Shown here piece by piece: positions 1 through 64,000 of a stretch of DNA of 64,000 nt. The stretch is taken from positions 8,911 to 72,910 of the forward strand of contig JALSHZ010000031.1 in the NCBI GenBank assembly GCA_026981985.1. Direction: 5' to 3'. The notes below the pieces were generated by a model. It searched no databases. It saw only the letters and a list, made by a program, of their open reading frames with translations, and had not been told where the DNA came from. This stretch comes from Gammaproteobacteria bacterium. GTDB lineage: Bacteria; Pseudomonadota; Gammaproteobacteria; UWMA-0217. Both the position numbers and the translations under genes were made by a program. Each line of letters opens with the position of its first letter. Within the stretch, counting starts at the first letter, position 1.

Positions 1-901
1 TTGTGCTCAGTTGCAGTAATGGAATCTGATGCTGCTGCGTCAAGCTGCGGACACGGGCGTGGTGGTCACGAAAAAACGTTTCATATTGTTGGCGCACCCT
101 GGCTGAGGTGGTGTCGAGATAGCCAGTATTTTTACCATCGGTAACCGGGTATCGTCCTGGCGGTGGTGCCTGCATTTCCAGCGGGTCGATCGGCTGAATG
201 GCCACCACATCGTTGTGCTGCTGCAAGCGTCGTAATTGGTTGCCGGTGTCGTCATCGATGTCGTAGAAATCACTGATAATGAAAATCAGTGAACCGGGTC
301 GAATCGTTCTGCGCAGCCGTTTCAGGGCTTCGTTGAAATGGCCGTGCTTTGTTTCGCTGGCAAGACCGCGCAGTGGATCGGCATAGGTCACCAAGGATCG
401 GATCAGTGTCAGCGCGCCGCGTTGACCGCGGCGGGGGGGCAGTTCGCTATGGTCGCCATTAAACAGCAGCGCACCGACACGGTCGCCATTGTGGGCGGCG
501 GCCCAGGCGAGCAGGGTTGCAGTGCGTGCCGCAACGACCGACTTGAGTGCATTGCGCGAGCCGAAGAACAGGCTGGGGCTGAAATCGAGCAGCAGCACGA
601 CCGGGCGTTCGCGTTCTTCTTCATAGACCTTCACATGCGGCCTCCCGGCCCGTGCGGTCACGCGCCAGTCCATGCCACGAATATCGTCACCGGCCTGGTA
701 GATGCGGGATTCGGAGTAGTCCATGCCGCGGCCGCGAAATCGTGAACGGTGGCTGCCGGTGATGGCAGCGGTGGCTGGCAGCTTGCGTTCCAGCTTGAGC
801 TTGCGTGCCGGTTGCTGCAGTGCGATCAGCTCCTCCGTGGTGACATGGGTTGCGGAATTGAGCAGGCCGCTGTTGTCGTGGGTGCGGCTGGCGGTCGTCA
901 T
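1..901 (-). CDS. DUF58 (VWA-like) protein, MoxR partner. 3' end lies beyond the window start.
   Basis: Manual reverse-strand translation from ATG at 901-899 gives MTTASRTHDNSGLLNSATHV...VVLLLDFS...LIFIISDFYDIDDDTGNQ, open to position 2 with no stop. Starts 2 nt after the MoxR stop. Absent from the ORF track because it is unterminated. Confidence 0.7.
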   Translation of the reverse strand, partial: MTTASRTHDNSGLLNSATHVTTEELIALQQPARKLKLERKLPATAAITGSHRSRFRGRGMDYSESRIYQAGDDIRGMDWRVTARAGRPHVKVYEEERERPVVLLLDFSPSLFFGSRNALKSVVAARTATLLAWAAAHNGDRVGALLFNGDHSELPPRRGQRGALTLIRSLVTYADPLRGLASETKHGHFNEALKRLRRTIRPGSLIFIISDFYDIDDDTGNQLRRLQQHNDVVAIQPIDPLEMQAPPPGRYPVTDGKNTGYLDTTSARVRQQYETFFRDHHARVRSLTQQHQIPLLQLST

Positions 902-903
902 CG

Positions 904-1917
904 TCAGGCTACCGGGGTATGGCGGATCAGCGCATCGATGACCTGGTCGGGGGTGACGCCTTCGGCCTCGGCCTCGTAGGACAGCAGAATGCGGTGCCGT
1001 AGCACATCATGCGCGATGGCCTGGACATCCTCGGGCGAGACGTAGTCGCGTTCCTGCAGCCAGGCATGGGCGCGTGCGCAGCGATCCAGCGCGATCGTCG
1101 CGCGTGGGCTGCCGCCATAGCTGATCCAGCGGGCCAGATCGTCACTGTAGGGTTTGGGATCACGGCTGGCCAGAACCAGCTGCACCAGATACTCCTGCAC
1201 CGGTGCGGCCATGTGGAGGCCGAGCAAGGCCTGCTGCACTTCCTCGACCTGTACCTTGCTCAATTGGGGCATTTCTTCGGAGATCACCTCGTATTGCGTG
1301 GCGGCTTGCTTGCGCGCCAATTCGAGAATGGCGTGTTCATGCTTCGCCGAGGGGTAGTCGATCAGCACATGCATCAGGAAGCGATCCAGCTGGGCTTCCG
1401 GCAGCGGATAGGTGCCTTCCTGCTCGATCGGATTTTGCGTCGCCATGACCAGAAATGGTCGTGGCAGTTTGTAAGTGGTGCGGCCGACGGTGATTTGTCG
1501 CTCGCCCATGGCTTCGAGCAGCGCGGATTGCACCTTGGCCGGGGCGCGGTTGATCTCGTCGGCCAGAATCAGGTTGTGAAACAGTGGCCCCGGCTGGAAA
1601 ACGAACTCCCCAGTTTCCGGGCGATAGACATCGGTGCCGGTCAGGTCGCCGGGCAACAGGTCAGGCGTGAATTGAAGGCGGTGAAAATCGCCCTCGATCA
1701 TCTCTGCCAGGGCCTTGATCGCGGTCGTCTTGGCCAGCCCCGGCGCGCCTTCCACCAGCAAGTGGCCGTCCGCCAGCAGCGCGATCAACAGGCGGTCGAT
1801 CAGCGCCTCCTGGCCGATAATGCGTTCGCGCAGGTGTTTGCGTACTTCGAGAACCGCCGGCAGGTGGGCCTGCAGCGTATCGAGATGCTTCGTGGCTGTG
1901 CTGGGTTCGTTGGTCAT
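904..1917 (-). CDS. MoxR-family AAA+ ATPase
   Basis: 337 aa. Walker A GAPGLAKT. Conserved MoxR core (IIGQEALIDRLLIALL, ATQNPIEQEGTYPLPEAQLDRF). Confidence 0.9.
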   Translation of the reverse strand: MTNEPSTATKHLDTLQAHLPAVLEVRKHLRERIIGQEALIDRLLIALLADGHLLVEGAPGLAKTTAIKALAEMIEGDFHRLQFTPDLLPGDLTGTDVYRPETGEFVFQPGPLFHNLILADEINRAPAKVQSALLEAMGERQITVGRTTYKLPRPFLVMATQNPIEQEGTYPLPEAQLDRFLMHVLIDYPSAKHEHAILELARKQAATQYEVISEEMPQLSKVQVEEVQQALLGLHMAAPVQEYLVQLVLASRDPKPYSDDLARWISYGGSPRATIALDRCARAHAWLQERDYVSPEDVQAIAHDVLRHRILLSYEAEAEGVTPDQVIDALIRHTPVA

Positions 1918-2112
1918 CGTTATTCGTGTTCCGGTTCAGTAAGAATGTACCCGCGCGAAAAAGCGCGGTTGCGACAGAGGTTAGGGGTAGAGCGCGAGAA
2001 TTCAACCACGACAGGCGGGATTGCGGCGTTACGGTTTGTTCATATGTAACTGGGGAGAAATCTTGGGTAAGGGTGTGTTTGTGGGAGGTGATGTGGCAAT
2101 GAGGGCGTCGCC

Positions 2113-2682
2113 TCATTGTGTTCGTGCCTGCTGCCACAAATGGTGCTTGCCGATCGTTGTGTACCACTGCACAAATTGCTCGCGCGCCGACTGCCATCTG
2201 TCCGAAAGCGTGCTGCGCGGGTCGTCGCTCAGCGCATAGGCCATCCCCTCGATCAGCCACTCTGGCTTGAATAGCATGGTCAGCACGCCCAGTTCCTCGG
2301 CCTGACGGTGGTGAATCATTTCGTGACGGATGTAGTGTGCTTTCCAGCCGCGGGGGCTGACGACGATGCCTGATGTTCCCACCGTTGCTGCTGCGGCTCT
2401 GTTGAAACCAAACAATTGAAAGCAGTGTTGGGTCGCGCAAAAGATGATGCGGGGACGTTGCCGAAACGTTCCGACGGCGTTGGATACGAAATCCAGCGCC
2501 TCTTCATACAAGGCGAGTGCTTGTGGCGTCTTGCGGCTGTCGTCGATGCACAGGTCGGCGTGGGGGCAGGAGATGTCGTCAGCCAGTTGGGGAGCGAGCA
2601 CTCTCACGGGTTTGTACAGCGACCATGCGGCGATGGGTGCCACCGCCAGACAAAATGCTGTTATCGCCAGGGCTTTTTTCAT
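2113..2682 (-). CDS. Secreted hypothetical protein with HExxH (putative zinc-metallopeptidase) motif
   Basis: 189 aa. N-terminal signal peptide (MKKALAITAFCLAVAPIAA). HEMIHH motif near the C-terminal third. Confidence 0.5.
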   Translation of the reverse strand: MKKALAITAFCLAVAPIAAWSLYKPVRVLAPQLADDISCPHADLCIDDSRKTPQALALYEEALDFVSNAVGTFRQRPRIIFCATQHCFQLFGFNRAAAATVGTSGIVVSPRGWKAHYIRHEMIHHRQAEELGVLTMLFKPEWLIEGMAYALSDDPRSTLSDRWQSAREQFVQWYTTIGKHHLWQQARTQ

Positions 2683-2709
2683 TTGGTTGCCTCGGCGTGA
2701 TCGGCTCCC

Positions 2710-3315
2710 TCAGCAGACGTAGGAAAGCGTGATGGTTGCCTTGCCATCGTCTTCGAGAATCTTCACAACACGTTCGCGCCATAGCTGGGCAAAACGGCGC
2801 TTGGCCTCGCAATCTGCATCGCCTTGCATGATTTGTTGCATCAATGGCTTCATGTCGGGATCGGGTGGAATGGATGAAGGGTCGTAGCTGACGCCGACGC
2901 ATTTTTCGGTATCGGTGCGGGTAAAGATCCAGCGGCCGTCACCAGTGCTGCCGAAGCTGAGCAGGCCGTTGCGGGCGAATTTTCCAGCCAGCCCCCGAAA
3001 GCCGTTGTCTGCTGCTGCGCCCGTGATCAATGTCATGACTTGGCTGATCGGCCCATTGGTACCCGCATCGACCGGACCGGGTGCAGTGATTTTGATCTGG
3101 CCGCGAACCGGCGTACATTCTTCGTAGAGCGCTTTCAGTCCATGAATGGTCAGCAGAAAGGCACCGGCTACGGTGGGGCAGGCATGGCCAGAAAGCTTTA
3201 CGGCATCCATGAAGCGGTAGGTGAAATAGCCCTCGCCAGCGCCAAGTAGTTCCGCCAGCGGGTCGTGCAGTGCAATCGACGGTTGATCAGGGTAGAGGGT
3301 GTGCATGGATTTCAT
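2710..3315 (-). CDS. FmdE/FwdE-like domain protein
   Basis: GHACPtvAG motif matches the FwdE-family GHxCPG signature. Start moved to the internal ATG (MKSMH...) preceded by GGGAG 6 nt upstream. The longer ORF runs to 3429. Confidence 0.45.
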   Translation of the reverse strand: MKSMHTLYPDQPSIALHDPLAELLGAGEGYFTYRFMDAVKLSGHACPTVAGAFLLTIHGLKALYEECTPVRGQIKITAPGPVDAGTNGPISQVMTLITGAAADNGFRGLAGKFARNGLLSFGSTGDGRWIFTRTDTEKCVGVSYDPSSIPPDPDMKPLMQQIMQGDADCEAKRRFAQLWRERVVKILEDDGKATITLSYVC

Positions 3316-3454
3316 TGCTGCTCCCGAAATGAGTGGATAAGACCATTTTGCCGTGTTGTGAAGGCCATTGTACTGAGGCAGATCAATGAAGTCTCTGCGG
3401 GGGAGCTGTGGCACAGTATCGGGTGCCACCAGGAGGTTGGATTAAGCTGGATGG

Positions 3455-3519
3455 CTCACCAGTTCACTACTGCGGCCTCGCTACGCGACCCGGTGAGAAA
3501 TCCGGGTTAGAATCACCGC
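3455..3519 (+). repeat. REP-like family-3 element, copy 1
   Basis: ctcaccagttcactactgcggcctcgctacgcgacccggtgagaaatccgggttagaatcaccgc. Confidence 0.7.
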
Positions 3520-3765
3520 ATGTCGCATCAGCAACCAACATCAGGCCGGCTACGGGCCGAGAGCGTCGTGGAGCAGATTTGCAATCTTGGTTGCGCTGCC
3601 GTGTACCGTGTTCTTGACACCGTAGACCGGGGAGGGCAGCCCAGCGAGTTGGATGGTCTCGATGACGAGCTGCGAGTGCTCGTGTTAGCGGAGCTGCGCA
3701 GTGTAATGGCGGTATATGATGCGCGCGAGGGCGGCGCGGCCTGCAAGGTCGCTGGCTCGAATTGA
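3520..3765 (+). CDS. Small hypothetical protein (81 aa)
   Basis: Codon usage is coding-like (high GC3). Starts directly after REP-like copy 3455-3519. No recognisable family. Confidence 0.25.
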   Translation: MSHQQPTSGRLRAESVVEQICNLGCAAVYRVLDTVDRGGQPSELDGLDDELRVLVLAELRSVMAVYDAREGGAACKVAGSN

Positions 3766-3770
3766 GGGTT

Positions 3771-4628
3771 TCAAACCGCCTGCGGCGGTAGCTCCCTGAA
3801 GCCACGTTTGCGTCGTAGCCGGGCGGCCAGCCATGGCTGATGCGAGAACAGCACTTCCGTTTCGATACTGCCGTCGCGGTGCAGCACCAGTCGGCGATAG
3901 GCTGGTGTCTGCGCGGTAAAGCTGAGGTGTTCCGATTCTGGCAGAAACTGTAGGCAGGTGGATGGCGTGCCGAGTACCCTGATGTGCCCATGCTGGCGGT
4001 CGAGCTGCTGGTGGATGTGTCCACAGACAATGGTCTTCAGCTGCGGCACGGTGCCGAGTTGCGCCAGCGCCGCATCGGCGCCAATCATGCCGTGATGTGT
4101 ATCGAGCCATTCACTGCCAACCGGTAGTGGGTGGTGGTGAATGAACAGCGCAGCGTGATGTTGTGGAAACTTCTCTACCATTGCCTCGATCCAGCCCAGT
4201 TGGATCGTGGAAATCTCCCCCTGATCGACCCCCCGTCTGGAAGTGTCGAGAAACAGCAGTAACCAATCCTTTTTGATGATGAATCGCGGCATCGAGACTA
4301 CTTCGCCATCCAGCGCGGCGCTGAGCTGTTGTCTGTCGTCGTGGTTACCGGGCAGGCAGTAGACTGGCGAACCTTCGTCCTGCAGTAACCGGACGAACCG
4401 CCGGTAAGCCTCTGCCTCTCCCTTCTGGGCGATATCGCCCGTGACCACCAGTGCGTCGAAACAGGGCTCATTCACCTGGATATCGTCGAGCACGGTGGAA
4501 AGCGTTTCCGTGGTGTCGAGATCATCGCAATGCGGGCACCAGCCCAACCCTTCTTCAGGGTGTGCCTGCAAATGCAGATCGGTGATCTGGATGATCCGAA
4601 GAGGCTCCGCTTCTTCAATGATTGGCAT
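3771..4628 (-). CDS. cpdA: 3',5'-cyclic-nucleotide phosphodiesterase CpdA (metallophosphoesterase)
   Basis: 285 aa. Calcineurin-like motifs: ITDLH, GDIAQKG, GNHD, GHIH. Confidence 0.85.
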   Translation of the reverse strand: MPIIEEAEPLRIIQITDLHLQAHPEEGLGWCPHCDDLDTTETLSTVLDDIQVNEPCFDALVVTGDIAQKGEAEAYRRFVRLLQDEGSPVYCLPGNHDDRQQLSAALDGEVVSMPRFIIKKDWLLLFLDTSRRGVDQGEISTIQLGWIEAMVEKFPQHHAALFIHHHPLPVGSEWLDTHHGMIGADAALAQLGTVPQLKTIVCGHIHQQLDRQHGHIRVLGTPSTCLQFLPESEHLSFTAQTPAYRRLVLHRDGSIETEVLFSHQPWLAARLRRKRGFRELPPQAV

Positions 4629-4967
4629 CGGTTACTCCCTAGCTGGACAACAAGCGTGATGACGATAGCAGAAACATGTGAAGCTTTAATGACGAGGTTC
4701 TCAAGATGAATGAAAGCACCCGGCAGGCGTTCATGAGGTGGGGGCGGGAAGAATTCCCAGGTAGAAACCATGGGCAACAAGGGCCGGTTTCATCACCGGA
4801 ATAAACCCATGTTTATAAAGGGTTCTATCTTCGTTGCTATTTTCGAAGCTGATGGGCCAAGGCCATCTGACTGTAAGGATTGTTGCACTGTGTATGGTCC
4901 ATGGATGTTGCAATCAGTGTCTGCTGTTGTGCCCGTTTTCCGCCAATAAGGAACGTTCGACCGATTT

Positions 4968-5022
4968 GTTAACCCGGGTTTCTCACCGGCGCGTAGTGAG
5001 ACCGCAGTAGTGGACTGGTGAG
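4968..5022 (-). repeat. REP-like family-3 element, copy 2 (inverted relative to copy 1)
   Basis: About 90% identical to the reverse complement of copy 1. Confidence 0.7.
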
Positions 5023-5138
5023 AAAAGCGGGCCAAGGGTGCTCGCCGATCTGTCCAGATTCATTGCGCCGCCTGTTGTGTTTTATTGCTTTCCTGTCGTC
5101 GGTCGGGTTTTCCACCAAGCAAACAAAGGGGAACCAGT

Positions 5139-6653
5139 ATGAGAAAACACTATCTGCCGGTAGCGGGCGTGATGCTCGTGGCGCTGGCACTGCTATTGTC
5201 CGCTGGATCGGGCGTCGCCGCCGAAGCCGTGGCCCAGAAAGCGCCGGAGCAAAAAACCGAGGTCAAACAAATCGATGAAGAGAAGAAATTACAGGGCGAA
5301 TGTGTTGGCTGCCATATCAACGTGACGCCAGGCATCGTCAAGCAGCATCTTGGCAGCCCTCACGCCAACACCACCAACCAGGAAGATGAGGTGCTTTGCT
5401 CCAGTTGTCATGGCGAAAAACACACGGCCATGGATGACTGGAAGAAGGCCGAAATGCCGACCGCCGAGGTTTGCGGCGAATGCCATAAAAAACAGCATCG
5501 ACAACATGCTGAAGGCAAGCACAATTTGGGCTGGCTGGTAATGAAGTCACAGATTGCCTGGCATGGCCAGCCTGGCGCCATTGCCGGTGAAGGTTATCGC
5601 GGTTGTTCGGGTTGCCACAAAATCGGCAAAAAAGGCTTGCTGGGTGTGACCGACGGAAATACCGGCGAGGTCAAATACGATGGTGGCAAGGAAGAAGCGA
5701 AATATCGCTATGGCAATGTACAGTGTGATGCCTGCCATACCCGCCATAGTTTCAAGGTTTCGGAGGCGAGGGATCCGCGTGCCTGCTCAAACTGCCATAT
5801 GGGATTCGACCATCCCCAATGGGAAATGTACTCGTCAGCCAAGCATGGCGTGATCTGGGCAATCGAAGGGCATGAGGAGGGCGCTCGCGCACCGACCTGC
5901 CAGAATTGTCACATCATGGAAGGAGATCATGCAGTCAAGACACCCTGGGGATTCCTAGGCCTGCGTATTCCCACCAAGGAAAACGTGCTGGCGCTGATCA
6001 AAGCTGCGCCTTCACTAGAGCCGCAATTGACCAAGCTTGCTGCTGCGTTGCCGTCGGGCAACTATATCGATGTCGACGATGATCCCACCTGGACATTGGA
6101 TCGCGCGCTGATTCTCCAGGCTTCCGGTGTGCTGGATGAAAATCTGCAACCCACCGAGCGGTTTATCGAAATTGTCGTGCAGGCACAGGCGGCTCGTGGC
6201 CCAGACGAGTTCAACGAATTGCGGCAGAAAATGAAGGACAATTGCAATAAATGTCATTCGAAGGGGTTCGTTGATCTGCACATGAAGGCATCAGATGAAA
6301 TTCTGAAGGCTGCGGATCATGAATTTGCCAAGGCGATCAAGGCAGTGCAGGGGCTCTACAAGGATGGCATATTGAAAAAGCCCGAAGGCTGGAAATATGC
6401 GCCAGATTTATTGCAGTACTACGAGGCAAAGACAAAAATAGAGCAGGAGCTATACATGATTTTCCTCGAATATCGTCAACGCACTTTTCAGGGCGCATTC
6501 CACGCCAGCAACGACTACATGCACTGGTACGGTTGGGCGCCACTGAAGTCTGCTGTTGCGACGATTCTGGAAGAGGAGAAGAAATTACGGGCCGAGCACA
6601 AAGCCAAGCAGGCGGCGCAGGCTCATAGCGAGGAGGTGGCTGCAAAACGGTAA
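5139..6653 (+). CDS. Octaheme c-type cytochrome, hydroxylamine-oxidoreductase (HAO) family-like
   Basis: Signal peptide. Eight CxxCH motifs: CVGCH, CSSCH, CGECH, CSGCH, CDACH, CSNCH, CQNCH, CNKCH. About 505 aa. Good RBS AAAGGGGA before ATG 5139. Followed by a terminator. Confidence 0.75.
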   Translation: MRKHYLPVAGVMLVALALLLSAGSGVAAEAVAQKAPEQKTEVKQIDEEKKLQGECVGCHINVTPGIVKQHLGSPHANTTNQEDEVLCSSCHGEKHTAMDDWKKAEMPTAEVCGECHKKQHRQHAEGKHNLGWLVMKSQIAWHGQPGAIAGEGYRGCSGCHKIGKKGLLGVTDGNTGEVKYDGGKEEAKYRYGNVQCDACHTRHSFKVSEARDPRACSNCHMGFDHPQWEMYSSAKHGVIWAIEGHEEGARAPTCQNCHIMEGDHAVKTPWGFLGLRIPTKENVLALIKAAPSLEPQLTKLAAALPSGNYIDVDDDPTWTLDRALILQASGVLDENLQPTERFIEIVVQAQAARGPDEFNELRQKMKDNCNKCHSKGFVDLHMKASDEILKAADHEFAKAIKAVQGLYKDGILKKPEGWKYAPDLLQYYEAKTKIEQELYMIFLEYRQRTFQGAFHASNDYMHWYGWAPLKSAVATILEEEKKLRAEHKAKQAAQAHSEEVAAKR

Positions 6654-6687
6654 GCTATTTCGTCATCAGGCATTGGCATGCACCACT

Positions 6688-6724
6688 GCCGCTGTCGCCG
6701 CGAGGCGCCAGCGGCTTTTTTTTA
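6688..6724 (+). terminator. Rho-independent terminator after the octaheme cytochrome gene
   Basis: Stem gccgctg...cagcggc followed by a T9 run. Confidence 0.7.
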
Positions 6725-6726
6725 TG

Positions 6727-6860
6727 ACTCAAGTTTTGGAGTTCAGGTTGGAAAGCCAGCCAATTCCGGTGCCCCCCTTTTTTTTCGTAAAGGGAGTGGT
6801 TGGAGCAGCCAGACGATCGGTTTGGCGCAAATAAGGGGGTAAGCTGAGCAGTTACAAAGT
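6727..6860. repeat. Degenerate, chimeric fragment: MITE family-2 left end joined to a family-1 TIR-like end
   Basis: gactcaagttttggagttcag...ccctttttttttcgtaaaggg resembles the 7805 element. Ends ggcgcaaataagggggtaagctgagcagttac. The motif ggcgcaaa.a.ggggg....ctgagcagttac recurs at 24286-24322. Confidence 0.5.
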
Positions 6861-7133
6861 AAAAAGGGTCGGCATCCATGCCGACAATCGGGGGTAGGAG
6901 AGAATGTCAATGAAGTGAGGAGGTCAACGGCGTTGATTGCTACCTTGCCCGCCTCGTTTAAGTGATTCGCCGAGAATCAGGTCGACCACATCGTGATCGG
7001 TTTTTTGGGATTTGGAGGAAACGCGCCATTGCTGGAACTGTCACGCAACGGCGCGTGAATGATTGCTGGGACGGATCTGACGCTGACCCTGAGGTTAGGG
7101 CCAGTGTCATTACACTCAGCCTGCGTCAGTAAG

Positions 7134-7598
7134 TCAGTGACGCGGTCCGCTGTTGCCCATCGTGCTACGATCCGGGCGCTCAGCGTGCATGCCCAAGTCG
7201 GCGCGGTTTGGACGTTCACCACGCATACCCATGTCGGCATGGTCGGGTCGGTTGCCGCGCATGCTCATGTCGCCATGATCGGGGCGCTCGCCATGCATGG
7301 CCATTGCGCCATTTTCCGGGAGTTCGATGCCCGCTGCCGTGGCCCGTTCCTGAACCTTGGTGCGCATAGTTTCGCGTAATGCCTGACGCTCTTCCATGCT
7401 TTGTGCTGCTTGCATCTGGCCGCGGAACTCGGCCCGCTCTTCGGGGGTGATCAGTTCAGGATGGGTTCCGCTTACGCGTGAGGCTGTGATGTCCGTGTCT
7501 GTTGTCGTATCAGGGGTGCTGATGTCTGCGCCCGCGATACTTGTCGAGAGGCCAAGTGCCAACGCCAGTGCCGAGATTTTGAATGCTGAAGATTTCAT
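7134..7598 (-). CDS. Periplasmic CpxP/Spy/ZraP-like protein with C-terminal His/Met-rich repeats
   Basis: Signal peptide MKSSAFKISALALALGLS. LTxxQ-like helix (ITPEERAEFRGQMQAAQSMEERQALRE). Repeats MHGERPDHGDM / MRGNRPDHADM / MRGERPNRADL. GGAG RBS. Confidence 0.6.
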   Translation of the reverse strand: MKSSAFKISALALALGLSTSIAGADISTPDTTTDTDITASRVSGTHPELITPEERAEFRGQMQAAQSMEERQALRETMRTKVQERATAAGIELPENGAMAMHGERPDHGDMSMRGNRPDHADMGMRGERPNRADLGMHAERPDRSTMGNSGPRH

Positions 7599-7804
7599 TT
7601 TATTGCTCCATTCGTTAGTCAGTTTGATAGATGTCGATGAGTAAAAAGCGGGATTGCTCTTGAACTCATGATGCAAATGTTAGGGGAAACATGTTGCGCA
7701 GTGATTTCTGCTTTACGGATTATTGTTTCAATCTGTTTCGCTGTCAGTTGGAGGTGTTTCGTATGCAACGACCTGTGGTATTTCAAAATCATTGAGTATA
7801 TTAA

Positions 7805-8185
7805 AACTCAAGTTTCGGAGTTCAGATTTGCCCATCAGCCAGTTCCCCGGGAAAGGTGGAGGCTGGAATGTAGCTCGGTCGCGGAGGAGCCACCAAAAGC
7901 CTCCCTTTCGCAAAGGGAGGTTTGGAGGGATTGGTGCTGCGGAGTTTTGGTCTGGTGGGGTGGTATAAATCCCCCTCAATCCCCCTTTGGCAAAGGGGGA
8001 AGTTGTCAGAGGTGGCAGCCCTGTTTTCAGGGACAGCGCCGGTCTTGAGCGCGTGGCCACTGATTCATCGATTCTGATATGGTGACCCAGGAATCAACAA
8101 TACCACCTATTGCAACGCATTATTTGTTTTGCATCAACGGGTTGCTCACTGATTTAGATGCGACATGAACTCCGAAACTTGAGTT
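7805..8185 (+). mobile_element. MITE-like element, family 2 (381 bp)
   Basis: 20-bp terminal inverted repeats aactcaagtttcggagttca / tgaactccgaaacttgagtt. Internal perfect palindromes cctccctttcgcaaagggagg and ccccctttggcaaaggggg. No ORF. Confidence 0.7.
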
Positions 8186-8414
8186 AAAAAATGTTGAGCT
8201 TGTTTTAGTGGTGGGCTATCTATTGTTATTGCGCCGCCATGGCAGTTGATCCGTATGAAATCGTCGGGATTTGGAAGAAAAGTCCAGGTTGGGGCGATGC
8301 AAGCTGTCAAAACCGAGGGCTGGGGAGAGGAAAAGCCAAGAATTTTGGCTTCTGGTCTGTGTTCCCTCTCCCCGCGGGAGAGGGGATTTATGACATGATT
8401 AAGGCTGTTCTCTA

Positions 8415-8566
8415 GTAACTATTCAGTTGGCAGAAAAATGGAGCCGTAACTGCTCAGATTGCCGCTGAAACGCGTCAGATCAAGGCGGGAAATGTGAGTT
8501 TACAGGTGTAAATGACCATTTCCCAACGCAGAGATGGCGCGTTTCAGTGGTGAGCTGAGTAGTTAC
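8415..8566 (+). mobile_element. MITE family 1, short form (152 bp)
   Basis: TIR gtaactattcag / ctgagtagttac. 8-bp TSD gttctcta at 8407-8414 and 8567-8574. Confidence 0.85.
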
Positions 8567-8687
8567 GTTCTCTATTGATGATAAATTGCCAATAGAAAAT
8601 CTATCAATCTGTGCTTGTCATATTTACACGAGATATTTTGTTGTTCGATGGAATGGCCTGAGGTCTACGAGTTGAAACCAAAAGCCT

Positions 8688-9488
8688 TTATTTTACGATG
8701 AATTGAACCCCTACCGCCTGATCCGGGCTGGCATCGGTAAATCCGGCGACGCCATAGAGGTTGAGTGAGATTTTTTGATTGACCTTCCAGTGGACATAAC
8801 CCATCAGTTCCTGGCGGTCGTCGGCGTCGTCCCTCGTCGCCTGCATGAAATCGTAGCTGAAACCGACTCCCATGGTATCCGTCAGTTTTTGGTCGATACC
8901 GAGCGAAGAATAGAGTACGTCGTTGTAGTCGGTGACGTCGGTATCCCCTATCCAGCGATAGCCCAGCGCGACAAAAGGGGTGCTGTTGCCGATGGCCTGG
9001 GCGACATCGAGTTGTAACTGATAGTCGGTTTCTCCGGTGCCGAGGCGAGCATCGGCATCAGCCGTCGGCAGTTTTACTCGTGTCGTAATATCGACAAAGG
9101 TGTTGCCGCTGGCTTCCCATAGTGAGTCCAGCGCGAAGCCAAGGCTGGCAGTCACGTCGCCAAGCCCGCTGTCGGTCTGGCGCGCAGTTCCGTTGCTGTT
9201 GTCGACCAACACGCCATTGCCGCCAGCGGTGACCGACGCGGGTCCGGTGATGCTGATGTATGGGAGCGTGACTTTTGCCGTCCATGGAAAGCTGCGGTAT
9301 TTGATCGTTAGCGGTAGATAGAGCATGTCGGTGCGCTCGGTTTCACCATAGTTGCCGCTGCTGTAGTCGAAACCGGTAATGATAGCGGTTTCGCCAGCCA
9401 GCGGTGCCTGGCTTGTCAGCATCACTAGCGCTGCTCCTGCGAGCCAGCGCCCTTGGCGTAATTGTTTTTCCCTGTTGATTATTTTCAT
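8688..9488 (-). CDS. Outer-membrane beta-barrel protein (MetA-pathway/transporter-like family)
   Basis: 266 aa. Signal peptide. Alternating beta-strand pattern. C-terminal F. Confidence 0.55.
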   Translation of the reverse strand: MKIINREKQLRQGRWLAGAALVMLTSQAPLAGETAIITGFDYSSGNYGETERTDMLYLPLTIKYRSFPWTAKVTLPYISITGPASVTAGGNGVLVDNSNGTARQTDSGLGDVTASLGFALDSLWEASGNTFVDITTRVKLPTADADARLGTGETDYQLQLDVAQAIGNSTPFVALGYRWIGDTDVTDYNDVLYSSLGIDQKLTDTMGVGFSYDFMQATRDDADDRQELMGYVHWKVNQKISLNLYGVAGFTDASPDQAVGVQFIVK

Positions 9489-9523
9489 GTTTGTATCCAG
9501 TTGTTTGTTTGAAACTTGGTGTC

Positions 9524-9910
9524 TCAGTGGTGTCCTCCGCGCTCTGGCCGGTCAGGGCGCTCAGGTGTGGCTGGGCGCATCGGGCGCTCCGGGCGTTCAA
9601 TGTGGCTGGGCTGCATCGGGCGTTCGGGGCGATCCACATGGGGCATGCGCATCATTTCCTGGCGGTGGCGCATGCGATACTCGTAACCGATCCCCCAGCG
9701 GTGTCTTGCTTTTGCTTTCTCTTCATGACCGCTCGGTGGTGTCGGCGTTTGCCCGTCAGCTGTGGCTTTTGATTCATCCGTTTGGGTTGTGTCGATGGTT
9801 TCTTTGGTTGTTGCCGTTTTGAACACGTTGTCCGTGTCGACAGCAGCCTCAGCGGCACCTACTAGTGTCACTATCAGGGTCGCAGCTATTGTCAGTTGTT
9901 GGTATGTCAT
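9524..9910 (-). CDS. Small secreted protein with C-terminal ERP(D/E)RP repeats (paralog of 7134..7598)
   Basis: Start at MTYQQLTIAATLIV (signal peptide) preceded by AGGAGGG. Repeats HVDRPERPMQPSHIERPERPMRPATPERPDRPERGGHH. Confidence 0.55.
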   Translation of the reverse strand: MTYQQLTIAATLIVTLVGAAEAAVDTDNVFKTATTKETIDTTQTDESKATADGQTPTPPSGHEEKAKARHRWGIGYEYRMRHRQEMMRMPHVDRPERPMQPSHIERPERPMRPATPERPDRPERGGHH

Positions 9911-10046
9911 AGTGCCCTCCTGCGGCTGTCGGTGAAGCGTAGAATAGCGTGACAATGTCGCACAGTTATTTCCTGCTTGTTCAAAACTGTTTCAAGGTGT
10001 TTCAATGGGGTCCGGGATATGCCTCGGGTAACGTATTCTCCACCAA

Positions 10047-10772
10047 ATGGAACAGACTGACACAACACTGCTGATTGTCGATGATGATGCGGGTATCCGT
10101 GAGCTGCTATCGCGCTACCTTGGCGAACAGGGCTTCCGTGTGCTGGTGGCAGAAGATGCGCCGCAGATGGACAAGGTGCTCGAAGCCGAGACGGTCGATC
10201 TCATCATTCTCGATCTGATGTTGCCGGGGGAGGATGGCCTGTCGATTGCACGGCGTCTGCAGAGTTCCCGGCAGCTGCCGGTGGTCATGCTCTCCGCACG
10301 GGGTGAGGAGATGGACCGTATCATCGGTTTGGAGGTGGGTGCCGACGACTACTTGCCGAAGCCCTTCAATCCGCGCGAGTTGCTGGCTCGGATCAGGGCG
10401 GTGCTGCGTCGTCGGCAGGCAGCCTCGGTTACGCCATCTGCGCCTCTTGATGATGCAGCGATATTCCGCTTCGGTGCGTTCGAATTGAATCTGAAGGCCC
10501 GCACCTTGCGCCATGGCGAGACGGAAATCCCGCTCACCACCGGTGAATTCGATTTGCTGCAAGTGTTTGTCGAACACCCCGACCGGGCGCTGAGCAGGGA
10601 TATGCTGGTCGATTTGATCAAAGGCTACGACCGCTCGCCGTTTGATCGTAGCGTCGATGTTCGGGTAACGCGGCTGCGGCAGAAAATCGAGGAAGACCCG
10701 AAAAAGCCACGTTATATTCATACCATCTGGGGGGTTGGCTATATGTTCACCCCGCTAGGTAAGGATAGCTGA
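10047..10772 (+). CDS. ompR: OmpR-family response regulator
   Basis: 241 aa. Near-identical stretches to E. coli OmpR (LDLMLPGEDGLSI, PKPFNPRELLARIRAVLRR). Confidence 0.85.
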   Translation: MEQTDTTLLIVDDDAGIRELLSRYLGEQGFRVLVAEDAPQMDKVLEAETVDLIILDLMLPGEDGLSIARRLQSSRQLPVVMLSARGEEMDRIIGLEVGADDYLPKPFNPRELLARIRAVLRRRQAASVTPSAPLDDAAIFRFGAFELNLKARTLRHGETEIPLTTGEFDLLQVFVEHPDRALSRDMLVDLIKGYDRSPFDRSVDVRVTRLRQKIEEDPKKPRYIHTIWGVGYMFTPLGKDS

Positions 10773-10775
10773 ACG

Positions 10776-12092
10776 ATGCGCGCCCCAGCCACGCTGCTGG
10801 CACGCACGGCGTTGACACTGGCCGCTTCGCTGCTGGTTTTGTTTCTGTTCAGTATCGCGGTGATGTTTTATTACGTGATGGGGCCGATGGCGCAACAGGC
10901 AGCCGAAGACGCCGCCGCGCTCCTGGTGCTGTCGGCACAGACCTGGGCAGAGCTGCCACCCGATACCCGCGCTGATTTCGAATATGAACTCGAATCCAAT
11001 CACGGCATCATCCTGAAAGTCACTGATCAGCCGCTGCCGGCGTCGATACATTGGCGCCCGCACATGCGTCTGCTCAAACAAGCACTGGAGGCGCGGCTGC
11101 ACGGCCAGCCGGTTCACATCAGCCTCGATGAGCATGACGATGGCCTGTTCTGGGTCGAATTCGAGGTGGCGGAGCGGCGGCTACTGCTGGGCGTACCGCG
11201 TCATCGCGTTACCCCGCACATGCCTTATGTGTTGCTGTGGCTGATCAGCGGTGGTCTGCTGGTGTTGCTGGTTACCAGCCTCGTCATGGTGCGGCGCATG
11301 ACCCTGCCACTGGCGCGCATGAGCGAAGCCGTCACCCGATTTGGCCGGGGCGAGCGCGTGCAATTGGCCGAGGAAGGCCCGCGTGAGCTACAGGCACTGG
11401 CGCACAGCTTCAATGAAATGACGCGGCAGATCGATGAACTCATGGCCAATCGCACCACCTTGCTGGCGGGTATTTCGCATGATTTGCGTACCCCCATCGC
11501 GCGCCTCAATCTGGCGATCGAACTGCTCCCGCAAGACGCTGACCCCGAGCTGCTTGCCCGCATGCGCAAGGATTTCAACGAGATGGACAAACTCATCACG
11601 CGTACACTGCAACTGGCGCGCAGCCTCGATGCCAAGCAGCTGGCGCGGGAGAATGTCGATATGACGGCAATGCTGGAGATGGTTGCCGCCGAATATCCGC
11701 AACACGACATCCAGCTGTCACTGCCGCCACAGGCCTGCCCGGCCAAGCTGAACGCCAGCGCGTTGAAGCGGGTTTTGGGCAACCTCATCGACAATGCCCT
11801 GCGTTATGGCGGCGCACCCGTGGAACTGCAATTACGCTGTGACGCAGACGCGCCGGTGATTGACGTCCTCGACCATGGCCCGGGCATCCCCGAAGACAAG
11901 CTTGAACAAGTGTTTCAGCCCTTTTTTCGCCTTGAAACCTCCCGCAGCAGCGCCACCGGTGGCAGTGGGCTCGGTCTCGCCATTGTGCACCAGCTCTGCC
12001 ACGCCAATGGCTGGGTGGTGAGCCTTACGCCACGTGCAGGTGGGGGGTTACGGGCGCGAATCGTGCTGAGGTTGCGGGATGGATCGGGTTGA
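10776..12092 (+). CDS. envZ: EnvZ-like osmosensor histidine kinase
   Basis: 438 aa. 4 nt after ompR. Two TM segments, HAMP domain, H-box GISHDLRTPIARL, HATPase_c G-boxes. Confidence 0.8.
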   Translation: MRAPATLLARTALTLAASLLVLFLFSIAVMFYYVMGPMAQQAAEDAAALLVLSAQTWAELPPDTRADFEYELESNHGIILKVTDQPLPASIHWRPHMRLLKQALEARLHGQPVHISLDEHDDGLFWVEFEVAERRLLLGVPRHRVTPHMPYVLLWLISGGLLVLLVTSLVMVRRMTLPLARMSEAVTRFGRGERVQLAEEGPRELQALAHSFNEMTRQIDELMANRTTLLAGISHDLRTPIARLNLAIELLPQDADPELLARMRKDFNEMDKLITRTLQLARSLDAKQLARENVDMTAMLEMVAAEYPQHDIQLSLPPQACPAKLNASALKRVLGNLIDNALRYGGAPVELQLRCDADAPVIDVLDHGPGIPEDKLEQVFQPFFRLETSRSSATGGSGLGLAIVHQLCHANGWVVSLTPRAGGGLRARIVLRLRDGSG

Positions 12093-13292
12093 TTTCAGTG
12101 GCGATAAAGCGCTGCCTCCGACTTCCGTCAGCTTCCGTGTAATGGCCCATTTCAGTGGCGGCAGGTTGTTGCTGATACGCAGCACTGCCTGACGCAGCAG
12201 TTTTGCGGGTGGTGATTCACTGGTGAAGAGCTTGACGATGCCATTGGTGCCGTAATACATCGGCAATGTGGCGAGGCGGTGTTGCCGCTGATACTGCTGC
12301 AATACCTGCGGTGCGCCGATGTCCTGTCCGCGTGACGCCGCGGCGATGATTGCCTTGGTCAGGGTGTTTTGCCCGCGCAGCCCCAGGTTGAAGCCATGTG
12401 CCGTGACCGGGTGCATGCCGACGGCCGCATCACCAATCAGGGCAAAGCGTTGGTCGATGAAACGATCAGCGTGAACGCCGACCAGCGGATAGGCGAAGCG
12501 CTCGCTGGCGACCGTCATATCGCCCAGGCGGCTGCCCAGGCGTTTGCGGATTTCGTTGCGGTAGTCGTCGTCGGAAAGCGCCAGCAGCGCCTGCGCCTGT
12601 TTGCCACTGGCGGTGACGACGAAGGAGGAGAGCTGCGCCGACACCGGCAATATCGCGAGTGTGCCGCCATATTGAAAGCACTCGAAAGCGGTCTGTTCGT
12701 TGCTGCGCGCATGTGACATGCGGCTGACGATGGCGACGCGGCCGAAGTCATGCATCGAGGCTGAAATACCCATCTTGCGGCGTGTTTCGGAAAAACGGCT
12801 GTCGGCGGCGACCGCGAGTGCAGCCTGCAACACTGGGCCGTCGGATAGCGTTACGCTTGCCTGCTGTGCGTCGGTACGCACGGCCTCGACGGTAATGCCG
12901 GTCAGGATGTCGATGTTGTCCAGGCTGTCGGCTTGCGCAAACACCGCCTTGCGGATGAGGTGATTCGAAACCAGATAGCCGAGCGCTTCCAGATTGTTTT
13001 GGCGGTGATCGAAATCCAGCGAGTAGGGTGACACACCGTCCTGTACCTGGGCCTTCTTGATCAGGCCGATCTCATCGTCGGGAATCAGCTGCCAGATGCC
13101 GAGCTGGCGCATCAGCTCGACCGAAAGATGCGTCAGCGCGATCTCGCGGCCATCGTAGGCAGGATCAGCCAAGGCTTCACGTGGCTGTTTTTCAATGATG
13201 GTGGCATGCAGGCCGGCTTGCGCCAGCGAACAGGCCAGGCTCAGGCCCGCAGGGCCCGCGCCGATGATGATGACGGAATGCTGCTGTGCCAC
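12048..13292 (-). CDS. FAD-dependent ubiquinone-biosynthesis hydroxylase (UbiH/UbiF/VisC family)
   Basis: 414 aa. GAGPAGLSLA dinucleotide motif. UbiH-family layout. The 3' end overlaps the envZ 3' end by 45 bp (convergent). Confidence 0.75.
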   Translation of the reverse strand: MAQQHSVIIIGAGPAGLSLACSLAQAGLHATIIEKQPREALADPAYDGREIALTHLSVELMRQLGIWQLIPDDEIGLIKKAQVQDGVSPYSLDFDHRQNNLEALGYLVSNHLIRKAVFAQADSLDNIDILTGITVEAVRTDAQQASVTLSDGPVLQAALAVAADSRFSETRRKMGISASMHDFGRVAIVSRMSHARSNEQTAFECFQYGGTLAILPVSAQLSSFVVTASGKQAQALLALSDDDYRNEIRKRLGSRLGDMTVASERFAYPLVGVHADRFIDQRFALIGDAAVGMHPVTAHGFNLGLRGQNTLTKAIIAAASRGQDIGAPQVLQQYQRQHRLATLPMYYGTNGIVKLFTSESPPAKLLRQAVLRISNNLPPLKWAITRKLTEVGGSALSPLKSTRSIPQPQHDSRP

Positions 13293-13370
13293 GATCGACC
13301 CTCCCAGTTAGCGGCCAAGTATGGACTAACTCGCTGCCACTCCGCTTGATTCGGGTCAAGACCGCGCGGA

Positions 13371-16265
<2,895 letters not shown>

Positions 16266-16483
16266 TGGCCATTGGTGAGAGTCGGGGGCGGCGAATGGTA
16301 GAGGATTCTGCGGCAAACGTCATTGGTGGAGATCAAGCTGTGTATTGGAAAACGGCTGCCGTCTATCCCGATTGGGTAGGAAAAAGTCTTGACGACATAT
16401 CCTGAGTGGAATAGTAAGAAATTATGTTCTATGTTGGATTCATAGGGGATTCACGTCGATCCACCTGCTTGTGGGCGGTTGTT

Positions 16484-16527
16484 GGGTCCGGTTAACCCGC
16501 TGAGAAATTCGGGTTGAAATCACGCTA
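16484..16527. repeat. REP-like family-3 partial copy
   Basis: ccgctgagaaattcgggttgaaatcacgc compares to ccggtgagaaatccgggttagaatcaccgc at 3490-3519. Confidence 0.5.
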
Positions 16528-16618
16528 TTTTCCGGAACCACCGGTCACGCCTGGGCAACAAGTTGCCAATCCATGGCCGGATCAGCGGTTCCTACAGATT
16601 CCTGGAGGAAATCAAGTC

Positions 16619-16993
16619 ATGGGATACGTTCCTGAACACCTGCATTACACCAATCAAGAGCAACCCGCATCAGCTGCGCAACCGGAGTTCCCCGATGCGC
16701 CACACGGCTGGAGCAAGGAGGAAGCGGAGCAGGATGCTGCCGAACTGCTGGGTGTGCCTCTGACCGAAGATCACTGGGATGTCGTGCGCTCCCTGCAAGC
16801 CTATTTTGCGACGCATGAATTCCCGAATCGCCGCGAGCTGGCCGATGCGCTGGATGAGAAATATCACCACAAGGGCGGACGTCGCTACCTCTACCTGCTG
16901 TTCCCCAATGGCCCTGTGTCCCAAGGATGCCAGCTGGCCGGGCTGGAAAGCCCATCCGGCAGCGTCGACAAATCGTTTGGTAGCGTTGTCTGA
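16619..16993 (+). CDS. DsrC/TusE-family sulfur-relay protein (atypical: CysB only)
   Basis: HWDVVRSLQAYF...RYLYLLFPNGPVSQGCQLAGL aligns to the DsrC/TusE C-terminus. GGAGGA RBS 9 nt before ATG 16619. The upstream 35 codons of the longer ORF overlap the REP copy. Confidence 0.75.
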   Translation: MGYVPEHLHYTNQEQPASAAQPEFPDAPHGWSKEEAEQDAAELLGVPLTEDHWDVVRSLQAYFATHEFPNRRELADALDEKYHHKGGRRYLYLLFPNGPVSQGCQLAGLESPSGSVDKSFGSVV

Positions 16994-17006
16994 GGCTTCA
17001 CGCTAG

Positions 17007-17256
17007 GTAACTACTCAGCTCACGACTGAAACGCGCCATCTCTGCGTCGCCTACAAGGATGTAGGTGAGGGGCGTGAGCAGGAGGCGGAAGCTTTGGGAA
17101 ATGGTCATTTACCCGTGGTAGAGAATTGCTCCATGCATTTTCTACACTTCCCACTTCCATGTGGGTCGTAAACTCACATTTCCCGCCTTGATCTGACGCG
17201 TTTCAGCGGCAATCTGAGCAGTTACGGTTCTATTTTTCTACCTTCTGAATAGTTAC
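17007..17256 (-). mobile_element. MITE family 1, long form (250 bp), inverted orientation
   Basis: TIR gtaactactcag / ctgaatagttac. 8-bp TSD cacgctag at 16999-17006 and 17257-17264. Inserted 6 bp after the dsrC-like stop. Confidence 0.85.
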
Positions 17257-17484
17257 CACGCTAGTAGTTGCTGCTGCATTACCATGGTGCGGGCGGTCGT
17301 CGTGGCCGCCGTGCATCATGCTTGCCTTTCCAGATTCCACTCATTTTCTTCGTGAGTGCCTCCCCCCGCCAATACGCCCCTCATACCCCGGCTTATCGCC
17401 GTATGCACAGGTTCTATGAGATTGACGCCAGGCCGCGCGTTACACTGGACGCCCGGAGCCTGAATGATGACCTGAGGTAATGCC

Positions 17485-18648
17485 ATGCAGTACGGTCCCC
17501 GAGAGATTGTGACGCCTTTTCGCCCGATTCCGCTGGATGTGCCAGAGGGAATGGCACCTAACGAGTTTTTCAACAGCACGGAGAATCTGAACGATCTGGT
17601 CAACAACAACGGTTTGTTGGTCAACCCCGAAAACCTGCTGATGTATCGCAAGGCGCTCGGCCATAGCACGACGTTTGATACATCGATCATCTATAACACG
17701 TCCAAAACGATTCTGAACCCGCTCGGTCGCCCGGTGCGGCGCACGCAGGTGCCTGAAAATGTGAAGAATGTCTGGAACCGGATGAACCAGATTCTGATCG
17801 AATATATGCTGGAGACCTTTCCGGATCCTGATCAGCATTTGATACTGGCGGGGGAGGCCAGTCTCGATGCGACCTGGCCGCTGACATCACCGGGTGTGCC
17901 AAGCATCCGCATGCTGCATAACCACTTCATGGTGTTCGAAAAGGCGCAGCTCGAAGCGGCCAAACTGGCTGATCTCGACAACCCGAATCTGACCGATGGT
18001 GGGCAGCACAGCCTGTTTCAGTCCTATATGCATGATGTCTATCGCGAGTTCTTCGCCAGCCTGGAGCTGGAAGTGCTGACGCTCGCTGATGATGGCGAGT
18101 CACAGATCAAGCTCACCGGCTATCCGCAGGGCTTGCCGAGCTGGAAGATTCAGGGCGGTTTGCGGCAGCTCAAGAGTATTCATTTCTGGCGCGAATACGA
18201 TGTGATTCTTAAAGGCTTCATCGATTTCTACCGCACCTTCTTCACCCAGGTGTCCAGCCGCAACGCGCCGATGCCGGCGAATGTTCATTTTCCTGATCAG
18301 GTCGAGGACAAACTGCTGTACAACAACGATTTCATGGCGGCGGCGAAAAAGGTGCGCGAACAATGCATACACGACCCCAAATACGCCAATGCGATTCGCT
18401 GGCAGCCTGCATTCAAACAGTTGGTCTACCGCAATGATGCCGGTGATCTGATCGTCACGATCAGCCAGAACTCCATTGGCAACGCCATCACCGAGCTACT
18501 GGGCGTGGTGGTCAAGCGCGCGCCGGATGCCGAAGCGTATGAGCGCCATGAACCGGCGTTGATCGAAAAACTGTTGGAGGTGCGCCGCCGTCTGATCGCT
18601 GCCGATCTGGGTGAGGGAATCGAGACCGATTATTGGGGCAGGGAATAG
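17485..18648 (+). CDS. Hypothetical protein (387 aa), translationally coupled to gdh
   Basis: Long ORF with coding-like composition. No recognisable motifs. Stop lies 4 nt before the gdh ATG. Confidence 0.6.
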   Translation: MQYGPREIVTPFRPIPLDVPEGMAPNEFFNSTENLNDLVNNNGLLVNPENLLMYRKALGHSTTFDTSIIYNTSKTILNPLGRPVRRTQVPENVKNVWNRMNQILIEYMLETFPDPDQHLILAGEASLDATWPLTSPGVPSIRMLHNHFMVFEKAQLEAAKLADLDNPNLTDGGQHSLFQSYMHDVYREFFASLELEVLTLADDGESQIKLTGYPQGLPSWKIQGGLRQLKSIHFWREYDVILKGFIDFYRTFFTQVSSRNAPMPANVHFPDQVEDKLLYNNDFMAAAKKVREQCIHDPKYANAIRWQPAFKQLVYRNDAGDLIVTISQNSIGNAITELLGVVVKRAPDAEAYERHEPALIEKLLEVRRRLIAADLGEGIETDYWGRE

Positions 18649-18652
18649 GGGC

Positions 18653-20035
18653 ATGGACAAGTCGGCACCAAAACCCGAGCATATACAGCAGCTTTCCATT
18701 GGCGACAACGAGGAAGATCTGGACCCTGCCCACCTGGCGCGTTTTCAGTTCGAGCGTGCCATCGCCTGGTTGGAGGGGTTCAAAGACGGCTTGATCCAAT
18801 CGCTGGTCGCACCCAAGCGCACGATCGAAGTCTATTTCCCGGTGGAGATGGAGGACGGTTCGGTGCAGACATTTCATGGCTTCCGGGTGCTGCACAATCG
18901 GGTAATGGGGCCGGGTAAAGGCGGTGTGCGTTACCACCCCGAGGTGGACAAGGAAGAAATCACCGCGCTGGCAACGCTGATGACCTGGAAATGCGCACTG
19001 CTCGATATTCCCTTCGGTGGTGCCAAGGGCGGCGTCAACTGCGATCCAAAAAAGCTTACGCAAACCGAACTGCGCCGCATCACGCGCCGTTTCATCACCG
19101 AGCTGGGTGACAACATCGGGCCGAATACCGATATTCCAGCGCCCGATATGTACACCGATGCGCAGACCATGTCCTGGATCTTCGACACCTACGATATTCT
19201 CCATCCAGGGCGCAACAATCTTCCGGTCGTCACCGGTAAACCGCTGGATTTGGGCGGCTCATTAGGGCGTCCCGAAGCTACCGGCCGTGGTTGTCTCTAC
19301 GCCACGATGCGCTATCTGGAAAAGGAAGGTATTGGCAGTTCGCGGACACTGGAAGGTAGCAGGGTTGTCATTCAGGGCTTTGGCAATGTCGGCATGACCG
19401 CAGCGAAACTTTTCCAGCAGGCGGGGGCCACTATCATTGCCGTCAGCGATTCGCGCGGCGGCATCCAGCAAGCAGACGGGATCGACATCGAAGCCGCAGC
19501 CCGCTTCAAGGAGCAGGAAGGCTCCGTCGTCGGCCTGCCAGACACCCTCACCATCACCAATACCGAGCTGCTGGAACTCGACTGCGACATCCTGATCCCG
19601 GCCGCACTGGGTAAACAGATCCACTGCGGCAATGCCCAACGCATCAAAGCCAGGCTGGTTGTCGAAGCCGCCAATGGTCCGGTGACGCCCGCAGCCGACG
19701 ACATCCTCACCGACCGCGGCATCCCAGTACTTCCCGATATTCTCGTCAATGCTGGCGGCGTCACCGTCAGCTACTTCGAATGGGTGCAAAACTTCAGCAA
19801 CGAACGCTGGGCGCTCGACGACGTCAATACCCGCCTGCGCAGCAAAATGTTCGACGCCACCGACCTCGTCCTCACTCGCTGGCATGCAATGCGGGATGAG
19901 GAAGAAAAAGCATTCGCCGCCGAAACCAGTGCAGGAGAAATCTACAACGTCCCCGTCAGCTTGCGCACCGCCGCGCTCGCGGTTGCCATCGCGAGAATCG
20001 CCAACGTCACACTCGAACGCGGCATCTGGCCGTAA
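18653..20035 (+). CDS. Glutamate dehydrogenase (Glu/Leu/Phe/Val dehydrogenase family)
   Basis: Catalytic region GGAKGG with conserved Lys. NAD(P)-binding GFGNVG. About 460 aa. Confidence 0.9.
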   Translation: MDKSAPKPEHIQQLSIGDNEEDLDPAHLARFQFERAIAWLEGFKDGLIQSLVAPKRTIEVYFPVEMEDGSVQTFHGFRVLHNRVMGPGKGGVRYHPEVDKEEITALATLMTWKCALLDIPFGGAKGGVNCDPKKLTQTELRRITRRFITELGDNIGPNTDIPAPDMYTDAQTMSWIFDTYDILHPGRNNLPVVTGKPLDLGGSLGRPEATGRGCLYATMRYLEKEGIGSSRTLEGSRVVIQGFGNVGMTAAKLFQQAGATIIAVSDSRGGIQQADGIDIEAAARFKEQEGSVVGLPDTLTITNTELLELDCDILIPAALGKQIHCGNAQRIKARLVVEAANGPVTPAADDILTDRGIPVLPDILVNAGGVTVSYFEWVQNFSNERWALDDVNTRLRSKMFDATDLVLTRWHAMRDEEEKAFAAETSAGEIYNVPVSLRTAALAVAIARIANVTLERGIWP

Positions 20036-20037
20036 TC

Positions 20038-20150
20038 GCCTCCCTTTCGCAAAGGGAGGTTTGGAGGGATTGTTACCGCGGTGTTTTGGTGTGGCGCGGT
20101 GGTTCAAATCCCCCTCCATCCCCATTGGGGAAAGGAGGCGTCCTGGGGCA
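20038..20150. repeat. Solo internal fragment of MITE family 2 (palindrome-rich) between convergent genes
   Basis: cctccctttcgcaaagggaggtttggagggatt...ggttcaaatccccctccatcccc matches the interior of the 7805 element. No TIRs. Confidence 0.6.
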
Positions 20151-20159
20151 ACTGGTTGC

Positions 20160-21218
20160 TTATCGCTTCATCCCTCGTTGAATCGAGCCAAAGTCCCTGA
20201 TCCAGGGCTGAATCCCGGCTGCCGGGGTGTTGAAACCCGATAGCGCAAGGCGCGCGAGTTCCAGGGTGGCATAGTCACCTTGCAGTACGATGTGGGATGT
20301 TCCCTGGCTGTACAGGGCGACAGGTGGGCGTAGTTGGTTGGCGATCTGCCTGGCCTGATTCAAATCATTGAAGGCGCCGACCTGGATGGTGAAGTGCTGG
20401 GGATTGCGTTGTTGTAGCCAAGTCTCGTCGTGAATGGGCGCTGTGGTGGAGGGGCTGGCCATGCCTGGCTGGAGTGCTTCCGCCTGTTGGCGTTCGCTGC
20501 TGTCGGGGAAGGCGGAGCGCAGCTTCTCCAGGTAGCTGCTGACCCCGGCAGGGTTGCCGAGCGCATGTTCGATTCGCGCGCCAAGCAGTAGCGTTTTGGG
20601 GGCGTGGACGGCGTGATTCAGATATTGCGTAAGCCAGGTGCTGGCCTCGACGGGTTTGCCGTTTTCGAGGCTGAGACTGGCGAGCTGATAGAGTGCGGTC
20701 GGCAGGCCGGGATTGTGCTGGACGGCCTTTTGCAGCAGCTGTTCGGCAAGTGTGTTGTCTCCAGCGCGGCGGGCGCAGAGACCGGCGTTGGTCCAGGCAA
20801 TTTCCGGCGCGGCATTGCCGCTGGCGTTTCCTGCCTTGGCAAAGGTGGCTTGTGCATCTTCCCAGCGGCCCTGGCTGCACAGAAAACTGCCATAGTTATT
20901 CAGTAGTGCAGGGTCGTCCGGTGCCAGTCGCAGCGCTTGGGTGAAGGCCTTTTCCGCCGCATCGCCGCGCCCGAGGCGCTGATTGATGAGTCCCAGTAGT
21001 CCCCAGGCTTGCGCATTGGCCGGGTTCTTTTCGATGGCGGCTGAGACTTGCTGAAAGGCTTCCATCAGCTGGCGTTTTTTATAGGCGGCGAGCGCCTGTC
21101 GCTGAAGTTGATTGGAACTGGCCAGCGCCGCGGCATCGACATTGCCTGCGCCGGGGCCTGTGGTTGTGGCGCAGCCCGTCAGCAGCAGGGCGAGCAGTAG
21201 CAGAAGTCGCATGTTCAT
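20160..21218 (-). CDS. TPR-repeat lipoprotein with C-terminal SPOR (peptidoglycan-binding) domain
   Basis: Lipobox LLTGC. Multiple TPR units. C-terminal HFTIQVGAFNDLNQARQIANQL...LQGDYATLELAR is SPOR-like. Confidence 0.65.
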   Translation of the reverse strand: MNMRLLLLLALLLTGCATTTGPGAGNVDAAALASSNQLQRQALAAYKKRQLMEAFQQVSAAIEKNPANAQAWGLLGLINQRLGRGDAAEKAFTQALRLAPDDPALLNNYGSFLCSQGRWEDAQATFAKAGNASGNAAPEIAWTNAGLCARRAGDNTLAEQLLQKAVQHNPGLPTALYQLASLSLENGKPVEASTWLTQYLNHAVHAPKTLLLGARIEHALGNPAGVSSYLEKLRSAFPDSSERQQAEALQPGMASPSTTAPIHDETWLQQRNPQHFTIQVGAFNDLNQARQIANQLRPPVALYSQGTSHIVLQGDYATLELARLALSGFNTPAAGIQPWIRDFGSIQRGMKR

Positions 21219-21340
21219 TATGATTTGTGGGAATGGCGGAAGGGTATCACGCTGTTGGAATTTGCCGCTATATGGTGGCGCGTGAATTCGGTTAAACTCA
21301 GCTGATCGTTTCTAGGAGTCATGCCGAGGTAGGGCGGTCG

Positions 21341-21547
21341 ATGTTTCTGAGCCAGGATGAACAGCTGAAGCAAGAACTGTTTGATTTGCGTCTGGAACAT
21401 GGCGGGCTGAATGAGCTGATCGACCGCATGATCGATGACCCGACGGTGGATCAGCTACAGTTGCGGCGGCTGAAAAAGCGCAAGCTCCAGCTCAAGGATG
21501 CGATCCGCAAGCTGGAAAGCAAACTGATTCCTGATATCGACGCCTGA
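21341..21547 (+). CDS. YdcH/DUF465-family small protein
   Basis: 68 aa. KKRKLQLKDAIRKLE matches the DUF465 signature. Confidence 0.75.
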   Translation: MFLSQDEQLKQELFDLRLEHGGLNELIDRMIDDPTVDQLQLRRLKKRKLQLKDAIRKLESKLIPDIDA

Positions 21548-21549
21548 CC

Positions 21550-22632
21550 TTGCCTTCCCTCTATGTTGTCATTTCCGCCCATGGTTATGGGCACTTGTCG
21601 CAGATCACGCCGGTCATCAACGGCCTGCATGCGCGTGTCGCTAATTTGCAGGTCACCGTCCAGACCGAGATTCCCCGCCCGTTGATCGAAAAAAGGCTCA
21701 GCTGCCCATTCGACCAAGTCGAACACACGGCGGATATCGGCATGCTGATGGCCGGGCCGACGGTGATTTGCTGGGAGGACAGCCTGCACGCCTATCAGGC
21801 ATTTCATCGTGACTGGGACGGGCAGATGCGTCAGCAACGCGCGATTTTCGACGCCCGGCGCCCTGATCTGCTGCTGACCGACATTCCTTATCTGCCGATT
21901 GTGGCGGCCCGCGAGAGCGGTATTCCTGCCGTGGCTTATAGCTCCTTGAATTGGGTGGACATCCTCGAGGTCAATAGCGCCATCGCGTCGCAGATGCGTC
22001 CGGAGCTGGCGATGATGCGGGATGCCTATCAGCAAGCGGCCTGCTTCATCCAACCCGAGCCGTCGATGCCGATGTCCTGGCTGGAAAACCGACGCCCGGT
22101 AGGGCCGGTGATGCTGGTAGGCGAGAATCGGCGCACAGATCTCGATGCGGATCTGGGGTTGGCGCAGGGTGACAAACTGGTGGTAGTGAGTCTGGGCGGC
22201 ATCCCGCTCGACAGCCCGCTGGCAAATTGGCCGCAGCTCCCCGGTGTGCACTGGATCATTGCCGACAGCCCGACAGTACAGCGAGGCGACATCCACCGAT
22301 GGGATGAAAGCCGCTATCGCTTCATCGATATGGTGGCATCGGCGGACCTTGTCATCACCAAACCCGGATATGGCATGTTCACCGAAATCGCCGCCGTCGG
22401 CGTGCCGACGCTGAATATTGCGCGTGCCGACTGGGGCGAGTCGGCCGTGCTCGAAGCGTGGCTGGGCCGGCATGTTGCACTGAAAACCGTGCCATTGGCG
22501 CAGTTGCTTGGTGGTGATGTCGCTGATGAGGTGTCGGCATTGCTGCAAGCGCAGCGTGGCATACCAGTCCCCCCTTCCGGCATCGATGAGGCCGTCGAAT
22601 TGCTGTTGCCCCTGCTGCCGGCAGCTAGCTAG
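21550..22632 (+). CDS. Putative GT-B glycosyltransferase (GT1/GT28-like)
   Basis: N-terminal VVISAHGYGHLSQITPV (GxGH motif of MGT/MurG-like transferases). 360 aa. Confidence 0.5.
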   Translation: MPSLYVVISAHGYGHLSQITPVINGLHARVANLQVTVQTEIPRPLIEKRLSCPFDQVEHTADIGMLMAGPTVICWEDSLHAYQAFHRDWDGQMRQQRAIFDARRPDLLLTDIPYLPIVAARESGIPAVAYSSLNWVDILEVNSAIASQMRPELAMMRDAYQQAACFIQPEPSMPMSWLENRRPVGPVMLVGENRRTDLDADLGLAQGDKLVVVSLGGIPLDSPLANWPQLPGVHWIIADSPTVQRGDIHRWDESRYRFIDMVASADLVITKPGYGMFTEIAAVGVPTLNIARADWGESAVLEAWLGRHVALKTVPLAQLLGGDVADEVSALLQAQRGIPVPPSGIDEAVELLLPLLPAAS

Positions 22633-22697
22633 CACGCCCCTCTCGTGGCATGATCCGCGTCACGGAAAACTAGCTGTCATCATCAGGAGACAACCCA

Positions 22698-23264
22698 ATG
22701 AAAATCAAATTCTGGCTGACCACGCTGATGCTGGGTCTGGCATCTACCGCTCAGGCGGCCGAGTTCGAGCTGGCGCTGAGCAAGGATACCGCCGCGATCG
22801 ACATTCTTGCTGACTCCGCCGCGCTCGGCAGCGGCGGTGCCGAGTTGAGTGTCGGTGCGCTCTACAACGATGCAGACGATCTCATCGGTCATGTCGGCCT
22901 GCTGGTGCGCGGTGTGCCTGCTGGTGAGCAACCGTTCAGCTTCGGTCTGGGCGGCAGGATCTACTTCGCCGCGCTGGACACGCCGGATGCCAGTGTCGGT
23001 GCGCTGGCGCTGGGCGCGGGCGCGCGCTATCTCATCCCAGGCAATATTCCGATGGCCGTGGGCGGCGACATCTATTTTGCTCCCGGCATTACCACCTTCA
23101 GTGATGGCGACGATCTGCTCGATTTGAAAATCCGGTTTGAAGCGGATGTGCTGCCCAATGCCACTGCATTTATTGGCTATCGCAATATCGTTGCCGGGCT
23201 GGAAAACGGCCCGGATTACGATATCGACGAAAACGTGCATCTCGGTATCCGGATATTGTTCTGA
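22698..23264 (+). CDS. YfaZ-like small outer-membrane beta-barrel protein
   Basis: Signal peptide. Gly-rich amphipathic strands. C-terminal F. 188 aa. Confidence 0.5.
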   Translation: MKIKFWLTTLMLGLASTAQAAEFELALSKDTAAIDILADSAALGSGGAELSVGALYNDADDLIGHVGLLVRGVPAGEQPFSFGLGGRIYFAALDTPDASVGALALGAGARYLIPGNIPMAVGGDIYFAPGITTFSDGDDLLDLKIRFEADVLPNATAFIGYRNIVAGLENGPDYDIDENVHLGIRILF

Positions 23265-23689
23265 TGGCTGATACAGACCGCCCCGAAGTCGCTGTTGGCC
23301 AGGTGCTCGTGCGCGAGTCGGGTGCACCCTATCGCAACGAGGTTTTCACCCATTCGCACGATATGATCGTTGATGAGCCGGTGCCAATGGGCGGGAACGA
23401 CGAAGGCCCGCGCCCGACGGAACTGCTACTGTCGGCGCTCGGCAGTTGCATCAGCATCACGTTGCGCATGTATGCCGAACACAAGGGTATCGACGCCGGC
23501 CCGATTTCGGTGGCCGTCAGCCGAGACAAGAGCCAACCCACCAAAATTGCGGTAGATATCCAGGTCGAAGGGGATCTCGACGAAGCGCAGCTCAAGCGCA
23601 TGCGCGCCATTGCCGGAAAATGCCCGGTACACAAGCTGCTGACCTCGGATCTGGAGATCACCCGTACACTGGAACTCAAGGAGAGCTGA
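23264..23689 (+). CDS. OsmC/Ohr-family peroxiredoxin-like protein
   Basis: 141 aa. Conserved GSCISIT and AGKCPVHKLL cysteines. Start codon overlaps the yfaZ stop (TGATG). Confidence 0.8.
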   Translation: MADTDRPEVAVGQVLVRESGAPYRNEVFTHSHDMIVDEPVPMGGNDEGPRPTELLLSALGSCISITLRMYAEHKGIDAGPISVAVSRDKSQPTKIAVDIQVEGDLDEAQLKRMRAIAGKCPVHKLLTSDLEITRTLELKES

Positions 23690-23692
23690 ATC

Positions 23693-24271
23693 ATGGCAAG
23701 AACACCCTCCATCATGCTGGAATTGGGCACTCAGGCCCCCGACTTTTCGTTACCTGAACCCGCGACCGGCAACATTGTCAGCCTCAGTGATTTTGCTGGT
23801 GAACCGGTTCTGGTGGCGTTTATCTGCAACCACTGTCCTTACGTGATCCGCATTCTCGATGGCTTTATCGACTTTGCACGAGAGTATCAGGACAAGGGCT
23901 TGAAGGTGGTCGCGATCAATGCCAACGACGTCGAAAACTACCCCGACGACAGCCCGGAAAAAATGGCTCAACTGGTGCGGGAAAAGAATATCCCTTTCCC
24001 CTATCTTTTCGATGAAAGTCAGGATGTCGCCAAAGCTTATCAGGCCGCCTGTACCCCCGACTTTTTCATGTTCGACCGCGACGGCAAACTCGTCTACCGC
24101 GGTCAATTCGACGCCGCACGACCACGCAACAACGAGCCGGTGACAGGCGCCGACATGCGCCGCGCCGCCGATGCGGTGCTGGCGGGGGAAGTGCCCGATC
24201 CGGAGCAGCAGCTACCAAGCCTGGGATGTAATATCAAATGGAAGTCGGGCAACGAACCTGAGTTCTCCTGA
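23693..24271 (+). CDS. Thioredoxin-fold thiol-disulfide oxidoreductase (redoxin/AhpC-TSA family)
   Basis: Active site CNHCP in the VLVAFICNHCPYV context. 192 aa. Confidence 0.75.
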   Translation: MARTPSIMLELGTQAPDFSLPEPATGNIVSLSDFAGEPVLVAFICNHCPYVIRILDGFIDFAREYQDKGLKVVAINANDVENYPDDSPEKMAQLVREKNIPFPYLFDESQDVAKAYQAACTPDFFMFDRDGKLVYRGQFDAARPRNNEPVTGADMRRAADAVLAGEVPDPEQQLPSLGCNIKWKSGNEPEFS

Positions 24272-24333
24272 ACCCAATCGCCCCTACTTGGCGCAAAACG
24301 GGGGCAATCATCTGAGCAGTTACACCCAGAAAC

Positions 24334-25992
24334 TTGGGCATTGAGATGATGATACGTCTGCTGGTGATTTTCCTCTTGCTGGGGCTTTCTGGCTGCGCGC
24401 ATTTTCGCGTCAACGAGCCATTGCCTCAGTATATTGTGCGTGATGAACCGGTGCGGCCCGATCGTGCCGATGACCTGCTCGTGGTGCTGTCGTTTTCCGG
24501 TGGCGGCAGTCGGGCGTCGGCGCTTTCTTATGGTGTGTTGCAAGCGCTGGCGGCGTCGCGTATCGAATGGAATGGTCGTCAACGACGTTTGCTTGATGAA
24601 GTCGATATTGTCTTCGGCGTCTCCGGTGGCAGTTTCACCGCCGCCTATTTCGCGCTGTTTGGCGACCGCATCTTCACAGAATTCGAGCCGGGTTTTTTGC
24701 GCCGCGATGTTGATGGCACCCTGGTCAAGCGGCTGTTCAATCCCATCAACTGGTTCCGCCTGGCAACGCCGTATTTCAATCGCAGTGAAATGGCCGAAGC
24801 CTACTATGATGAGATTCTTGTAACTATTCAGCATTCGCTGAAGTAGAACCGTAACTGCTCAGATTGCCGCTGGAATGCGTCAGATCAAGGCGGGAAATGT
24901 GAGTTTACGACCCACAGGGAAGTGGGGAGTGCAGGCAATGCATGGAGCAATTGCCTGCCGAGTGTAAATGATCATTTCCCAAAGCTTCCGCATCCTGCTC
25001 ACGCCCCTCACCTACATCCATGTAGGCGACACAGAGATGGCGCATTCCAGTGGTGAGCTGAGTAGTTACAGATTCTTTTTCATGGCGCGACCTTTGGTGA
25101 TATCGACCCGCGGCGGGCGCCAGCGCTGCTGGTCAATGCGACCGATGTAACGCTGGGCGATGGGTTCAGCTTTGACCAGACCCATTTCGACCTGATTTGT
25201 TCACGGCTCGATACCTACCCGGTGTCACGTGCTGTCACTGCATCATCCGCGGTGCCCGGTATTTTCTCCGCCATTACCATCGCCAACTATGCGGGCAGTT
25301 GTGGCTACGAGGTGCCGAGCTGGGTGCGGGATGTCTTGAAAGCGCCGAGTCGTGCCGATGGCCGGCTCTATCTGGCGCGAAAGATTGCAGCCTACGCCGA
25401 TCGGGAAAAACGCCCCTATATCCATCTGCTCGATGGTGGCCTGGCCGACAACCTGGGACTCCGTGCGTTGATCGATCGAGTGAAGCTGCATCACCGTACG
25501 CCGGATGGCTCGGTGCGTCATGTACTGCTGAATAGTGGTCTGAAAAAAATTCTGGTGGTTATCGTCAATGCCGCAGCGGCACCCGATACCCGGCTGAATC
25601 TGCTTGACTATCCGCCATCCATTGCTACCACGGTAGATATTGCCACCACCGTGCAGGTCAATCGCTACAACAATGAAACATTGCGTGTGTTTCGGGAAAA
25701 TCTCGAAGAGTGGCAGCAGTCGATCCGCCTGCTGCGATGCGGTGGCGAACATTGTGACGAGGAACCGGAGTTCTTTCTGGTGGATGCCAGTCTGATGCGC
25801 ATCGACGATCAGGCAGAGCGCAACTATCTCCAGACACTGCCGACCTCGTTTTCGCTGGACGATCAGGCGATCGATCGTTTGATTGCCGCGGGGCGACTGT
25901 TGCTACAGGAGTCCAGCGAGATGCAGCGTTTCCTGTCGGGGGTTCGGCCTGCTGCGATGGCTGCACAGGAATCAGCGCCGGCTGTACGGTGA
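24334..25992 (+). pseudogene. Patatin-like phospholipase gene interrupted by a MITE
   Basis: N-terminal fragment with GGGSRA and GVSGGS. C-terminal fragment with the DGGLADNLG catalytic Asp. Removing the element plus one TSD restores a continuous frame ...YYDEIL|FHGATFGDIDPRRAPALLVNATD.... The element carries an in-frame TAG at 24844-24846. Confidence 0.85.
24820..25069 (+). mobile_element. MITE family 1, long form (250 bp), inserted into the patatin gene
   Basis: TIR gtaactattcag / ctgagtagttac. 8-bp TSD agattctt at 24812-24819 and 25070-25077. The insertion is 258 bp, a multiple of 3. Confidence 0.9.
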
Positions 25993-26012
25993 GCTGGTTG
26001 GGAAATCACTGT

Positions 26013-26235
26013 AACTCAAGTTTCGGAGTTCAGATTTGCACATCAGCCAGTTTTCCCCCCTTTCGCAAAGGGGGGTAGGGGGGATTGGAACGTCCATGGG
26101 TTCGCAGCAAGTCCCTGAAAATCCCCCTCAATCCCCCTTTGCGAAAGGGGGAAGCTGTCAGGCGCGGTAGTCGTGTTGTTATGGATAGCGCTGGCCTCAA
26201 CCGTGATGAACTCCAAAACTTGATATTGAAACAAC
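26013..26235 (+). mobile_element. MITE-like element, family 2 (about 223 bp, diverged right end)
   Basis: Left TIR aactcaagtttcggagttca. Right end tgaactccaaaacttgat. Internal ccctttcgcaaagggggg palindromes. Confidence 0.65.
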
Positions 26236-26253
26236 GGTTGTCGCTGATCCGAT

Positions 26254-29200
26254 TTAGCCGCCGCTCACGCCGTTTGCGATTTCTGTCAGCGCTTGCCACA
26301 TCTCGGGATTATCGATTTTCAACTGCTGTAGCGCAGGTGTGTCGAGCAGTGCATCAATTTTTTCCGACAGTGATTCCGGCTCATGCTGAAGTGCTTTGGC
26401 TTGCCATGCTTCGAAGAGCAGGGCGAGGCGCGTGTGTCGGCTGATGATTGCGGCAGGTTGCCAGCTTTGTTCCTTGAAAGCTTGCAGCGTTTTGTTGCAC
26501 TGCTTGCGCAGGCGCTGAGCAGATTTGCTGTCGACATATTGTGGGTGACTAAGGCCCAGGCTGAGATAGTTGATCAGTGTGCGATAGATGACGGGGCCGA
26601 TGGGGTCATCCGTTTCCTCTGCCCACGCCGTGGCGGCTTGCAGTGATTGATCCATTGCCGCAGCCATTTGTGCATACTGCCCCGCTGCCTCGTGACTGAC
26701 GGCAATATGCTGGTAATCCTTGGCGAGCAGGGAAAGGCGTGTGGACTCTTTCCAGGCGAGTGTTTCACTTTGCCCGGCGAGGCTTTGCAGTAGCTGCGTT
26801 CGCTGTGCGCGGTAGTGGATGCGATCGCCGGGGGTCGTGCTGAGGGTGGCGAGAAATCCCGAGGCGAGCAGTTTGAAGCGCGTCGGTGTAAAAGGAATGA
26901 GGCGGTTGTGATCGGCGGGCAGGGGTTTGAGTTTGTTTGCGATGGCCAACACGGCTTCGAATTGTTGTTTGGCGGTTTCCCGTATTCCGATTTTCATCAA
27001 GGCATAGCCGTAGCCGAGCAAAGCCTTGGCGCGATTTTCGTCGCCAAGCTGCGCCGTGGTGAGCAGTTTTCCCCAGGACTGTATGGCTTGCGGATAGTCT
27101 TCCGCCTGTAACGCATAAAATGCATATTTTTCCAGGAAAGGGGTACGGTCGAGCTGGCTGCTGGTGGTTGCCAGGCTGAGTGCCTTGGCCGCTTGTTGTT
27201 GTGCCTCTTGCGGTTGGTTGTTTGCAAAAAGCGCGCGAGCAAAAGCCAGTCGGGTGCGGGCTTCATCTTCGCCGTTAGGAAAGGGTAGTGCCAACCGCCG
27301 GGCGAAAAAATCGACTGCCAGCGCCTGGTTGCGCACCTCACTATGCAGCCAGGCAAGGTTTTCCCATACCGATGCGGTGATGCGGCTGTTGTCCCGGCCC
27401 AGATCCAGCGCCATGATGTAGTGATAATGGGCTTTTTGAAAGGCGCGCTTGTCGTAGCGGTAGCCGTGCTTTGAAAGCCGTAGCAGTTGGTGGTGGATAT
27501 ATCCCATCAGCAGGTCGCGTACCGCAGGACTCAGACCACGATTGTTCATGGGTTCCAACAGTGCAAGCGCCTTTTTCAGCGTTGTTTTCATCGCCTCCGG
27601 ACGGCTGCTATCAGCATCCAGAATCAGTTTTAGCGCCTCGGCGTAGTTCGCGTGTTGACCCAGCAGGTTCTGCTTTTTCAGGATGGCATAGGAACGTTCG
27701 AGGTTTTCGCGTTTATCGAGGCTGGGGCTTAGGCCAAGCGTGATGAACTGGTAGTGCGCTTCGAGGTCGTTGGTTTGGCGGATGGCGCTGTAGAAAACAG
27801 CATAGGCTTTGGCGGCGTTGCCTGCTGCGAGCATGCCATAGGCCTTGTCCATTGTAATGATGGCGTACTGTTCGGCGACATTGGCAAATTCCATCTCGGA
27901 AATGTTCGTGGTCAGCAGCCAATGGCGTGACAGCAATTCCATATATTGAAACTGCTCCGCTGCGCCCAGGTTCTGAATGGCGCGGACATGCATTGCCTTG
28001 CGCAGCAGCAGATCATCACGGTTATTTTTCAGTAGCGTGTTCAGTGCTTGAAAGGCAGTATTTCTGCTCGCCTGATCGCTACTCAATACCAGCCGCAATG
28101 TCTGAATTTCGCTGCGGAACAATTGGGCAATTTCATTATGGTGGATATTGTCGAGTTGTCGTTCGATGGTATCGATGCGAGTGCTGATGTTTTTTTCGGT
28201 TCGGCTCAACAATTTCAGGTAGTTGAATCCGTAGTAGATCCTGGCTTCGGCTGGCAAGCTGGCTGAGTCGAACATCAGTGGGTAGATGCCCAGCAGTTTT
28301 TTGGGGTGCTGCGTCAGCAATTGTCGGTATAGCTCGAAGGCGATGACCCGTTCCAGCGGCAGTGCAGAAGCACGGCTGAGGTCGTAACGCTGCAAGCGTT
28401 GAAGTGCCTGCGGTTCGTCTTCCAGTTCAAAATCGAACCAGGCGTCGATCAACGTCGTCAGTGCTGCTGGCAGCTTGCTCGCGTGAATGTGTTGACGGGC
28501 TTTGTCGACGATACGCCGAAATCGCGCAGTGACGATGCCAACCGGCACTTTCTGTTTTGATGCACGCACCAGAAACAGCATATCGAGCGCCTCGTAGAAA
28601 TGCGCCGTCGCCTCATCGTTCTGTTGCCGATACAGCTGTTGCAACTGTTTCACGTAATAGCGTGCGGCGGTCAGTTCACCAATTTCCAGGTGGTTGCTCA
28701 GCAGGCGTTCCAGCATTTCGGTGTCGTTGCGGCCGAACCGGTAGCGCAGGGAATTGAGGAGCAGCAGTCGGGTTTCATGACTGCGGGCGCTGCGGTGCGC
28801 TTCGAGGAGCCGTTGCTGATCCCACTGTGGTGGCACGCTACCGGTCAGTGGCAGCCTGTAGATATCCAGCGAGCCTTCGAAAGCGCAGGTGAGATAGAGG
28901 TATCGTTTGCTCAGGTCTGGAAACTTGCAATTGCTCGAGACGGATGTGAGTTGCTCTGGCAGTAGTGGTTTTGTGCTGTGAAGCCACGTTGCAAACGGAA
29001 TGCGAAATGCCACGCTGTTATCGCTGCCGTCGATGACCTGATCGCCATTGGTGTCGTTCAGATATTGGTTGAAATAGAGATACTCAGCATCGCTTGTCAC
29101 TGTGGCGATCCCCGTGATGCCGGGAAGGTCGAATTTCGTCGGGGTGAGCATTTTCTGCTGCTGCCGATCCCAGGCCTGGAGGCGTACGACGCCGTCTGGC

Positions 29201-29775
29201 AATGCCTCGGTCAGCAGAATATAGCGCCCATCGGGGGTGGCAGCAGGCGCAGAGATCAGCCCATGATAGAGCGTGGTGGCCGTCCCGGTTGCAAGATCAT
29301 GCAACACCAGATTCCAGTCGATCTGCGCTGTATCACGGCTCAGATACCCAAGCAGATGATCATTGACCCAGAACGGCGATTTATCCAGGGTGGCGTTCGT
29401 GGTGATGCATTTCAGTGCCTTGTTTGCCAGCGTAAAAAGGCAGACATCGCCTTGTGCATCATTGCCGAAATAGGTGAAGGCGAGGGTGGTGCCGGCAGGG
29501 TTCAGGGCGGGCTCTTTGGCATCGCCGATCTTGCCGATCAGCAGAGTTGTTTCGTTGCGCTGCAAATCCTGTTGCAGAATATTCGGAATCTGGTTTTGAC
29601 TGTGGGTGAAATAAATCCGTTGGTCGTCATCGCCGATGCTGGCTTCGAAATTATCCCAGGGCCCAACCGTCAGTTTTTCCAGTGGCACGAGCCGGTTTTC
29701 CTGCCAATTCGTTTCAGCGGCTAAGGCAGTGGAAAAAAAGCAAAAGGCGATCAGGACACATATTCTCAGTAACAT
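26254..29775 (-). CDS. Large periplasmic protein: N-terminal TolB-like beta-propeller plus long TPR array
   Basis: 1173 aa. Signal peptide. WD40/TolB-like repeats in the first ~300 aa, then many TPR-like helical repeats. Start ATG overlaps the ynbE stop (TAATG). Confidence 0.6.
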   Translation of the reverse strand: MLLRICVLIAFCFFSTALAAETNWQENRLVPLEKLTVGPWDNFEASIGDDDQRIYFTHSQNQIPNILQQDLQRNETTLLIGKIGDAKEPALNPAGTTLAFTYFGNDAQGDVCLFTLANKALKCITTNATLDKSPFWVNDHLLGYLSRDTAQIDWNLVLHDLATGTATTLYHGLISAPAATPDGRYILLTEALPDGVVRLQAWDRQQQKMLTPTKFDLPGITGIATVTSDAEYLYFNQYLNDTNGDQVIDGSDNSVAFRIPFATWLHSTKPLLPEQLTSVSSNCKFPDLSKRYLYLTCAFEGSLDIYRLPLTGSVPPQWDQQRLLEAHRSARSHETRLLLLNSLRYRFGRNDTEMLERLLSNHLEIGELTAARYYVKQLQQLYRQQNDEATAHFYEALDMLFLVRASKQKVPVGIVTARFRRIVDKARQHIHASKLPAALTTLIDAWFDFELEDEPQALQRLQRYDLSRASALPLERVIAFELYRQLLTQHPKKLLGIYPLMFDSASLPAEARIYYGFNYLKLLSRTEKNISTRIDTIERQLDNIHHNEIAQLFRSEIQTLRLVLSSDQASRNTAFQALNTLLKNNRDDLLLRKAMHVRAIQNLGAAEQFQYMELLSRHWLLTTNISEMEFANVAEQYAIITMDKAYGMLAAGNAAKAYAVFYSAIRQTNDLEAHYQFITLGLSPSLDKRENLERSYAILKKQNLLGQHANYAEALKLILDADSSRPEAMKTTLKKALALLEPMNNRGLSPAVRDLLMGYIHHQLLRLSKHGYRYDKRAFQKAHYHYIMALDLGRDNSRITASVWENLAWLHSEVRNQALAVDFFARRLALPFPNGEDEARTRLAFARALFANNQPQEAQQQAAKALSLATTSSQLDRTPFLEKYAFYALQAEDYPQAIQSWGKLLTTAQLGDENRAKALLGYGYALMKIGIRETAKQQFEAVLAIANKLKPLPADHNRLIPFTPTRFKLLASGFLATLSTTPGDRIHYRAQRTQLLQSLAGQSETLAWKESTRLSLLAKDYQHIAVSHEAAGQYAQMAAAMDQSLQAATAWAEETDDPIGPVIYRTLINYLSLGLSHPQYVDSKSAQRLRKQCNKTLQAFKEQSWQPAAIISRHTRLALLFEAWQAKALQHEPESLSEKIDALLDTPALQQLKIDNPEMWQALTEIANGVSGG

Positions 29776-30095
29776 TACGGTGTCTCTTGCGCCGTGGGTT
29801 CGACATGGGCCGGGAATTCCCCATTCAGCACCCGGAAGGCGCGGTCACGACGTTTCGACGAAGGCTCCTTCGCCAGTGCTGTTGGCCCTTTCAGCGGTAC
29901 TTGCTGGCGAAACCGCTCGTCCAGTTTTGGCCATTCACCTGAGGCTTCGGCTTCCATGACAGTGTGACGGTCGATCAGGTAAACATCGGGAAGGCTGATG
30001 CAGCCTGGCAGACTGATGGTTGCCAGCAGGATCAGGCTCGCTGGCCATGTGCCGCTGCTATGCTGTTGCCCGTATCGCTTGTCTTGTCTGCGCAT
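29775..30095 (-). CDS. YnbE-like small lipoprotein
   Basis: Lipobox ISLPGC. Lies between the ydbH-like gene and the large TPR gene, in the position that ynbE occupies downstream of ydbH in E. coli. Start uncertain. Confidence 0.5.
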   Translation of the reverse strand: MRRQDKRYGQQHSSGTWPASLILLATISLPGCISLPDVYLIDRHTVMEAEASGEWPKLDERFRQQVPLKGPTALAKEPSSKRRDRAFRVLNGEFPAHVEPTAQETP

Positions 30096-30127
30096 TGTTG
30101 GTCTCCGGTTTTCGGCCTAAAGCGTCA

Positions 30128-33100
30128 TTATTCGAGTGGGATGCTACCCAGTTGCTCCAGGGCAACGCCAGCGAAATGCTGGATAAGCGGCGTCAGCGGC
30201 AGCCCTCGTATTCGCAGTGGCTGCCCCAGCGCTGAGATCGCGACTTCCATATCGAGCAGCCCTTGGCGCATGTCGATGCTGAGTCGTTGCGGGAAGGCGA
30301 GCCGCAGGGCTGATCGCAGCGGCGCCAACTGTTCATTCTGATAGTCCGGGTCGATGATCTCCAGTAATTGGAACAGTTGTTCGCGGCTGATTTTCGTGAT
30401 GTCAATGCGGCCTTGCAGCAGACGCTGGCCGATATCGAATTCGACGGCGGTGCGCATGTTCAAGGGGGCCAGTATATCGGCTTTGCTCTTGCGCCCTTGC
30501 GGCAGCAGCTGACGCGGATCGAGCTGGGTAATACGGCTGAGCAGGCCGATTTTCCAGGCACCAGGGCGGGCGTCGAGATAGAGCTGGCCGGTGAGGTGGC
30601 CGCCAAACAGATCGACGTCCAGCTGCTGCAAGTGAACCACGTTCTGCTTGATATCGATGCTGGCCAGTGCCGGGCCAAAAGCCTTGCCATCGAGCGAAAT
30701 AACGTCGGCGCGAAGATTGTCGCGATCTTCCAGAAATGGCTGAACACGGGTGAAGTCTACGCGTTGAAAGGGGTCAGGGTTTTTGAGATAGCGGAATTTC
30801 AGTTGCTCGCCCGTCCAGATCAGTTCTTCGGCGATATTCATGCGGCCATCCAGCCCTTGCAACTGAAAGTGCTTCGTCGTGATATCGAGACTGTCGAAGC
30901 GGGTTTCGCCGTCGATCGAGAGCTGGCGACCGTCCAGCAGCACCAGATGCCAGGGAACCGTGGCGGAACCGGTGCCGCCGAAATAGGGATTGATCAGCAG
31001 ATCATGCCGGAGCGTTGTGGTGAGTGTGCCGTCGAGCTGGGCATTGTTGCCGTCGAGTGAGGCCTCGCCGGTAGCCGCCAGGTCGATGAACCCGGCGCCG
31101 CTACGCAGGTGCAGGCTATCGAGGATGATTTTCTCGTTCTGCTGCCGGGCGCTGAGTTTCAGGTCGAGCGGAACGATGACGGCTTCAAGGTTGGCTGCTG
31201 CTGACTGATCGTCGCCCTCCGACAGTAGTGTCAGTGAGCCGCTGCTGAGCTGGAGAGCCAGCTTGCCATCTTGCGGTGCCAGACTGGAGGCGGTGCTGAG
31301 TTCGATACTGCCGTTCAATCCCTTGATTTGAACCTGCTGTGACAGCTCAGCAGCGGAAATCTCGAAGCGGCTCTTGAGCTGGCTGGCACCGGCTGACCAG
31401 TCGAGATGCTGTTTCAAAATGGTAGGGCCAGAGAGTTGCAGCAGCGTGCCTGGTTGATTGGTGGCCTGGGTGAGCTGGCTATCCAGTGTCAATGTTGCCC
31501 GCATTTTATTCAATGCGGCGGGAGTAGCATCCAGGATTGAGCGGTAGGGGTGGCTGATCTCGGCTTTCAGCCAGTGTGCGCTTTTGAGCGCGCCCACCAT
31601 TTCCACGGGCGCCAGTGCTGGCAGCCAGGATTCCCACTGTGGCCTGACATTGAGGCTCCAGCGTGAATCGAGCGCCAGATGGCGTGGCTTGTTTTTCGCA
31701 TTGAGTTGCAGGCTGATCGCATCAGTGTCATCGATCCGTAGTGTGGCGCTGCTGTCGGCAGTCGTCAGTGGCCAGTCGAACTTCGCCTTGTGCCAAAACT
31801 GAAGCGGGATGGGCCGCGTCATCGATGCAGCGCGGAGGCCTGCTGCGGTCAGATGCAACGTGCTTTGGTAGTCGTTGCCGGCCTTGGCCAGCGCATAGGT
31901 CAGTTTGGCGGGTTTCGTCAGCACAAGGCCGTCGGCTTGTTGCGGCCGTCGGCGTTGTTGTATGCGAATTTCTCCTTGCTGATGCAGCGGCCATTGGGCA
32001 AGCCGGGAAAAATCGGCTGTCAGCAGATTGTCAGCGTCGTGGCGCAGGTCGAGGTCGCCGCGCCAGTGGAGTTTGAGATCGCCCAGCGTTTCGAGCGGGT
32101 CGGCTGCGGCATGCAGACGCCGCAAGCGTGCGTCGAGCGTGGCCTCCAGTTCGTGGTGCAGTGTGAACGGGCTGCGGCGATTGTCTGCGCTGAGTTTCAG
32201 GCTCGCCAGCGCCTTGTTGTCGAGCTGAACCTGTAGCGACGCCGTGGGCTGGGAGAGTTCGAGGTCGGTCGTCAGGTCGACCTGGCCAGCCACCGATAGC
32301 TTGCGTTTGAGCTGGGGGATATGCGCATCGTCCAGCGCGAGTTCGCTGCGCAGTGTCAGGCTGCCGTGCTGAAAATCGCCGCTGGCCGTGAGCTGCTGCT
32401 GATCGACATGATATTGCTCGGCCTGATCACCTTCGCCGATGCGGACACTGAGATCGGAAGTCACCAGCTCCGGGGTGAAATGAAGCGTCAGGTCCTGCTG
32501 CCAGTTGGCGCTGTCCAGGCGGCCATTGGCAGCGAGCTTGATTTGTGGTGAGAAGGTGCTTTCGACACTGGTTTGGCTGAGGTGGATCTTGTCAGCTTGA
32601 CTCGCGAGGTCGATATCGAATGACAATGGCGTCGCTATCGGGAGGCTCGTGGCTGCGTTGCCTTTGGCATCCAGGGTGAGTGTCAGGTTGCTGATGTTGG
32701 CCTGTTGATCCTGGTGCCGGGCGTCCAGCCGCATCAGGCTCAGTGTCTGCTTGCCGCTGAATGCCAGTGGCGGCGGTGAATCGGAAAATGGCGCAAGCTC
32801 ACCGTGCAGGGTAATGGCGAGCTGGTGGCTGGCAAGAAGATCCAGCCGCAGCCCGTCGTGGCGGAAGTCATCCAGCGTGAGCGCGGTGATATCGCTGTCC
32901 ACTGTGGCGTCGACTTGCAGTGGGAAGACGGAGGCGATGCCTGTCTGGTGTGCAGTGTTTGGCGCGCTGCTGGCGCTGGCATTGATATTCAGGGTCAGCG
33001 CGGTGCTGTGGCCAAGTGTTTTGTCTTGTTGCATGAGGCTGGGGTGATCGACGGCCAGCCGACTGTCTATCGTTGCTTTGTTCAGTGTCCAGCCCTGCTG

Positions 33101-33916
33101 ATCGCGTGTCAGATTCCAGGCCAGCTGGCTGTTGAGGTCGGGGGTAAGGGTCAGTTGCTGCCTGCCAGTGGGACCGGCCTGAATCAATTTCCAGGCACCG
33201 CCTGATGGTTTGTCGATGGCCAGATGCAGCTGGCCTTGCAGCCGATCATGCTGCCAGTTGGCGGTGCCGCTGAGTTGTTGAATATGCCCCTGGAGTCTTG
33301 TCCAGTGTGGCTCGTCTTGGTCGAGACGCAAGTCGAAGCGAATGTTCGCCAGTGACAGCCGATCGATCGTCAGCGGGATGGGGGGGGAGCGCAGCAGTTC
33401 ATCCAGCTCGGTCAGTGTCATCGGGCTGGCCGTTGCTGCTTCAGACTCATTCGTAGCGAGGAGGTTTGTGGTCAGTTGTACATTGCTCAGTTGAGCGTCG
33501 GTGATGTCGAGCCGCCCGCGCAGTAGTGGCGCGACCGCGTATTCGACGTGGAGCCTGCCAACAGCCAGCTCGACATTACCCTGCTGTTCGTCGTGCCAGC
33601 GTAGATGCAGGTTCTGCAACGTCAGGCCGCGCAGCAGATCGAGTTGCAGTGAGCCAGGTTGCTCCAGTTCGATGCCGAGTGGTTGCAGCCGGGTAGCCAG
33701 CAACGGGGCGAGCTTGTCGTAGAGCAAGGGGGATTTGAGGGCATAGTAGCCGACGGGCACCAGCATCAGCAGGAACAGCAACAGCGAGCCCGCCGCCAGC
33801 AGCAGACGGGCAGCCCAGCGGGGAAGGGATGTCGTTGATGATATGCTCACCGCGGCTGGGCTCGTGGCTGCGTCAGTTGTTTTTGGCGCCGTCATTGATC
33901 CACGCCACCAGGGCAT
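30128..33916 (-). CDS. YdbH-like AsmA-family protein (intermembrane lipid-transport family)
   Basis: 1262 aa. N-terminal TM anchor, then a long beta-rich repetitive body. Followed by the ynbE-like lipoprotein, as in ydbH-ynbE-ydbL. Confidence 0.55.
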   Translation of the reverse strand: MPWWRGSMTAPKTTDAATSPAAVSISSTTSLPRWAARLLLAAGSLLLFLLMLVPVGYYALKSPLLYDKLAPLLATRLQPLGIELEQPGSLQLDLLRGLTLQNLHLRWHDEQQGNVELAVGRLHVEYAVAPLLRGRLDITDAQLSNVQLTTNLLATNESEAATASPMTLTELDELLRSPPIPLTIDRLSLANIRFDLRLDQDEPHWTRLQGHIQQLSGTANWQHDRLQGQLHLAIDKPSGGAWKLIQAGPTGRQQLTLTPDLNSQLAWNLTRDQQGWTLNKATIDSRLAVDHPSLMQQDKTLGHSTALTLNINASASSAPNTAHQTGIASVFPLQVDATVDSDITALTLDDFRHDGLRLDLLASHQLAITLHGELAPFSDSPPPLAFSGKQTLSLMRLDARHQDQQANISNLTLTLDAKGNAATSLPIATPLSFDIDLASQADKIHLSQTSVESTFSPQIKLAANGRLDSANWQQDLTLHFTPELVTSDLSVRIGEGDQAEQYHVDQQQLTASGDFQHGSLTLRSELALDDAHIPQLKRKLSVAGQVDLTTDLELSQPTASLQVQLDNKALASLKLSADNRRSPFTLHHELEATLDARLRRLHAAADPLETLGDLKLHWRGDLDLRHDADNLLTADFSRLAQWPLHQQGEIRIQQRRRPQQADGLVLTKPAKLTYALAKAGNDYQSTLHLTAAGLRAASMTRPIPLQFWHKAKFDWPLTTADSSATLRIDDTDAISLQLNAKNKPRHLALDSRWSLNVRPQWESWLPALAPVEMVGALKSAHWLKAEISHPYRSILDATPAALNKMRATLTLDSQLTQATNQPGTLLQLSGPTILKQHLDWSAGASQLKSRFEISAAELSQQVQIKGLNGSIELSTASSLAPQDGKLALQLSSGSLTLLSEGDDQSAAANLEAVIVPLDLKLSARQQNEKIILDSLHLRSGAGFIDLAATGEASLDGNNAQLDGTLTTTLRHDLLINPYFGGTGSATVPWHLVLLDGRQLSIDGETRFDSLDITTKHFQLQGLDGRMNIAEELIWTGEQLKFRYLKNPDPFQRVDFTRVQPFLEDRDNLRADVISLDGKAFGPALASIDIKQNVVHLQQLDVDLFGGHLTGQLYLDARPGAWKIGLLSRITQLDPRQLLPQGRKSKADILAPLNMRTAVEFDIGQRLLQGRIDITKISREQLFQLLEIIDPDYQNEQLAPLRSALRLAFPQRLSIDMRQGLLDMEVAISALGQPLRIRGLPLTPLIQHFAGVALEQLGSIPLE

Positions 33917-34355
33917 CTTGCGTCGCCTTGTCGGTGATGGTGGTGTTGTTGACTGCGTGCAGATTGAAGGAGCTGGTGCAGCTGGTCTGGTTGATCGAGT
34001 AACTTTCGATCAGGCTGGTAACAACAGTGGACTGGGCAGCATCGCCGGGTGCGATGAAATTGATATTGTTGCAATTGCCACTCTTGAAGCTCGCCCATGT
34101 GGGGTAGTCGTTGTCGACGCGCTTGCCCACCAGATTGCTGTAAAAACTGCTTTTGCTGCTGAGATCCGGGCCGTTCTCGGTGCCGTCGGCGGCTGTGGGG
34201 GAATGGCAGTTGACGCCGCAGCTGCTGAAGGTGCTGTTCCACAGGCTGGTATAGGTCGGCGTTTTCTCTTCGTCACCTGATTCGCAACCCAACAGGGTGA
34301 GTACCATGATGAACATGAAAAGCCTTGGGCATGATCGGGCAAGGGTGGTTTTCAT
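33873..34355 (-). CDS. Cys/Ser/Asn-rich lipoprotein, hypothetical
   Basis: Lipobox LLGC. CGVNCH (CX3CH) motif. The 3' end overlaps the ydbH-like start by 44 bp. Confidence 0.45.
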   Translation of the reverse strand: MKTTLARSCPRLFMFIMVLTLLGCESGDEEKTPTYTSLWNSTFSSCGVNCHSPTAADGTENGPDLSSKSSFYSNLVGKRVDNDYPTWASFKSGNCNNINFIAPGDAAQSTVVTSLIESYSINQTSCTSSFNLHAVNNTTITDKATQDALVAWINDGAKNN

Positions 34356-34484
34356 CGGGGGCTCCGGCTAAATGCAACAAGATGTTTCATAGTGTAGCTG
34401 CCGGGTGGTTGTTTGTACGTGATCTGTGCGGCAGGAAGCGAGTACTCGGCGCCGATTTTTTCGCCGCATTCTTTGGCAGTCGCG

Positions 34485-34778
34485 TCAGCTCCGATCGCGA
34501 CCGCGGCCGATCCTGCCCATCGCACAACTGACCAGGGATGAGGCTTTGGCCTTGACCGAGTCGATACCGTCGGTCGATCCTTTTTCCGGGTAGCCGAGCT
34601 TTTTCAGGCGCAGGGCAATGTCATCGCGGATGTTGGCATTGTCGGTGTCGAAGCTGACGATGCCACGGTCGAGATCGACGTCGATCGCGTGGATATTGGG
34701 ATGGTCCTTGAAATGGACCTCGATGGTGTTGGCGCAGCCGCTGCGGCGGATGTTGTCGACGTTGAACGTCAGCTTCAT
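34485..34778 (-). CDS. Small HMA-like (ferredoxin-like fold) hypothetical protein
   Basis: MKLTFNVDNIRRSGCANTIEVHF...IVSFDTD pattern resembles a heavy-metal-associated domain but has a single Cys. Confidence 0.35.
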   Translation of the reverse strand: MKLTFNVDNIRRSGCANTIEVHFKDHPNIHAIDVDLDRGIVSFDTDNANIRDDIALRLKKLGYPEKGSTDGIDSVKAKASSLVSCAMGRIGRGRDRS

Positions 34779-34993
34779 GCAGGGCTTCCGCTGCGCTCGA
34801 CTTTTTCCAGAATCTGCTGAATCGTGTCGCCCTGACGGTAGTTGTAGGGCTGGCTGCGCATCTCCTCGAAAGCACGATCGCGCGCTTCTTCGCTACTGTA
34901 CCAGCGGTAAGATGCCCAGTCCTTGCCGAGCAAGTGATCTTTGCTCATCGTGCTGCTTGTCGGAATGGTGATGCGAATACCGTACTGATGCAT
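34775..34993 (-). CDS. Small hypothetical protein
   Basis: Overlaps the downstream ORF by ATGA. Start uncertain (alternative internal ATG at MSKDH). Confidence 0.3.
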   Translation of the reverse strand: MHQYGIRITIPTSSTMSKDHLLGKDWASYRWYSSEEARDRAFEEMRSQPYNYRQGDTIQQILEKVERSGSPA

Positions 34994-35161
34994 GGTCGAA
35001 GATCCTGTCGATGGTCGTGTGGCTATTGTATCGGGCTGCGGCTGAACTGCAATGGCGGCTGAGGTCGGTTGGGCGTATTCAGCTCAGCCACCATGGGCAC
35101 TGCAATGCTGTTGTTGAATCGTAGTAAACTGCCAAGTCTGCTCAACTGATCTGGAACCGTC

Positions 35162-37012
35162 ATGCCTGAATATCGCTCTCGAACCACCACTCATGGACGT
35201 AACATGGCCGGTGCGCGCGCCCTGTGGCGGGCTACCGGGATGAAGGACGAGGACTTCACCAAGCCGATCATCGCCATTGCCAACTCCTTTACCCAGTTCG
35301 TGCCTGGGCACGTTCATCTGAAGGACATGGGGCAGTTGGTGGCCCGCGAGATCGAGAAGGCTGGCGGCGTTGCCAAAGAGTTCAACACCATCGCTGTCGA
35401 TGACGGCATTGCGATGGGGCATGCCGGCATGCTCTATTCACTGCCGTCCCGCGAAATCATCTCCGATTCGGTCGAATATATGGTCAACGCGCATTGCGCC
35501 GACGCCCTGGTGTGTATTTCCAATTGCGACAAGATCACGCCAGGGATGCTGAACGCGGCGTTGCGGCTGAATATTCCGGTGGTGTTCGTCTCGGGTGGGC
35601 CGATGGAGTCGGGCAAGGCGCTGATGGGCGGTAAGGAGGTGCATCTGGATCTGGTCGATGCGATGGTCTCGGCGGCGGACCCCAATGAGTCGGAGGAGGA
35701 TGTGATGATCATGGAACGCAGCGCCTGTCCTACCTGTGGCTCCTGTTCCGGCATGTTCACGGCCAATTCGATGAATTGCCTGACCGAAGCGCTGGGCTTG
35801 TCGTTGCCAGGCAATGGCTCGATGCTGGCGACTCACGCTGATCGTGAGCAGCTGTTCCTGCGGGCAGGGCGTCTGATCGTCGAGCTGGCAAAACGCTATT
35901 ACGAAGGCGATGACGATACCGTGCTGCCGCGCAATATCGCCGACAAGCGGGCGTTCGAAAATGCCATGAGCCTGGATATCGCCATGGGCGGTTCCACCAA
36001 CACGATTTTGCACCTGCTGGCGGCAGCCAATGAAGGGCGCGTTGATTTTACGATGGAAGATATCGACCGGCTCTCGCGCCGCGTGCCGCATCTGTCCAAG
36101 GTGGCGCCATCGACGCAGCAATATCATATGGAAGATGTGCACCGCGCCGGCGGTGTGATGGCGATTCTCGGCGAGCTGGATCGGGCGGGTCTGTTGCACA
36201 GGGACGCCGGAACCATTCATGCAAGCAATATCGCTGAGGCGCTGTCCCAATGGGATATCCGCCAGACGGATGACGAAGCACATCTGAATTTCTACAAGGC
36301 GGCACCGGGCAATGTGCCGACGCAGCAGGCTTTCAGCCAGAACAAACGCTGGGATTCGCTCGACCTCGATCGTGAGAACGGCTGTATTCGTGATGTGGCA
36401 CATGCCTATAGCAAGGATGGCGGCCTTGCCGTGCTCTACGGCAATATCGCGCTCGATGGCTGTGTGGTAAAGACAGCCGGTGTCGATGAATCGAATCTCG
36501 TTTTTTCCGGTCCGGCGCGCATTTTCGAATCGCAGGATGCTGCTGTCGCAGCGATTCTGGGTGACGAGGTTTCTGCTGGAGAAGTGGTTATCATCCGCTA
36601 TGAAGGGCCACGTGGCGGTCCGGGCATGCAGGAAATGCTCTATCCCACCAGCTACCTGAAATCAAAAGGGCTGGGCAAGGCCTGCGCGCTGATCACCGAT
36701 GGCCGTTTTTCCGGCGGCACCTCAGGGCTGTCGATTGGCCATGTGTCACCCGAGGCAGCAGAGGGCGGCGCGATTGGCCTCGTCGAACAGGGGGACATCA
36801 TCGATATCAATATTCCCGAACGCAGCATCAATGTCCGCATCACCGACGCAGAATTGGCACGTCGTCGTGAACAGATGGAAGCGAAAGGACGTGATGCCTG
36901 GAAACCGCTGGGCAGGGATCGCGTCGTCAGCGATGCGCTCAAGGCCTATGCTGCGATGTCGACATCGGCATCGCGCGGCGCCGTGCGGGATGTGAGCCAG
37001 CTGGAGAAGTAG
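35162..37012 (+). CDS. ilvD: Dihydroxy-acid dehydratase
   Basis: 616 aa. Conserved IlvD motifs ([35 protein letters not shown]). Confidence 0.95.
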
Positions 37013-37038
37013 TGGTTTCGCCACTGGGGCGGTGCCTT

Positions 37039-38010
37039 CTAGCGTATGGCGCTAAAGCTGCCGTCTTGAGTGAGCAGCTTTTGCGCTATTCGCGCACTCA
37101 CGTCACCTACGCCTTCGGTCAGTTGTTCCAGTAGCGATTTTTTCGGTTCGAGGACGACGATATTGTCTTCGCCAATCAATTCTTCGGCGATGTTCTCGCT
37201 GGTTCTGAAGCCGTCGACGAGGCCAAGTGATTTGGCTTCTTCGCCGGTCCAGATCAGCCCGGTGAACAGGTCGTCGTTCTCTTTCAGGCGTTCGCCACGG
37301 CCGGTTTTTACCGCCGAAATGAAGTGCTGGTGAACCTGTTGCAGCATGCGTTCGAGATGTGCTTTTTCGTCGGGGTCCAGTGGTTTGAACGGGTCGAGCA
37401 GCGCTTTGTGTTCGCCGGCGGTGATGGTTCGGCTCTCGATGCCGATTTTTTCCATCAGCCCCTGCACGCCGAAGCTGTCCATACGAACGCCGATCGAGCC
37501 GACAATGCTGGAAGGGTGGGCGTGAATCTCATCGGCGGCCGCTGCGACGTAGTAGCCGCCGGAGGCACAGAGGTCGCGCACGACGGCGTATAGCTTTTTG
37601 TCCGGGTATTGCTCACGCAGGTCGATGATTTTCTGGTAGATCGATGATGCTTCGACCGGGGTGCCGCCTGGGCTGTTGATTTCCAGAATGATGCCTTTGC
37701 TGTGTTTGTCTTCAAAGGCTTTTTCCAGCAGCTTGTTGATCTTCTCGGCACTGGCACTGCTGCCTTCGGTGATCAGTCCTTTCAGGCGGATCAGGGCAGT
37801 GTGGTCTTTGCTGGCCGTTACCTGATGGCCGGGTAGCCCGGGTATGTCGAGCATGAACAGTAGCAGTACGCCGAGATAGGCGAAGGTCAGCAGTTTGAAG
37901 AAGATACCCCAGCGCCGGGTGCGGCGCTGTTCCTTGAGTGATCCCCAGGCGAGTTCACGAATGGCTTCCTTCTCCCAATTGGGGTCGTCGGTATTAATCT
38001 TCTTTTTCAT
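37039..38010 (-). CDS. sppA: Signal peptide peptidase SppA (36 kDa type, S49 family)
   Basis: 323 aa. N-terminal TM. S49 catalytic region (ASGGYYVAAAAD..., GSIGV). Confidence 0.85.
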   Translation of the reverse strand: MKKKINTDDPNWEKEAIRELAWGSLKEQRRTRRWGIFFKLLTFAYLGVLLLFMLDIPGLPGHQVTASKDHTALIRLKGLITEGSSASAEKINKLLEKAFEDKHSKGIILEINSPGGTPVEASSIYQKIIDLREQYPDKKLYAVVRDLCASGGYYVAAAADEIHAHPSSIVGSIGVRMDSFGVQGLMEKIGIESRTITAGEHKALLDPFKPLDPDEKAHLERMLQQVHQHFISAVKTGRGERLKENDDLFTGLIWTGEEAKSLGLVDGFRTSENIAEELIGEDNIVVLEPKKSLLEQLTEGVGDVSARIAQKLLTQDGSFSAIR

Positions 38011-38212
38011 GGCAGTGGTTGGTGGCTCCAGTAGGCGTCAATGATAACAGGTCGTCTCGTCAAAGATCCCAGTCGTCGGCTGCTTACAGCGGCCTGCCGT
38101 GAGGGTCATGGCAAGACAGTGTTGCCGTAGCTTATACTCCGCCGGATTGGTGATTGCCCGCCGGGCGTCATCGGCAATGACTCGATAACAATAATAATAA
38201 CTGAGGAGTCCA

Positions 38213-39772
38213 ATGCTAATGTCCGCAGCCCATTCGGTGCCGCGCAAACCCACTGTGCTGATAATCATGGACGGCGTGGGAATCAATGAGGATATCGACG
38301 ACAACGCGCTGGCCCTGGCGCATACACCAAGACTGAACGAGTATTTCGGTCGTTTTCCTTCGACGACGCTGGAGGCATCCGGTCAGGCTGTCGGCTTGCC
38401 TGCGGGGCAAGGCGGCAATTCCGAGGTGGGGCACCTGACGCTCGGTAGTGGCATGGTATTGCAGCAGGATCTCGTGCGGATCAATGCGGCAATCAAAACC
38501 GGCGAGTTCTACCAGAATGCCGCGTTGATCGCGGCGTGCAATGAAGCGTTGCAGAACCAGCGCCCGTTGCACCTGCTGGGTTTGCTGTCGGATGGTGGGG
38601 TGCATGGGCATGTGCGGCATTTGCTGGCACTGATCGATTTGGCGACACGTTGTGGTGTTGTGCCCATGCTACATCTGATTGCCGACGGCAGAGACACGGC
38701 CAGTGACGCGCTGCTGCGCTACTACAAGGCGATCGAAATGCCGCTGAAACATGCTGGCGGGCAGGTTGCCAGTGTCTGCGGTCGCTATTTTGCCATGGAC
38801 CGCAACAAGCATTGGGAGCGCACGGAAAAGAGCTGGCGGCTGATGACCCAGGCGGATGGTCGGCGGGCAGCCTCGGTGGAAGATGCCATCACTGCTGCCT
38901 ATCGCGAAGGGCAGAGCGATGAGTTTATTGAACCGGTCTGGATCACGGGCGGGGAGCGCATTGCACCGGGTGATCCCGTCATCTCCTTCAACTATCGCAA
39001 TGATCGTATGCAGCAACTGGCAGCCACGCTGGCGATGCCCGTTTTTGATGCTTTCGATCGCGCTGGTTGGTGTCCAGCAAAGTTGTTCACGATGACGCAT
39101 TACGAGGATCGCCTGCCAGCGACCGTCGCATTTCCAAAGCAGGCGCCCGAGGTAACACTCGGCCAGGTCATCAGTGATGCGGGGTTGCGCCAGTTGCATG
39201 TCGCTGAAACTGAAAAATATGCCCATGTCACGTTCTTCTTCAATGGCGGGCGGGAATCGCCGTTGCCTGGTGAGGATCGCATTCTGGTGCCGTCTCCAGC
39301 GGTGAAAACCTACGATCTGGCCCCTGAAATGAGCGCAAAAAATGTTGCTGACCGTGTGATCGATGCCATCAACGGGGGGCGGCACGACTTTATTGTCGTG
39401 AACTTCGCCAATGGTGACATGGTCGCACACACCGGGAACCGTGATGCCACCATCCAGGCAGTAGAGGCTGTGGATGCAGCGGTGGGCAGCGTACTCGATG
39501 CTGCCCAAGCCGCTGGCTATGCAGCTGTGGTCACGGCGGATCATGGCAATTGCGAGCAGATGGCTGACCCGCATAGTGGCAGGCCGTCGACCAGCCATAC
39601 CGGCAACCCGGTTCCCTGTTTGGTGGTTGATGAGTATGTCGCCATGCTTGCAGCAGGCGGTAATCTTGCTTCTATCGCGCCGACCATTCTGCAGTTGATG
39701 GGGCTGGAGATCCCACGAGCAATGAACCGTAACTCATTGATTGAACAGAGCAGGCTCGTGGCTGCCGCGTAA
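38213..39772 (+). CDS. gpmI: 2,3-bisphosphoglycerate-independent phosphoglycerate mutase
   Basis: 519 aa. N-terminus (K)PTVLIIMDGVG. GNSEVGHL. C-terminal TADHGN. GAGGAG RBS. Confidence 0.9.
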   Translation: MLMSAAHSVPRKPTVLIIMDGVGINEDIDDNALALAHTPRLNEYFGRFPSTTLEASGQAVGLPAGQGGNSEVGHLTLGSGMVLQQDLVRINAAIKTGEFYQNAALIAACNEALQNQRPLHLLGLLSDGGVHGHVRHLLALIDLATRCGVVPMLHLIADGRDTASDALLRYYKAIEMPLKHAGGQVASVCGRYFAMDRNKHWERTEKSWRLMTQADGRRAASVEDAITAAYREGQSDEFIEPVWITGGERIAPGDPVISFNYRNDRMQQLAATLAMPVFDAFDRAGWCPAKLFTMTHYEDRLPATVAFPKQAPEVTLGQVISDAGLRQLHVAETEKYAHVTFFFNGGRESPLPGEDRILVPSPAVKTYDLAPEMSAKNVADRVIDAINGGRHDFIVVNFANGDMVAHTGNRDATIQAVEAVDAAVGSVLDAAQAAGYAAVVTADHGNCEQMADPHSGRPSTSHTGNPVPCLVVDEYVAMLAAGGNLASIAPTILQLMGLEIPRAMNRNSLIEQSRLVAAA

Positions 39773-39794
39773 TAACTCCCCACCATATCCTAGG

Positions 39795-39875
39795 GTGTCG
39801 CAAAAGCCCATCCAGGGCTTTACGACACATGGAAAGGAAAAGGTACGATTTGCCCTTTCCTTACTGATTCAACAG
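39795..39875 (+). terminator. Two hairpins after gpmI
   Basis: gtgtcgcaaaagccc/gggctttacgacac and ggaaagg...cctttcc. Weak T-tract. Confidence 0.4.
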
Positions 39876-40229
39876 CTTAGTCGTTGTTGAATCAGGTAGT
39901 ACTTCCTTGTGCCGCACGAGAGTGTCGGAAAACCACACCCCCCTATCCGGCTGTGTGTCCTGTACAGCCAACGACGAAAAAGTGTGATCTGCGTCACGCT
40001 GCGGGGTAAACCCCTGGTTGCCCTGCGAACCTTTTTGCCCCTTCACTTTCCTAATAGGCAACGCGGCTGAAATCCATTGTCATTTGGTGGTCGCTCCAAA
40101 TGACAACAGCTTTTCTATGCCGTGTTGTGCCAAACGAGAGTGCGGTCATGATGAGAGGCGATCGGGCCCAGAATGCCAGTGTGCTACTTCCCCACGTCAT
40201 AAAAAGAACCAGTTCAGGAGCAGTTCCAA

Positions 40230-42497
40230 ATGAAAACCCCGTCTTATGTTCGTCAACAGAGAAGTGGCAGGGAATGCGCGCTCACCATCCCTAGGGAACT
40301 AAATTTCGACAGGAAGCTGCTCGTCACAGCCCTGCTGGTGGCGGGGCTCGCCGCAGGCATGTCGATATCGACAGTCGCCAATGCCGCAGGAACCAATGTC
40401 TTCGTACAGAACAGTCCCAATTTTGACACGGACGGTGATGGCTTGACCGACGACATCGATACCGACGATGACAATGACGGCATCCCCGACATTGCCGAAT
40501 ATGACACCTTTGTCGACACTGATTGTGACGGCATCTACGACTCGGTAGATGCCGCCAACGGGGATTGTACTGGCACCGATATCAAGGGCAGTGGTGACAG
40601 CGACGGTGATGGCATCTCTGATGCCATCGAGTGCCCGCTGGCGCCTAACTGCCGTGATAGTGATCGAGATGGTATCCCTGACTATATGGATCCCGACGAT
40701 GACAATGATGGCGTCCCGACGTCAGAGGAGGGCGATGTCGATACCGATAATGACGGTGTTCCAGATCGCCTCGAGCCCAACAATGTCGATCTGGATGGGG
40801 ATGGCCTGTGCAATTGCGAGGATGCCGACGATGACGGGGACAATATTCCCACGGCAACCGAGCTGGGAAATCCTGATGCCCCGCTCGATACCGACAATGA
40901 TGGTATCCCTGACTATCTCGATGCCAGCAACGGGGATGGCAGTGGCCAGGATATCGCAGGCTCTGGTGACTCCGACGGTGATGGTCTATCGGATGGCTAT
41001 GAATGTCCGCTGGATTCGGGGCCATGTCGTGATACCGATGGTGATGGTATCCCTGACTACATGGATGCCGATGATGATGGTGATGGCATCCTGGCGATTG
41101 ATGAAGACCTGAATGGTGATGGCGATCCAAGCAATGATGATACCGACGGCGATGGTATCCCTGACTGTTTGGAAAGTAATATTGCCGATGCCGACGGGGA
41201 TGGCATACCCGACAATGAAGATGCCGATGACTCTGAAACTGGCGGCGGAACTGGCGGCGGAACTGGCGGTGGAACTGGCGGTGGAACTGGCGGTGGAACT
41301 GGCGGTGGAACTGGCGGTGGAACTGGCGGTGGAACTGGCGGTGATACGGACACCAAGTACGGGGACATCATTTCTGGAACTGGCGCATTGAGCCCTGCTT
41401 TGTGGTTGCTCCCCTTGTTGTTGAGGGGCATACGCCGCTTGCGGGGAAAGTCTGCCACGTCCGCCGCCGTCATTGGCGCCGGGCTGCTGGCATTGAATAT
41501 CGCGGTACCAACCCCAGTGCTCGCCGAGGGTAATCAGTGGTACATCGGTGTCGGTGCGGGTGCTTCCAATCTTGAACCCGATACCCGCAGAACACCCGTC
41601 AAGGTGACGGATGAAACTGATTATGGCTACAAGATCTTTGCCGGTCGTGAGCTGTCTGACCATGTCTCGGTGGAAGGCTTCTGGGCGGATCTGGGGGAAG
41701 CAGGCATCGGGCCCGGAAACGTTGGCCAGGTCGACTACAACATGTATGGCGCATCGCTGCAGGTGTCGTTGCCGGAAAACAACCCGGGTTTTTCAACCTT
41801 CATCAAGGGTGGTGTCGTCGGCCTGCATGCCACCTCCAACCTGCCGCATCACACTGATGAAAAGTTCCAGGTCTATGGTGGTGCTGGTGCGGAATACCAG
41901 ATGGAGAATGGTTTTACCGTGCGCGGTGAATACGAGTACTACACCAAGGACGCGCAGCTACTGTCGTTCAGCTTGATCAAGCGCTTTGGTGGCGATTATG
42001 AGGAGCTGGTGGATGAAAGTGCGCCAGTGATACGGCAGCCACTCGATACCGCCTCCCCTATCAGTGACCGGGATCATGACGGCGTTGCCGACATCAAGGA
42101 CCGCTGCCCGGCAACGCCTGATGGTGCGCCAGTCAACGAGAAGGGGTGCCCCGCTTTTGTTGGTGTCATGAATGGCATCCATTTCGCCACCAACTCGGCA
42201 CGCCTGAAGCCTGAAGCGCGGGATGTGCTCGACAAGGTCGCAAAGGCTATCAAGGCATATCCCGGCAAGAAATTCGTCATCGTCGGGCACACGGACAATG
42301 TTGGCAGCCCTGCGGCCAACAAGAAATTGTCGATCGCACGAGCCCGTACCGTGGCGAAATATCTGGTGCTTCGGGGCGTGCCCGCCAGCCAGCTTCGATA
42401 TGGGGGCTACGGTTCGAGCAAACCGGTCGCCACCAACTCGACACCTGAAGGCCGCGCCAAGAATCGTCGGGTCGAGATCCTGATGCTGAAGCAGTAG
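40230..42497 (+). CDS. OmpA-family outer-membrane protein with thrombospondin type-3 (TSP3) calcium-binding repeats
   Basis: Signal peptide. About 15 DxDxDGxxDxxD repeats. GGGT x9 linker. Beta-barrel region ([10 protein letters not shown]...). C-terminal OmpA domain (HTDNVGS...NRRVEI). Confidence 0.85.
41238..41345 (+). repeat. 12-bp tandem repeat (actggcggYgga) x9 inside the TSP3-OmpA gene
   Basis: Encodes (GGGT)9. Nearly perfect units. Confidence 0.9.
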
Positions 42498-42567
42498 GTG
42501 ATTGCAAGATCGGGAGACCGCTGGTCACGGCCTCCCGTTTAACCTCTGAAAATGACCGATGAATATT

Positions 42568-42600
42568 GACCGGCAAGCAACCCTTGCCGGTCTTTTTTAT
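42568..42600 (+). terminator. Rho-independent terminator after the TSP3-OmpA gene
   Basis: gaccggcaagcaacccttgccggtc followed by tttttta. Confidence 0.75.
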
Positions 42601-42675
42601 TTGTAACTCAGCGCTATAACGCCAGGGGCAGGTATACTCCCTGCTGAATTTCCAGTCAGGGGGCCGAGTTGTCCG

Positions 42676-44448
42676 ATGTGTGGTATTTGCGGTGAGTTTC
42701 GTTTCGATGCGCAGTTTGCGAATCTGGATCTGGTCCGGCGGATGACCGAGCGGTTGCGTCCGCGCGGCCCCGACGATGAGGGATTGTTTGCTGATGGGGC
42801 GGTGGCATTTGGTCATCGGCGGCTTGCAATCATCGATCTCAGCCCACGTTCGCACCAGCCCTTCGTTGATCTCGAAACCGGGTTGACGATTGTCTTTAAT
42901 GGCACGATTTACAACTATCCCGAGCTACGTGCAAAATTGATCGCCCGTGGTCATCGTTTTACCTCCAGCGGTGACACCGAGGTGATCCTGAAGGCTTATG
43001 CCGAGTGGGGCAGCGATTGCGTCGCCCGGCTCCATGGGATGTTTGCGTTTGCCATCTGGAATGCACGTGAGCAGTCATTGTTTCTGGCCCGTGATCGCCT
43101 TGGCATCAAACCGCTCTATTTCGCGCATGATAGCGATACTTTCCGCTTCGCTTCGAACACCCAGGCATTGCTCGAAGCCGATGATATCGATACCTCGATC
43201 GATTCTGTGGCGCTGCACAACCTGTTCATGCTACATGCAGTCGTACCCGCGCCGCGCACCATTCTGAAGGGTATTCGCAAGCTGGCGCCAGGCCACTGCA
43301 TGATGGTCAACCGGATTGGCGATGTGCGGGAATGGCCGTACTGGACGCTGAAAGCGCGTCGCCCGGAGGCGCACTACGATGAGATCGAATGGCGCGACAT
43401 GATCCACGAAGCACTGAAAAAGTCGGTGGATCGCCGTTTGAAGATTGCCGATGTACCAGTGGGCGTACTGCTTTCGGGGGGGCTGGATTCCAGTCTGCTG
43501 GTGGCGCTGCTGGCGGAGCAGGGTGCCAAGAACCTGAAAACGTTCACGATCGGGTTTGAGGATCAGCCCGAAGAGAAAGGCAGCGAGTTCGAATTCTCCG
43601 ATCCGGTGGCGGCAATGTACGACACCGAGCATCACAAGTTTCACGTACCCAATGCGGATGTGCTCAAACGACTGCCCGAAGCCGTCAGGGCCATGTCGGA
43701 ACCAATGTTCGCGCAGGATGCAGTGGCTTTCTACCTGCTCTCTGAGCAGGTCTCACAGCAGATCAAGGTCGTGCAGTCAGGGCAGGGCGCAGATGAGGTA
43801 TTCGCCGGCTACTTCTGGTATCCGCAGATGAACGACGCCGAGGGATCGCCAATCGAGCGTTTTCGTCCGTACTATTTCGACCGCAGCCATGATGAATATC
43901 TGGAGATGGTCGACGCAAGATATGCGGGCAAGGATTACACTTCCGCGCTCATCGAGGAGAAACTCGACAGCATCGAGGCCGACAGCTTCATCGACCGGGT
44001 ACTGGCGCTGGATGTGACGACGCTGATCGTCGACGATCCGGTCAAGCGTGTAGACAATATGACGATGGCCTGGGGGCTGGAAGCACGGGTGCCGTTTCTC
44101 GATCACGAACTGGTCGAATTGGCGGCCAGTATGCCGCCCGAATACAAGCTGGCCGAGGGCGGCAAGGGCGTGCTCAAGGCCATCTCGCGCGAACTGCTGC
44201 CAGCCAAGGTCATCGACCGGCCCAAAGGATACTTTCCGATGCCGGCGCTGAAATACGTGCGCGGCGAGTTCCTGGAATTCATGCGTGATGTGCTGAATTC
44301 GCAGCAGGCACGTGAACGTGGCTTGTACCAGCGCAGCTACGTCGAAAAACTGCTGGCCGAGCCGGACAAACACCACACCGCCATCAAGGGCAACAAGCTA
44401 TGGCACCTGGCGGCGCTGGAGTTCTGGTTGCAGCAGCAGGGGTTGTAA
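42676..44448 (+). CDS. asnB: Asparagine synthetase (glutamine-hydrolysing), AsnB family
   Basis: N-terminal MCGI(C)GEF nucleophile. SGGLDSS PP-loop. 590 aa. Confidence 0.85.
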   Translation: MCGICGEFRFDAQFANLDLVRRMTERLRPRGPDDEGLFADGAVAFGHRRLAIIDLSPRSHQPFVDLETGLTIVFNGTIYNYPELRAKLIARGHRFTSSGDTEVILKAYAEWGSDCVARLHGMFAFAIWNAREQSLFLARDRLGIKPLYFAHDSDTFRFASNTQALLEADDIDTSIDSVALHNLFMLHAVVPAPRTILKGIRKLAPGHCMMVNRIGDVREWPYWTLKARRPEAHYDEIEWRDMIHEALKKSVDRRLKIADVPVGVLLSGGLDSSLLVALLAEQGAKNLKTFTIGFEDQPEEKGSEFEFSDPVAAMYDTEHHKFHVPNADVLKRLPEAVRAMSEPMFAQDAVAFYLLSEQVSQQIKVVQSGQGADEVFAGYFWYPQMNDAEGSPIERFRPYYFDRSHDEYLEMVDARYAGKDYTSALIEEKLDSIEADSFIDRVLALDVTTLIVDDPVKRVDNMTMAWGLEARVPFLDHELVELAASMPPEYKLAEGGKGVLKAISRELLPAKVIDRPKGYFPMPALKYVRGEFLEFMRDVLNSQQARERGLYQRSYVEKLLAEPDKHHTAIKGNKLWHLAALEFWLQQQGL

Positions 44449-44603
44449 CACCGCGCAAATGCTTCAATGACAAACGGGTAATGGAATTTTCATCCAAAGC
44501 CCTTACACTGCACGCTAACCAGAGAGCAAATCTCTCTGATCAGATTGGTCGGGCCGGTCGCAAATGCCGGTCTCAAACAGAATTTATCAAGAGGTATTGA
44601 TTG

Positions 44604-44936
44604 ATGGACGTATTGGATCGAATCAAAGAGCAGGTCGAGTCAAACCCGGTCATTATTTATATGAAGGGTACGCCGCAGATGCCGCAGTGTGGCTTCTCCA
44701 GCCGCGCGGCGGAGGCGATGAAGAAGGCGGGTGTCGAGTTTGCCTATGTGAATGTGCTGGCCGATCCCGAGATTTTCGAGAACCTGCCACGCTTCGCTGA
44801 CTGGCCAACGTTCCCGCAGGTGTACATCAATGGTGAGCTGGTAGGTGGCTGCGATATCACGCTGGAGCTGGCCGAGCGCGGTGAGTTGCAGAAGATGATG
44901 CAGGAAGCGGCAGCGAAGAAGGAAGAGACTTCCTGA
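44604..44936 (+). CDS. grxD: Monothiol glutaredoxin Grx4/GrxD
   Basis: CGFS active site (MPQCGFSSRA). GAGG RBS. The track ORF starts at an alternative codon at 44601. Confidence 0.9.
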   Translation: MDVLDRIKEQVESNPVIIYMKGTPQMPQCGFSSRAAEAMKKAGVEFAYVNVLADPEIFENLPRFADWPTFPQVYINGELVGGCDITLELAERGELQKMMQEAAAKKEETS

Positions 44937-44946
44937 AGTGCGCTCG

Positions 44947-44985
44947 CCGGTAGCATCACGTCCGTGATGCTACCGGCATCGTTTT
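44947..44985. terminator. Bidirectional hairpin terminator between convergent grxD and rnt
   Basis: ccggtagcatcacg/tccgtgatgctaccgg followed by cgtttt. Confidence 0.6.
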
Positions 44986-44996
44986 AGATCGGCGCG

Positions 44997-45659
44997 TCAC
45001 ATGCCTTTGAGCATCTGCCAGTGATTGACGATGTCGCAAAAGAGATCGGCGGTCTTTTCTGCGTCGTAGATGGCGGAATGCGCTTCACTTGAATCCCACC
45101 CCAGCCCGGCGGCTTCCACGGCCCGTGACAGCACGGTCTGGCCGTAGGCCATGCCTGCCAGTGATACCGTGTCGAAGGTGCTGAACAGGTGGAAGGGGTT
45201 GCGCTTGATGCTGGTGCGCTCAACAGCAGCGTTGAGGAAGTTCAGATCGAAGGCGGCATTGTGCCCGACCAGAATCGCACGGGTGCACTCGTTGGCCTTG
45301 ATCTCTTGGCGCACCACCTTGAAGACGGATTGCAGCGCTTCTTTTTCGTCCACCGCCAGGCGTAACGGGTGGAACGGGTCGATGCCGTTGATCTTCAGCG
45401 ACTCGGGTTCCATGTTCGCATCGGGAAAGGGGTTGATGTGGTGGGCGACGGTGCGGTCACGGCTGAGTAAGCCTTTTTCATCCATGCGCAGGAACACGGC
45501 CGCGACTTGCAGCAATGCGTCGGTCTGGTGATTGAAGCCACCGGTTTCTACGTCGATGACGACGGGCAGAAAGCTGCGAAAGCGCTTTCCCATGGGGAAA
45601 AAATCGTGAGTCTGTTGCATCGGCGGAGAATACATGGAATGCGATTCTGATGAAATCAT
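44997..45659 (-). CDS. rnt: Ribonuclease T
   Basis: [42 protein letters not shown] match E. coli RNase T. Start trimmed to MISSESH... (about 220 aa). The track ORF runs to 45803. Confidence 0.85.
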
Positions 45660-45875
45660 TTCCCTGCTTCTATTGACCCTTTGTTGCTGCCATGGCGGGA
45701 TGCTGTCTCTGATGTAGCCGCGCTTTTCGGCTCCATGAGCATTGGGTTTTCTGATAGTATCTATTGCCTTTCGTTTTCGGCCCACAGAATGGCCGGTCGA
45801 CAATACGATACGAGTGCTTTCGTCGTCGCTATCCGTGCGAGGTCTCCAACACCCCCGGTACGACGAAATCTACGA

Positions 45876-46027
45876 GTGACTATTCAGTAGGCAGAAAAAT
45901 AGAACCGTAACTGCTCAGATTGCCGCTGAAACGCGTCAGATCAAGGCGGGGAATGTGAGTTTACATGTGTAAATGACCATTTCCCAACGCAGAGATGACG
46001 CGTTTCAGTGGTGAGCTGGGCAGTTAC
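45876..46027 (+). mobile_element. MITE family 1, short form (152 bp, slightly diverged TIR gtgactattcag)
   Basis: Same internal sequence as 8415-8566. No clean TSD. Confidence 0.75.
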
Positions 46028-46153
46028 CGATTTGATATGTGATCCGGACCGTTACCCAACGGCACTCCGGATCAGGGCGTTGGCTGTTCCCGCGACGGTG
46101 ATCCCGGCTGGGGCTGGCAGCGCAATCGCTATCTGTAAAGAGAGAATTCCACT

Positions 46154-48817
46154 ATGAACGCAGTGATGCAACCGCAAGACATTGATTCCCAGGAAACCCA
46201 GGAATGGCTGGAGGCCATGGCGGCCGTTATCGAGAAGGAGGGTATCGAGCGCGCCCATTTCCTGCTGGAGCAGTTGATCGAGGAGGCCCGCCATGCCGGC
46301 GCCAACCTCCCGTATTCGGCGAATACAGCCTATGTCAATACGATTCCCGCGCATCTGGAGAAGCACAACCCCGGTGATCAGTCGATCGAATCGCGGATTC
46401 GCTCCTATATCCGCTGGAATGCTGCGGCAATGGTGGTGCGCGCCAATCGCAAAAGCAGTGAGCTGGGTGGGCATCTGGCTTCGTTTGCATCGGCTGCGAC
46501 ACTCTACGATGTTGGTTTCAATCACTTTTGGCGTGCGCCGAGCCCGGAGCACGGTGGTGACATGGTCTACTTTCAGGGCCACTCCGCGCCGGGCATGTAT
46601 GCGCGCGCGTTCATGGAAGGGCGGCTGACCGAGGAAGACCTGGAGCGCTTTCGTCAGGAAGTCGATGGCGACGGCTTGTCGTCCTACCCCCATCCCTGGC
46701 TGATGCCGGATTTCTGGCAGTTCCCCACCGTTTCAATGGGGCTCGGGCCGATCATGTCGATCTATCAGGCCCGCTTCATGAAATACATGCAGCACCGCGG
46801 GTTGGCTCATGCCGGTGATCGCAAGGTGTGGGCTTTTCTCGGTGATGGCGAGACGGACGAGCCGGAGACGCTGGGCGCGATTTCGCTGGGTGCGCGCGAA
46901 AAGCTCGATAATCTGATCTGGGTCATCAACTGCAATCTGCAGCGTCTGGATGGCCCGGTGCGTGGCAACGGCAAGATCATCCAGGAGCTGGAGGCGGTAT
47001 TCCGTGGTGTGGGCTGGAATGTCATCAAAGTGGTCTGGGGCAGCTATTGGGACAAGCTGCTGGCGCGTGACCACGATGGTCTGCTGCGTCAGCGCATGAT
47101 GGAAGCGGTCGATGGTGACTACCAGAACTACAAGTCGAAAGATGGCGCCTATGTGCGCGAACACTTCTTTGGCAAGTATCCGGAGCTGAAGGCCATGGTG
47201 GCGAAGATGACCGATGAGGATATCTGGCGCCTCAATCGTGGCGGTCACGATCCGCACAAGGTTTTTGCGGCCTACAGCGAGGCGGTGCATCACGAGGGGC
47301 GGCCAACGGTCATCCTGGCCAAGACGGTCAAGGGTTATGGCATGGGCGTGACGGTGCAGGGCAAGATGGGCTCGCACCAGCAGAAGAAGCTCGATGGTGA
47401 GGCCATGATCGAGTTCAAGAACCGCTTCAATATCCCGCTGTCCGATGAGGAGGCTGCCGAAGCCAAGTATTTCCGTCCGGATGAGGACAGCGACGAGATC
47501 CGCTACCTGCGTGAGCGCCGCAAGGCGCTGGGGGGCTATCTGCCGTCGCGCCGTACCCTCGCTGCGCCGCTGGAGGTGCCGCCGTTGTCGGCCTTCGAAC
47601 CTTTGCTGAAAGACACCGGCGACCGCGAAATGTCGACGACGATGGCCTTCGTGCGCATGATCACGCTGCTGACCCGCGACAAGAAGATCGGCAAGAATAT
47701 CGTGCCGATCGTGCCGGACGAAGCGCGCACCTTCGGCATGGAAGGCATGTTCCGCCAGCTCGGCATCTACTCCTCGGTAGGTCAGCTCTATACGCCGGAG
47801 GATCAGGAGCAGGTCATGTTCTACAAGGAGGACAAGTCGGGCCAGATTCTCGAAGAAGGCATCAATGAAGCGGGCGCGATGTGCTCGTGGATCGCCGCCG
47901 GTACCGCCTACGCCAACTACGGCGTCAACATGATTCCGTTCTACATCTACTACTCGATGTTCGGTTTCCAGCGGGTGGGTGATCTGGCCTGGGCTGCCGG
48001 CGACCAGCGTACCCGCGGCTTCCTGTTCGGCGGTACCGCTGGGCGCACGACATTGGCGGGCGAGGGCTTGCAGCATCAGGATGGGCATAGCCATGTGCTG
48101 GCCAATACCATTCCCAACTGCATCAGCTACGACCCGACCTTTGCCTATGAGCTGGCAGTGATCGTGCAGGACGGCATGCGGCGCATGTACAAGGAGCAAG
48201 AGAGCGTTTTCTACTACATTTCGGTGATGAACGAGAACTACCGTCACCCCGCGCTGCCAAAAGGCGCTGAGGAAGGGATCGTCAAGGGCATCTACCTGTT
48301 CCAGAAAGGCGGACGCAAGAAGAAACGCGTGCAACTGATGGGGTCGGGCACGATCTTTCGCGAAGTGATCGCCGCTGCCGTGCTGCTGGCCGAGGATTGG
48401 GGCATCGACGCGGATCTATGGAGCGTCACCAGCTTCAATGAGCTGACCCGTGAAGCACAGGACTGCGAGCGCTGGAACATGCTCCACCCCGAAGCAACAC
48501 CCCGCAAGCCTTATGTTGCGCAGGTGCTGGAGGCTCATCAGGGGCCATTCGTTGCGGCGACCGACTACATGAAGGTCTACGCCGACCAGATCCGCGCCTG
48601 GGTGCCGGGCAGTTATCGTGTACTGGGCACCGATGGCTATGGCCGCTCGGATACCCGCGCGCAGCTGCGTAAGCACTTCGAGGTCAATCGCTTCTATATC
48701 ACCGTAGCGGCGCTGAAGACGCTGGCCGATGAGGGAACGATTCCGGCCAGTGATGTTGCCAAGGCGCTGAAGAAGTACGACATCGACAGCGACAAAACCA
48801 ACCCGCTCTACGCGTAA
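46154..48817 (+). CDS. aceE: Pyruvate dehydrogenase E1 component
   Basis: 887 aa. Homodimeric E1 signature regions. Confidence 0.95.
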   Translation: MNAVMQPQDIDSQETQEWLEAMAAVIEKEGIERAHFLLEQLIEEARHAGANLPYSANTAYVNTIPAHLEKHNPGDQSIESRIRSYIRWNAAAMVVRANRKSSELGGHLASFASAATLYDVGFNHFWRAPSPEHGGDMVYFQGHSAPGMYARAFMEGRLTEEDLERFRQEVDGDGLSSYPHPWLMPDFWQFPTVSMGLGPIMSIYQARFMKYMQHRGLAHAGDRKVWAFLGDGETDEPETLGAISLGAREKLDNLIWVINCNLQRLDGPVRGNGKIIQELEAVFRGVGWNVIKVVWGSYWDKLLARDHDGLLRQRMMEAVDGDYQNYKSKDGAYVREHFFGKYPELKAMVAKMTDEDIWRLNRGGHDPHKVFAAYSEAVHHEGRPTVILAKTVKGYGMGVTVQGKMGSHQQKKLDGEAMIEFKNRFNIPLSDEEAAEAKYFRPDEDSDEIRYLRERRKALGGYLPSRRTLAAPLEVPPLSAFEPLLKDTGDREMSTTMAFVRMITLLTRDKKIGKNIVPIVPDEARTFGMEGMFRQLGIYSSVGQLYTPEDQEQVMFYKEDKSGQILEEGINEAGAMCSWIAAGTAYANYGVNMIPFYIYYSMFGFQRVGDLAWAAGDQRTRGFLFGGTAGRTTLAGEGLQHQDGHSHVLANTIPNCISYDPTFAYELAVIVQDGMRRMYKEQESVFYYISVMNENYRHPALPKGAEEGIVKGIYLFQKGGRKKKRVQLMGSGTIFREVIAAAVLLAEDWGIDADLWSVTSFNELTREAQDCERWNMLHPEATPRKPYVAQVLEAHQGPFVAATDYMKVYADQIRAWVPGSYRVLGTDGYGRSDTRAQLRKHFEVNRFYITVAALKTLADEGTIPASDVAKALKKYDIDSDKTNPLYA

Positions 48818-48838
48818 TCATCGGCAGGGATACGAGTT

Positions 48839-50149
48839 ATGACAATCAAAGAAATCACGGTGCCGGATATCGGCAATTTCGATGAGGTCGAAATCATCGA
48901 GGTGCTGGTCAGCCCCGGCGATACGATATCTGCGGAAGACTCTCTGATCACGCTGGAGAGCGACAAAGCATCGATGGAGATTCCTTCCAGCGATAGCGGT
49001 GTTGTCAAAGAGGTGCTGGTCAACGTCGGTGACACGATCACTTCGGGTGGCGTCATCCTCAAACTGGAGGTCGGCGGTTCGGCAGCAGCAGCGCCAGCCG
49101 AAGTCGAGCCGGCCGCTGTCGAAGCGAAAAAGGCTGAACCTGAGCCGACTGCGCCGGTCGAGGCCGCAACGCCGGCGGCAGCGCCGCCCCAGCCACAACC
49201 ACGCACCGAGGGACATCGCCCTTCGCCGACACGTCAACTCAGCGATATCAGCTTCAATAACGTCTATGCCAGCCCTGCAGTGCGCAAGTTTGCGCGCGAG
49301 CTGGGTGTCGATCTGAATGAGGTCGAAGGTTCCGGTCGCAAGGGACGCATTCTCAAGGAAGACGTGCAAGGCTACGTCAAGAAGGCGCTGAGCAGTGGCG
49401 TCGGCGGCGGCATGAAAGTCGCGCCCATGCCGGAAGTCGACTTTTCCCAGTGGGGCGAGGTCGAGACCAAGCCGCTGTCGAAGATCAACAAGCTCACGGG
49501 AGAATTCCTGCATCGCAACTGGGTCACTATGCCGCACGTCACCCAGTTCGACGAGGCCGATATCACCGACCTGGAATCTTTTCGCAAATCGATGGCCGAC
49601 GAATACAAGGAGCAGGGCATCAAGATCACCCTGCTGTCGTTTCTGATGAAGGCGGTGGTTTCCGGCTTGAAAGCGATGCCACGCTTCAATGCTTCGCTCG
49701 ATGCCAGTGGTGAGAATCTCATCCTCAAGCATTACTACAACATCGGTATTGCAGTCGATACGCCGGACGGGCTGGTGGTGCCGGTGGTGCGCGACGTCGA
49801 CCGCAAGACGCTGGTGGAGCTGGCGACCGACCTGCGTGATATCAGCATCAAGGCGCGAGACAAGAAACTGACCCCCGCCGATATGCAAGGGGGCTGCATG
49901 ACCATCTCCAGCCTCGGTGGCATTGGCGGCACCCAGTTCACGCCGATCGTCAACGCGCCGGAAGTGGCGATACTGGGCGTATCGCGCGCGAAGATGCAGC
50001 CGGTCTGGAATGGCGAGACGTTCGAGCCGCGCTTGATCTTGCCGCTGTCGCTTTCCTACGATCACCGTGTCATCGACGGTGCCGATGGCGCGAGGTTTAC
50101 CTCGTTCCTGAGCCGGACACTGTCCGATACCCGCCGTTTGTTGCTGTAG
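48839..50149 (+). CDS. aceF: Dihydrolipoamide acetyltransferase (E2), single lipoyl domain
   Basis: One lipoyl domain (ESDKASMEIPS), Ala/Pro linker, peripheral-subunit-binding domain, catalytic DHRVIDGA. Confidence 0.9.
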   Translation: MTIKEITVPDIGNFDEVEIIEVLVSPGDTISAEDSLITLESDKASMEIPSSDSGVVKEVLVNVGDTITSGGVILKLEVGGSAAAAPAEVEPAAVEAKKAEPEPTAPVEAATPAAAPPQPQPRTEGHRPSPTRQLSDISFNNVYASPAVRKFARELGVDLNEVEGSGRKGRILKEDVQGYVKKALSSGVGGGMKVAPMPEVDFSQWGEVETKPLSKINKLTGEFLHRNWVTMPHVTQFDEADITDLESFRKSMADEYKEQGIKITLLSFLMKAVVSGLKAMPRFNASLDASGENLILKHYYNIGIAVDTPDGLVVPVVRDVDRKTLVELATDLRDISIKARDKKLTPADMQGGCMTISSLGGIGGTQFTPIVNAPEVAILGVSRAKMQPVWNGETFEPRLILPLSLSYDHRVIDGADGARFTSFLSRTLSDTRRLLL

Positions 50150-50159
50150 GAGGCTGACG

Positions 50160-51920
50160 ATGAGCGAACTGAAGGAAATCAAGATCCCCGACATCGGCGG
50201 CTTCGACGCGGTTGAAGTCATCGAAGTGCTGGCCGCGCCAGGTGACACTGTTGGCGTGGACGACTCTCTGTTGACCCTGGAATCCGACAAGGCGTCGATG
50301 GAGATTCCGAGCCCGGTAGCGGGTGTCATCCGTGAAATGCTGGTCAGCGTTGGCGATAAGGTGTCGCAGGGTGATGTGGTCGCCTTGGCTGAGGTTGGCG
50401 AAGCAGCAGGGGCGGTAGTGGAAGCACCAGCCGATGCCGCGCCGCCAGAGCCGGTAGCCCCCTCTGCTGCGCCGGCACCAGCGCCCGAGCAGTTCAGCGG
50501 TGAAGCCGATATCAGCGCCGAAGTCGTCGTGCTGGGTTCCGGGCCGGGTGGATACACCGCAGCTTTCCGCGCTGCTGATCTGGGCAAGAAGGTCGTGCTG
50601 ATCGAACGCTACGACAGCATCGGCGGGGTTTGTCTGAACGTTGGCTGTATTCCATCCAAGGCTCTGCTGCATGTTGCCGAAGTGATCACCGAGGCGGCGG
50701 AATTCTCGAAACTGGGTGTGAGTTTCGCGGCGCCGGAAGTCGATATCGACAAGGTCCGCGGCCACAAGGAAAAAATCGTTGGCCGGCTCACGGGCGGATT
50801 GCGTCAGCTGGCCAAGCAACGCAAGGTCGAGATCGTCACCGGCTACGGCAAGTTCACCTCACCGCATACCATCGAGGTGACGGCTGCCGATGGTGGTAGC
50901 AAAGTGGTGCAGTTCGACAACTGCATCATCGCCGCTGGTTCTCGGGTCACGAAACTACCGTTCATTCCCTGGGACGACCCGCGGGTGATGGATTCGACCG
51001 ATGCGCTGGCGCTGGAAGAAGTTCCCGAACGCCTGCTGGTGGTCGGCGGTGGCATCATCGGCCTGGAGATGGCGACGGTTTATCACGCGCTGGGTTCGAA
51101 AATCACTGTGGTCGAACTCTCCGACGGGCTGATGCCGGGTGCGGATCGAGATTTGATTCGACAGTTCCAGAAAGGTGTTAAGAAACGCTACGAAAACATC
51201 TACACCGGCACCAAGGTCACCGCGATCGAGCCAACGGAAGCGGGACTGCTGTGCCGCTTCGAGGGCGGCAAGGCGCCGGCTGAAGACACCTTCGACCGCG
51301 TGCTGGTCGCGATTGGGCGCAGCCCGAATGGCTTGCTGATCGATGCTGACAAGGCGGGGGTCGCCGTGGATGAGCGCGGCTTCATCGCCGTCGACAAACA
51401 ACAGCGTACCAATGTCGACCACATTTTCGCGATTGGTGACATCGTCGGTCAGCCGATGCTGGCGCACAAGGCAACCCATGAAGGCAAGGTCGCGGCGCAG
51501 GTCATCGCCGGACAGAAAACGTTCTTCGATGCCAGAACCATTCCCTCGGTGGCCTATACCGATCCTGAAGTGGCCTGGTGTGGCAAAACGGAAGACGAAC
51601 TCAAAGCCGAAGGCATCGACTACGAAAAAGGTGCATTCCCCTGGGCAGCCAGTGGGCGCGCGCTCAGCATGGGTGCCGCAGATGGCATGACCAAAGTCAT
51701 GTTCGACGCCAAAACCCACCAGATCCTCGGCGCAGGCATGGTCGGCAAGAATGCGGGTGAGCTGATCGCCGAAGCGGCGCTCGCCATCGAAATGAACTGT
51801 GATGTCGAGGACATCGCGCTGACCATTCATCCGCACCCGACCTTGTCGGAAACCTTCAACTTTGCTGCGGAAATGGTGGAAGGAACGATCACCGATTTGT
51901 ACGTGTCGAAGAAGCGCTGA
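50160..51920 (+). CDS. lpdA: Dihydrolipoyl dehydrogenase (E3) with N-terminal lipoyl domain
   Basis: N-terminal lipoyl domain (ESDKASMEIPS). Then GSGPGGY FAD motif, redox CLNVGCIPSK, C-terminal HPHPTLSE. Confidence 0.9.
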   Translation: MSELKEIKIPDIGGFDAVEVIEVLAAPGDTVGVDDSLLTLESDKASMEIPSPVAGVIREMLVSVGDKVSQGDVVALAEVGEAAGAVVEAPADAAPPEPVAPSAAPAPAPEQFSGEADISAEVVVLGSGPGGYTAAFRAADLGKKVVLIERYDSIGGVCLNVGCIPSKALLHVAEVITEAAEFSKLGVSFAAPEVDIDKVRGHKEKIVGRLTGGLRQLAKQRKVEIVTGYGKFTSPHTIEVTAADGGSKVVQFDNCIIAAGSRVTKLPFIPWDDPRVMDSTDALALEEVPERLLVVGGGIIGLEMATVYHALGSKITVVELSDGLMPGADRDLIRQFQKGVKKRYENIYTGTKVTAIEPTEAGLLCRFEGGKAPAEDTFDRVLVAIGRSPNGLLIDADKAGVAVDERGFIAVDKQQRTNVDHIFAIGDIVGQPMLAHKATHEGKVAAQVIAGQKTFFDARTIPSVAYTDPEVAWCGKTEDELKAEGIDYEKGAFPWAASGRALSMGAADGMTKVMFDAKTHQILGAGMVGKNAGELIAEAALAIEMNCDVEDIALTIHPHPTLSETFNFAAEMVEGTITDLYVSKKR

Positions 51921-51950
51921 ACGGTTTTTTCCATTCAATCGGGAGAAGGC

Positions 51951-52391
51951 ATGATTGACTATGCTGAATACGAAAAACAGCGTGAGGTGATCACGACGGC
52001 CAACAAAAAGCTGTTGGCCGAGTTTGAGCAATGGCTACGGTCGTCGGGGCTATCCGATAAAACCGTCGCAAATCATGTTGAAAATATCGATTTCTACATC
52101 AACGAATTCCTATTGTACGAAGATGTCCTTGAGCCAAGAGATGGCGTTGATGAAGTGTCCGAGTTCTTAGGATACTGGTTCATCAGAAAGGCGATGTGGG
52201 CAAGCAGGTCGAGTATCAAAGCCTATGGTGCCAGCCTGAAAAAGTTCTACGCTTTTCTGCTTGAAAAAGGCGAAATCGAAAAAGATGAGCTGGATGATCT
52301 GAAAGAGACCATCAAGGAGGGAATGCCTGAGTGGTTGGCGACACTGGATCGTTATGATGACCCTTCTGTCGAGGATGTTTGGCGTATTTGA
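51951..52391 (+). CDS. Standalone phage-integrase N-terminal SAM-like (core-binding) domain protein
   Basis: 146 aa. LSDKTVANHVENIDFYINEFL and SSIKAYGASLKKFYAFLLEKGEI follow the XerC/XerD N-domain pattern. No catalytic domain. About 45-50% GC. GGGAGAAGG RBS. Confidence 0.5.
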   Translation: MIDYAEYEKQREVITTANKKLLAEFEQWLRSSGLSDKTVANHVENIDFYINEFLLYEDVLEPRDGVDEVSEFLGYWFIRKAMWASRSSIKAYGASLKKFYAFLLEKGEIEKDELDDLKETIKEGMPEWLATLDRYDDPSVEDVWRI

Positions 52392-52479
52392 TGTGCATGA
52401 GCGGAAAAAGGGCAGAGGTGTCATCAAAGCCCTGTCGTCTGTTTTTCCGCCCTGATTCCTGAATTGAATCGTTGTCGAA

Positions 52480-52725
52480 TCAGACGGTACGGTTCCGCGC
52501 AGCGATTTCGTCACGCGCCTGGCGTAGCTCTTTTGCAAAGCCTTTCCATCGTTTGGAGCGAAATTCGCTCAGTGCCTCCACCGACGTTTTTGGGGCTTTG
52601 CGAATAACGATATGGTCACCTTCTATTTCAACGGTCAGACGGTCGCCGGGTTTAATGCCCATTTTGCGGCGCACTTCGGCGGGAACTACGATCTGAGACT
52701 TTGAACTTAGTGTCGAGGTTGGCAT
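52480..52725 (-). CDS. AbrB/MazE/SpoVT-family DNA-binding (antitoxin-like) protein, solo
   Basis: 81 aa. SKSQIVVPAEVRRKMGIKPGDRL is a SpoVT_AbrB swapped-hairpin motif. No adjacent toxin ORF. Confidence 0.65.
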   Translation of the reverse strand: MPTSTLSSKSQIVVPAEVRRKMGIKPGDRLTVEIEGDHIVIRKAPKTSVEALSEFRSKRWKGFAKELRQARDEIAARNRTV

Positions 52726-52821
52726 GGTGGCCCCCAGTAAGCTTTACCTGTTCGTAACGCGTATCGCCTTCGGATTATGACGGCAATACTGCATCCTCCG
52801 CATCGGGGAGGTTGTTTCGTC

Positions 52822-53388
52822 CTACACAGCCTTCTGGCGCAACTCATCGAGCTGGCGCGCATGGATGTGCTTGATCAAGATTTCCATGTCGTCATCATGG
52901 AGGTGGCTGAATTTCACCACATAGGACCAGCCTTTGCCGCTGTTGGCGTCGGCGCGGATGATGTCGCCGAACACCAGAATGGGGACGCCGGAGGGGAATA
53001 GGGTGATGGTCAGTTCGATCTTGCTACCGGGCTGCATCGGGATGTCGCTGTGGAAGCGGATGCCGGAGGCGCTGAGGTTGACGTGATCCGTCGGTACGGC
53101 TTTTTTCAGGGCTTCCTTGCGTCCCATTGCGGCAGCGAGCTTCTGGATCTTGTCTTCGAGATAGGCGATATATTCGGCAATCTCAGGGTCGCGGCGGCGA
53201 ATTCTGATCAGCTTCGGCAGGTAGCGCTCACGTGCGATCAGAAATTCATTGACGATGCCGAAATCACGATGACGTTCGTCGAATAGCTGATTGGCGCGTG
53301 CTGACTCTTTCTCGTCGAGCGGGCGAATCGCCAGAGCAACACTGTCGTTGACGCGAAAATAGCCGCGTTTGTTATTTGAATTGCTCAT
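52822..53388 (-). CDS. Atypical PilZ-like domain protein (paralog 1)
   Basis: KRGYFRVND (RxxxR) at the N-terminus and NLSASGIRF (D/NxSxxG) about 90 aa later. Last gene of the pomA-pomB-pilZ-pilZ string. Confidence 0.55.
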   Translation of the reverse strand: MSNSNNKRGYFRVNDSVALAIRPLDEKESARANQLFDERHRDFGIVNEFLIARERYLPKLIRIRRRDPEIAEYIAYLEDKIQKLAAAMGRKEALKKAVPTDHVNLSASGIRFHSDIPMQPGSKIELTITLFPSGVPILVFGDIIRADANSGKGWSYVVKFSHLHDDDMEILIKHIHARQLDELRQKAV

Positions 53389-53390
53389 GG

Positions 53391-53969
53391 TCAGATAGAC
53401 GAGACGCGCACGCTTTCCATCTGGCGTGACAGCAGGAATTTAATGAGTTCGTCCTGATCATCATCGCGAATATGGGTGAAATGCGCGGCGATGTTCCAGC
53501 TGCTATCGCCGCAGGTCGTCCTGATTTCTTCGAGCCTCACGACTTTGGCGAATATGACGAAGCGGAATCCGTTTTCGAGGCGAATGATCAACTCCAGCAT
53601 TGAACCGCTGGCGAATGCTTCGTCAAATGTGAAGCGGATGCCATCGCCGCTGATATTGACCAATTGCTTGTACACGTCACTGTCGCCAAAGTGCTGGATA
53701 TTGGCTCGGTCCCCCTCTTTGGGAATCCGTTTTTCCAGTTCCTGTATGTAGGCCAGAATTTCCGGGTAGCGGCGGCCCACCAGTGCTATGGTCGTGGGCC
53801 GTTCGAGCGGTTTATCAGGTTTGGCATTGGCTGCGTCGCATTGGGCGCAGCGTTCCCGATGGTGCTTTGTTAGTGCCTCTGCATTCGTATCTACCAGTGC
53901 CCGAACCTGCAGTTCGAGCGTCTCGTTGATGCGGAAAAAGGCGCGTTTGTTGTCGATCACCGTGGTCAT
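53391..53969 (-). CDS. Atypical PilZ-like domain protein (paralog 2)
   Basis: KRAFFRINE and NISGDGIRF. 2-nt gap to paralog 1. 4-nt overlap with the pomB-like stop. Confidence 0.55.
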   Translation of the reverse strand: MTTVIDNKRAFFRINETLELQVRALVDTNAEALTKHHRERCAQCDAANAKPDKPLERPTTIALVGRRYPEILAYIQELEKRIPKEGDRANIQHFGDSDVYKQLVNISGDGIRFTFDEAFASGSMLELIIRLENGFRFVIFAKVVRLEEIRTTCGDSSWNIAAHFTHIRDDDQDELIKFLLSRQMESVRVSSI

Positions 53970-54877
53970 TTTTCACCCTTTCGCGTTGCAACGATATTGT
54001 CGGCCTCTTGCCGGCTATTGCTGCCCAAGTTGTTTTCTTCTGCTGAGGTCGGCATTTCGTCGAATACCATTTCAGCAGCACCCTCGTCGCTGCTGGTGTC
54101 AACGTTGATCTCGATGCGACGATTTCTCGCACGGTTGGTTGGTGTGTCATTCGGATGCAGTGGTTTGGTATCGGCGTAGGCCCGAATTTCCAGCCGTTCC
54201 GGCTCCGCAAACCCGTGCTTGGTGAGATAGTGCACCACGCTGGCGGCACGGTCAGCAGATAATACCCAGTTGGATGGGTAACGCTTGGTATGGATTGGGC
54301 GGTTGTCTGTATGCCCGGATACCATGATGCGACCGGTGCTCTGATTCAGCACATCTTTGATCTTGTCGAGTACCGGGAGGAAGGATTTTGCCAGTCTCGC
54401 AGCACCAGAAGGAAAAGAACCCTGCTCATTGATACGAATCATCAGAGTATCCTCTTCGACTTCGATCTCAAGCAAGCCATCTTTCACTTCTTCATTGAGT
54501 TTGCTGATCAGCATACTGACGGTATTTTTTACCTCTTCAGACTCGGTATCCAGACGATCGAGGTCCTTCTGAATAATGTCGACAGTTTTCTGCTGCACTA
54601 TCTTGATCGGCGTAAACTCAGGTTTCCCTGGTGAGAACTCCTGGGCGATAATACTCTCCCCGAGTGGTCTCTCCCCATCGGGAACGATTCGTTGTACACC
54701 AAAGGCATCCCGCAGTGATCCAGCTGCTTTTTGAAATTTCACTGAATCCATGATGGAAAATGACAGCAGCAGAACAAAAAAGCACATCAGCAGGGTCATC
54801 AGGTCGGCGAAAGTCATGACCCACGCTGGAATACCCTCTTCGCACTCTTCGCATTCACATTCGCATTCTTGGCTCAT
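53966..54877 (-). CDS. PomB/MotB-like stator subunit with OmpA-like peptidoglycan-binding domain
   Basis: N-terminus MSQECECECEECEEGIPAWVMTFADLMTLLMCFFVLLLSFS matches the PomB/MotB plug/TM region with conserved Asp. C-terminal OmpA-like domain (SGHTDNRP...NRRIEI). Confidence 0.8.
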   Translation of the reverse strand: MSQECECECEECEEGIPAWVMTFADLMTLLMCFFVLLLSFSIMDSVKFQKAAGSLRDAFGVQRIVPDGERPLGESIIAQEFSPGKPEFTPIKIVQQKTVDIIQKDLDRLDTESEEVKNTVSMLISKLNEEVKDGLLEIEVEEDTLMIRINEQGSFPSGAARLAKSFLPVLDKIKDVLNQSTGRIMVSGHTDNRPIHTKRYPSNWVLSADRAASVVHYLTKHGFAEPERLEIRAYADTKPLHPNDTPTNRARNRRIEINVDTSSDEGAAEMVFDEMPTSAEENNLGSNSRQEADNIVATRKGEK

Positions 54878-54883
54878 GACGGC

Positions 54884-55648
54884 TTACTTCTTCTTTTTGT
54901 CGGATTCGCGTTTTTCGGCTGGTAAATAGGCAACCAGCATCTGCTTCAATACACGCGGATTGGTGCCTTCCTGAATGGCATTCACCGATTCGAGAATCAG
55001 CTGTTTATTGAGTTTTTCAGTTTCTGCAATTGCTGTGAGTTTTGCCGCAATTGGGCCGGCGATGGCGTTGGCAATAATGGCGCCATACAAGGTGGTCAGT
55101 AGTGCGACCGCCATTGCAGGACCAATGGACTTGGGGTCGTCCATATTGGCGAGCATTTGCACCAGTCCGATCAGCGTGCCGATCATGCCCATGGCAGGGG
55201 CGTATGCCTCGACGGACTTGAACATCTTGATGCTGGTTACCTGCCGCTGAATCTCCAGGTTGATGTCCTTGGAGAGCATTTTTTGCACGATGTCGGCAGG
55301 ATGGCCGTCGATACACATGCGAACACCCGCAGCAAGGAAGTCGTCGCTGATTTTTTTTCCCTCAAGCGCCAGGATGCCTTCTTTGCGTGCCACATTGGCC
55401 AGCTCCACCGCTTCTTCTATTAACTCCTCGGGTGGTATTTCCTTGTGCATGAAGGATTTGATACCGATCTTGAAAGAGCTGAGAAACTGGGGTAGCGATA
55501 TCTGCATCAGGGTTGTAGTGAGTGTTCCCCCAATAACGATAATGAGGCTTGGGATATTGAAAAATATGCCCGCGCTCCCCCCGAGTATGATGGCACCAAT
55601 GATGACGGCAAAGGCGCCGATAAATCCGAGTAATGTAGCCAGATCCAC
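54884..55648 (-). CDS. PomA/MotA-like stator subunit
   Basis: 254 aa. Four TM segments. Conserved MGMIGTLIGL...TTLYGAIIAN. Confidence 0.8.
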   Translation of the reverse strand: MDLATLLGFIGAFAVIIGAIILGGSAGIFFNIPSLIIVIGGTLTTTLMQISLPQFLSSFKIGIKSFMHKEIPPEELIEEAVELANVARKEGILALEGKKISDDFLAAGVRMCIDGHPADIVQKMLSKDINLEIQRQVTSIKMFKSVEAYAPAMGMIGTLIGLVQMLANMDDPKSIGPAMAVALLTTLYGAIIANAIAGPIAAKLTAIAETEKLNKQLILESVNAIQEGTNPRVLKQMLVAYLPAEKRESDKKKK

Positions 55649-56011
55649 GACTTTTCTCCTGAATGACGATGGTCTTGTCTTCGCTTAATGCTGCGAAGCC
55701 GTGTTTTTTGAAAATTGTTTTAGGCCTGGGTGAAGCCAGTTTCATGCCTGATTGTCACGCTTATCGGCCCGCAACGCTTTTCCTGAAGACTGGTTTGAAA
55801 AAAATCGTTGGGATATCGGGAGTCGGTCAACTATTCGTTGTTATTTCGAAAGGCAAACAGGTGGATGGTCGGTTGCAACTGTTTTTGTTTGGCTATAGAA
55901 GCGGTGATGGTTTGCCGCTATATTGCCGCCTCGTTCTGGAGGGAATATTTTTCGCGCACAAAAAAAAGCGGCCATGGAAGCCATGGCCGCACCAATTTCG
56001 CCAGAAATCGG

Positions 56012-56329
56012 TTAGTCATCCAGAATGAACTCTTGCAGGTCATCAAGTGAGTAAAACTCTGATCCTCTGATGAAGCCTGCCCCGACAGTATCTTTCAGTT
56101 CAGACGCCCTCCCTTGGTCGTCCCACCCCTCGATCCATTCGGGGGGAAGGTTGTCCAGCGTATGAACCAATGCGATGCTGCCATCGGAGTTTAAGGATAG
56201 GTGCGTTTCTCCAGTATCAAAATCCCTGAATCCCGGCATGAAACCGAAGCACAAGTTACCGAAACTTACTCCTGGCATTCGATTGTACAACTTGCGCTGC
56301 TCGAGAACCTCTGCTGTATCAATCAGCAT
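56012..56329 (-). CDS. Hypothetical protein (105 aa)
   Basis: Start at MLIDTAEV preceded by GAGAGG. Lower GC. No recognisable family. Confidence 0.4.
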   Translation of the reverse strand: MLIDTAEVLEQRKLYNRMPGVSFGNLCFGFMPGFRDFDTGETHLSLNSDGSIALVHTLDNLPPEWIEGWDDQGRASELKDTVGAGFIRGSEFYSLDDLQEFILDD

Positions 56330-56583
56330 CGAATTACCTCTCTTGCAAGCGTTGTTATTGTTGTTGTGTCGACCGCCCGCAGCCGTGGCCACAAACCACA
56401 TGCTTGCGCAGTCAAGAGGGTTATCGGCCCCAGGCGAATTTCTTTAAGCGCGAAAAACGCCGTTTTGGGTAGCGCTTCACAGAAAGCCCCTGGTTCTGTC
56501 GAAAATTGGGGATAGACTGCGCTAAAGATGAATGGGCGGTATACTTCTGCGGTTTGACGGCTAGTAACGGGCGGCTATATCAG

Positions 56584-60273
<3,690 letters not shown>

Positions 60274-60355
60274 TTCGGTGTCTGCTGGACCAGCCTGGAA
60301 CCGCCAGCGATTCATCGGCAACGTTGGGCCTGAATAGCGTGGGTCGTATGCACCC

Positions 60356-60784
60356 ATGAACAGACTCTTTGCACTGCTCTTTCCTGCCCGGTATCGCTAC
60401 CTGCCCGCCAGTCGTCTGCTCAATGTGTCGCTGCGGTCACTGCATATTCTTGGGTTTTCAGTGTTCACCGGCGGGTACTGGTTTGGGCAGCCAAACGGTG
60501 AGCTTGCGCCATGGCTCTGGCTGGCGATGGTCAGCGGTGGATTGATGGTGCTGATCGAGTTGTACGGCAGTTTCAGTTTTGTCGTCGAGCTGCGGGGGCT
60601 TGCGGTGTTCCTGAAACTCGGCTTGTTGGCATTGGTGCCCGCCGTTGGTGAGTATGGTGTTTGGCTGCTGGCCACGGTGATCGTGCTCGCCTCCGTGACC
60701 AGCCACATGCGCGGCAAGTATCGGCATATGAGTATTTTGCCCGCCGATACGATTGAACGACTGGCAGGGCGCGTCAGTTCCTGA
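60356..60784 (+). CDS. Small integral membrane protein, hypothetical
   Basis: 142 aa. Four predicted TM helices. Confidence 0.5.
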   Translation: MNRLFALLFPARYRYLPASRLLNVSLRSLHILGFSVFTGGYWFGQPNGELAPWLWLAMVSGGLMVLIELYGSFSFVVELRGLAVFLKLGLLALVPAVGEYGVWLLATVIVLASVTSHMRGKYRHMSILPADTIERLAGRVSS

Positions 60785-61208
60785 CCACTGGGTTGCCCTT
60801 GCGAATCCAGTCGGTGATGCCGCGTTCCACGTTGTAAATCTTCTTGTAACCAAGCTGCTGTGACAGCATTTTGCTGGCGACGGCGGTGCGGTTGCCGGTA
60901 CGGCAGATCAGCACGACCGGTTTGTCGGGATCGGTGATGGCCTCGAACTTCTCCTGGAAGTCGGGCACGACGCGGCCGTTGCGGTCGAACAGCGTGATCT
61001 TGTGGGAGCCCTTGACGATGCCGGTCTGCCGCCACTCTTCCGGACGGCGGATATCCACCAGGGTGACGCCCTGTTGCAGCAGTGATTTCAATTCCTCGTT
61101 GGACACATTGGTATACCCGTGTACGGCCTCGGCGTCACGGCTGCAAGCGGCTAACAGGCCGACTGCCAGCAGCAGGATCATCAGGAAGGTGTTGCGCGTT
61201 GTTGTCAT
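60774..61208 (-). CDS. Rhodanese-domain lipoprotein (sulfurtransferase)
   Basis: Lipobox LLAAC. Rhodanese fold with active-site CRTGNRT. Confidence 0.8.
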   Translation of the reverse strand: MTTTRNTFLMILLLAVGLLAACSRDAEAVHGYTNVSNEELKSLLQQGVTLVDIRRPEEWRQTGIVKGSHKITLFDRNGRVVPDFQEKFEAITDPDKPVVLICRTGNRTAVASKMLSQQLGYKKIYNVERGITDWIRKGNPVVRN

Positions 61209-61422
61209 CGTCTAAGGCTCCATTTTGGCTGCGAACGAGTACGTTAGCGGTACCGGCTTGGATGCGCCGGTGCACAGGGGGATTCAAAGCCCGGTGGTGG
61301 TGATTGTCCAGATTGCCGTTTGGTAATGTGGGATTCCACGTTTCGGTCAGGATGTTCTTGCATGCGACACTGTAGCCGCCTATGTTGAACGGCATCGTTG
61401 TCACTGATTGGAGAGAATATTG

Positions 61423-62337
61423 ATGTTCAATATGAAAACCCTGTTTACATTGGTTGTGGTTGCGCTTGTTACAACCGTTTTTGTTGCTCCTCCTGCTGAA
61501 GCCAAGCGGCTCGGTGGCGGCAAGAGTTTTGGTAAAAGCTATCAATATTCCCGTCCGGCGAAGCAGCCGGCAGCACCAGCACAGTCGGCTCGTCAGCCCA
61601 GCCAGGCGCAACAGGCAGCCGGCTCCGCGGGAAAGACAAACCGTGGCGGCATGATGGGTATGCTCGGTGGCCTGGCTGCCGGTGGTTTGCTGGCAGCGCT
61701 GTTTTTTGGCGGCGCTTTCGAGAACATCAACTTTTTCGATATCTTGCTGCTCGGTGGGTTGGCCTTGGGTGGTGTGGCGCTGTTTCGGGCAATGCGTCGT
61801 AACGCAGCAACGGCCCATCCTCGAGAAGCAGCAGCTGGTCCGGCAGGATATCAACCACCGCCGGCGCCCGAGGTGCAGACGCGGCAGTCCGCCAGTGGCG
61901 GTTTTCAAGTGCCGGAAATCGGTTCAGGGCTGAAAGGCGAAGCATTGTCGGCACAGCCGGACTGGTTTGATGAAAATGCGTTCATGGCGGAAGCAGCCAA
62001 CCATTTCATGACCCTGCAAAAAGCGTGGGACAGCGGTGATATGTCCTTGATTGAGGAATACGTCACCCCGGAGTTCCTGGCGTATATCAGCAAGGAGCGG
62101 GCAGCCTTGCCGGCGCAGCAGGAGACGAAGATCATCGACCTGCAACCTCGATTGCTGGATTTGCTACGCGATGGTGACAAAGTCGTGGCCGCGATCCTGT
62201 TTCAGGGGTATGAGCAGGAGCCAGGTGGTGAACCCGAGGCTTTCGCCGACATCTGGCACGTAGAGCATCCGGCCGATGATCCGAATGCCGACTGGTTGCT
62301 GGCAGGCATCCGCAAGTTGGATGACGTTGACAGCTGA
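61423..62337 (+). CDS. Tim44-like domain protein
   Basis: Signal/TM N-terminus. RLGGGKSFGKSYQYSRP motif. C-terminal Tim44-like domain. GGAGAG RBS before ATG 61423. Confidence 0.7.
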   Translation: MFNMKTLFTLVVVALVTTVFVAPPAEAKRLGGGKSFGKSYQYSRPAKQPAAPAQSARQPSQAQQAAGSAGKTNRGGMMGMLGGLAAGGLLAALFFGGAFENINFFDILLLGGLALGGVALFRAMRRNAATAHPREAAAGPAGYQPPPAPEVQTRQSASGGFQVPEIGSGLKGEALSAQPDWFDENAFMAEAANHFMTLQKAWDSGDMSLIEEYVTPEFLAYISKERAALPAQQETKIIDLQPRLLDLLRDGDKVVAAILFQGYEQEPGGEPEAFADIWHVEHPADDPNADWLLAGIRKLDDVDS

Positions 62338-62420
62338 GCGTGCAAGGTAAAACAAACCCAGGGTGTGCGCGCGATGAGCGTGCGCACCCTTATGCTTATG
62401 TGCTGACTGGATGTCGTCGA

Positions 62421-62606
62421 TCAGAGCGCTTTTGTCCGGCGCTTGCCGCAGCGTTGGCAGCGCCATGCGGTGACTAGCTTCCCCAACTTCACGTCGAATT
62501 TCTTGTCACTCTCAAGCACCCACTTGTGAAACCCCCGTCGACAAAGCGTATTACCCTTGTGTTTCTCCTGCAGCGAGGGTTTCTTGAATGCGATGACCTT
62601 GCCCAT
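62421..62606 (-). CDS. Small zinc-ribbon protein, hypothetical
   Basis: 61 aa. C..H...C..C arrangement (CRRGFHKW...CQRCGK). Confidence 0.35.
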   Translation of the reverse strand: MGKVIAFKKPSLQEKHKGNTLCRRGFHKWVLESDKKFDVKLGKLVTAWRCQRCGKRRTKAL

Positions 62607-62621
62607 GAATGGAAGTCGGGA

Positions 62622-62942
62622 TCAGCCGATCTTAGCGTTACCGCCGTCGAGGCAGGGCGGCGATTCCGGGGCTTTTCCGCTGCGCTCGAACCATTGGTCC
62701 GGCGTATAGGTGTGCAGCGCCAGGGCGTGAATTTTCTGTAATTCCTCTTTCAGTGTCTCGTTGACGAGGCGGTGCTGCTTGATCAGCGGCAGACCATCGA
62801 AGGCGGCGCTGACCAATGTGATTTTGTAGTGCGATTCGGCATCGGGTGGCACGTTGTGCATATGGGTTTCGTTCTCCACTTCCAGATGCACAGGGTCGAA
62901 GGTTTCCTTCAGTTTGGTCTCAATGGTTTCCTGCATGCTCAT
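62622..62942 (-). CDS. BolA-family protein
   Basis: HLEVENETHMHNVPPDAESHYKITLVSAAF is BolA-like. 106 aa. Confidence 0.8.
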   Translation of the reverse strand: MSMQETIETKLKETFDPVHLEVENETHMHNVPPDAESHYKITLVSAAFDGLPLIKQHRLVNETLKEELQKIHALALHTYTPDQWFERSGKAPESPPCLDGGNAKIG

Positions 62943-62956
62943 GGCGTTGGTTTCCG

Positions 62957-64000
62957 TCAGAAAAAGTCGAGCCCAATGATATCCTGAATCCGTTTGACGG
63001 CAATGACTTCCATGCCTTTGATCTTCTTTTTCGGCGCGTTGGCATGGGGGATGACGGCTTGTTTGAAACCATGTTTGGCTGCTTCCTTGAGGCGCTCTTC
63101 GCCATAGGCGACGGGGCGGATCTCTCCGGCGAGGCCGATTTCGCCGAAGGCGATCATTTTCTGTGGCAGTACCAAATCCCGAAAGCTGGATAGCGCCGAG
63201 AGCACAACGGGCAGGTCGGCACCGGTCTCGGCAATCTTGACGCCGCCGACGACATTGATGAACACGTCCTGGTCGTGCATCGTGATGCCGCCGTGGCGCT
63301 GGATCACTGCCAGCAGCATGGCAAGGCGGTTGTGTTCCAGGCCAACGGTGACGCGCCGCGGTTGTGAGGCGTGGCTGTCGGTGACCAGCGCCTGTACTTC
63401 GACGAGCAGCGGCCGAGTGCCTTCGCGGCTGACCATGACGACACTGCCGGAGACCGGGTCATCATGGCGTGACAGGAAGATGGCCGAGGGATTGTTGACC
63501 GCCTTCAGGCCCGTTTCGGTCATGGCGAAGATGCCGAGTTCGTTGACGGCGCCAAAGCGGTTCTTCACTGCGCGCAGTACCCGGTAGCGACCGTCCGGAT
63601 CACCTTCGAAATAGAGCACGGTATCGACCATATGCTCCAGCACCCGCGGGCCTGCCAGCGCACCTTCCTTAGTCACATGGCCGACGACGAACAGCGAGAT
63701 GTGATGCTGTTTGGCCATCCGTACCAGCTGGGCGGCGCTGTCGCGCACCTGGGCGACGGAGCCAGGCGCTGACTGGAGTTGCTCGGTGAACAGGGTCTGG
63801 ATCGAGTCGATGACGGCGACGCGTGGGCGTTTGTCGAGAATGGTGGCGATGATGTGTTCGACGCAGGTCTCGGTGTAGAGCTCGATATGGTCGGCTTTGA
63901 GTCCGAGACGGCGCGCACGCATGCTGATCTGCTGGGCAGATTCCTCACCGGATACATAGAGCGCGGGAACGCCTTGCAAATAGGCCAGCGTCTGGATCAG
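62957..64000 (-). CDS. radA: DNA repair protein RadA/Sms. 5' end lies beyond the window.
   Basis: RecA-like core (KNRFGAVNE). C-terminal Lon-protease-like domain. The ORF is open at the window edge. Confidence 0.9.
   Translation of the reverse strand: MIQTLAYLQGVPALYVSGEESAQQISMRARRLGLKADHIELYTETCVEHIIATILDKRPRVAVIDSIQTLFTEQLQSAPGSVAQVRDSAAQLVRMAKQHHISLFVVGHVTKEGALAGPRVLEHMVDTVLYFEGDPDGRYRVLRAVKNRFGAVNELGIFAMTETGLKAVNNPSAIFLSRHDDPVSGSVVMVSREGTRPLLVEVQALVTDSHASQPRRVTVGLEHNRLAMLLAVIQRHGGITMHDQDVFINVVGGVKIAETGADLPVVLSALSSFRDLVLPQKMIAFGEIGLAGEIRPVAYGEERLKEAAKHGFKQAVIPHANAPKKKIKGMEVIAVKRIQDIIGLDFF

Follow-up and report, generated by a model that had tools for sequence, protein, structure and literature searches.

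A family of miniature transposable elements in marine sulfur-oxidizing bacteria bears ends matching those of the ISBst12 group of IS66-family insertion sequences

The 64-kb stretch of gammaproteobacterial DNA that we analyzed (hereafter the window, meaning the whole of that stretch) contains four copies of a non-autonomous DNA transposon (MITE) that very probably carries the terminal inverted repeats (TIRs) of the single-ORF ISBst12 group, a branch of the IS66 family of insertion sequences (ISs), and is presumably mobilized in trans. A first-pass annotation, made from the letters of the window, had read these repeats as a MITE family, and our results support that reading. The elements show the features by which prokaryotic MITEs are recognized: they are small (<500 bp) and non-coding, end in TIRs, are bordered by target-site duplications (TSDs) of a fixed length of 8 bp, and occur in short and long forms and in many dispersed copies, one of which occupies a site that is empty in an orthologue. 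The family is spread through a group of marine sulfur-oxidizing bacteria, and it has been active recently enough to have left perfect TSDs and a disrupted gene.

Alignment upheld all four copies first annotated, including their two lengths of 152 and 250 bp and the inversion of the second copy. Copy 1 (8415-8566, plus strand) is a short form of 152 bp, in which the outer-left TIR (8415-8426) is separated by a 19-bp spacer from an inner TIR (8446-8457), the right TIR occupying 8555-8566; it is flanked by the TSD GTTCTCTA (8407-8414 and 8567-8574). Copy 2 (17007-17256, minus strand) is an inverted long form of 250 bp with the TSD CACGCTAG (16999-17006 and 17257-17264), and the stop of a DsrC-like gene lies 14 bp before it. 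Copy 3 (24820-25069, plus strand), again a 250-bp long form, sits within a patatin-like lipoprotein gene between two copies of AGATTCTT (24812-24819 and 25070-25077). Copy 4 (45876-46027, plus strand) is a decayed 152-bp short form whose left and right TIRs (GTGACTATTCAG and CTGGGCAGTTAC) each carry one mutation and which has no TSD; because the TSD is absent and each outer TIR holds a substitution, we regard this copy as older. It lies in the divergent promoter region between an RNase T-like gene, 73 bp upstream of its start, and a pyruvate dehydrogenase E1 gene, 127 bp upstream of its start, and no consensus promoter was found in it. The perfect 8-bp duplications annotated for three copies are thus those of copies 1 to 3, and, as also annotated, all copies are intergenic (1, 2 and 4) except the patatin insertion.

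The 12-bp TIRs are likewise as first described, with GTAACTAYTCAG on the left and CTGAGTAGTTAC on the right. When one mismatch at most is allowed, the 12-mer GTAACTRYTCAG occurs at 14 sites in the window, while 0.26 are expected from shuffles, and 14 sites were reached in 0 of 100 shuffles. Twelve of the 14 are the outer-left, inner-left and right TIRs of each of the four copies. The other two (6844-6855 and 24312-24323, both on the minus strand) have about 22 more bases in common, CTTACCCCCTTATTTGCGCCAA. They were considered as ends of a parent IS and rejected as such; since diverged family members (at loci L033 and L071) have a right arm that aligns with them, they are solo-arm remnants of a diverged MITE subfamily. 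The first remnant (6820-6855, minus strand; GTAACTGCTCAGCTTACCCCCTTATTTGCGCCAA), which is homologous to an element end at position 5957 of L033 and to the L071 copy's right arm, is joined directly to part of a second MITE family. The second (24288-24323, minus strand) is more diverged and directly follows the stop of an AhpC/TSA gene. Together, the four copies and two solo arms make six family-related pieces in 64 kb.

For the insertion in the patatin-like gene, the filled site can be compared directly with an empty one. Copy 3 lies after codon 158, between a 5' part (24346-24819, plus strand, 158 codons) and a 3' part (25078-25992, plus strand) that is in frame with the first once the MITE and one TSD are taken out. 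Their removal in silico restores a 462-aa patatin ORF, 99% of which can be aligned with intact orthologues of 459 aa, the best of them 90% identical. In the DNA encoding that 90%-identical orthologue (L066) the site is empty, with a single AGATCCTT and no element: the sequence reads ...GACGAGATCCTT|TTTCATGGCGCG..., and its equivalent in the window is AGATTCTT-MITE-AGATTCTT. A single 8-mer in the one and a flanked MITE in the other are direct evidence of insertion with an 8-bp duplication, and the patatin-like phospholipase gene has been inactivated by copy 3. Strain-level empty sites were also sought by exact-protein look-ups of the flanking genes, which returned only contigs identical at those proteins, or none; most of the contigs recovered in this way end at or inside a MITE.

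Duplications of the same length border the family elsewhere. Among 39 complete copies (genome loci plus the window), the TSD matches at 8 of 8 positions in 26 and at 7 of 8 in 5, and the remainder mostly have a 1-bp spacer indel or a variant spacer. After de-duplication of genome, metagenome and window copies, 63 of 96 unique complete insertions among the matches listed have an 8/8 TSD and a further 18 a 7/8 TSD, while the next 8 bp outward, taken as a control, score about 2/8. The TSD sequences have no consensus and are 43% GC.

On the left, an element opens with the outer TIR GTAACTAYTCAG, which a 19-bp spacer separates from a near-palindrome measuring 121 bp in the short form and 219 bp in the long one. 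A second TIR, GTAACTGCTCAG, begins the left arm of this near-palindrome, and CTGAGTAGTTAC closes the right arm. The inner-left and right arms, 47 nt each, are 74% complementary. The tandem second TIR reported at the left end is thus indeed present in the copies, but the 37-bp interval that the first-pass annotation placed between the two left TIRs is wrong, since the spacer measures 19 bp and the TIRs lie 31 bp apart from start to start. Moreover, the right end quoted there as common to all copies is exact in copies 1 and 3 and not in the others. The outer TIR lies about 31 bp outside one arm, and one arm only, in every lineage but one; the spacer is lineage-specific and fast-evolving, with homology still recognizable. 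The invariance of the inner TIR is partly by construction, both of our collection scans having required it. Because the TSDs lie at the outer TIR, we infer that this, rather than the inner left TIR, is the end normally used. A Thiolapillus copy is the only clear 121-bp form, and its TSD (7/8) directly abuts the inner TIR.

Several length classes are found. Among the matches listed, unique complete copies measure 151-153 bp (n = 72), ~198-204 bp (n = 15) or 250 bp (n = 4), and lengths of 167, 269, 314 and 429 bp are represented by one or two copies each. In the longer forms (~199, 250, 269, 314 and 429 bp) the added material lies in the center of the palindrome. The long form had been credited with a single extra internal segment of ~98 bp; the size is right, but in the alignment the addition falls into two blocks, 51 and 47 columns wide, that flank a conserved center. 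An internal piece, AATGCA(T)GGAGCAATTG, is common to the ~199-bp and 250-bp forms, and because it is missing from the 152-bp form, the latter is most simply explained as having arisen by deletion. Further insertions are present in the longest forms. Left ends (L017, L041 and others) for which no right end lay within 420 bp were examined as candidate full-length ISs and rejected, as they are truncated copies or have a small deletion in the right TIR. At L004 we also observed a 31-bp mini-derivative (3861-3891; GTAACTACTCAGCGGCAATCTGAGCAGTTAC), barely more than two facing TIRs. It adjoins the outer TIR and spacer of a family-1 copy, that is, of the family described here; with a 31-bp remainder beside these parts, the center of the L004 copy has been almost wholly deleted.

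The family is dispersed, as first proposed, and is no local duplication. We searched one genome per GTDB species for exact matches to an invariant 22-mer, made up of the inner TIR and 10 further nt, and found it on 59 contigs of seven species-representative genomes belonging to Sedimenticola, Thiotrichales and relatives. At least 27 contigs come from the Sedimenticola sp. MAG JALSSX and at least 20 from the uncultured Thiotrichales MAG CAZQXF, followed by the Gammaproteobacteria MAG WFMW with seven, the Sedimenticola MAG JALULB with two, and JANTGD, QIHH and the Thiolapillus brandeum MAG DRLF with one each. A degenerate pattern spanning both arms matched at least 118 metagenome contigs. Most of these data come from fragmented MAGs and metagenomes, and many of the matches lie at contig ends, in keeping with the way that repeats break assemblies. 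A BLASTN comparison of the 152-bp copy with the PLSDB plasmids gave no match. The MITE at L168, considered as an orthologous, conserved insertion matching copy 4, was rejected because it lies at the far end of its contig.

There is next to no room for a segmental duplication within the locus, or for a REP/BIME-type repeat spread by a RAYT (REP-associated tyrosine transposase): four copies within 64 kb and a palindromic structure might suggest either, but flanks and TSDs differ from copy to copy, dozens of independent 8-bp TSDs exist elsewhere along with an empty site, and 8-bp TSDs are the rule here while REPs make none.

The termini point to the transposase family that would move the element. 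ISDge4 of Deinococcus geothermalis belongs to the single-ORF ISBst12 group of the IS66 family, has the TIRs GTGACTACTCAGCA and GTAACTGCTCAGCA with an 8-bp direct repeat, and has been observed to insert into a carotenoid gene (PMC12898284); the element measures 1469 bp and has 8 copies (PMC8369957). An IS of Geobacillus kaustophilus pHTA426, named "IS66-like element ISGka4 family" by NCBI, is 1635 bp long, has the ends GTATCTATTCAGCCC and GTAACTATTCAGCCC and the 8-bp TSD GACGAGTT, and encodes a transposase of 485 aa with the Pfam domains DDE_Tnp_IS66 (E = 1.9e-64), zf-IS66 and DUF6444. Its second end matches the outer-left TIR of the window at 12 of 12 nt. In the metagenomes, the intact 1735-bp IS at L197 encodes a 477-aa transposase between 15-nt TIRs, GTAACTACTCAGCGT; a decayed IS copy at L189 ends in ...CGCTGAGTAGTTAC, 24 bp past the stop codon, and the left ends at L190 and L194, GTAACTACTCAGCGTAA..., are of the L197 type. 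The MITE end is identical over 12-14 nt to those of ISDge4, L197, L189, L190 and L194, and in the MITE subfamily found in those metagenome samples the outer-left TIR, GTAACTACTCAGCGAG..., has 14 nt identical to the IS.

On these identities with characterized ISs, the ends of the MITE can be assigned to the ISBst12 group. Like the members of that group (ISDge4, ISBst12, the pHTA426 copy and L197), the MITE has terminal 12-15 nt of the form GTAACT[A/G][C/T]TCAG... and a TSD of 8 bp. Classic three-ORF IS66 elements (IS66, IS679, ISPa75; tnpA-tnpB-tnpC) share ends starting with GTAA and the 8-bp TSD, and IS66 itself makes 8-bp duplications (PMC6778807), but the ends of classic members read GTAAGCG... 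or GTAACCG... (PMC12888890). The MITE, in contrast to TIRs of the type GTAAGCG... or GTAACCGTCC..., has GTAACTNNTCAG, and by this comparison of termini the match is specific to the single-ORF ISBst12 group rather than to classic IS66.

The resemblance stops at the termini. Similarity between MITE and IS ends after 12-15 terminal nt (14-15 nt for L189 and L197), beyond which the subterminal sequence is unrelated, and no parent IS with matching subterminal sequence was found among the ISs compared. Nor do any of these ISs have the internal second TIR or the palindrome with 47-nt arms, and unlike them (1.5-1.7 kb, with a DDE transposase of 450-485 aa) the MITE measures 152-250 bp and encodes nothing. 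A full-length IS with the same TIRs, anticipated in the first-pass annotation, exists as a class, the ISBst12 group, which has only the terminal 12-15 nt in common with the MITE, and none was found in the window.

In a tblastn search, the Geobacillus transposase matched nothing significantly in the 64-kb window or in loci L001-L069, which include the 59 genome loci, and among the matches listed no transposase gene was present on 176 of 177 MITE-bearing contigs. The exception is a truncated ISBst12-group transposase at the contig edge of L071 (FXBE01000042.1, positions 1-640), which corresponds to residues 56-257 of the Geobacillus protein, is 98% identical to P0121 and lies 5.3 kb from a MITE copy at 5931-6082. 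The ISs at L189, L190 and L194 are among the relatives of this fragment. P0139, considered as a multi-copy IS, was rejected, since it is one fixed, truncated locus that recurs in many samples. A programmed frameshift was considered for the transposase of L189 because it lies in two frames and the first matches to it were capped at ~350 aa; this too was rejected, since an insertion separates the conserved HD motif from the HALCNAHH motif in that copy, and single-ORF relatives with intact proteins of 470-477 aa are abundant. In addition, an IS copy at L196 (93-1851) has variant ends, GTCGCTACTCAGCG and CGCTGAGTAGCGAC, and the 12 bp outside each end are mutually inverted repeats (GTAGCGGCCTGA / TCAGGCCGCTAC), reflecting either a longer TIR in that lineage or an IS in a palindromic target.

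As the window holds no transposase, we infer from the shared termini that the MITE would be mobilized in trans by a transposase of the ISBst12 group. In the mechanism that we propose, this DDE enzyme, encoded elsewhere, would bind the 12-15-nt termini GTAACTAYTCAG... / ...CTGAGTAGTTAC, excise or copy the element and join it to target DNA after a cut staggered by 8 bp, the repair of which would leave the 8-bp duplication.

As single-stranded DNA, the short form is predicted to fold, through its 121-bp core, into one long hairpin (-37.8 kcal/mol, z = -8.1), and the long form as RNA into the same stem with side hairpins from the extra blocks (-116 kcal/mol, z = -8.8). The hairpin has been kept, with 95.7% of cells paired over 54 distinct 152-bp copies. 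Double, compensatory changes between subfamilies are seen at 9 pairs (for example GGG/CCC vs. AAA/TTT) as against 3-6 in slid controls, and the six consensus pairs that are not Watson-Crick are all G-T when read on the top strand. Selection on a single-stranded form could produce such a pattern. What is unusual in the family is this long palindrome kept by compensatory changes beside an asymmetric left end with a doubled TIR, and we see a small chance that the asymmetric architecture and the compensatory upkeep of the arms are no accidents of origin but reflect a requirement, whether of ISBst12-group transposases acting on a hairpin or single-stranded intermediate or using subterminal sites besides the 12-nt end, or of an RNA hairpin co-opted by the host. 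If true, the abundance of this MITE would make it well suited as a substrate for studies of how IS66/ISBst12 elements transpose, a mechanism that has received little attention.

The same folding and covariation could be read as the mark of a structured element selected by the host, for instance an RNA hairpin serving as mRNA stabilizer, processing site or terminator, which was spread by transposition and is now kept for its function. We find this highly improbable. With respect to the nearest long ORFs the copies are oriented at random (39 sense vs. 42 antisense 3' of a gene, 39 vs. 43 5' of a gene), and a host function is for this reason unlikely. An Rfam covariance-model scan of the whole window gave no match at the gathering score, and no promoter-like or terminator-like sites were present inside the two copies scanned. 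Copy 3, moreover, lies within a gene, which it destroys. The compensatory pattern could arise equally from symmetric transposase-binding arms, from repair within the palindrome or from a small number of master copies.

We give as little credence to an origin from another IS family with 8-bp TSDs (ISL3, IS1595, IS256 or IS6), the ISBst12-like ends being a coincidence. Such an origin would accord with the sharing of only 12-15 terminal nt with the ISs examined and with the window having no cognate transposase. However, four independent single-ORF IS66-family elements, which come from three phyla and all have 8-bp TSDs, end in exactly this 12-mer, and the ends of the other families start with GG..., not GTAA....

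Among known elements, the family resembles bacterial MITEs such as Correia/NEMIS, RUP, ERIC, MITEAba12 and MITEPsy1 in being small and non-coding, with TIRs, TSDs and a high copy number, and in being mostly intergenic, hairpin-forming and occasionally disruptive of genes. It differs from them in its own TIR sequence, its source IS family, its 8-bp TSD (that of Correia is TA, and that of MITEAba12 is reportedly 9 bp) and its asymmetric left end with a doubled TIR. The literature searched held no description of an IS66- or ISBst12-derived MITE, or of these TIR strings outside ISDge4, so the family apparently is undescribed so far, though of an ordinary and well-understood kind. It is a new MITE family linked to the single-ORF ISBst12 branch of IS66 and leaves the existing picture of how MITEs work unchanged. 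It explains why assemblies of Sedimenticola-like sulfur oxidizers break at these sites, and it provides a ready marker with which strains can be typed and insertions dated in a clade that includes relatives of chemosynthetic symbionts.

Other repeats were observed in the window. A second, unrelated MITE-like family, with the TIR ACTCAAGTTTYGGAGTTCA (5 sites vs. 0.02 expected), is represented at 7806-8184 and 26014-26225 and by a left-end fragment at 6727-6819; its interior holds hairpins of the CCCCCTTTCGCAAAGGGGG type, and one copy may have a 4-bp TAAA duplication. At L043, the outer TIR of one family-1 copy is interrupted by an inserted member of this second family. Palindromic units of ~80-100 bp (CCTCCCTTTCGCAAAGGGAGG... 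/ AAATCCCCCTCAATCCCCCTTTG...) occur at 7899-7999, 20038-20138 and 26119-26197, in part inside second-family copies, with the unit at 20038-20138 standing alone directly after a gene; they may constitute a separate small repeat family. Finally, an ORF at 40230-42497 contains, at 40425-41367, about ten 39-nt repeats encoding motifs of the D-x-D-x-D-G-x-x-D type. After them, the 12-nt unit GGAACTGGCGGY is repeated perfectly in tandem ~10 times and encodes a Gly/Thr-rich tract; the length of this array is likely to vary, in what would be a surface or secreted protein.

Follow-up and report, generated by a model that had tools for sequence, protein, structure and literature searches.

Results

The DNA analysed here (hereafter the window) is a stretch of 64,000 nucleotides of contig JALSHZ010000031.1 (assembly GCA_026981985.1, Gammaproteobacteria bacterium), in which a patatin-like phospholipase gene is interrupted by a short non-coding element of the MITE type (Table 1). 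The 5′ part of the gene encodes a lipoprotein signal with the lipobox LSGC (N-terminus ...LLGLSGC), whose Cys17 is invariant among the homologues, followed by the oxyanion motif, GGGSR (24499-24513), and by the nucleophile elbow, GVSGG (24616-24630), with the codon of Ser93 at 24622-24624. The DGG motif, which contains Asp277 of the catalytic dyad, is found at 25432-25440. The gene has GGGxR, GxSxG and DGG in common with bacterial patatin-like phospholipases (PF01734; labelled 'NTE family protein' by JGI), and its length and N-terminal lipobox cysteine are as in hundreds of gammaproteobacterial patatin-like homologues. It differs from these homologues in that it is broken after codon 158 and in two substitutions beside the elbow, I89V and S90F, both at positions where 14 homologues show no variation.

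Upon removal of the element plus one copy of the target site duplication (TSD), an uninterrupted ORF of 462 aa is obtained from ATG 24346, or of 466 aa if it is begun at the in-frame upstream TTG 24334. The ATG is backed by the orthologue P0001, which begins with MMIRLL..., and the gene call of 166 aa deposited at ENA has the same start and agrees with the truncated product described below. The restored protein matches the Pfam family Patatin (PF01734) with 68.6 bits (cutoff 27.7) over residues 48-289. An earlier reading of this locus, made from the sequence only, had predicted that excision would restore a patatin of about 550 aa; the ORF is indeed intact, but 550 aa is reached only if the element is counted in.

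Table 1 Coordinates of the interrupted patatin-like phospholipase gene, its neighbour downstream and the copies of the element family in the window.
Feature	Position	Strand	Size, basis and remarks
Patatin-like phospholipase gene, 5′ part	24346..24819	+	Codons 1-158; from the ORF list and PF01734
Patatin gene, 3′ part	25078..25992	+	Codons 159-462 plus stop; holds the Asp of DGG
MITE	24820..25069	+	250 bp, non-coding; from terminus, inverted-repeat and reading-frame analysis
Left TSD copy AGATTCTT	24812..24819	.	8 bp
Right TSD copy AGATTCTT	25070..25077	.	8 bp
Second full-length copy of the element	17007..17256	-	250 bp; intergenic; 88.4% identical; perfect TSD CTAGCGTG (in element orientation)
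Deletion-form copy	8415..8566	+	152 bp; intergenic; perfect TSD GTTCTCTA
Deletion-form copy	45876..46027	+	152 bp; termini slightly degraded; without recognisable TSD
Gene downstream of the patatin gene	26254..29775	-	Convergent

Structure of the element

The element is bracketed by a perfect 8-bp direct repeat, AGATTCTT, and both this repeat and the position of a 250-bp MITE, as proposed in the sequence-only reading, are borne out. Its outer termini open with GTAACTRCTCAG..., are 13-14 nt long and 93% complementary, the left one being GTAACTATTCAGC (13 nt, 24820-24832) and the right end GCTGAGTAGTTAC. A longer inverted repeat of 32 nt, in which 24851-24882 pairs with 25038-25069, is 81% complementary, and the left end carries the terminal motif twice, as an outer copy GTAACTATTCAG and an inner copy GTAACTGCTCAG. 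All six reading frames of the element are closed by stops, so that nothing is encoded. As single-stranded DNA, it is predicted to form a single long hairpin (-59.2 kcal/mol, z = -6.85), and a scan of the element against Rfam gave no match. Taken with the empty site and the dispersed copies described below, the element thus displays the defining features of a MITE, being short and non-coding, with terminal inverted repeats (TIRs), a TSD of fixed length and multiple copies.

Consequences for the gene product

The target AGATTCTT falls inside codons 156-158, and the insertion adds 258 bp, or 86 codons, and keeps the frame, just as had been noted before. This preservation of the frame is without consequence because the MITE brings three stops into the patatin frame, TAG at 24844, TGA at 25054 and TAG at 25063; the first of them had been recognised earlier and is in frame, but it is not the single stop that it was taken for. 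A ribosome that starts at ATG 24346 would now stop at TAG 24844 and yield a product of 166 aa, consisting of 158 native residues and the tail VTIQHSLK, which retains the oxyanion motif and Ser93 and is without the dyad residue Asp277. Downstream of the element, the first in-frame ATG, GTG or TTG is GTG 25222, which is preceded by CTCGATACCTACCCG, and the 15 nt in front of it contain no Shine-Dalgarno sequence. Given this late start and the lack of a Shine-Dalgarno sequence, the C-terminal part does not represent a credible separate gene. A promoter scan of the region did not find a promoter-like site, and a terminator scan of the same region returned nothing relevant.

GGGxR, GxSxG and DGG are accordingly all present, the first two on the N-terminal and the third on the C-terminal fragment, in agreement with the earlier assignment, yet the insertion, with its three stops, parts the first two from the third, and they do not belong to one polypeptide. 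Patatin-type enzymes require both the serine and the aspartate in one fold. Since Ser93 and Asp277 are separated, we infer a loss of activity and regard the gene as a pseudogene; judged from this split of the catalytic dyad, the gene at 24346-25992 is almost certainly dead. Polar effects are not expected, as the gene downstream is convergent.

Orthologues and the empty site

The search for homologues yielded 6,842 proteins at E <= 1e-10, and the 120 that were listed are without exception single chains, 410-520 aa in length. The 14 homologues that were aligned run continuously and without a gap across the junction (...AEAYYDEIL|FHGATFGDID...), at which L158 and F159 are invariant. The closest orthologue, encoded on the Logan contig L001, is 90% identical at the amino acid level and about 80% at the nucleotide level. 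Positions 898-1372 of this contig align with 24345-24819 of the window and positions 1365-2275 with 25070-25983, such that the two flank alignments overlap by exactly 8 nt, namely the target, which is present in single copy and written GAGATCCTT. The target likewise occurs once in the orthologue on L002 (81% amino acid identity). The configuration in L001 and L002 is, by these alignments, that of an empty site, and it rules out a native two-gene arrangement. The junction of the empty site has the sequence GATGAGATTCTTTTTCATGG, and that of the allele excised in silico reads ...TACTATGATGAGATTCTTTTTCATGGCGCG.... The proposal that a patatin gene had been split by an insertion is thereby strengthened, since among the 120 listed homologues and in L001 and L002 we found no orthologue that is split at this point without a MITE.

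The coding sequence on both sides of the element is well preserved. Its 1,386 nt contain no frameshift and no extra stop, and of the 122 residues that do not vary among the 14 homologues the restored protein retains 120, where intact close homologues lose between 0 and 2 invariant positions in the same leave-one-out test. The dN/dS ratio relative to L001 is 0.04 in both halves, at a saturated dS of 1.3, and this ratio mostly reflects evolution before the insertion. Such a pattern, with both halves open, undecayed and in possession of nearly all of their invariant residues, could also be expected of a genuine split gene, whose halves are made separately and assembled or whose N-terminal fragment is functional alone, although the low dN/dS of each half speaks mostly of the time before the insertion. 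We consider this reading extremely improbable, because the break lies inside the Patatin domain and places the serine and the aspartate of the dyad on different fragments, the second half offers no in-frame start ahead of GTG 25222, itself devoid of a Shine-Dalgarno sequence, and no promoter-like site in the region, and a break at this place is seen in none of the 120 listed homologues.

Occurrence of the occupied allele in other datasets

The occupied allele is also carried by contigs of the ENA assembly ERZ27262642 and of the SRA run SRR7968108, which match the window at 100% identity; no publication on these two datasets or on SRP163575 was found in the literature. In ERZ27262642, one contig coming from the left reaches position 24960 of the window and another coming from the right reaches 24930, and in SRR7968108 the left contig enters the element and stops at 24849; both assemblies thus break off inside the repeat. 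Because contigs from these two sources run into the element, the insertion is not an assembly artefact. A search of the JGI metagenome contigs with the exact 36-mer of the empty site gave 0 matches, which is weak evidence as the strain may not be sampled there. Similarly, among about 15 billion proteins we found no empty allele of the same strain and nothing intact above 90% identity, a result that is uninformative if the strain is unsampled; the best intact proteins form a cluster at about 90% identity.

The element family and its targets

Three of the four copies in the window have perfect 8-bp TSDs, each of a different sequence. A degenerate inverted-repeat pattern derived for the family gave 8 matches in the window, compared to 0 expected from shuffled sequence, and at least 93 stretches in a collection of species-representative genomes. 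These stretches come from MAGs of Sedimenticola and from MAGs labelled 'uncultured Thiotrichales' (SRP163575), plus one labelled 'Gammaproteobacteria bacterium', a distribution that puts the window within Sedimenticola or close to it. Among the complete copies in these MAG loci, the 152-bp form predominates (41 of 43), with one copy each of 151 bp and 250 bp. A diverged subfamily is also present in the MAG loci. No match to the pattern was found in the viral contigs searched (0 matches).

When the four copies of the window are counted, 44 complete copies are available, of which 28 have a perfect 8-bp TSD and four a TSD with one mismatch, and several of the apparent failures are registration shifts by 1 bp. 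The mean GC content of the perfect TSDs is 44%, compared to 57% for the window, and none of 2,000 random sets was as low. The family thus prefers AT-rich targets, and AGATTCTT, with 25% GC, agrees with it. Once excised, eight further copies appear to lie in long open frames; these were rejected as gene disruptions, as Pfam detected no domain across any of the junctions. The insertion into the patatin gene is the only verified disruption of a coding sequence among the 44 copies. The loci L024 and L089 contain copies of the MITE in which further small elements are nested. Nothing relevant on MITEs in Sedimenticola was found in the literature, and the family appears to be previously undescribed.

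Candidate parent of the element

The GTAA-type termini of the MITE and its 8-bp TSD suggested IS66 as the parent, which agrees with published data: the inverted repeats of IS66 elements begin with GTAAGCG, and these elements generate 8-bp direct repeats (PMC11946415). ISDge4 of Deinococcus geothermalis belongs to the single-ORF ISBst12 group, and its transposition has been observed (PMC12898284). Its TIRs are GTGACTACTCAGCA / GTAACTGCTCAGCA, its direct repeat is 8 bp long, and the MITE termini are identical to these TIRs at 12/14 to 13/14 positions (PMC12898284). A copy of the ISGka4 family on plasmid pHTA426 of Geobacillus kaustophilus has likewise been assigned to the ISBst12 group (PMC8024623). 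Its ends are GTAACTATTCAGCCC / GTATCTATTCAGCCC, it is flanked on both sides by the TSD AACTCGTC, and its transposase matches PF03050 (DDE_Tnp_IS66) at 218 bits and, in addition, zf-IS66. The variants of the MITE terminal sequence that were compared with the IS ends are GTAACTATTCAGC, GTAACTACTCAGC and GTAACTGCTCAGA, and the outer terminus agrees with the left end of the IS on pHTA426 in every one of its first 13 nt.

Because its 13-nt terminus and its 8-bp TSD match those of the elements on pHTA426 and in D. geothermalis, we file the MITE as a putative derivative of the ISBst12 group of the IS66 family, an assignment based on 12-13 nt of terminal identity together with TSD length. The resemblance to the insertion sequences of this group concerns the terminal sequence and the 8-bp target duplications. 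In other respects the MITE is unlike them: the insertion sequences are about 1.6 kb long and encode a DDE_Tnp_IS66 transposase of 449-485 aa, whereas the MITE measures 250 or 152 bp, encodes nothing, has a doubled terminal motif at its left end and an inverted repeat of about 30 nt common to both ends.

A tblastn search with the pHTA426 transposase against the window and 0.73 Mb of related loci returned nothing below E = 1, and no autonomous ISBst12-type element with the ends of the MITE was found in these sequences. Screening of all related loci for large multi-copy ORFs revealed neither a recurrent ORF nor a transposase. MAG assemblies usually lose multi-copy IS elements, and the absence of the cognate transposase is one from a small and poor sample that does not disprove the assignment. 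In a blastn search of a plasmid collection with the whole MITE, no IS with the same termini was recovered, and the internal 57-nt module alone gave matches, in Pseudoalteromonas repeats.

Mobilisation by an IS of the ISNCY family, or of another family with 8-bp TSDs, instead of an ISBst12/IS66-type transposase was considered on account of two loci of one Sedimenticola MAG, L029 and L033, in which a 40-nt MITE terminus runs directly into ISNCY-type IS ends. These two loci are the same contigs as L100 and L101 and end 140-170 nt beyond the MITE terminus, in what resembles the beginning of a gene. Their non-MITE sequence is 87.5% identical to a plasmid of Acidithiobacillus caldus and is found, with weaker similarity, in more than 500 enterobacterial plasmids; the gene next to it there encodes an ISNCY-family transposase (NF033594, 465 bits). 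However, the intact ISNCY relative on the A. caldus plasmid has 29-nt inverted repeats of its own, TGTTAGCCC...GGGTTGACA, and similarity to the plasmid copies sets in at that TGT, some 40 nt inward from the GTAAC end. The MITE is without the sub-terminal AATGTCC repeats carried by the ISNCY element, and its terminus equals ISBst12-group ends over 12-13 nt. We therefore judge a parent from the ISNCY family or another such family to be highly improbable. ISNCY was rejected as parent, as its IS ends differ from the MITE ends, and the simplest reading of L029 and L033 is that an ISNCY element inserted into MITE copies, which it appears to have done in either orientation at roughly the same point. 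A further orphan terminus, in L083, was traced via a neighbouring protein to L106 and turned out to be a 34-nt solo remnant beside a SulP-type permease.

Age and reversibility of the insertion

Since the flanks show no decay, the insertion can be regarded as relatively young. If about 15% of the neutral changes in a dead gene are taken to disable it by a nonsense codon or an indel, and given that zero such changes are seen in about 1.4 kb, the neutral divergence since insertion may be put, as a rough inference from assumed rates, at less than roughly 1-2%. The nearest other full-length copies are 88-89% identical to the copy in the patatin gene, and none of the copies found exceeds 89%. Perfect TSDs also flank copies of the family that are about 12% diverged from the patatin copy. 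The insertion is thus likely to be recent on an evolutionary scale, with no bound on the old side of its age, as dS is saturated and no copy above 89% identity is known. The sequence-only reading had gone further and called the event very recent. The perfect TSD and the undecayed flanks agree with this, but perfect TSDs are common to diverged copies as well, the occupied allele is present in three sources, no empty allele of the strain was found, and neither the window nor 0.73 Mb of related loci yielded an IS66-type transposase; the extension of the argument from 'very recent' to currently active mobilisation appears weakly supported.

A hairpin flanked by direct repeats is a geometry that favours slippage-mediated precise excision. 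The locus could on these grounds be a reversible switch, in which precise excision between the 8-bp repeats would generate a phase-variable lipoprotein phospholipase in a subpopulation: removal of the element and one TSD yields a perfect ORF, a very stable hairpin (z = -6.85) is situated between the direct repeats and the patatin gene is undecayed. Against this stand the lack of an empty allele of the same strain among the about 15 billion proteins or the JGI metagenome contigs, the occupied state of both ERZ27262642 and SRR7968108, and the fact that the patatin copy is the sole one of 44 in verified coding sequence, which makes the insertion look accidental and not like a system. We consider such a switch very unlikely. 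It is also improbable that the family is still mobile in the Sedimenticola-like lineage by means of an ISBst12-type transposase and that the insertion into the patatin gene is a very young and possibly reversible knock-out. If this were true, the locus would represent a natural loss-of-function polymorphism in a surface lipoprotein phospholipase, which could matter for the membrane or for interaction with a host in a lineage with symbionts among its members.

Discussion

The explanation that we favour, and consider very probable, is that a MITE with ends of the ISBst12 group (IS66 family) landed within the reading frame of a gene for a lipoprotein patatin-like phospholipase and converted it into a pseudogene. 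Direct observations are the element with its TSD and its family, the empty site in the orthologues, the truncated frame and the agreement with the ISBst12 group in terminus and TSD length, and mobilisation in trans by an IS66-family transposase would be in line with them. According to this scenario, an ISBst12-type DDE transposase, supplied in trans, would bind the GTAACT.. terminal repeats and cut the AT-rich target AGATTCTT with a stagger of 8 bp, and repair of the gaps would duplicate the target. Translation from ATG 24346 would from then on end at TAG 24844 and the 3′ part would be left without a start or ribosome-binding site, resulting in a pseudogene. The locus is a clean case of ordinary transposon-mediated gene loss.

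With regard to annotation, 24346-25992 should be treated as a single patatin pseudogene with a mobile element and not as two genes. The element family also breaks contigs in metagenome assemblies of this lineage, as illustrated by the two short-read assemblies that both end inside the element. In addition, a MITE family that is defined by its ends, its 8-bp TSD and its preference for AT-rich targets provides a handle for finding the active Sedimenticola transposase.

MITEAba12 of Acinetobacter is a bacterial MITE that inactivates genes (PMC6382973). Correia and RUP elements are further examples. Like these, the family described here is short, non-coding and multi-copy, with TIRs, a TSD and a hairpin; it is mostly intergenic, causes an occasional gene knock-out and is presumably mobilised in trans. 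Unlike them, it has another parent IS family and another host lineage, Sedimenticola and its relatives. To our knowledge, few MITEs have been linked to the ISBst12 group (IS66 family), and the group itself was reported to transpose only in 2026. The 57-nt hairpin module of the 250-bp form, on the other hand, shows about 90% identity with the Pseudoalteromonas repeats, which hints that a small structured DNA module may have moved between unrelated families of repeats in different bacterial orders.

Sub-lineages and modules of the MITE family

The arms of the MITE copy inserted in the patatin gene read GGAATG (24872-24877) and CATTCC (25043-25048), and the corresponding arm positions of the other copies in the window (17007-17256, 8415-8566 and 45876-46027) read GAAACG and CGTTTC. 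The change in the patatin copy affects both arms, with complementarity kept, and the same variant was detected in a solo 34-nt terminus shared by L083, a locus of a related metagenome-assembled genome (MAG), and L106, the locus linked to it through a neighbouring protein. The GGAATG/CATTCC variant distinguishes a separate sub-lineage of the family. The termini of the 152-bp copy at 45876-46027 are slightly degraded (GTGACT... and ...GGGCAGTTAC), and inspection of its flanks revealed no recognisable target duplication; this copy may be old or may have been rearranged after insertion.

Within the family, a 57-nt module containing the hairpin CCTACATCCATGTAGG is restricted to the 250-bp form. Part of a different repeat, found in Pseudoalteromonas replicons, is about 90% identical to this module, and elements of the ISAs1 and IS4 families are inserted into or beside that repeat. 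One Sedimenticola MAG, JALULB01, is very rich in a diverged subfamily of the MITE that has the left end GTAACTACTCAGCGAGT...GGGTAACTGCTCAGATCGCCGCTGAAATGCG and the internal hairpin GGGCAATGCAGGAGCAATTGCC; the loci retrieved contain dozens of its copies, a pattern indicative of lineage-specific bursts.

Coordinates of the repeats and insertion elements
Feature	Location	Strand	Remark
57-nt module	window 24980-25036; L104 3501-3557; L105 3501-3544		element positions 161-217 in the window copy
Diverged MITE subfamily	many loci, e.g. L007, L009, L010, L043		Sedimenticola MAG JALULB01
Second small repeat family	window 26013-26197; 7805-8045; 20106-20138
ISNCY-family IS at MITE junctions	L029 2514-2682; L033 1-137		same contigs as L100, L101
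Relatives of the junction IS	L102 5001-6439; L103 5079-6419
Different small element nested in a MITE-family copy	L024, about 4590-4880	minus	Sedimenticola MAG

Insertions into MITE copies

An element whose inverted ends are perfect (CTAGGAGTCTGTCGGGTTT ... AAACCCGACAGGCTCCTAG) is nested in the copy at L024, and an insertion also lies within the copy at another related MAG locus, L089; the two cases show that MITEs of this family are frequently targets of insertion themselves. The ISNCY-family IS, which has TGT...ACA ends, sub-terminal AATGTCC repeats and an NF033594 transposase, is joined to the MITE about 40 nt inside the right end of the latter and in both orientations (L029 and L033), which suggests a preference of this IS for a site in the MITE. 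More than 500 enterobacterial plasmids carry close relatives of the IS, as does, in a frameshifted form, an Acidithiobacillus caldus megaplasmid.

The patatin gene and its downstream repeat

Across 14 homologues, the only two departures of the window gene from invariant residues are I89V and S90F (codons 89-90, window 24610-24615), directly 5' of the GVSGG nucleophile elbow. These substitutions could reflect early relaxation following inactivation, or they could be older than the insertion.

The copy of the second repeat family next to the patatin gene has a self-complementary core (26056-26151) with arms of the CCCCCTTTCGCAAAGGGGG type and is probably a further MITE-like insertion. The matching spacer at L001, the locus of the closest intact orthologue, comprises 45 bp only, and a Logan contig ends within the repeat, at window position 26117. 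The patatin stop codon lies directly 5' of this copy.
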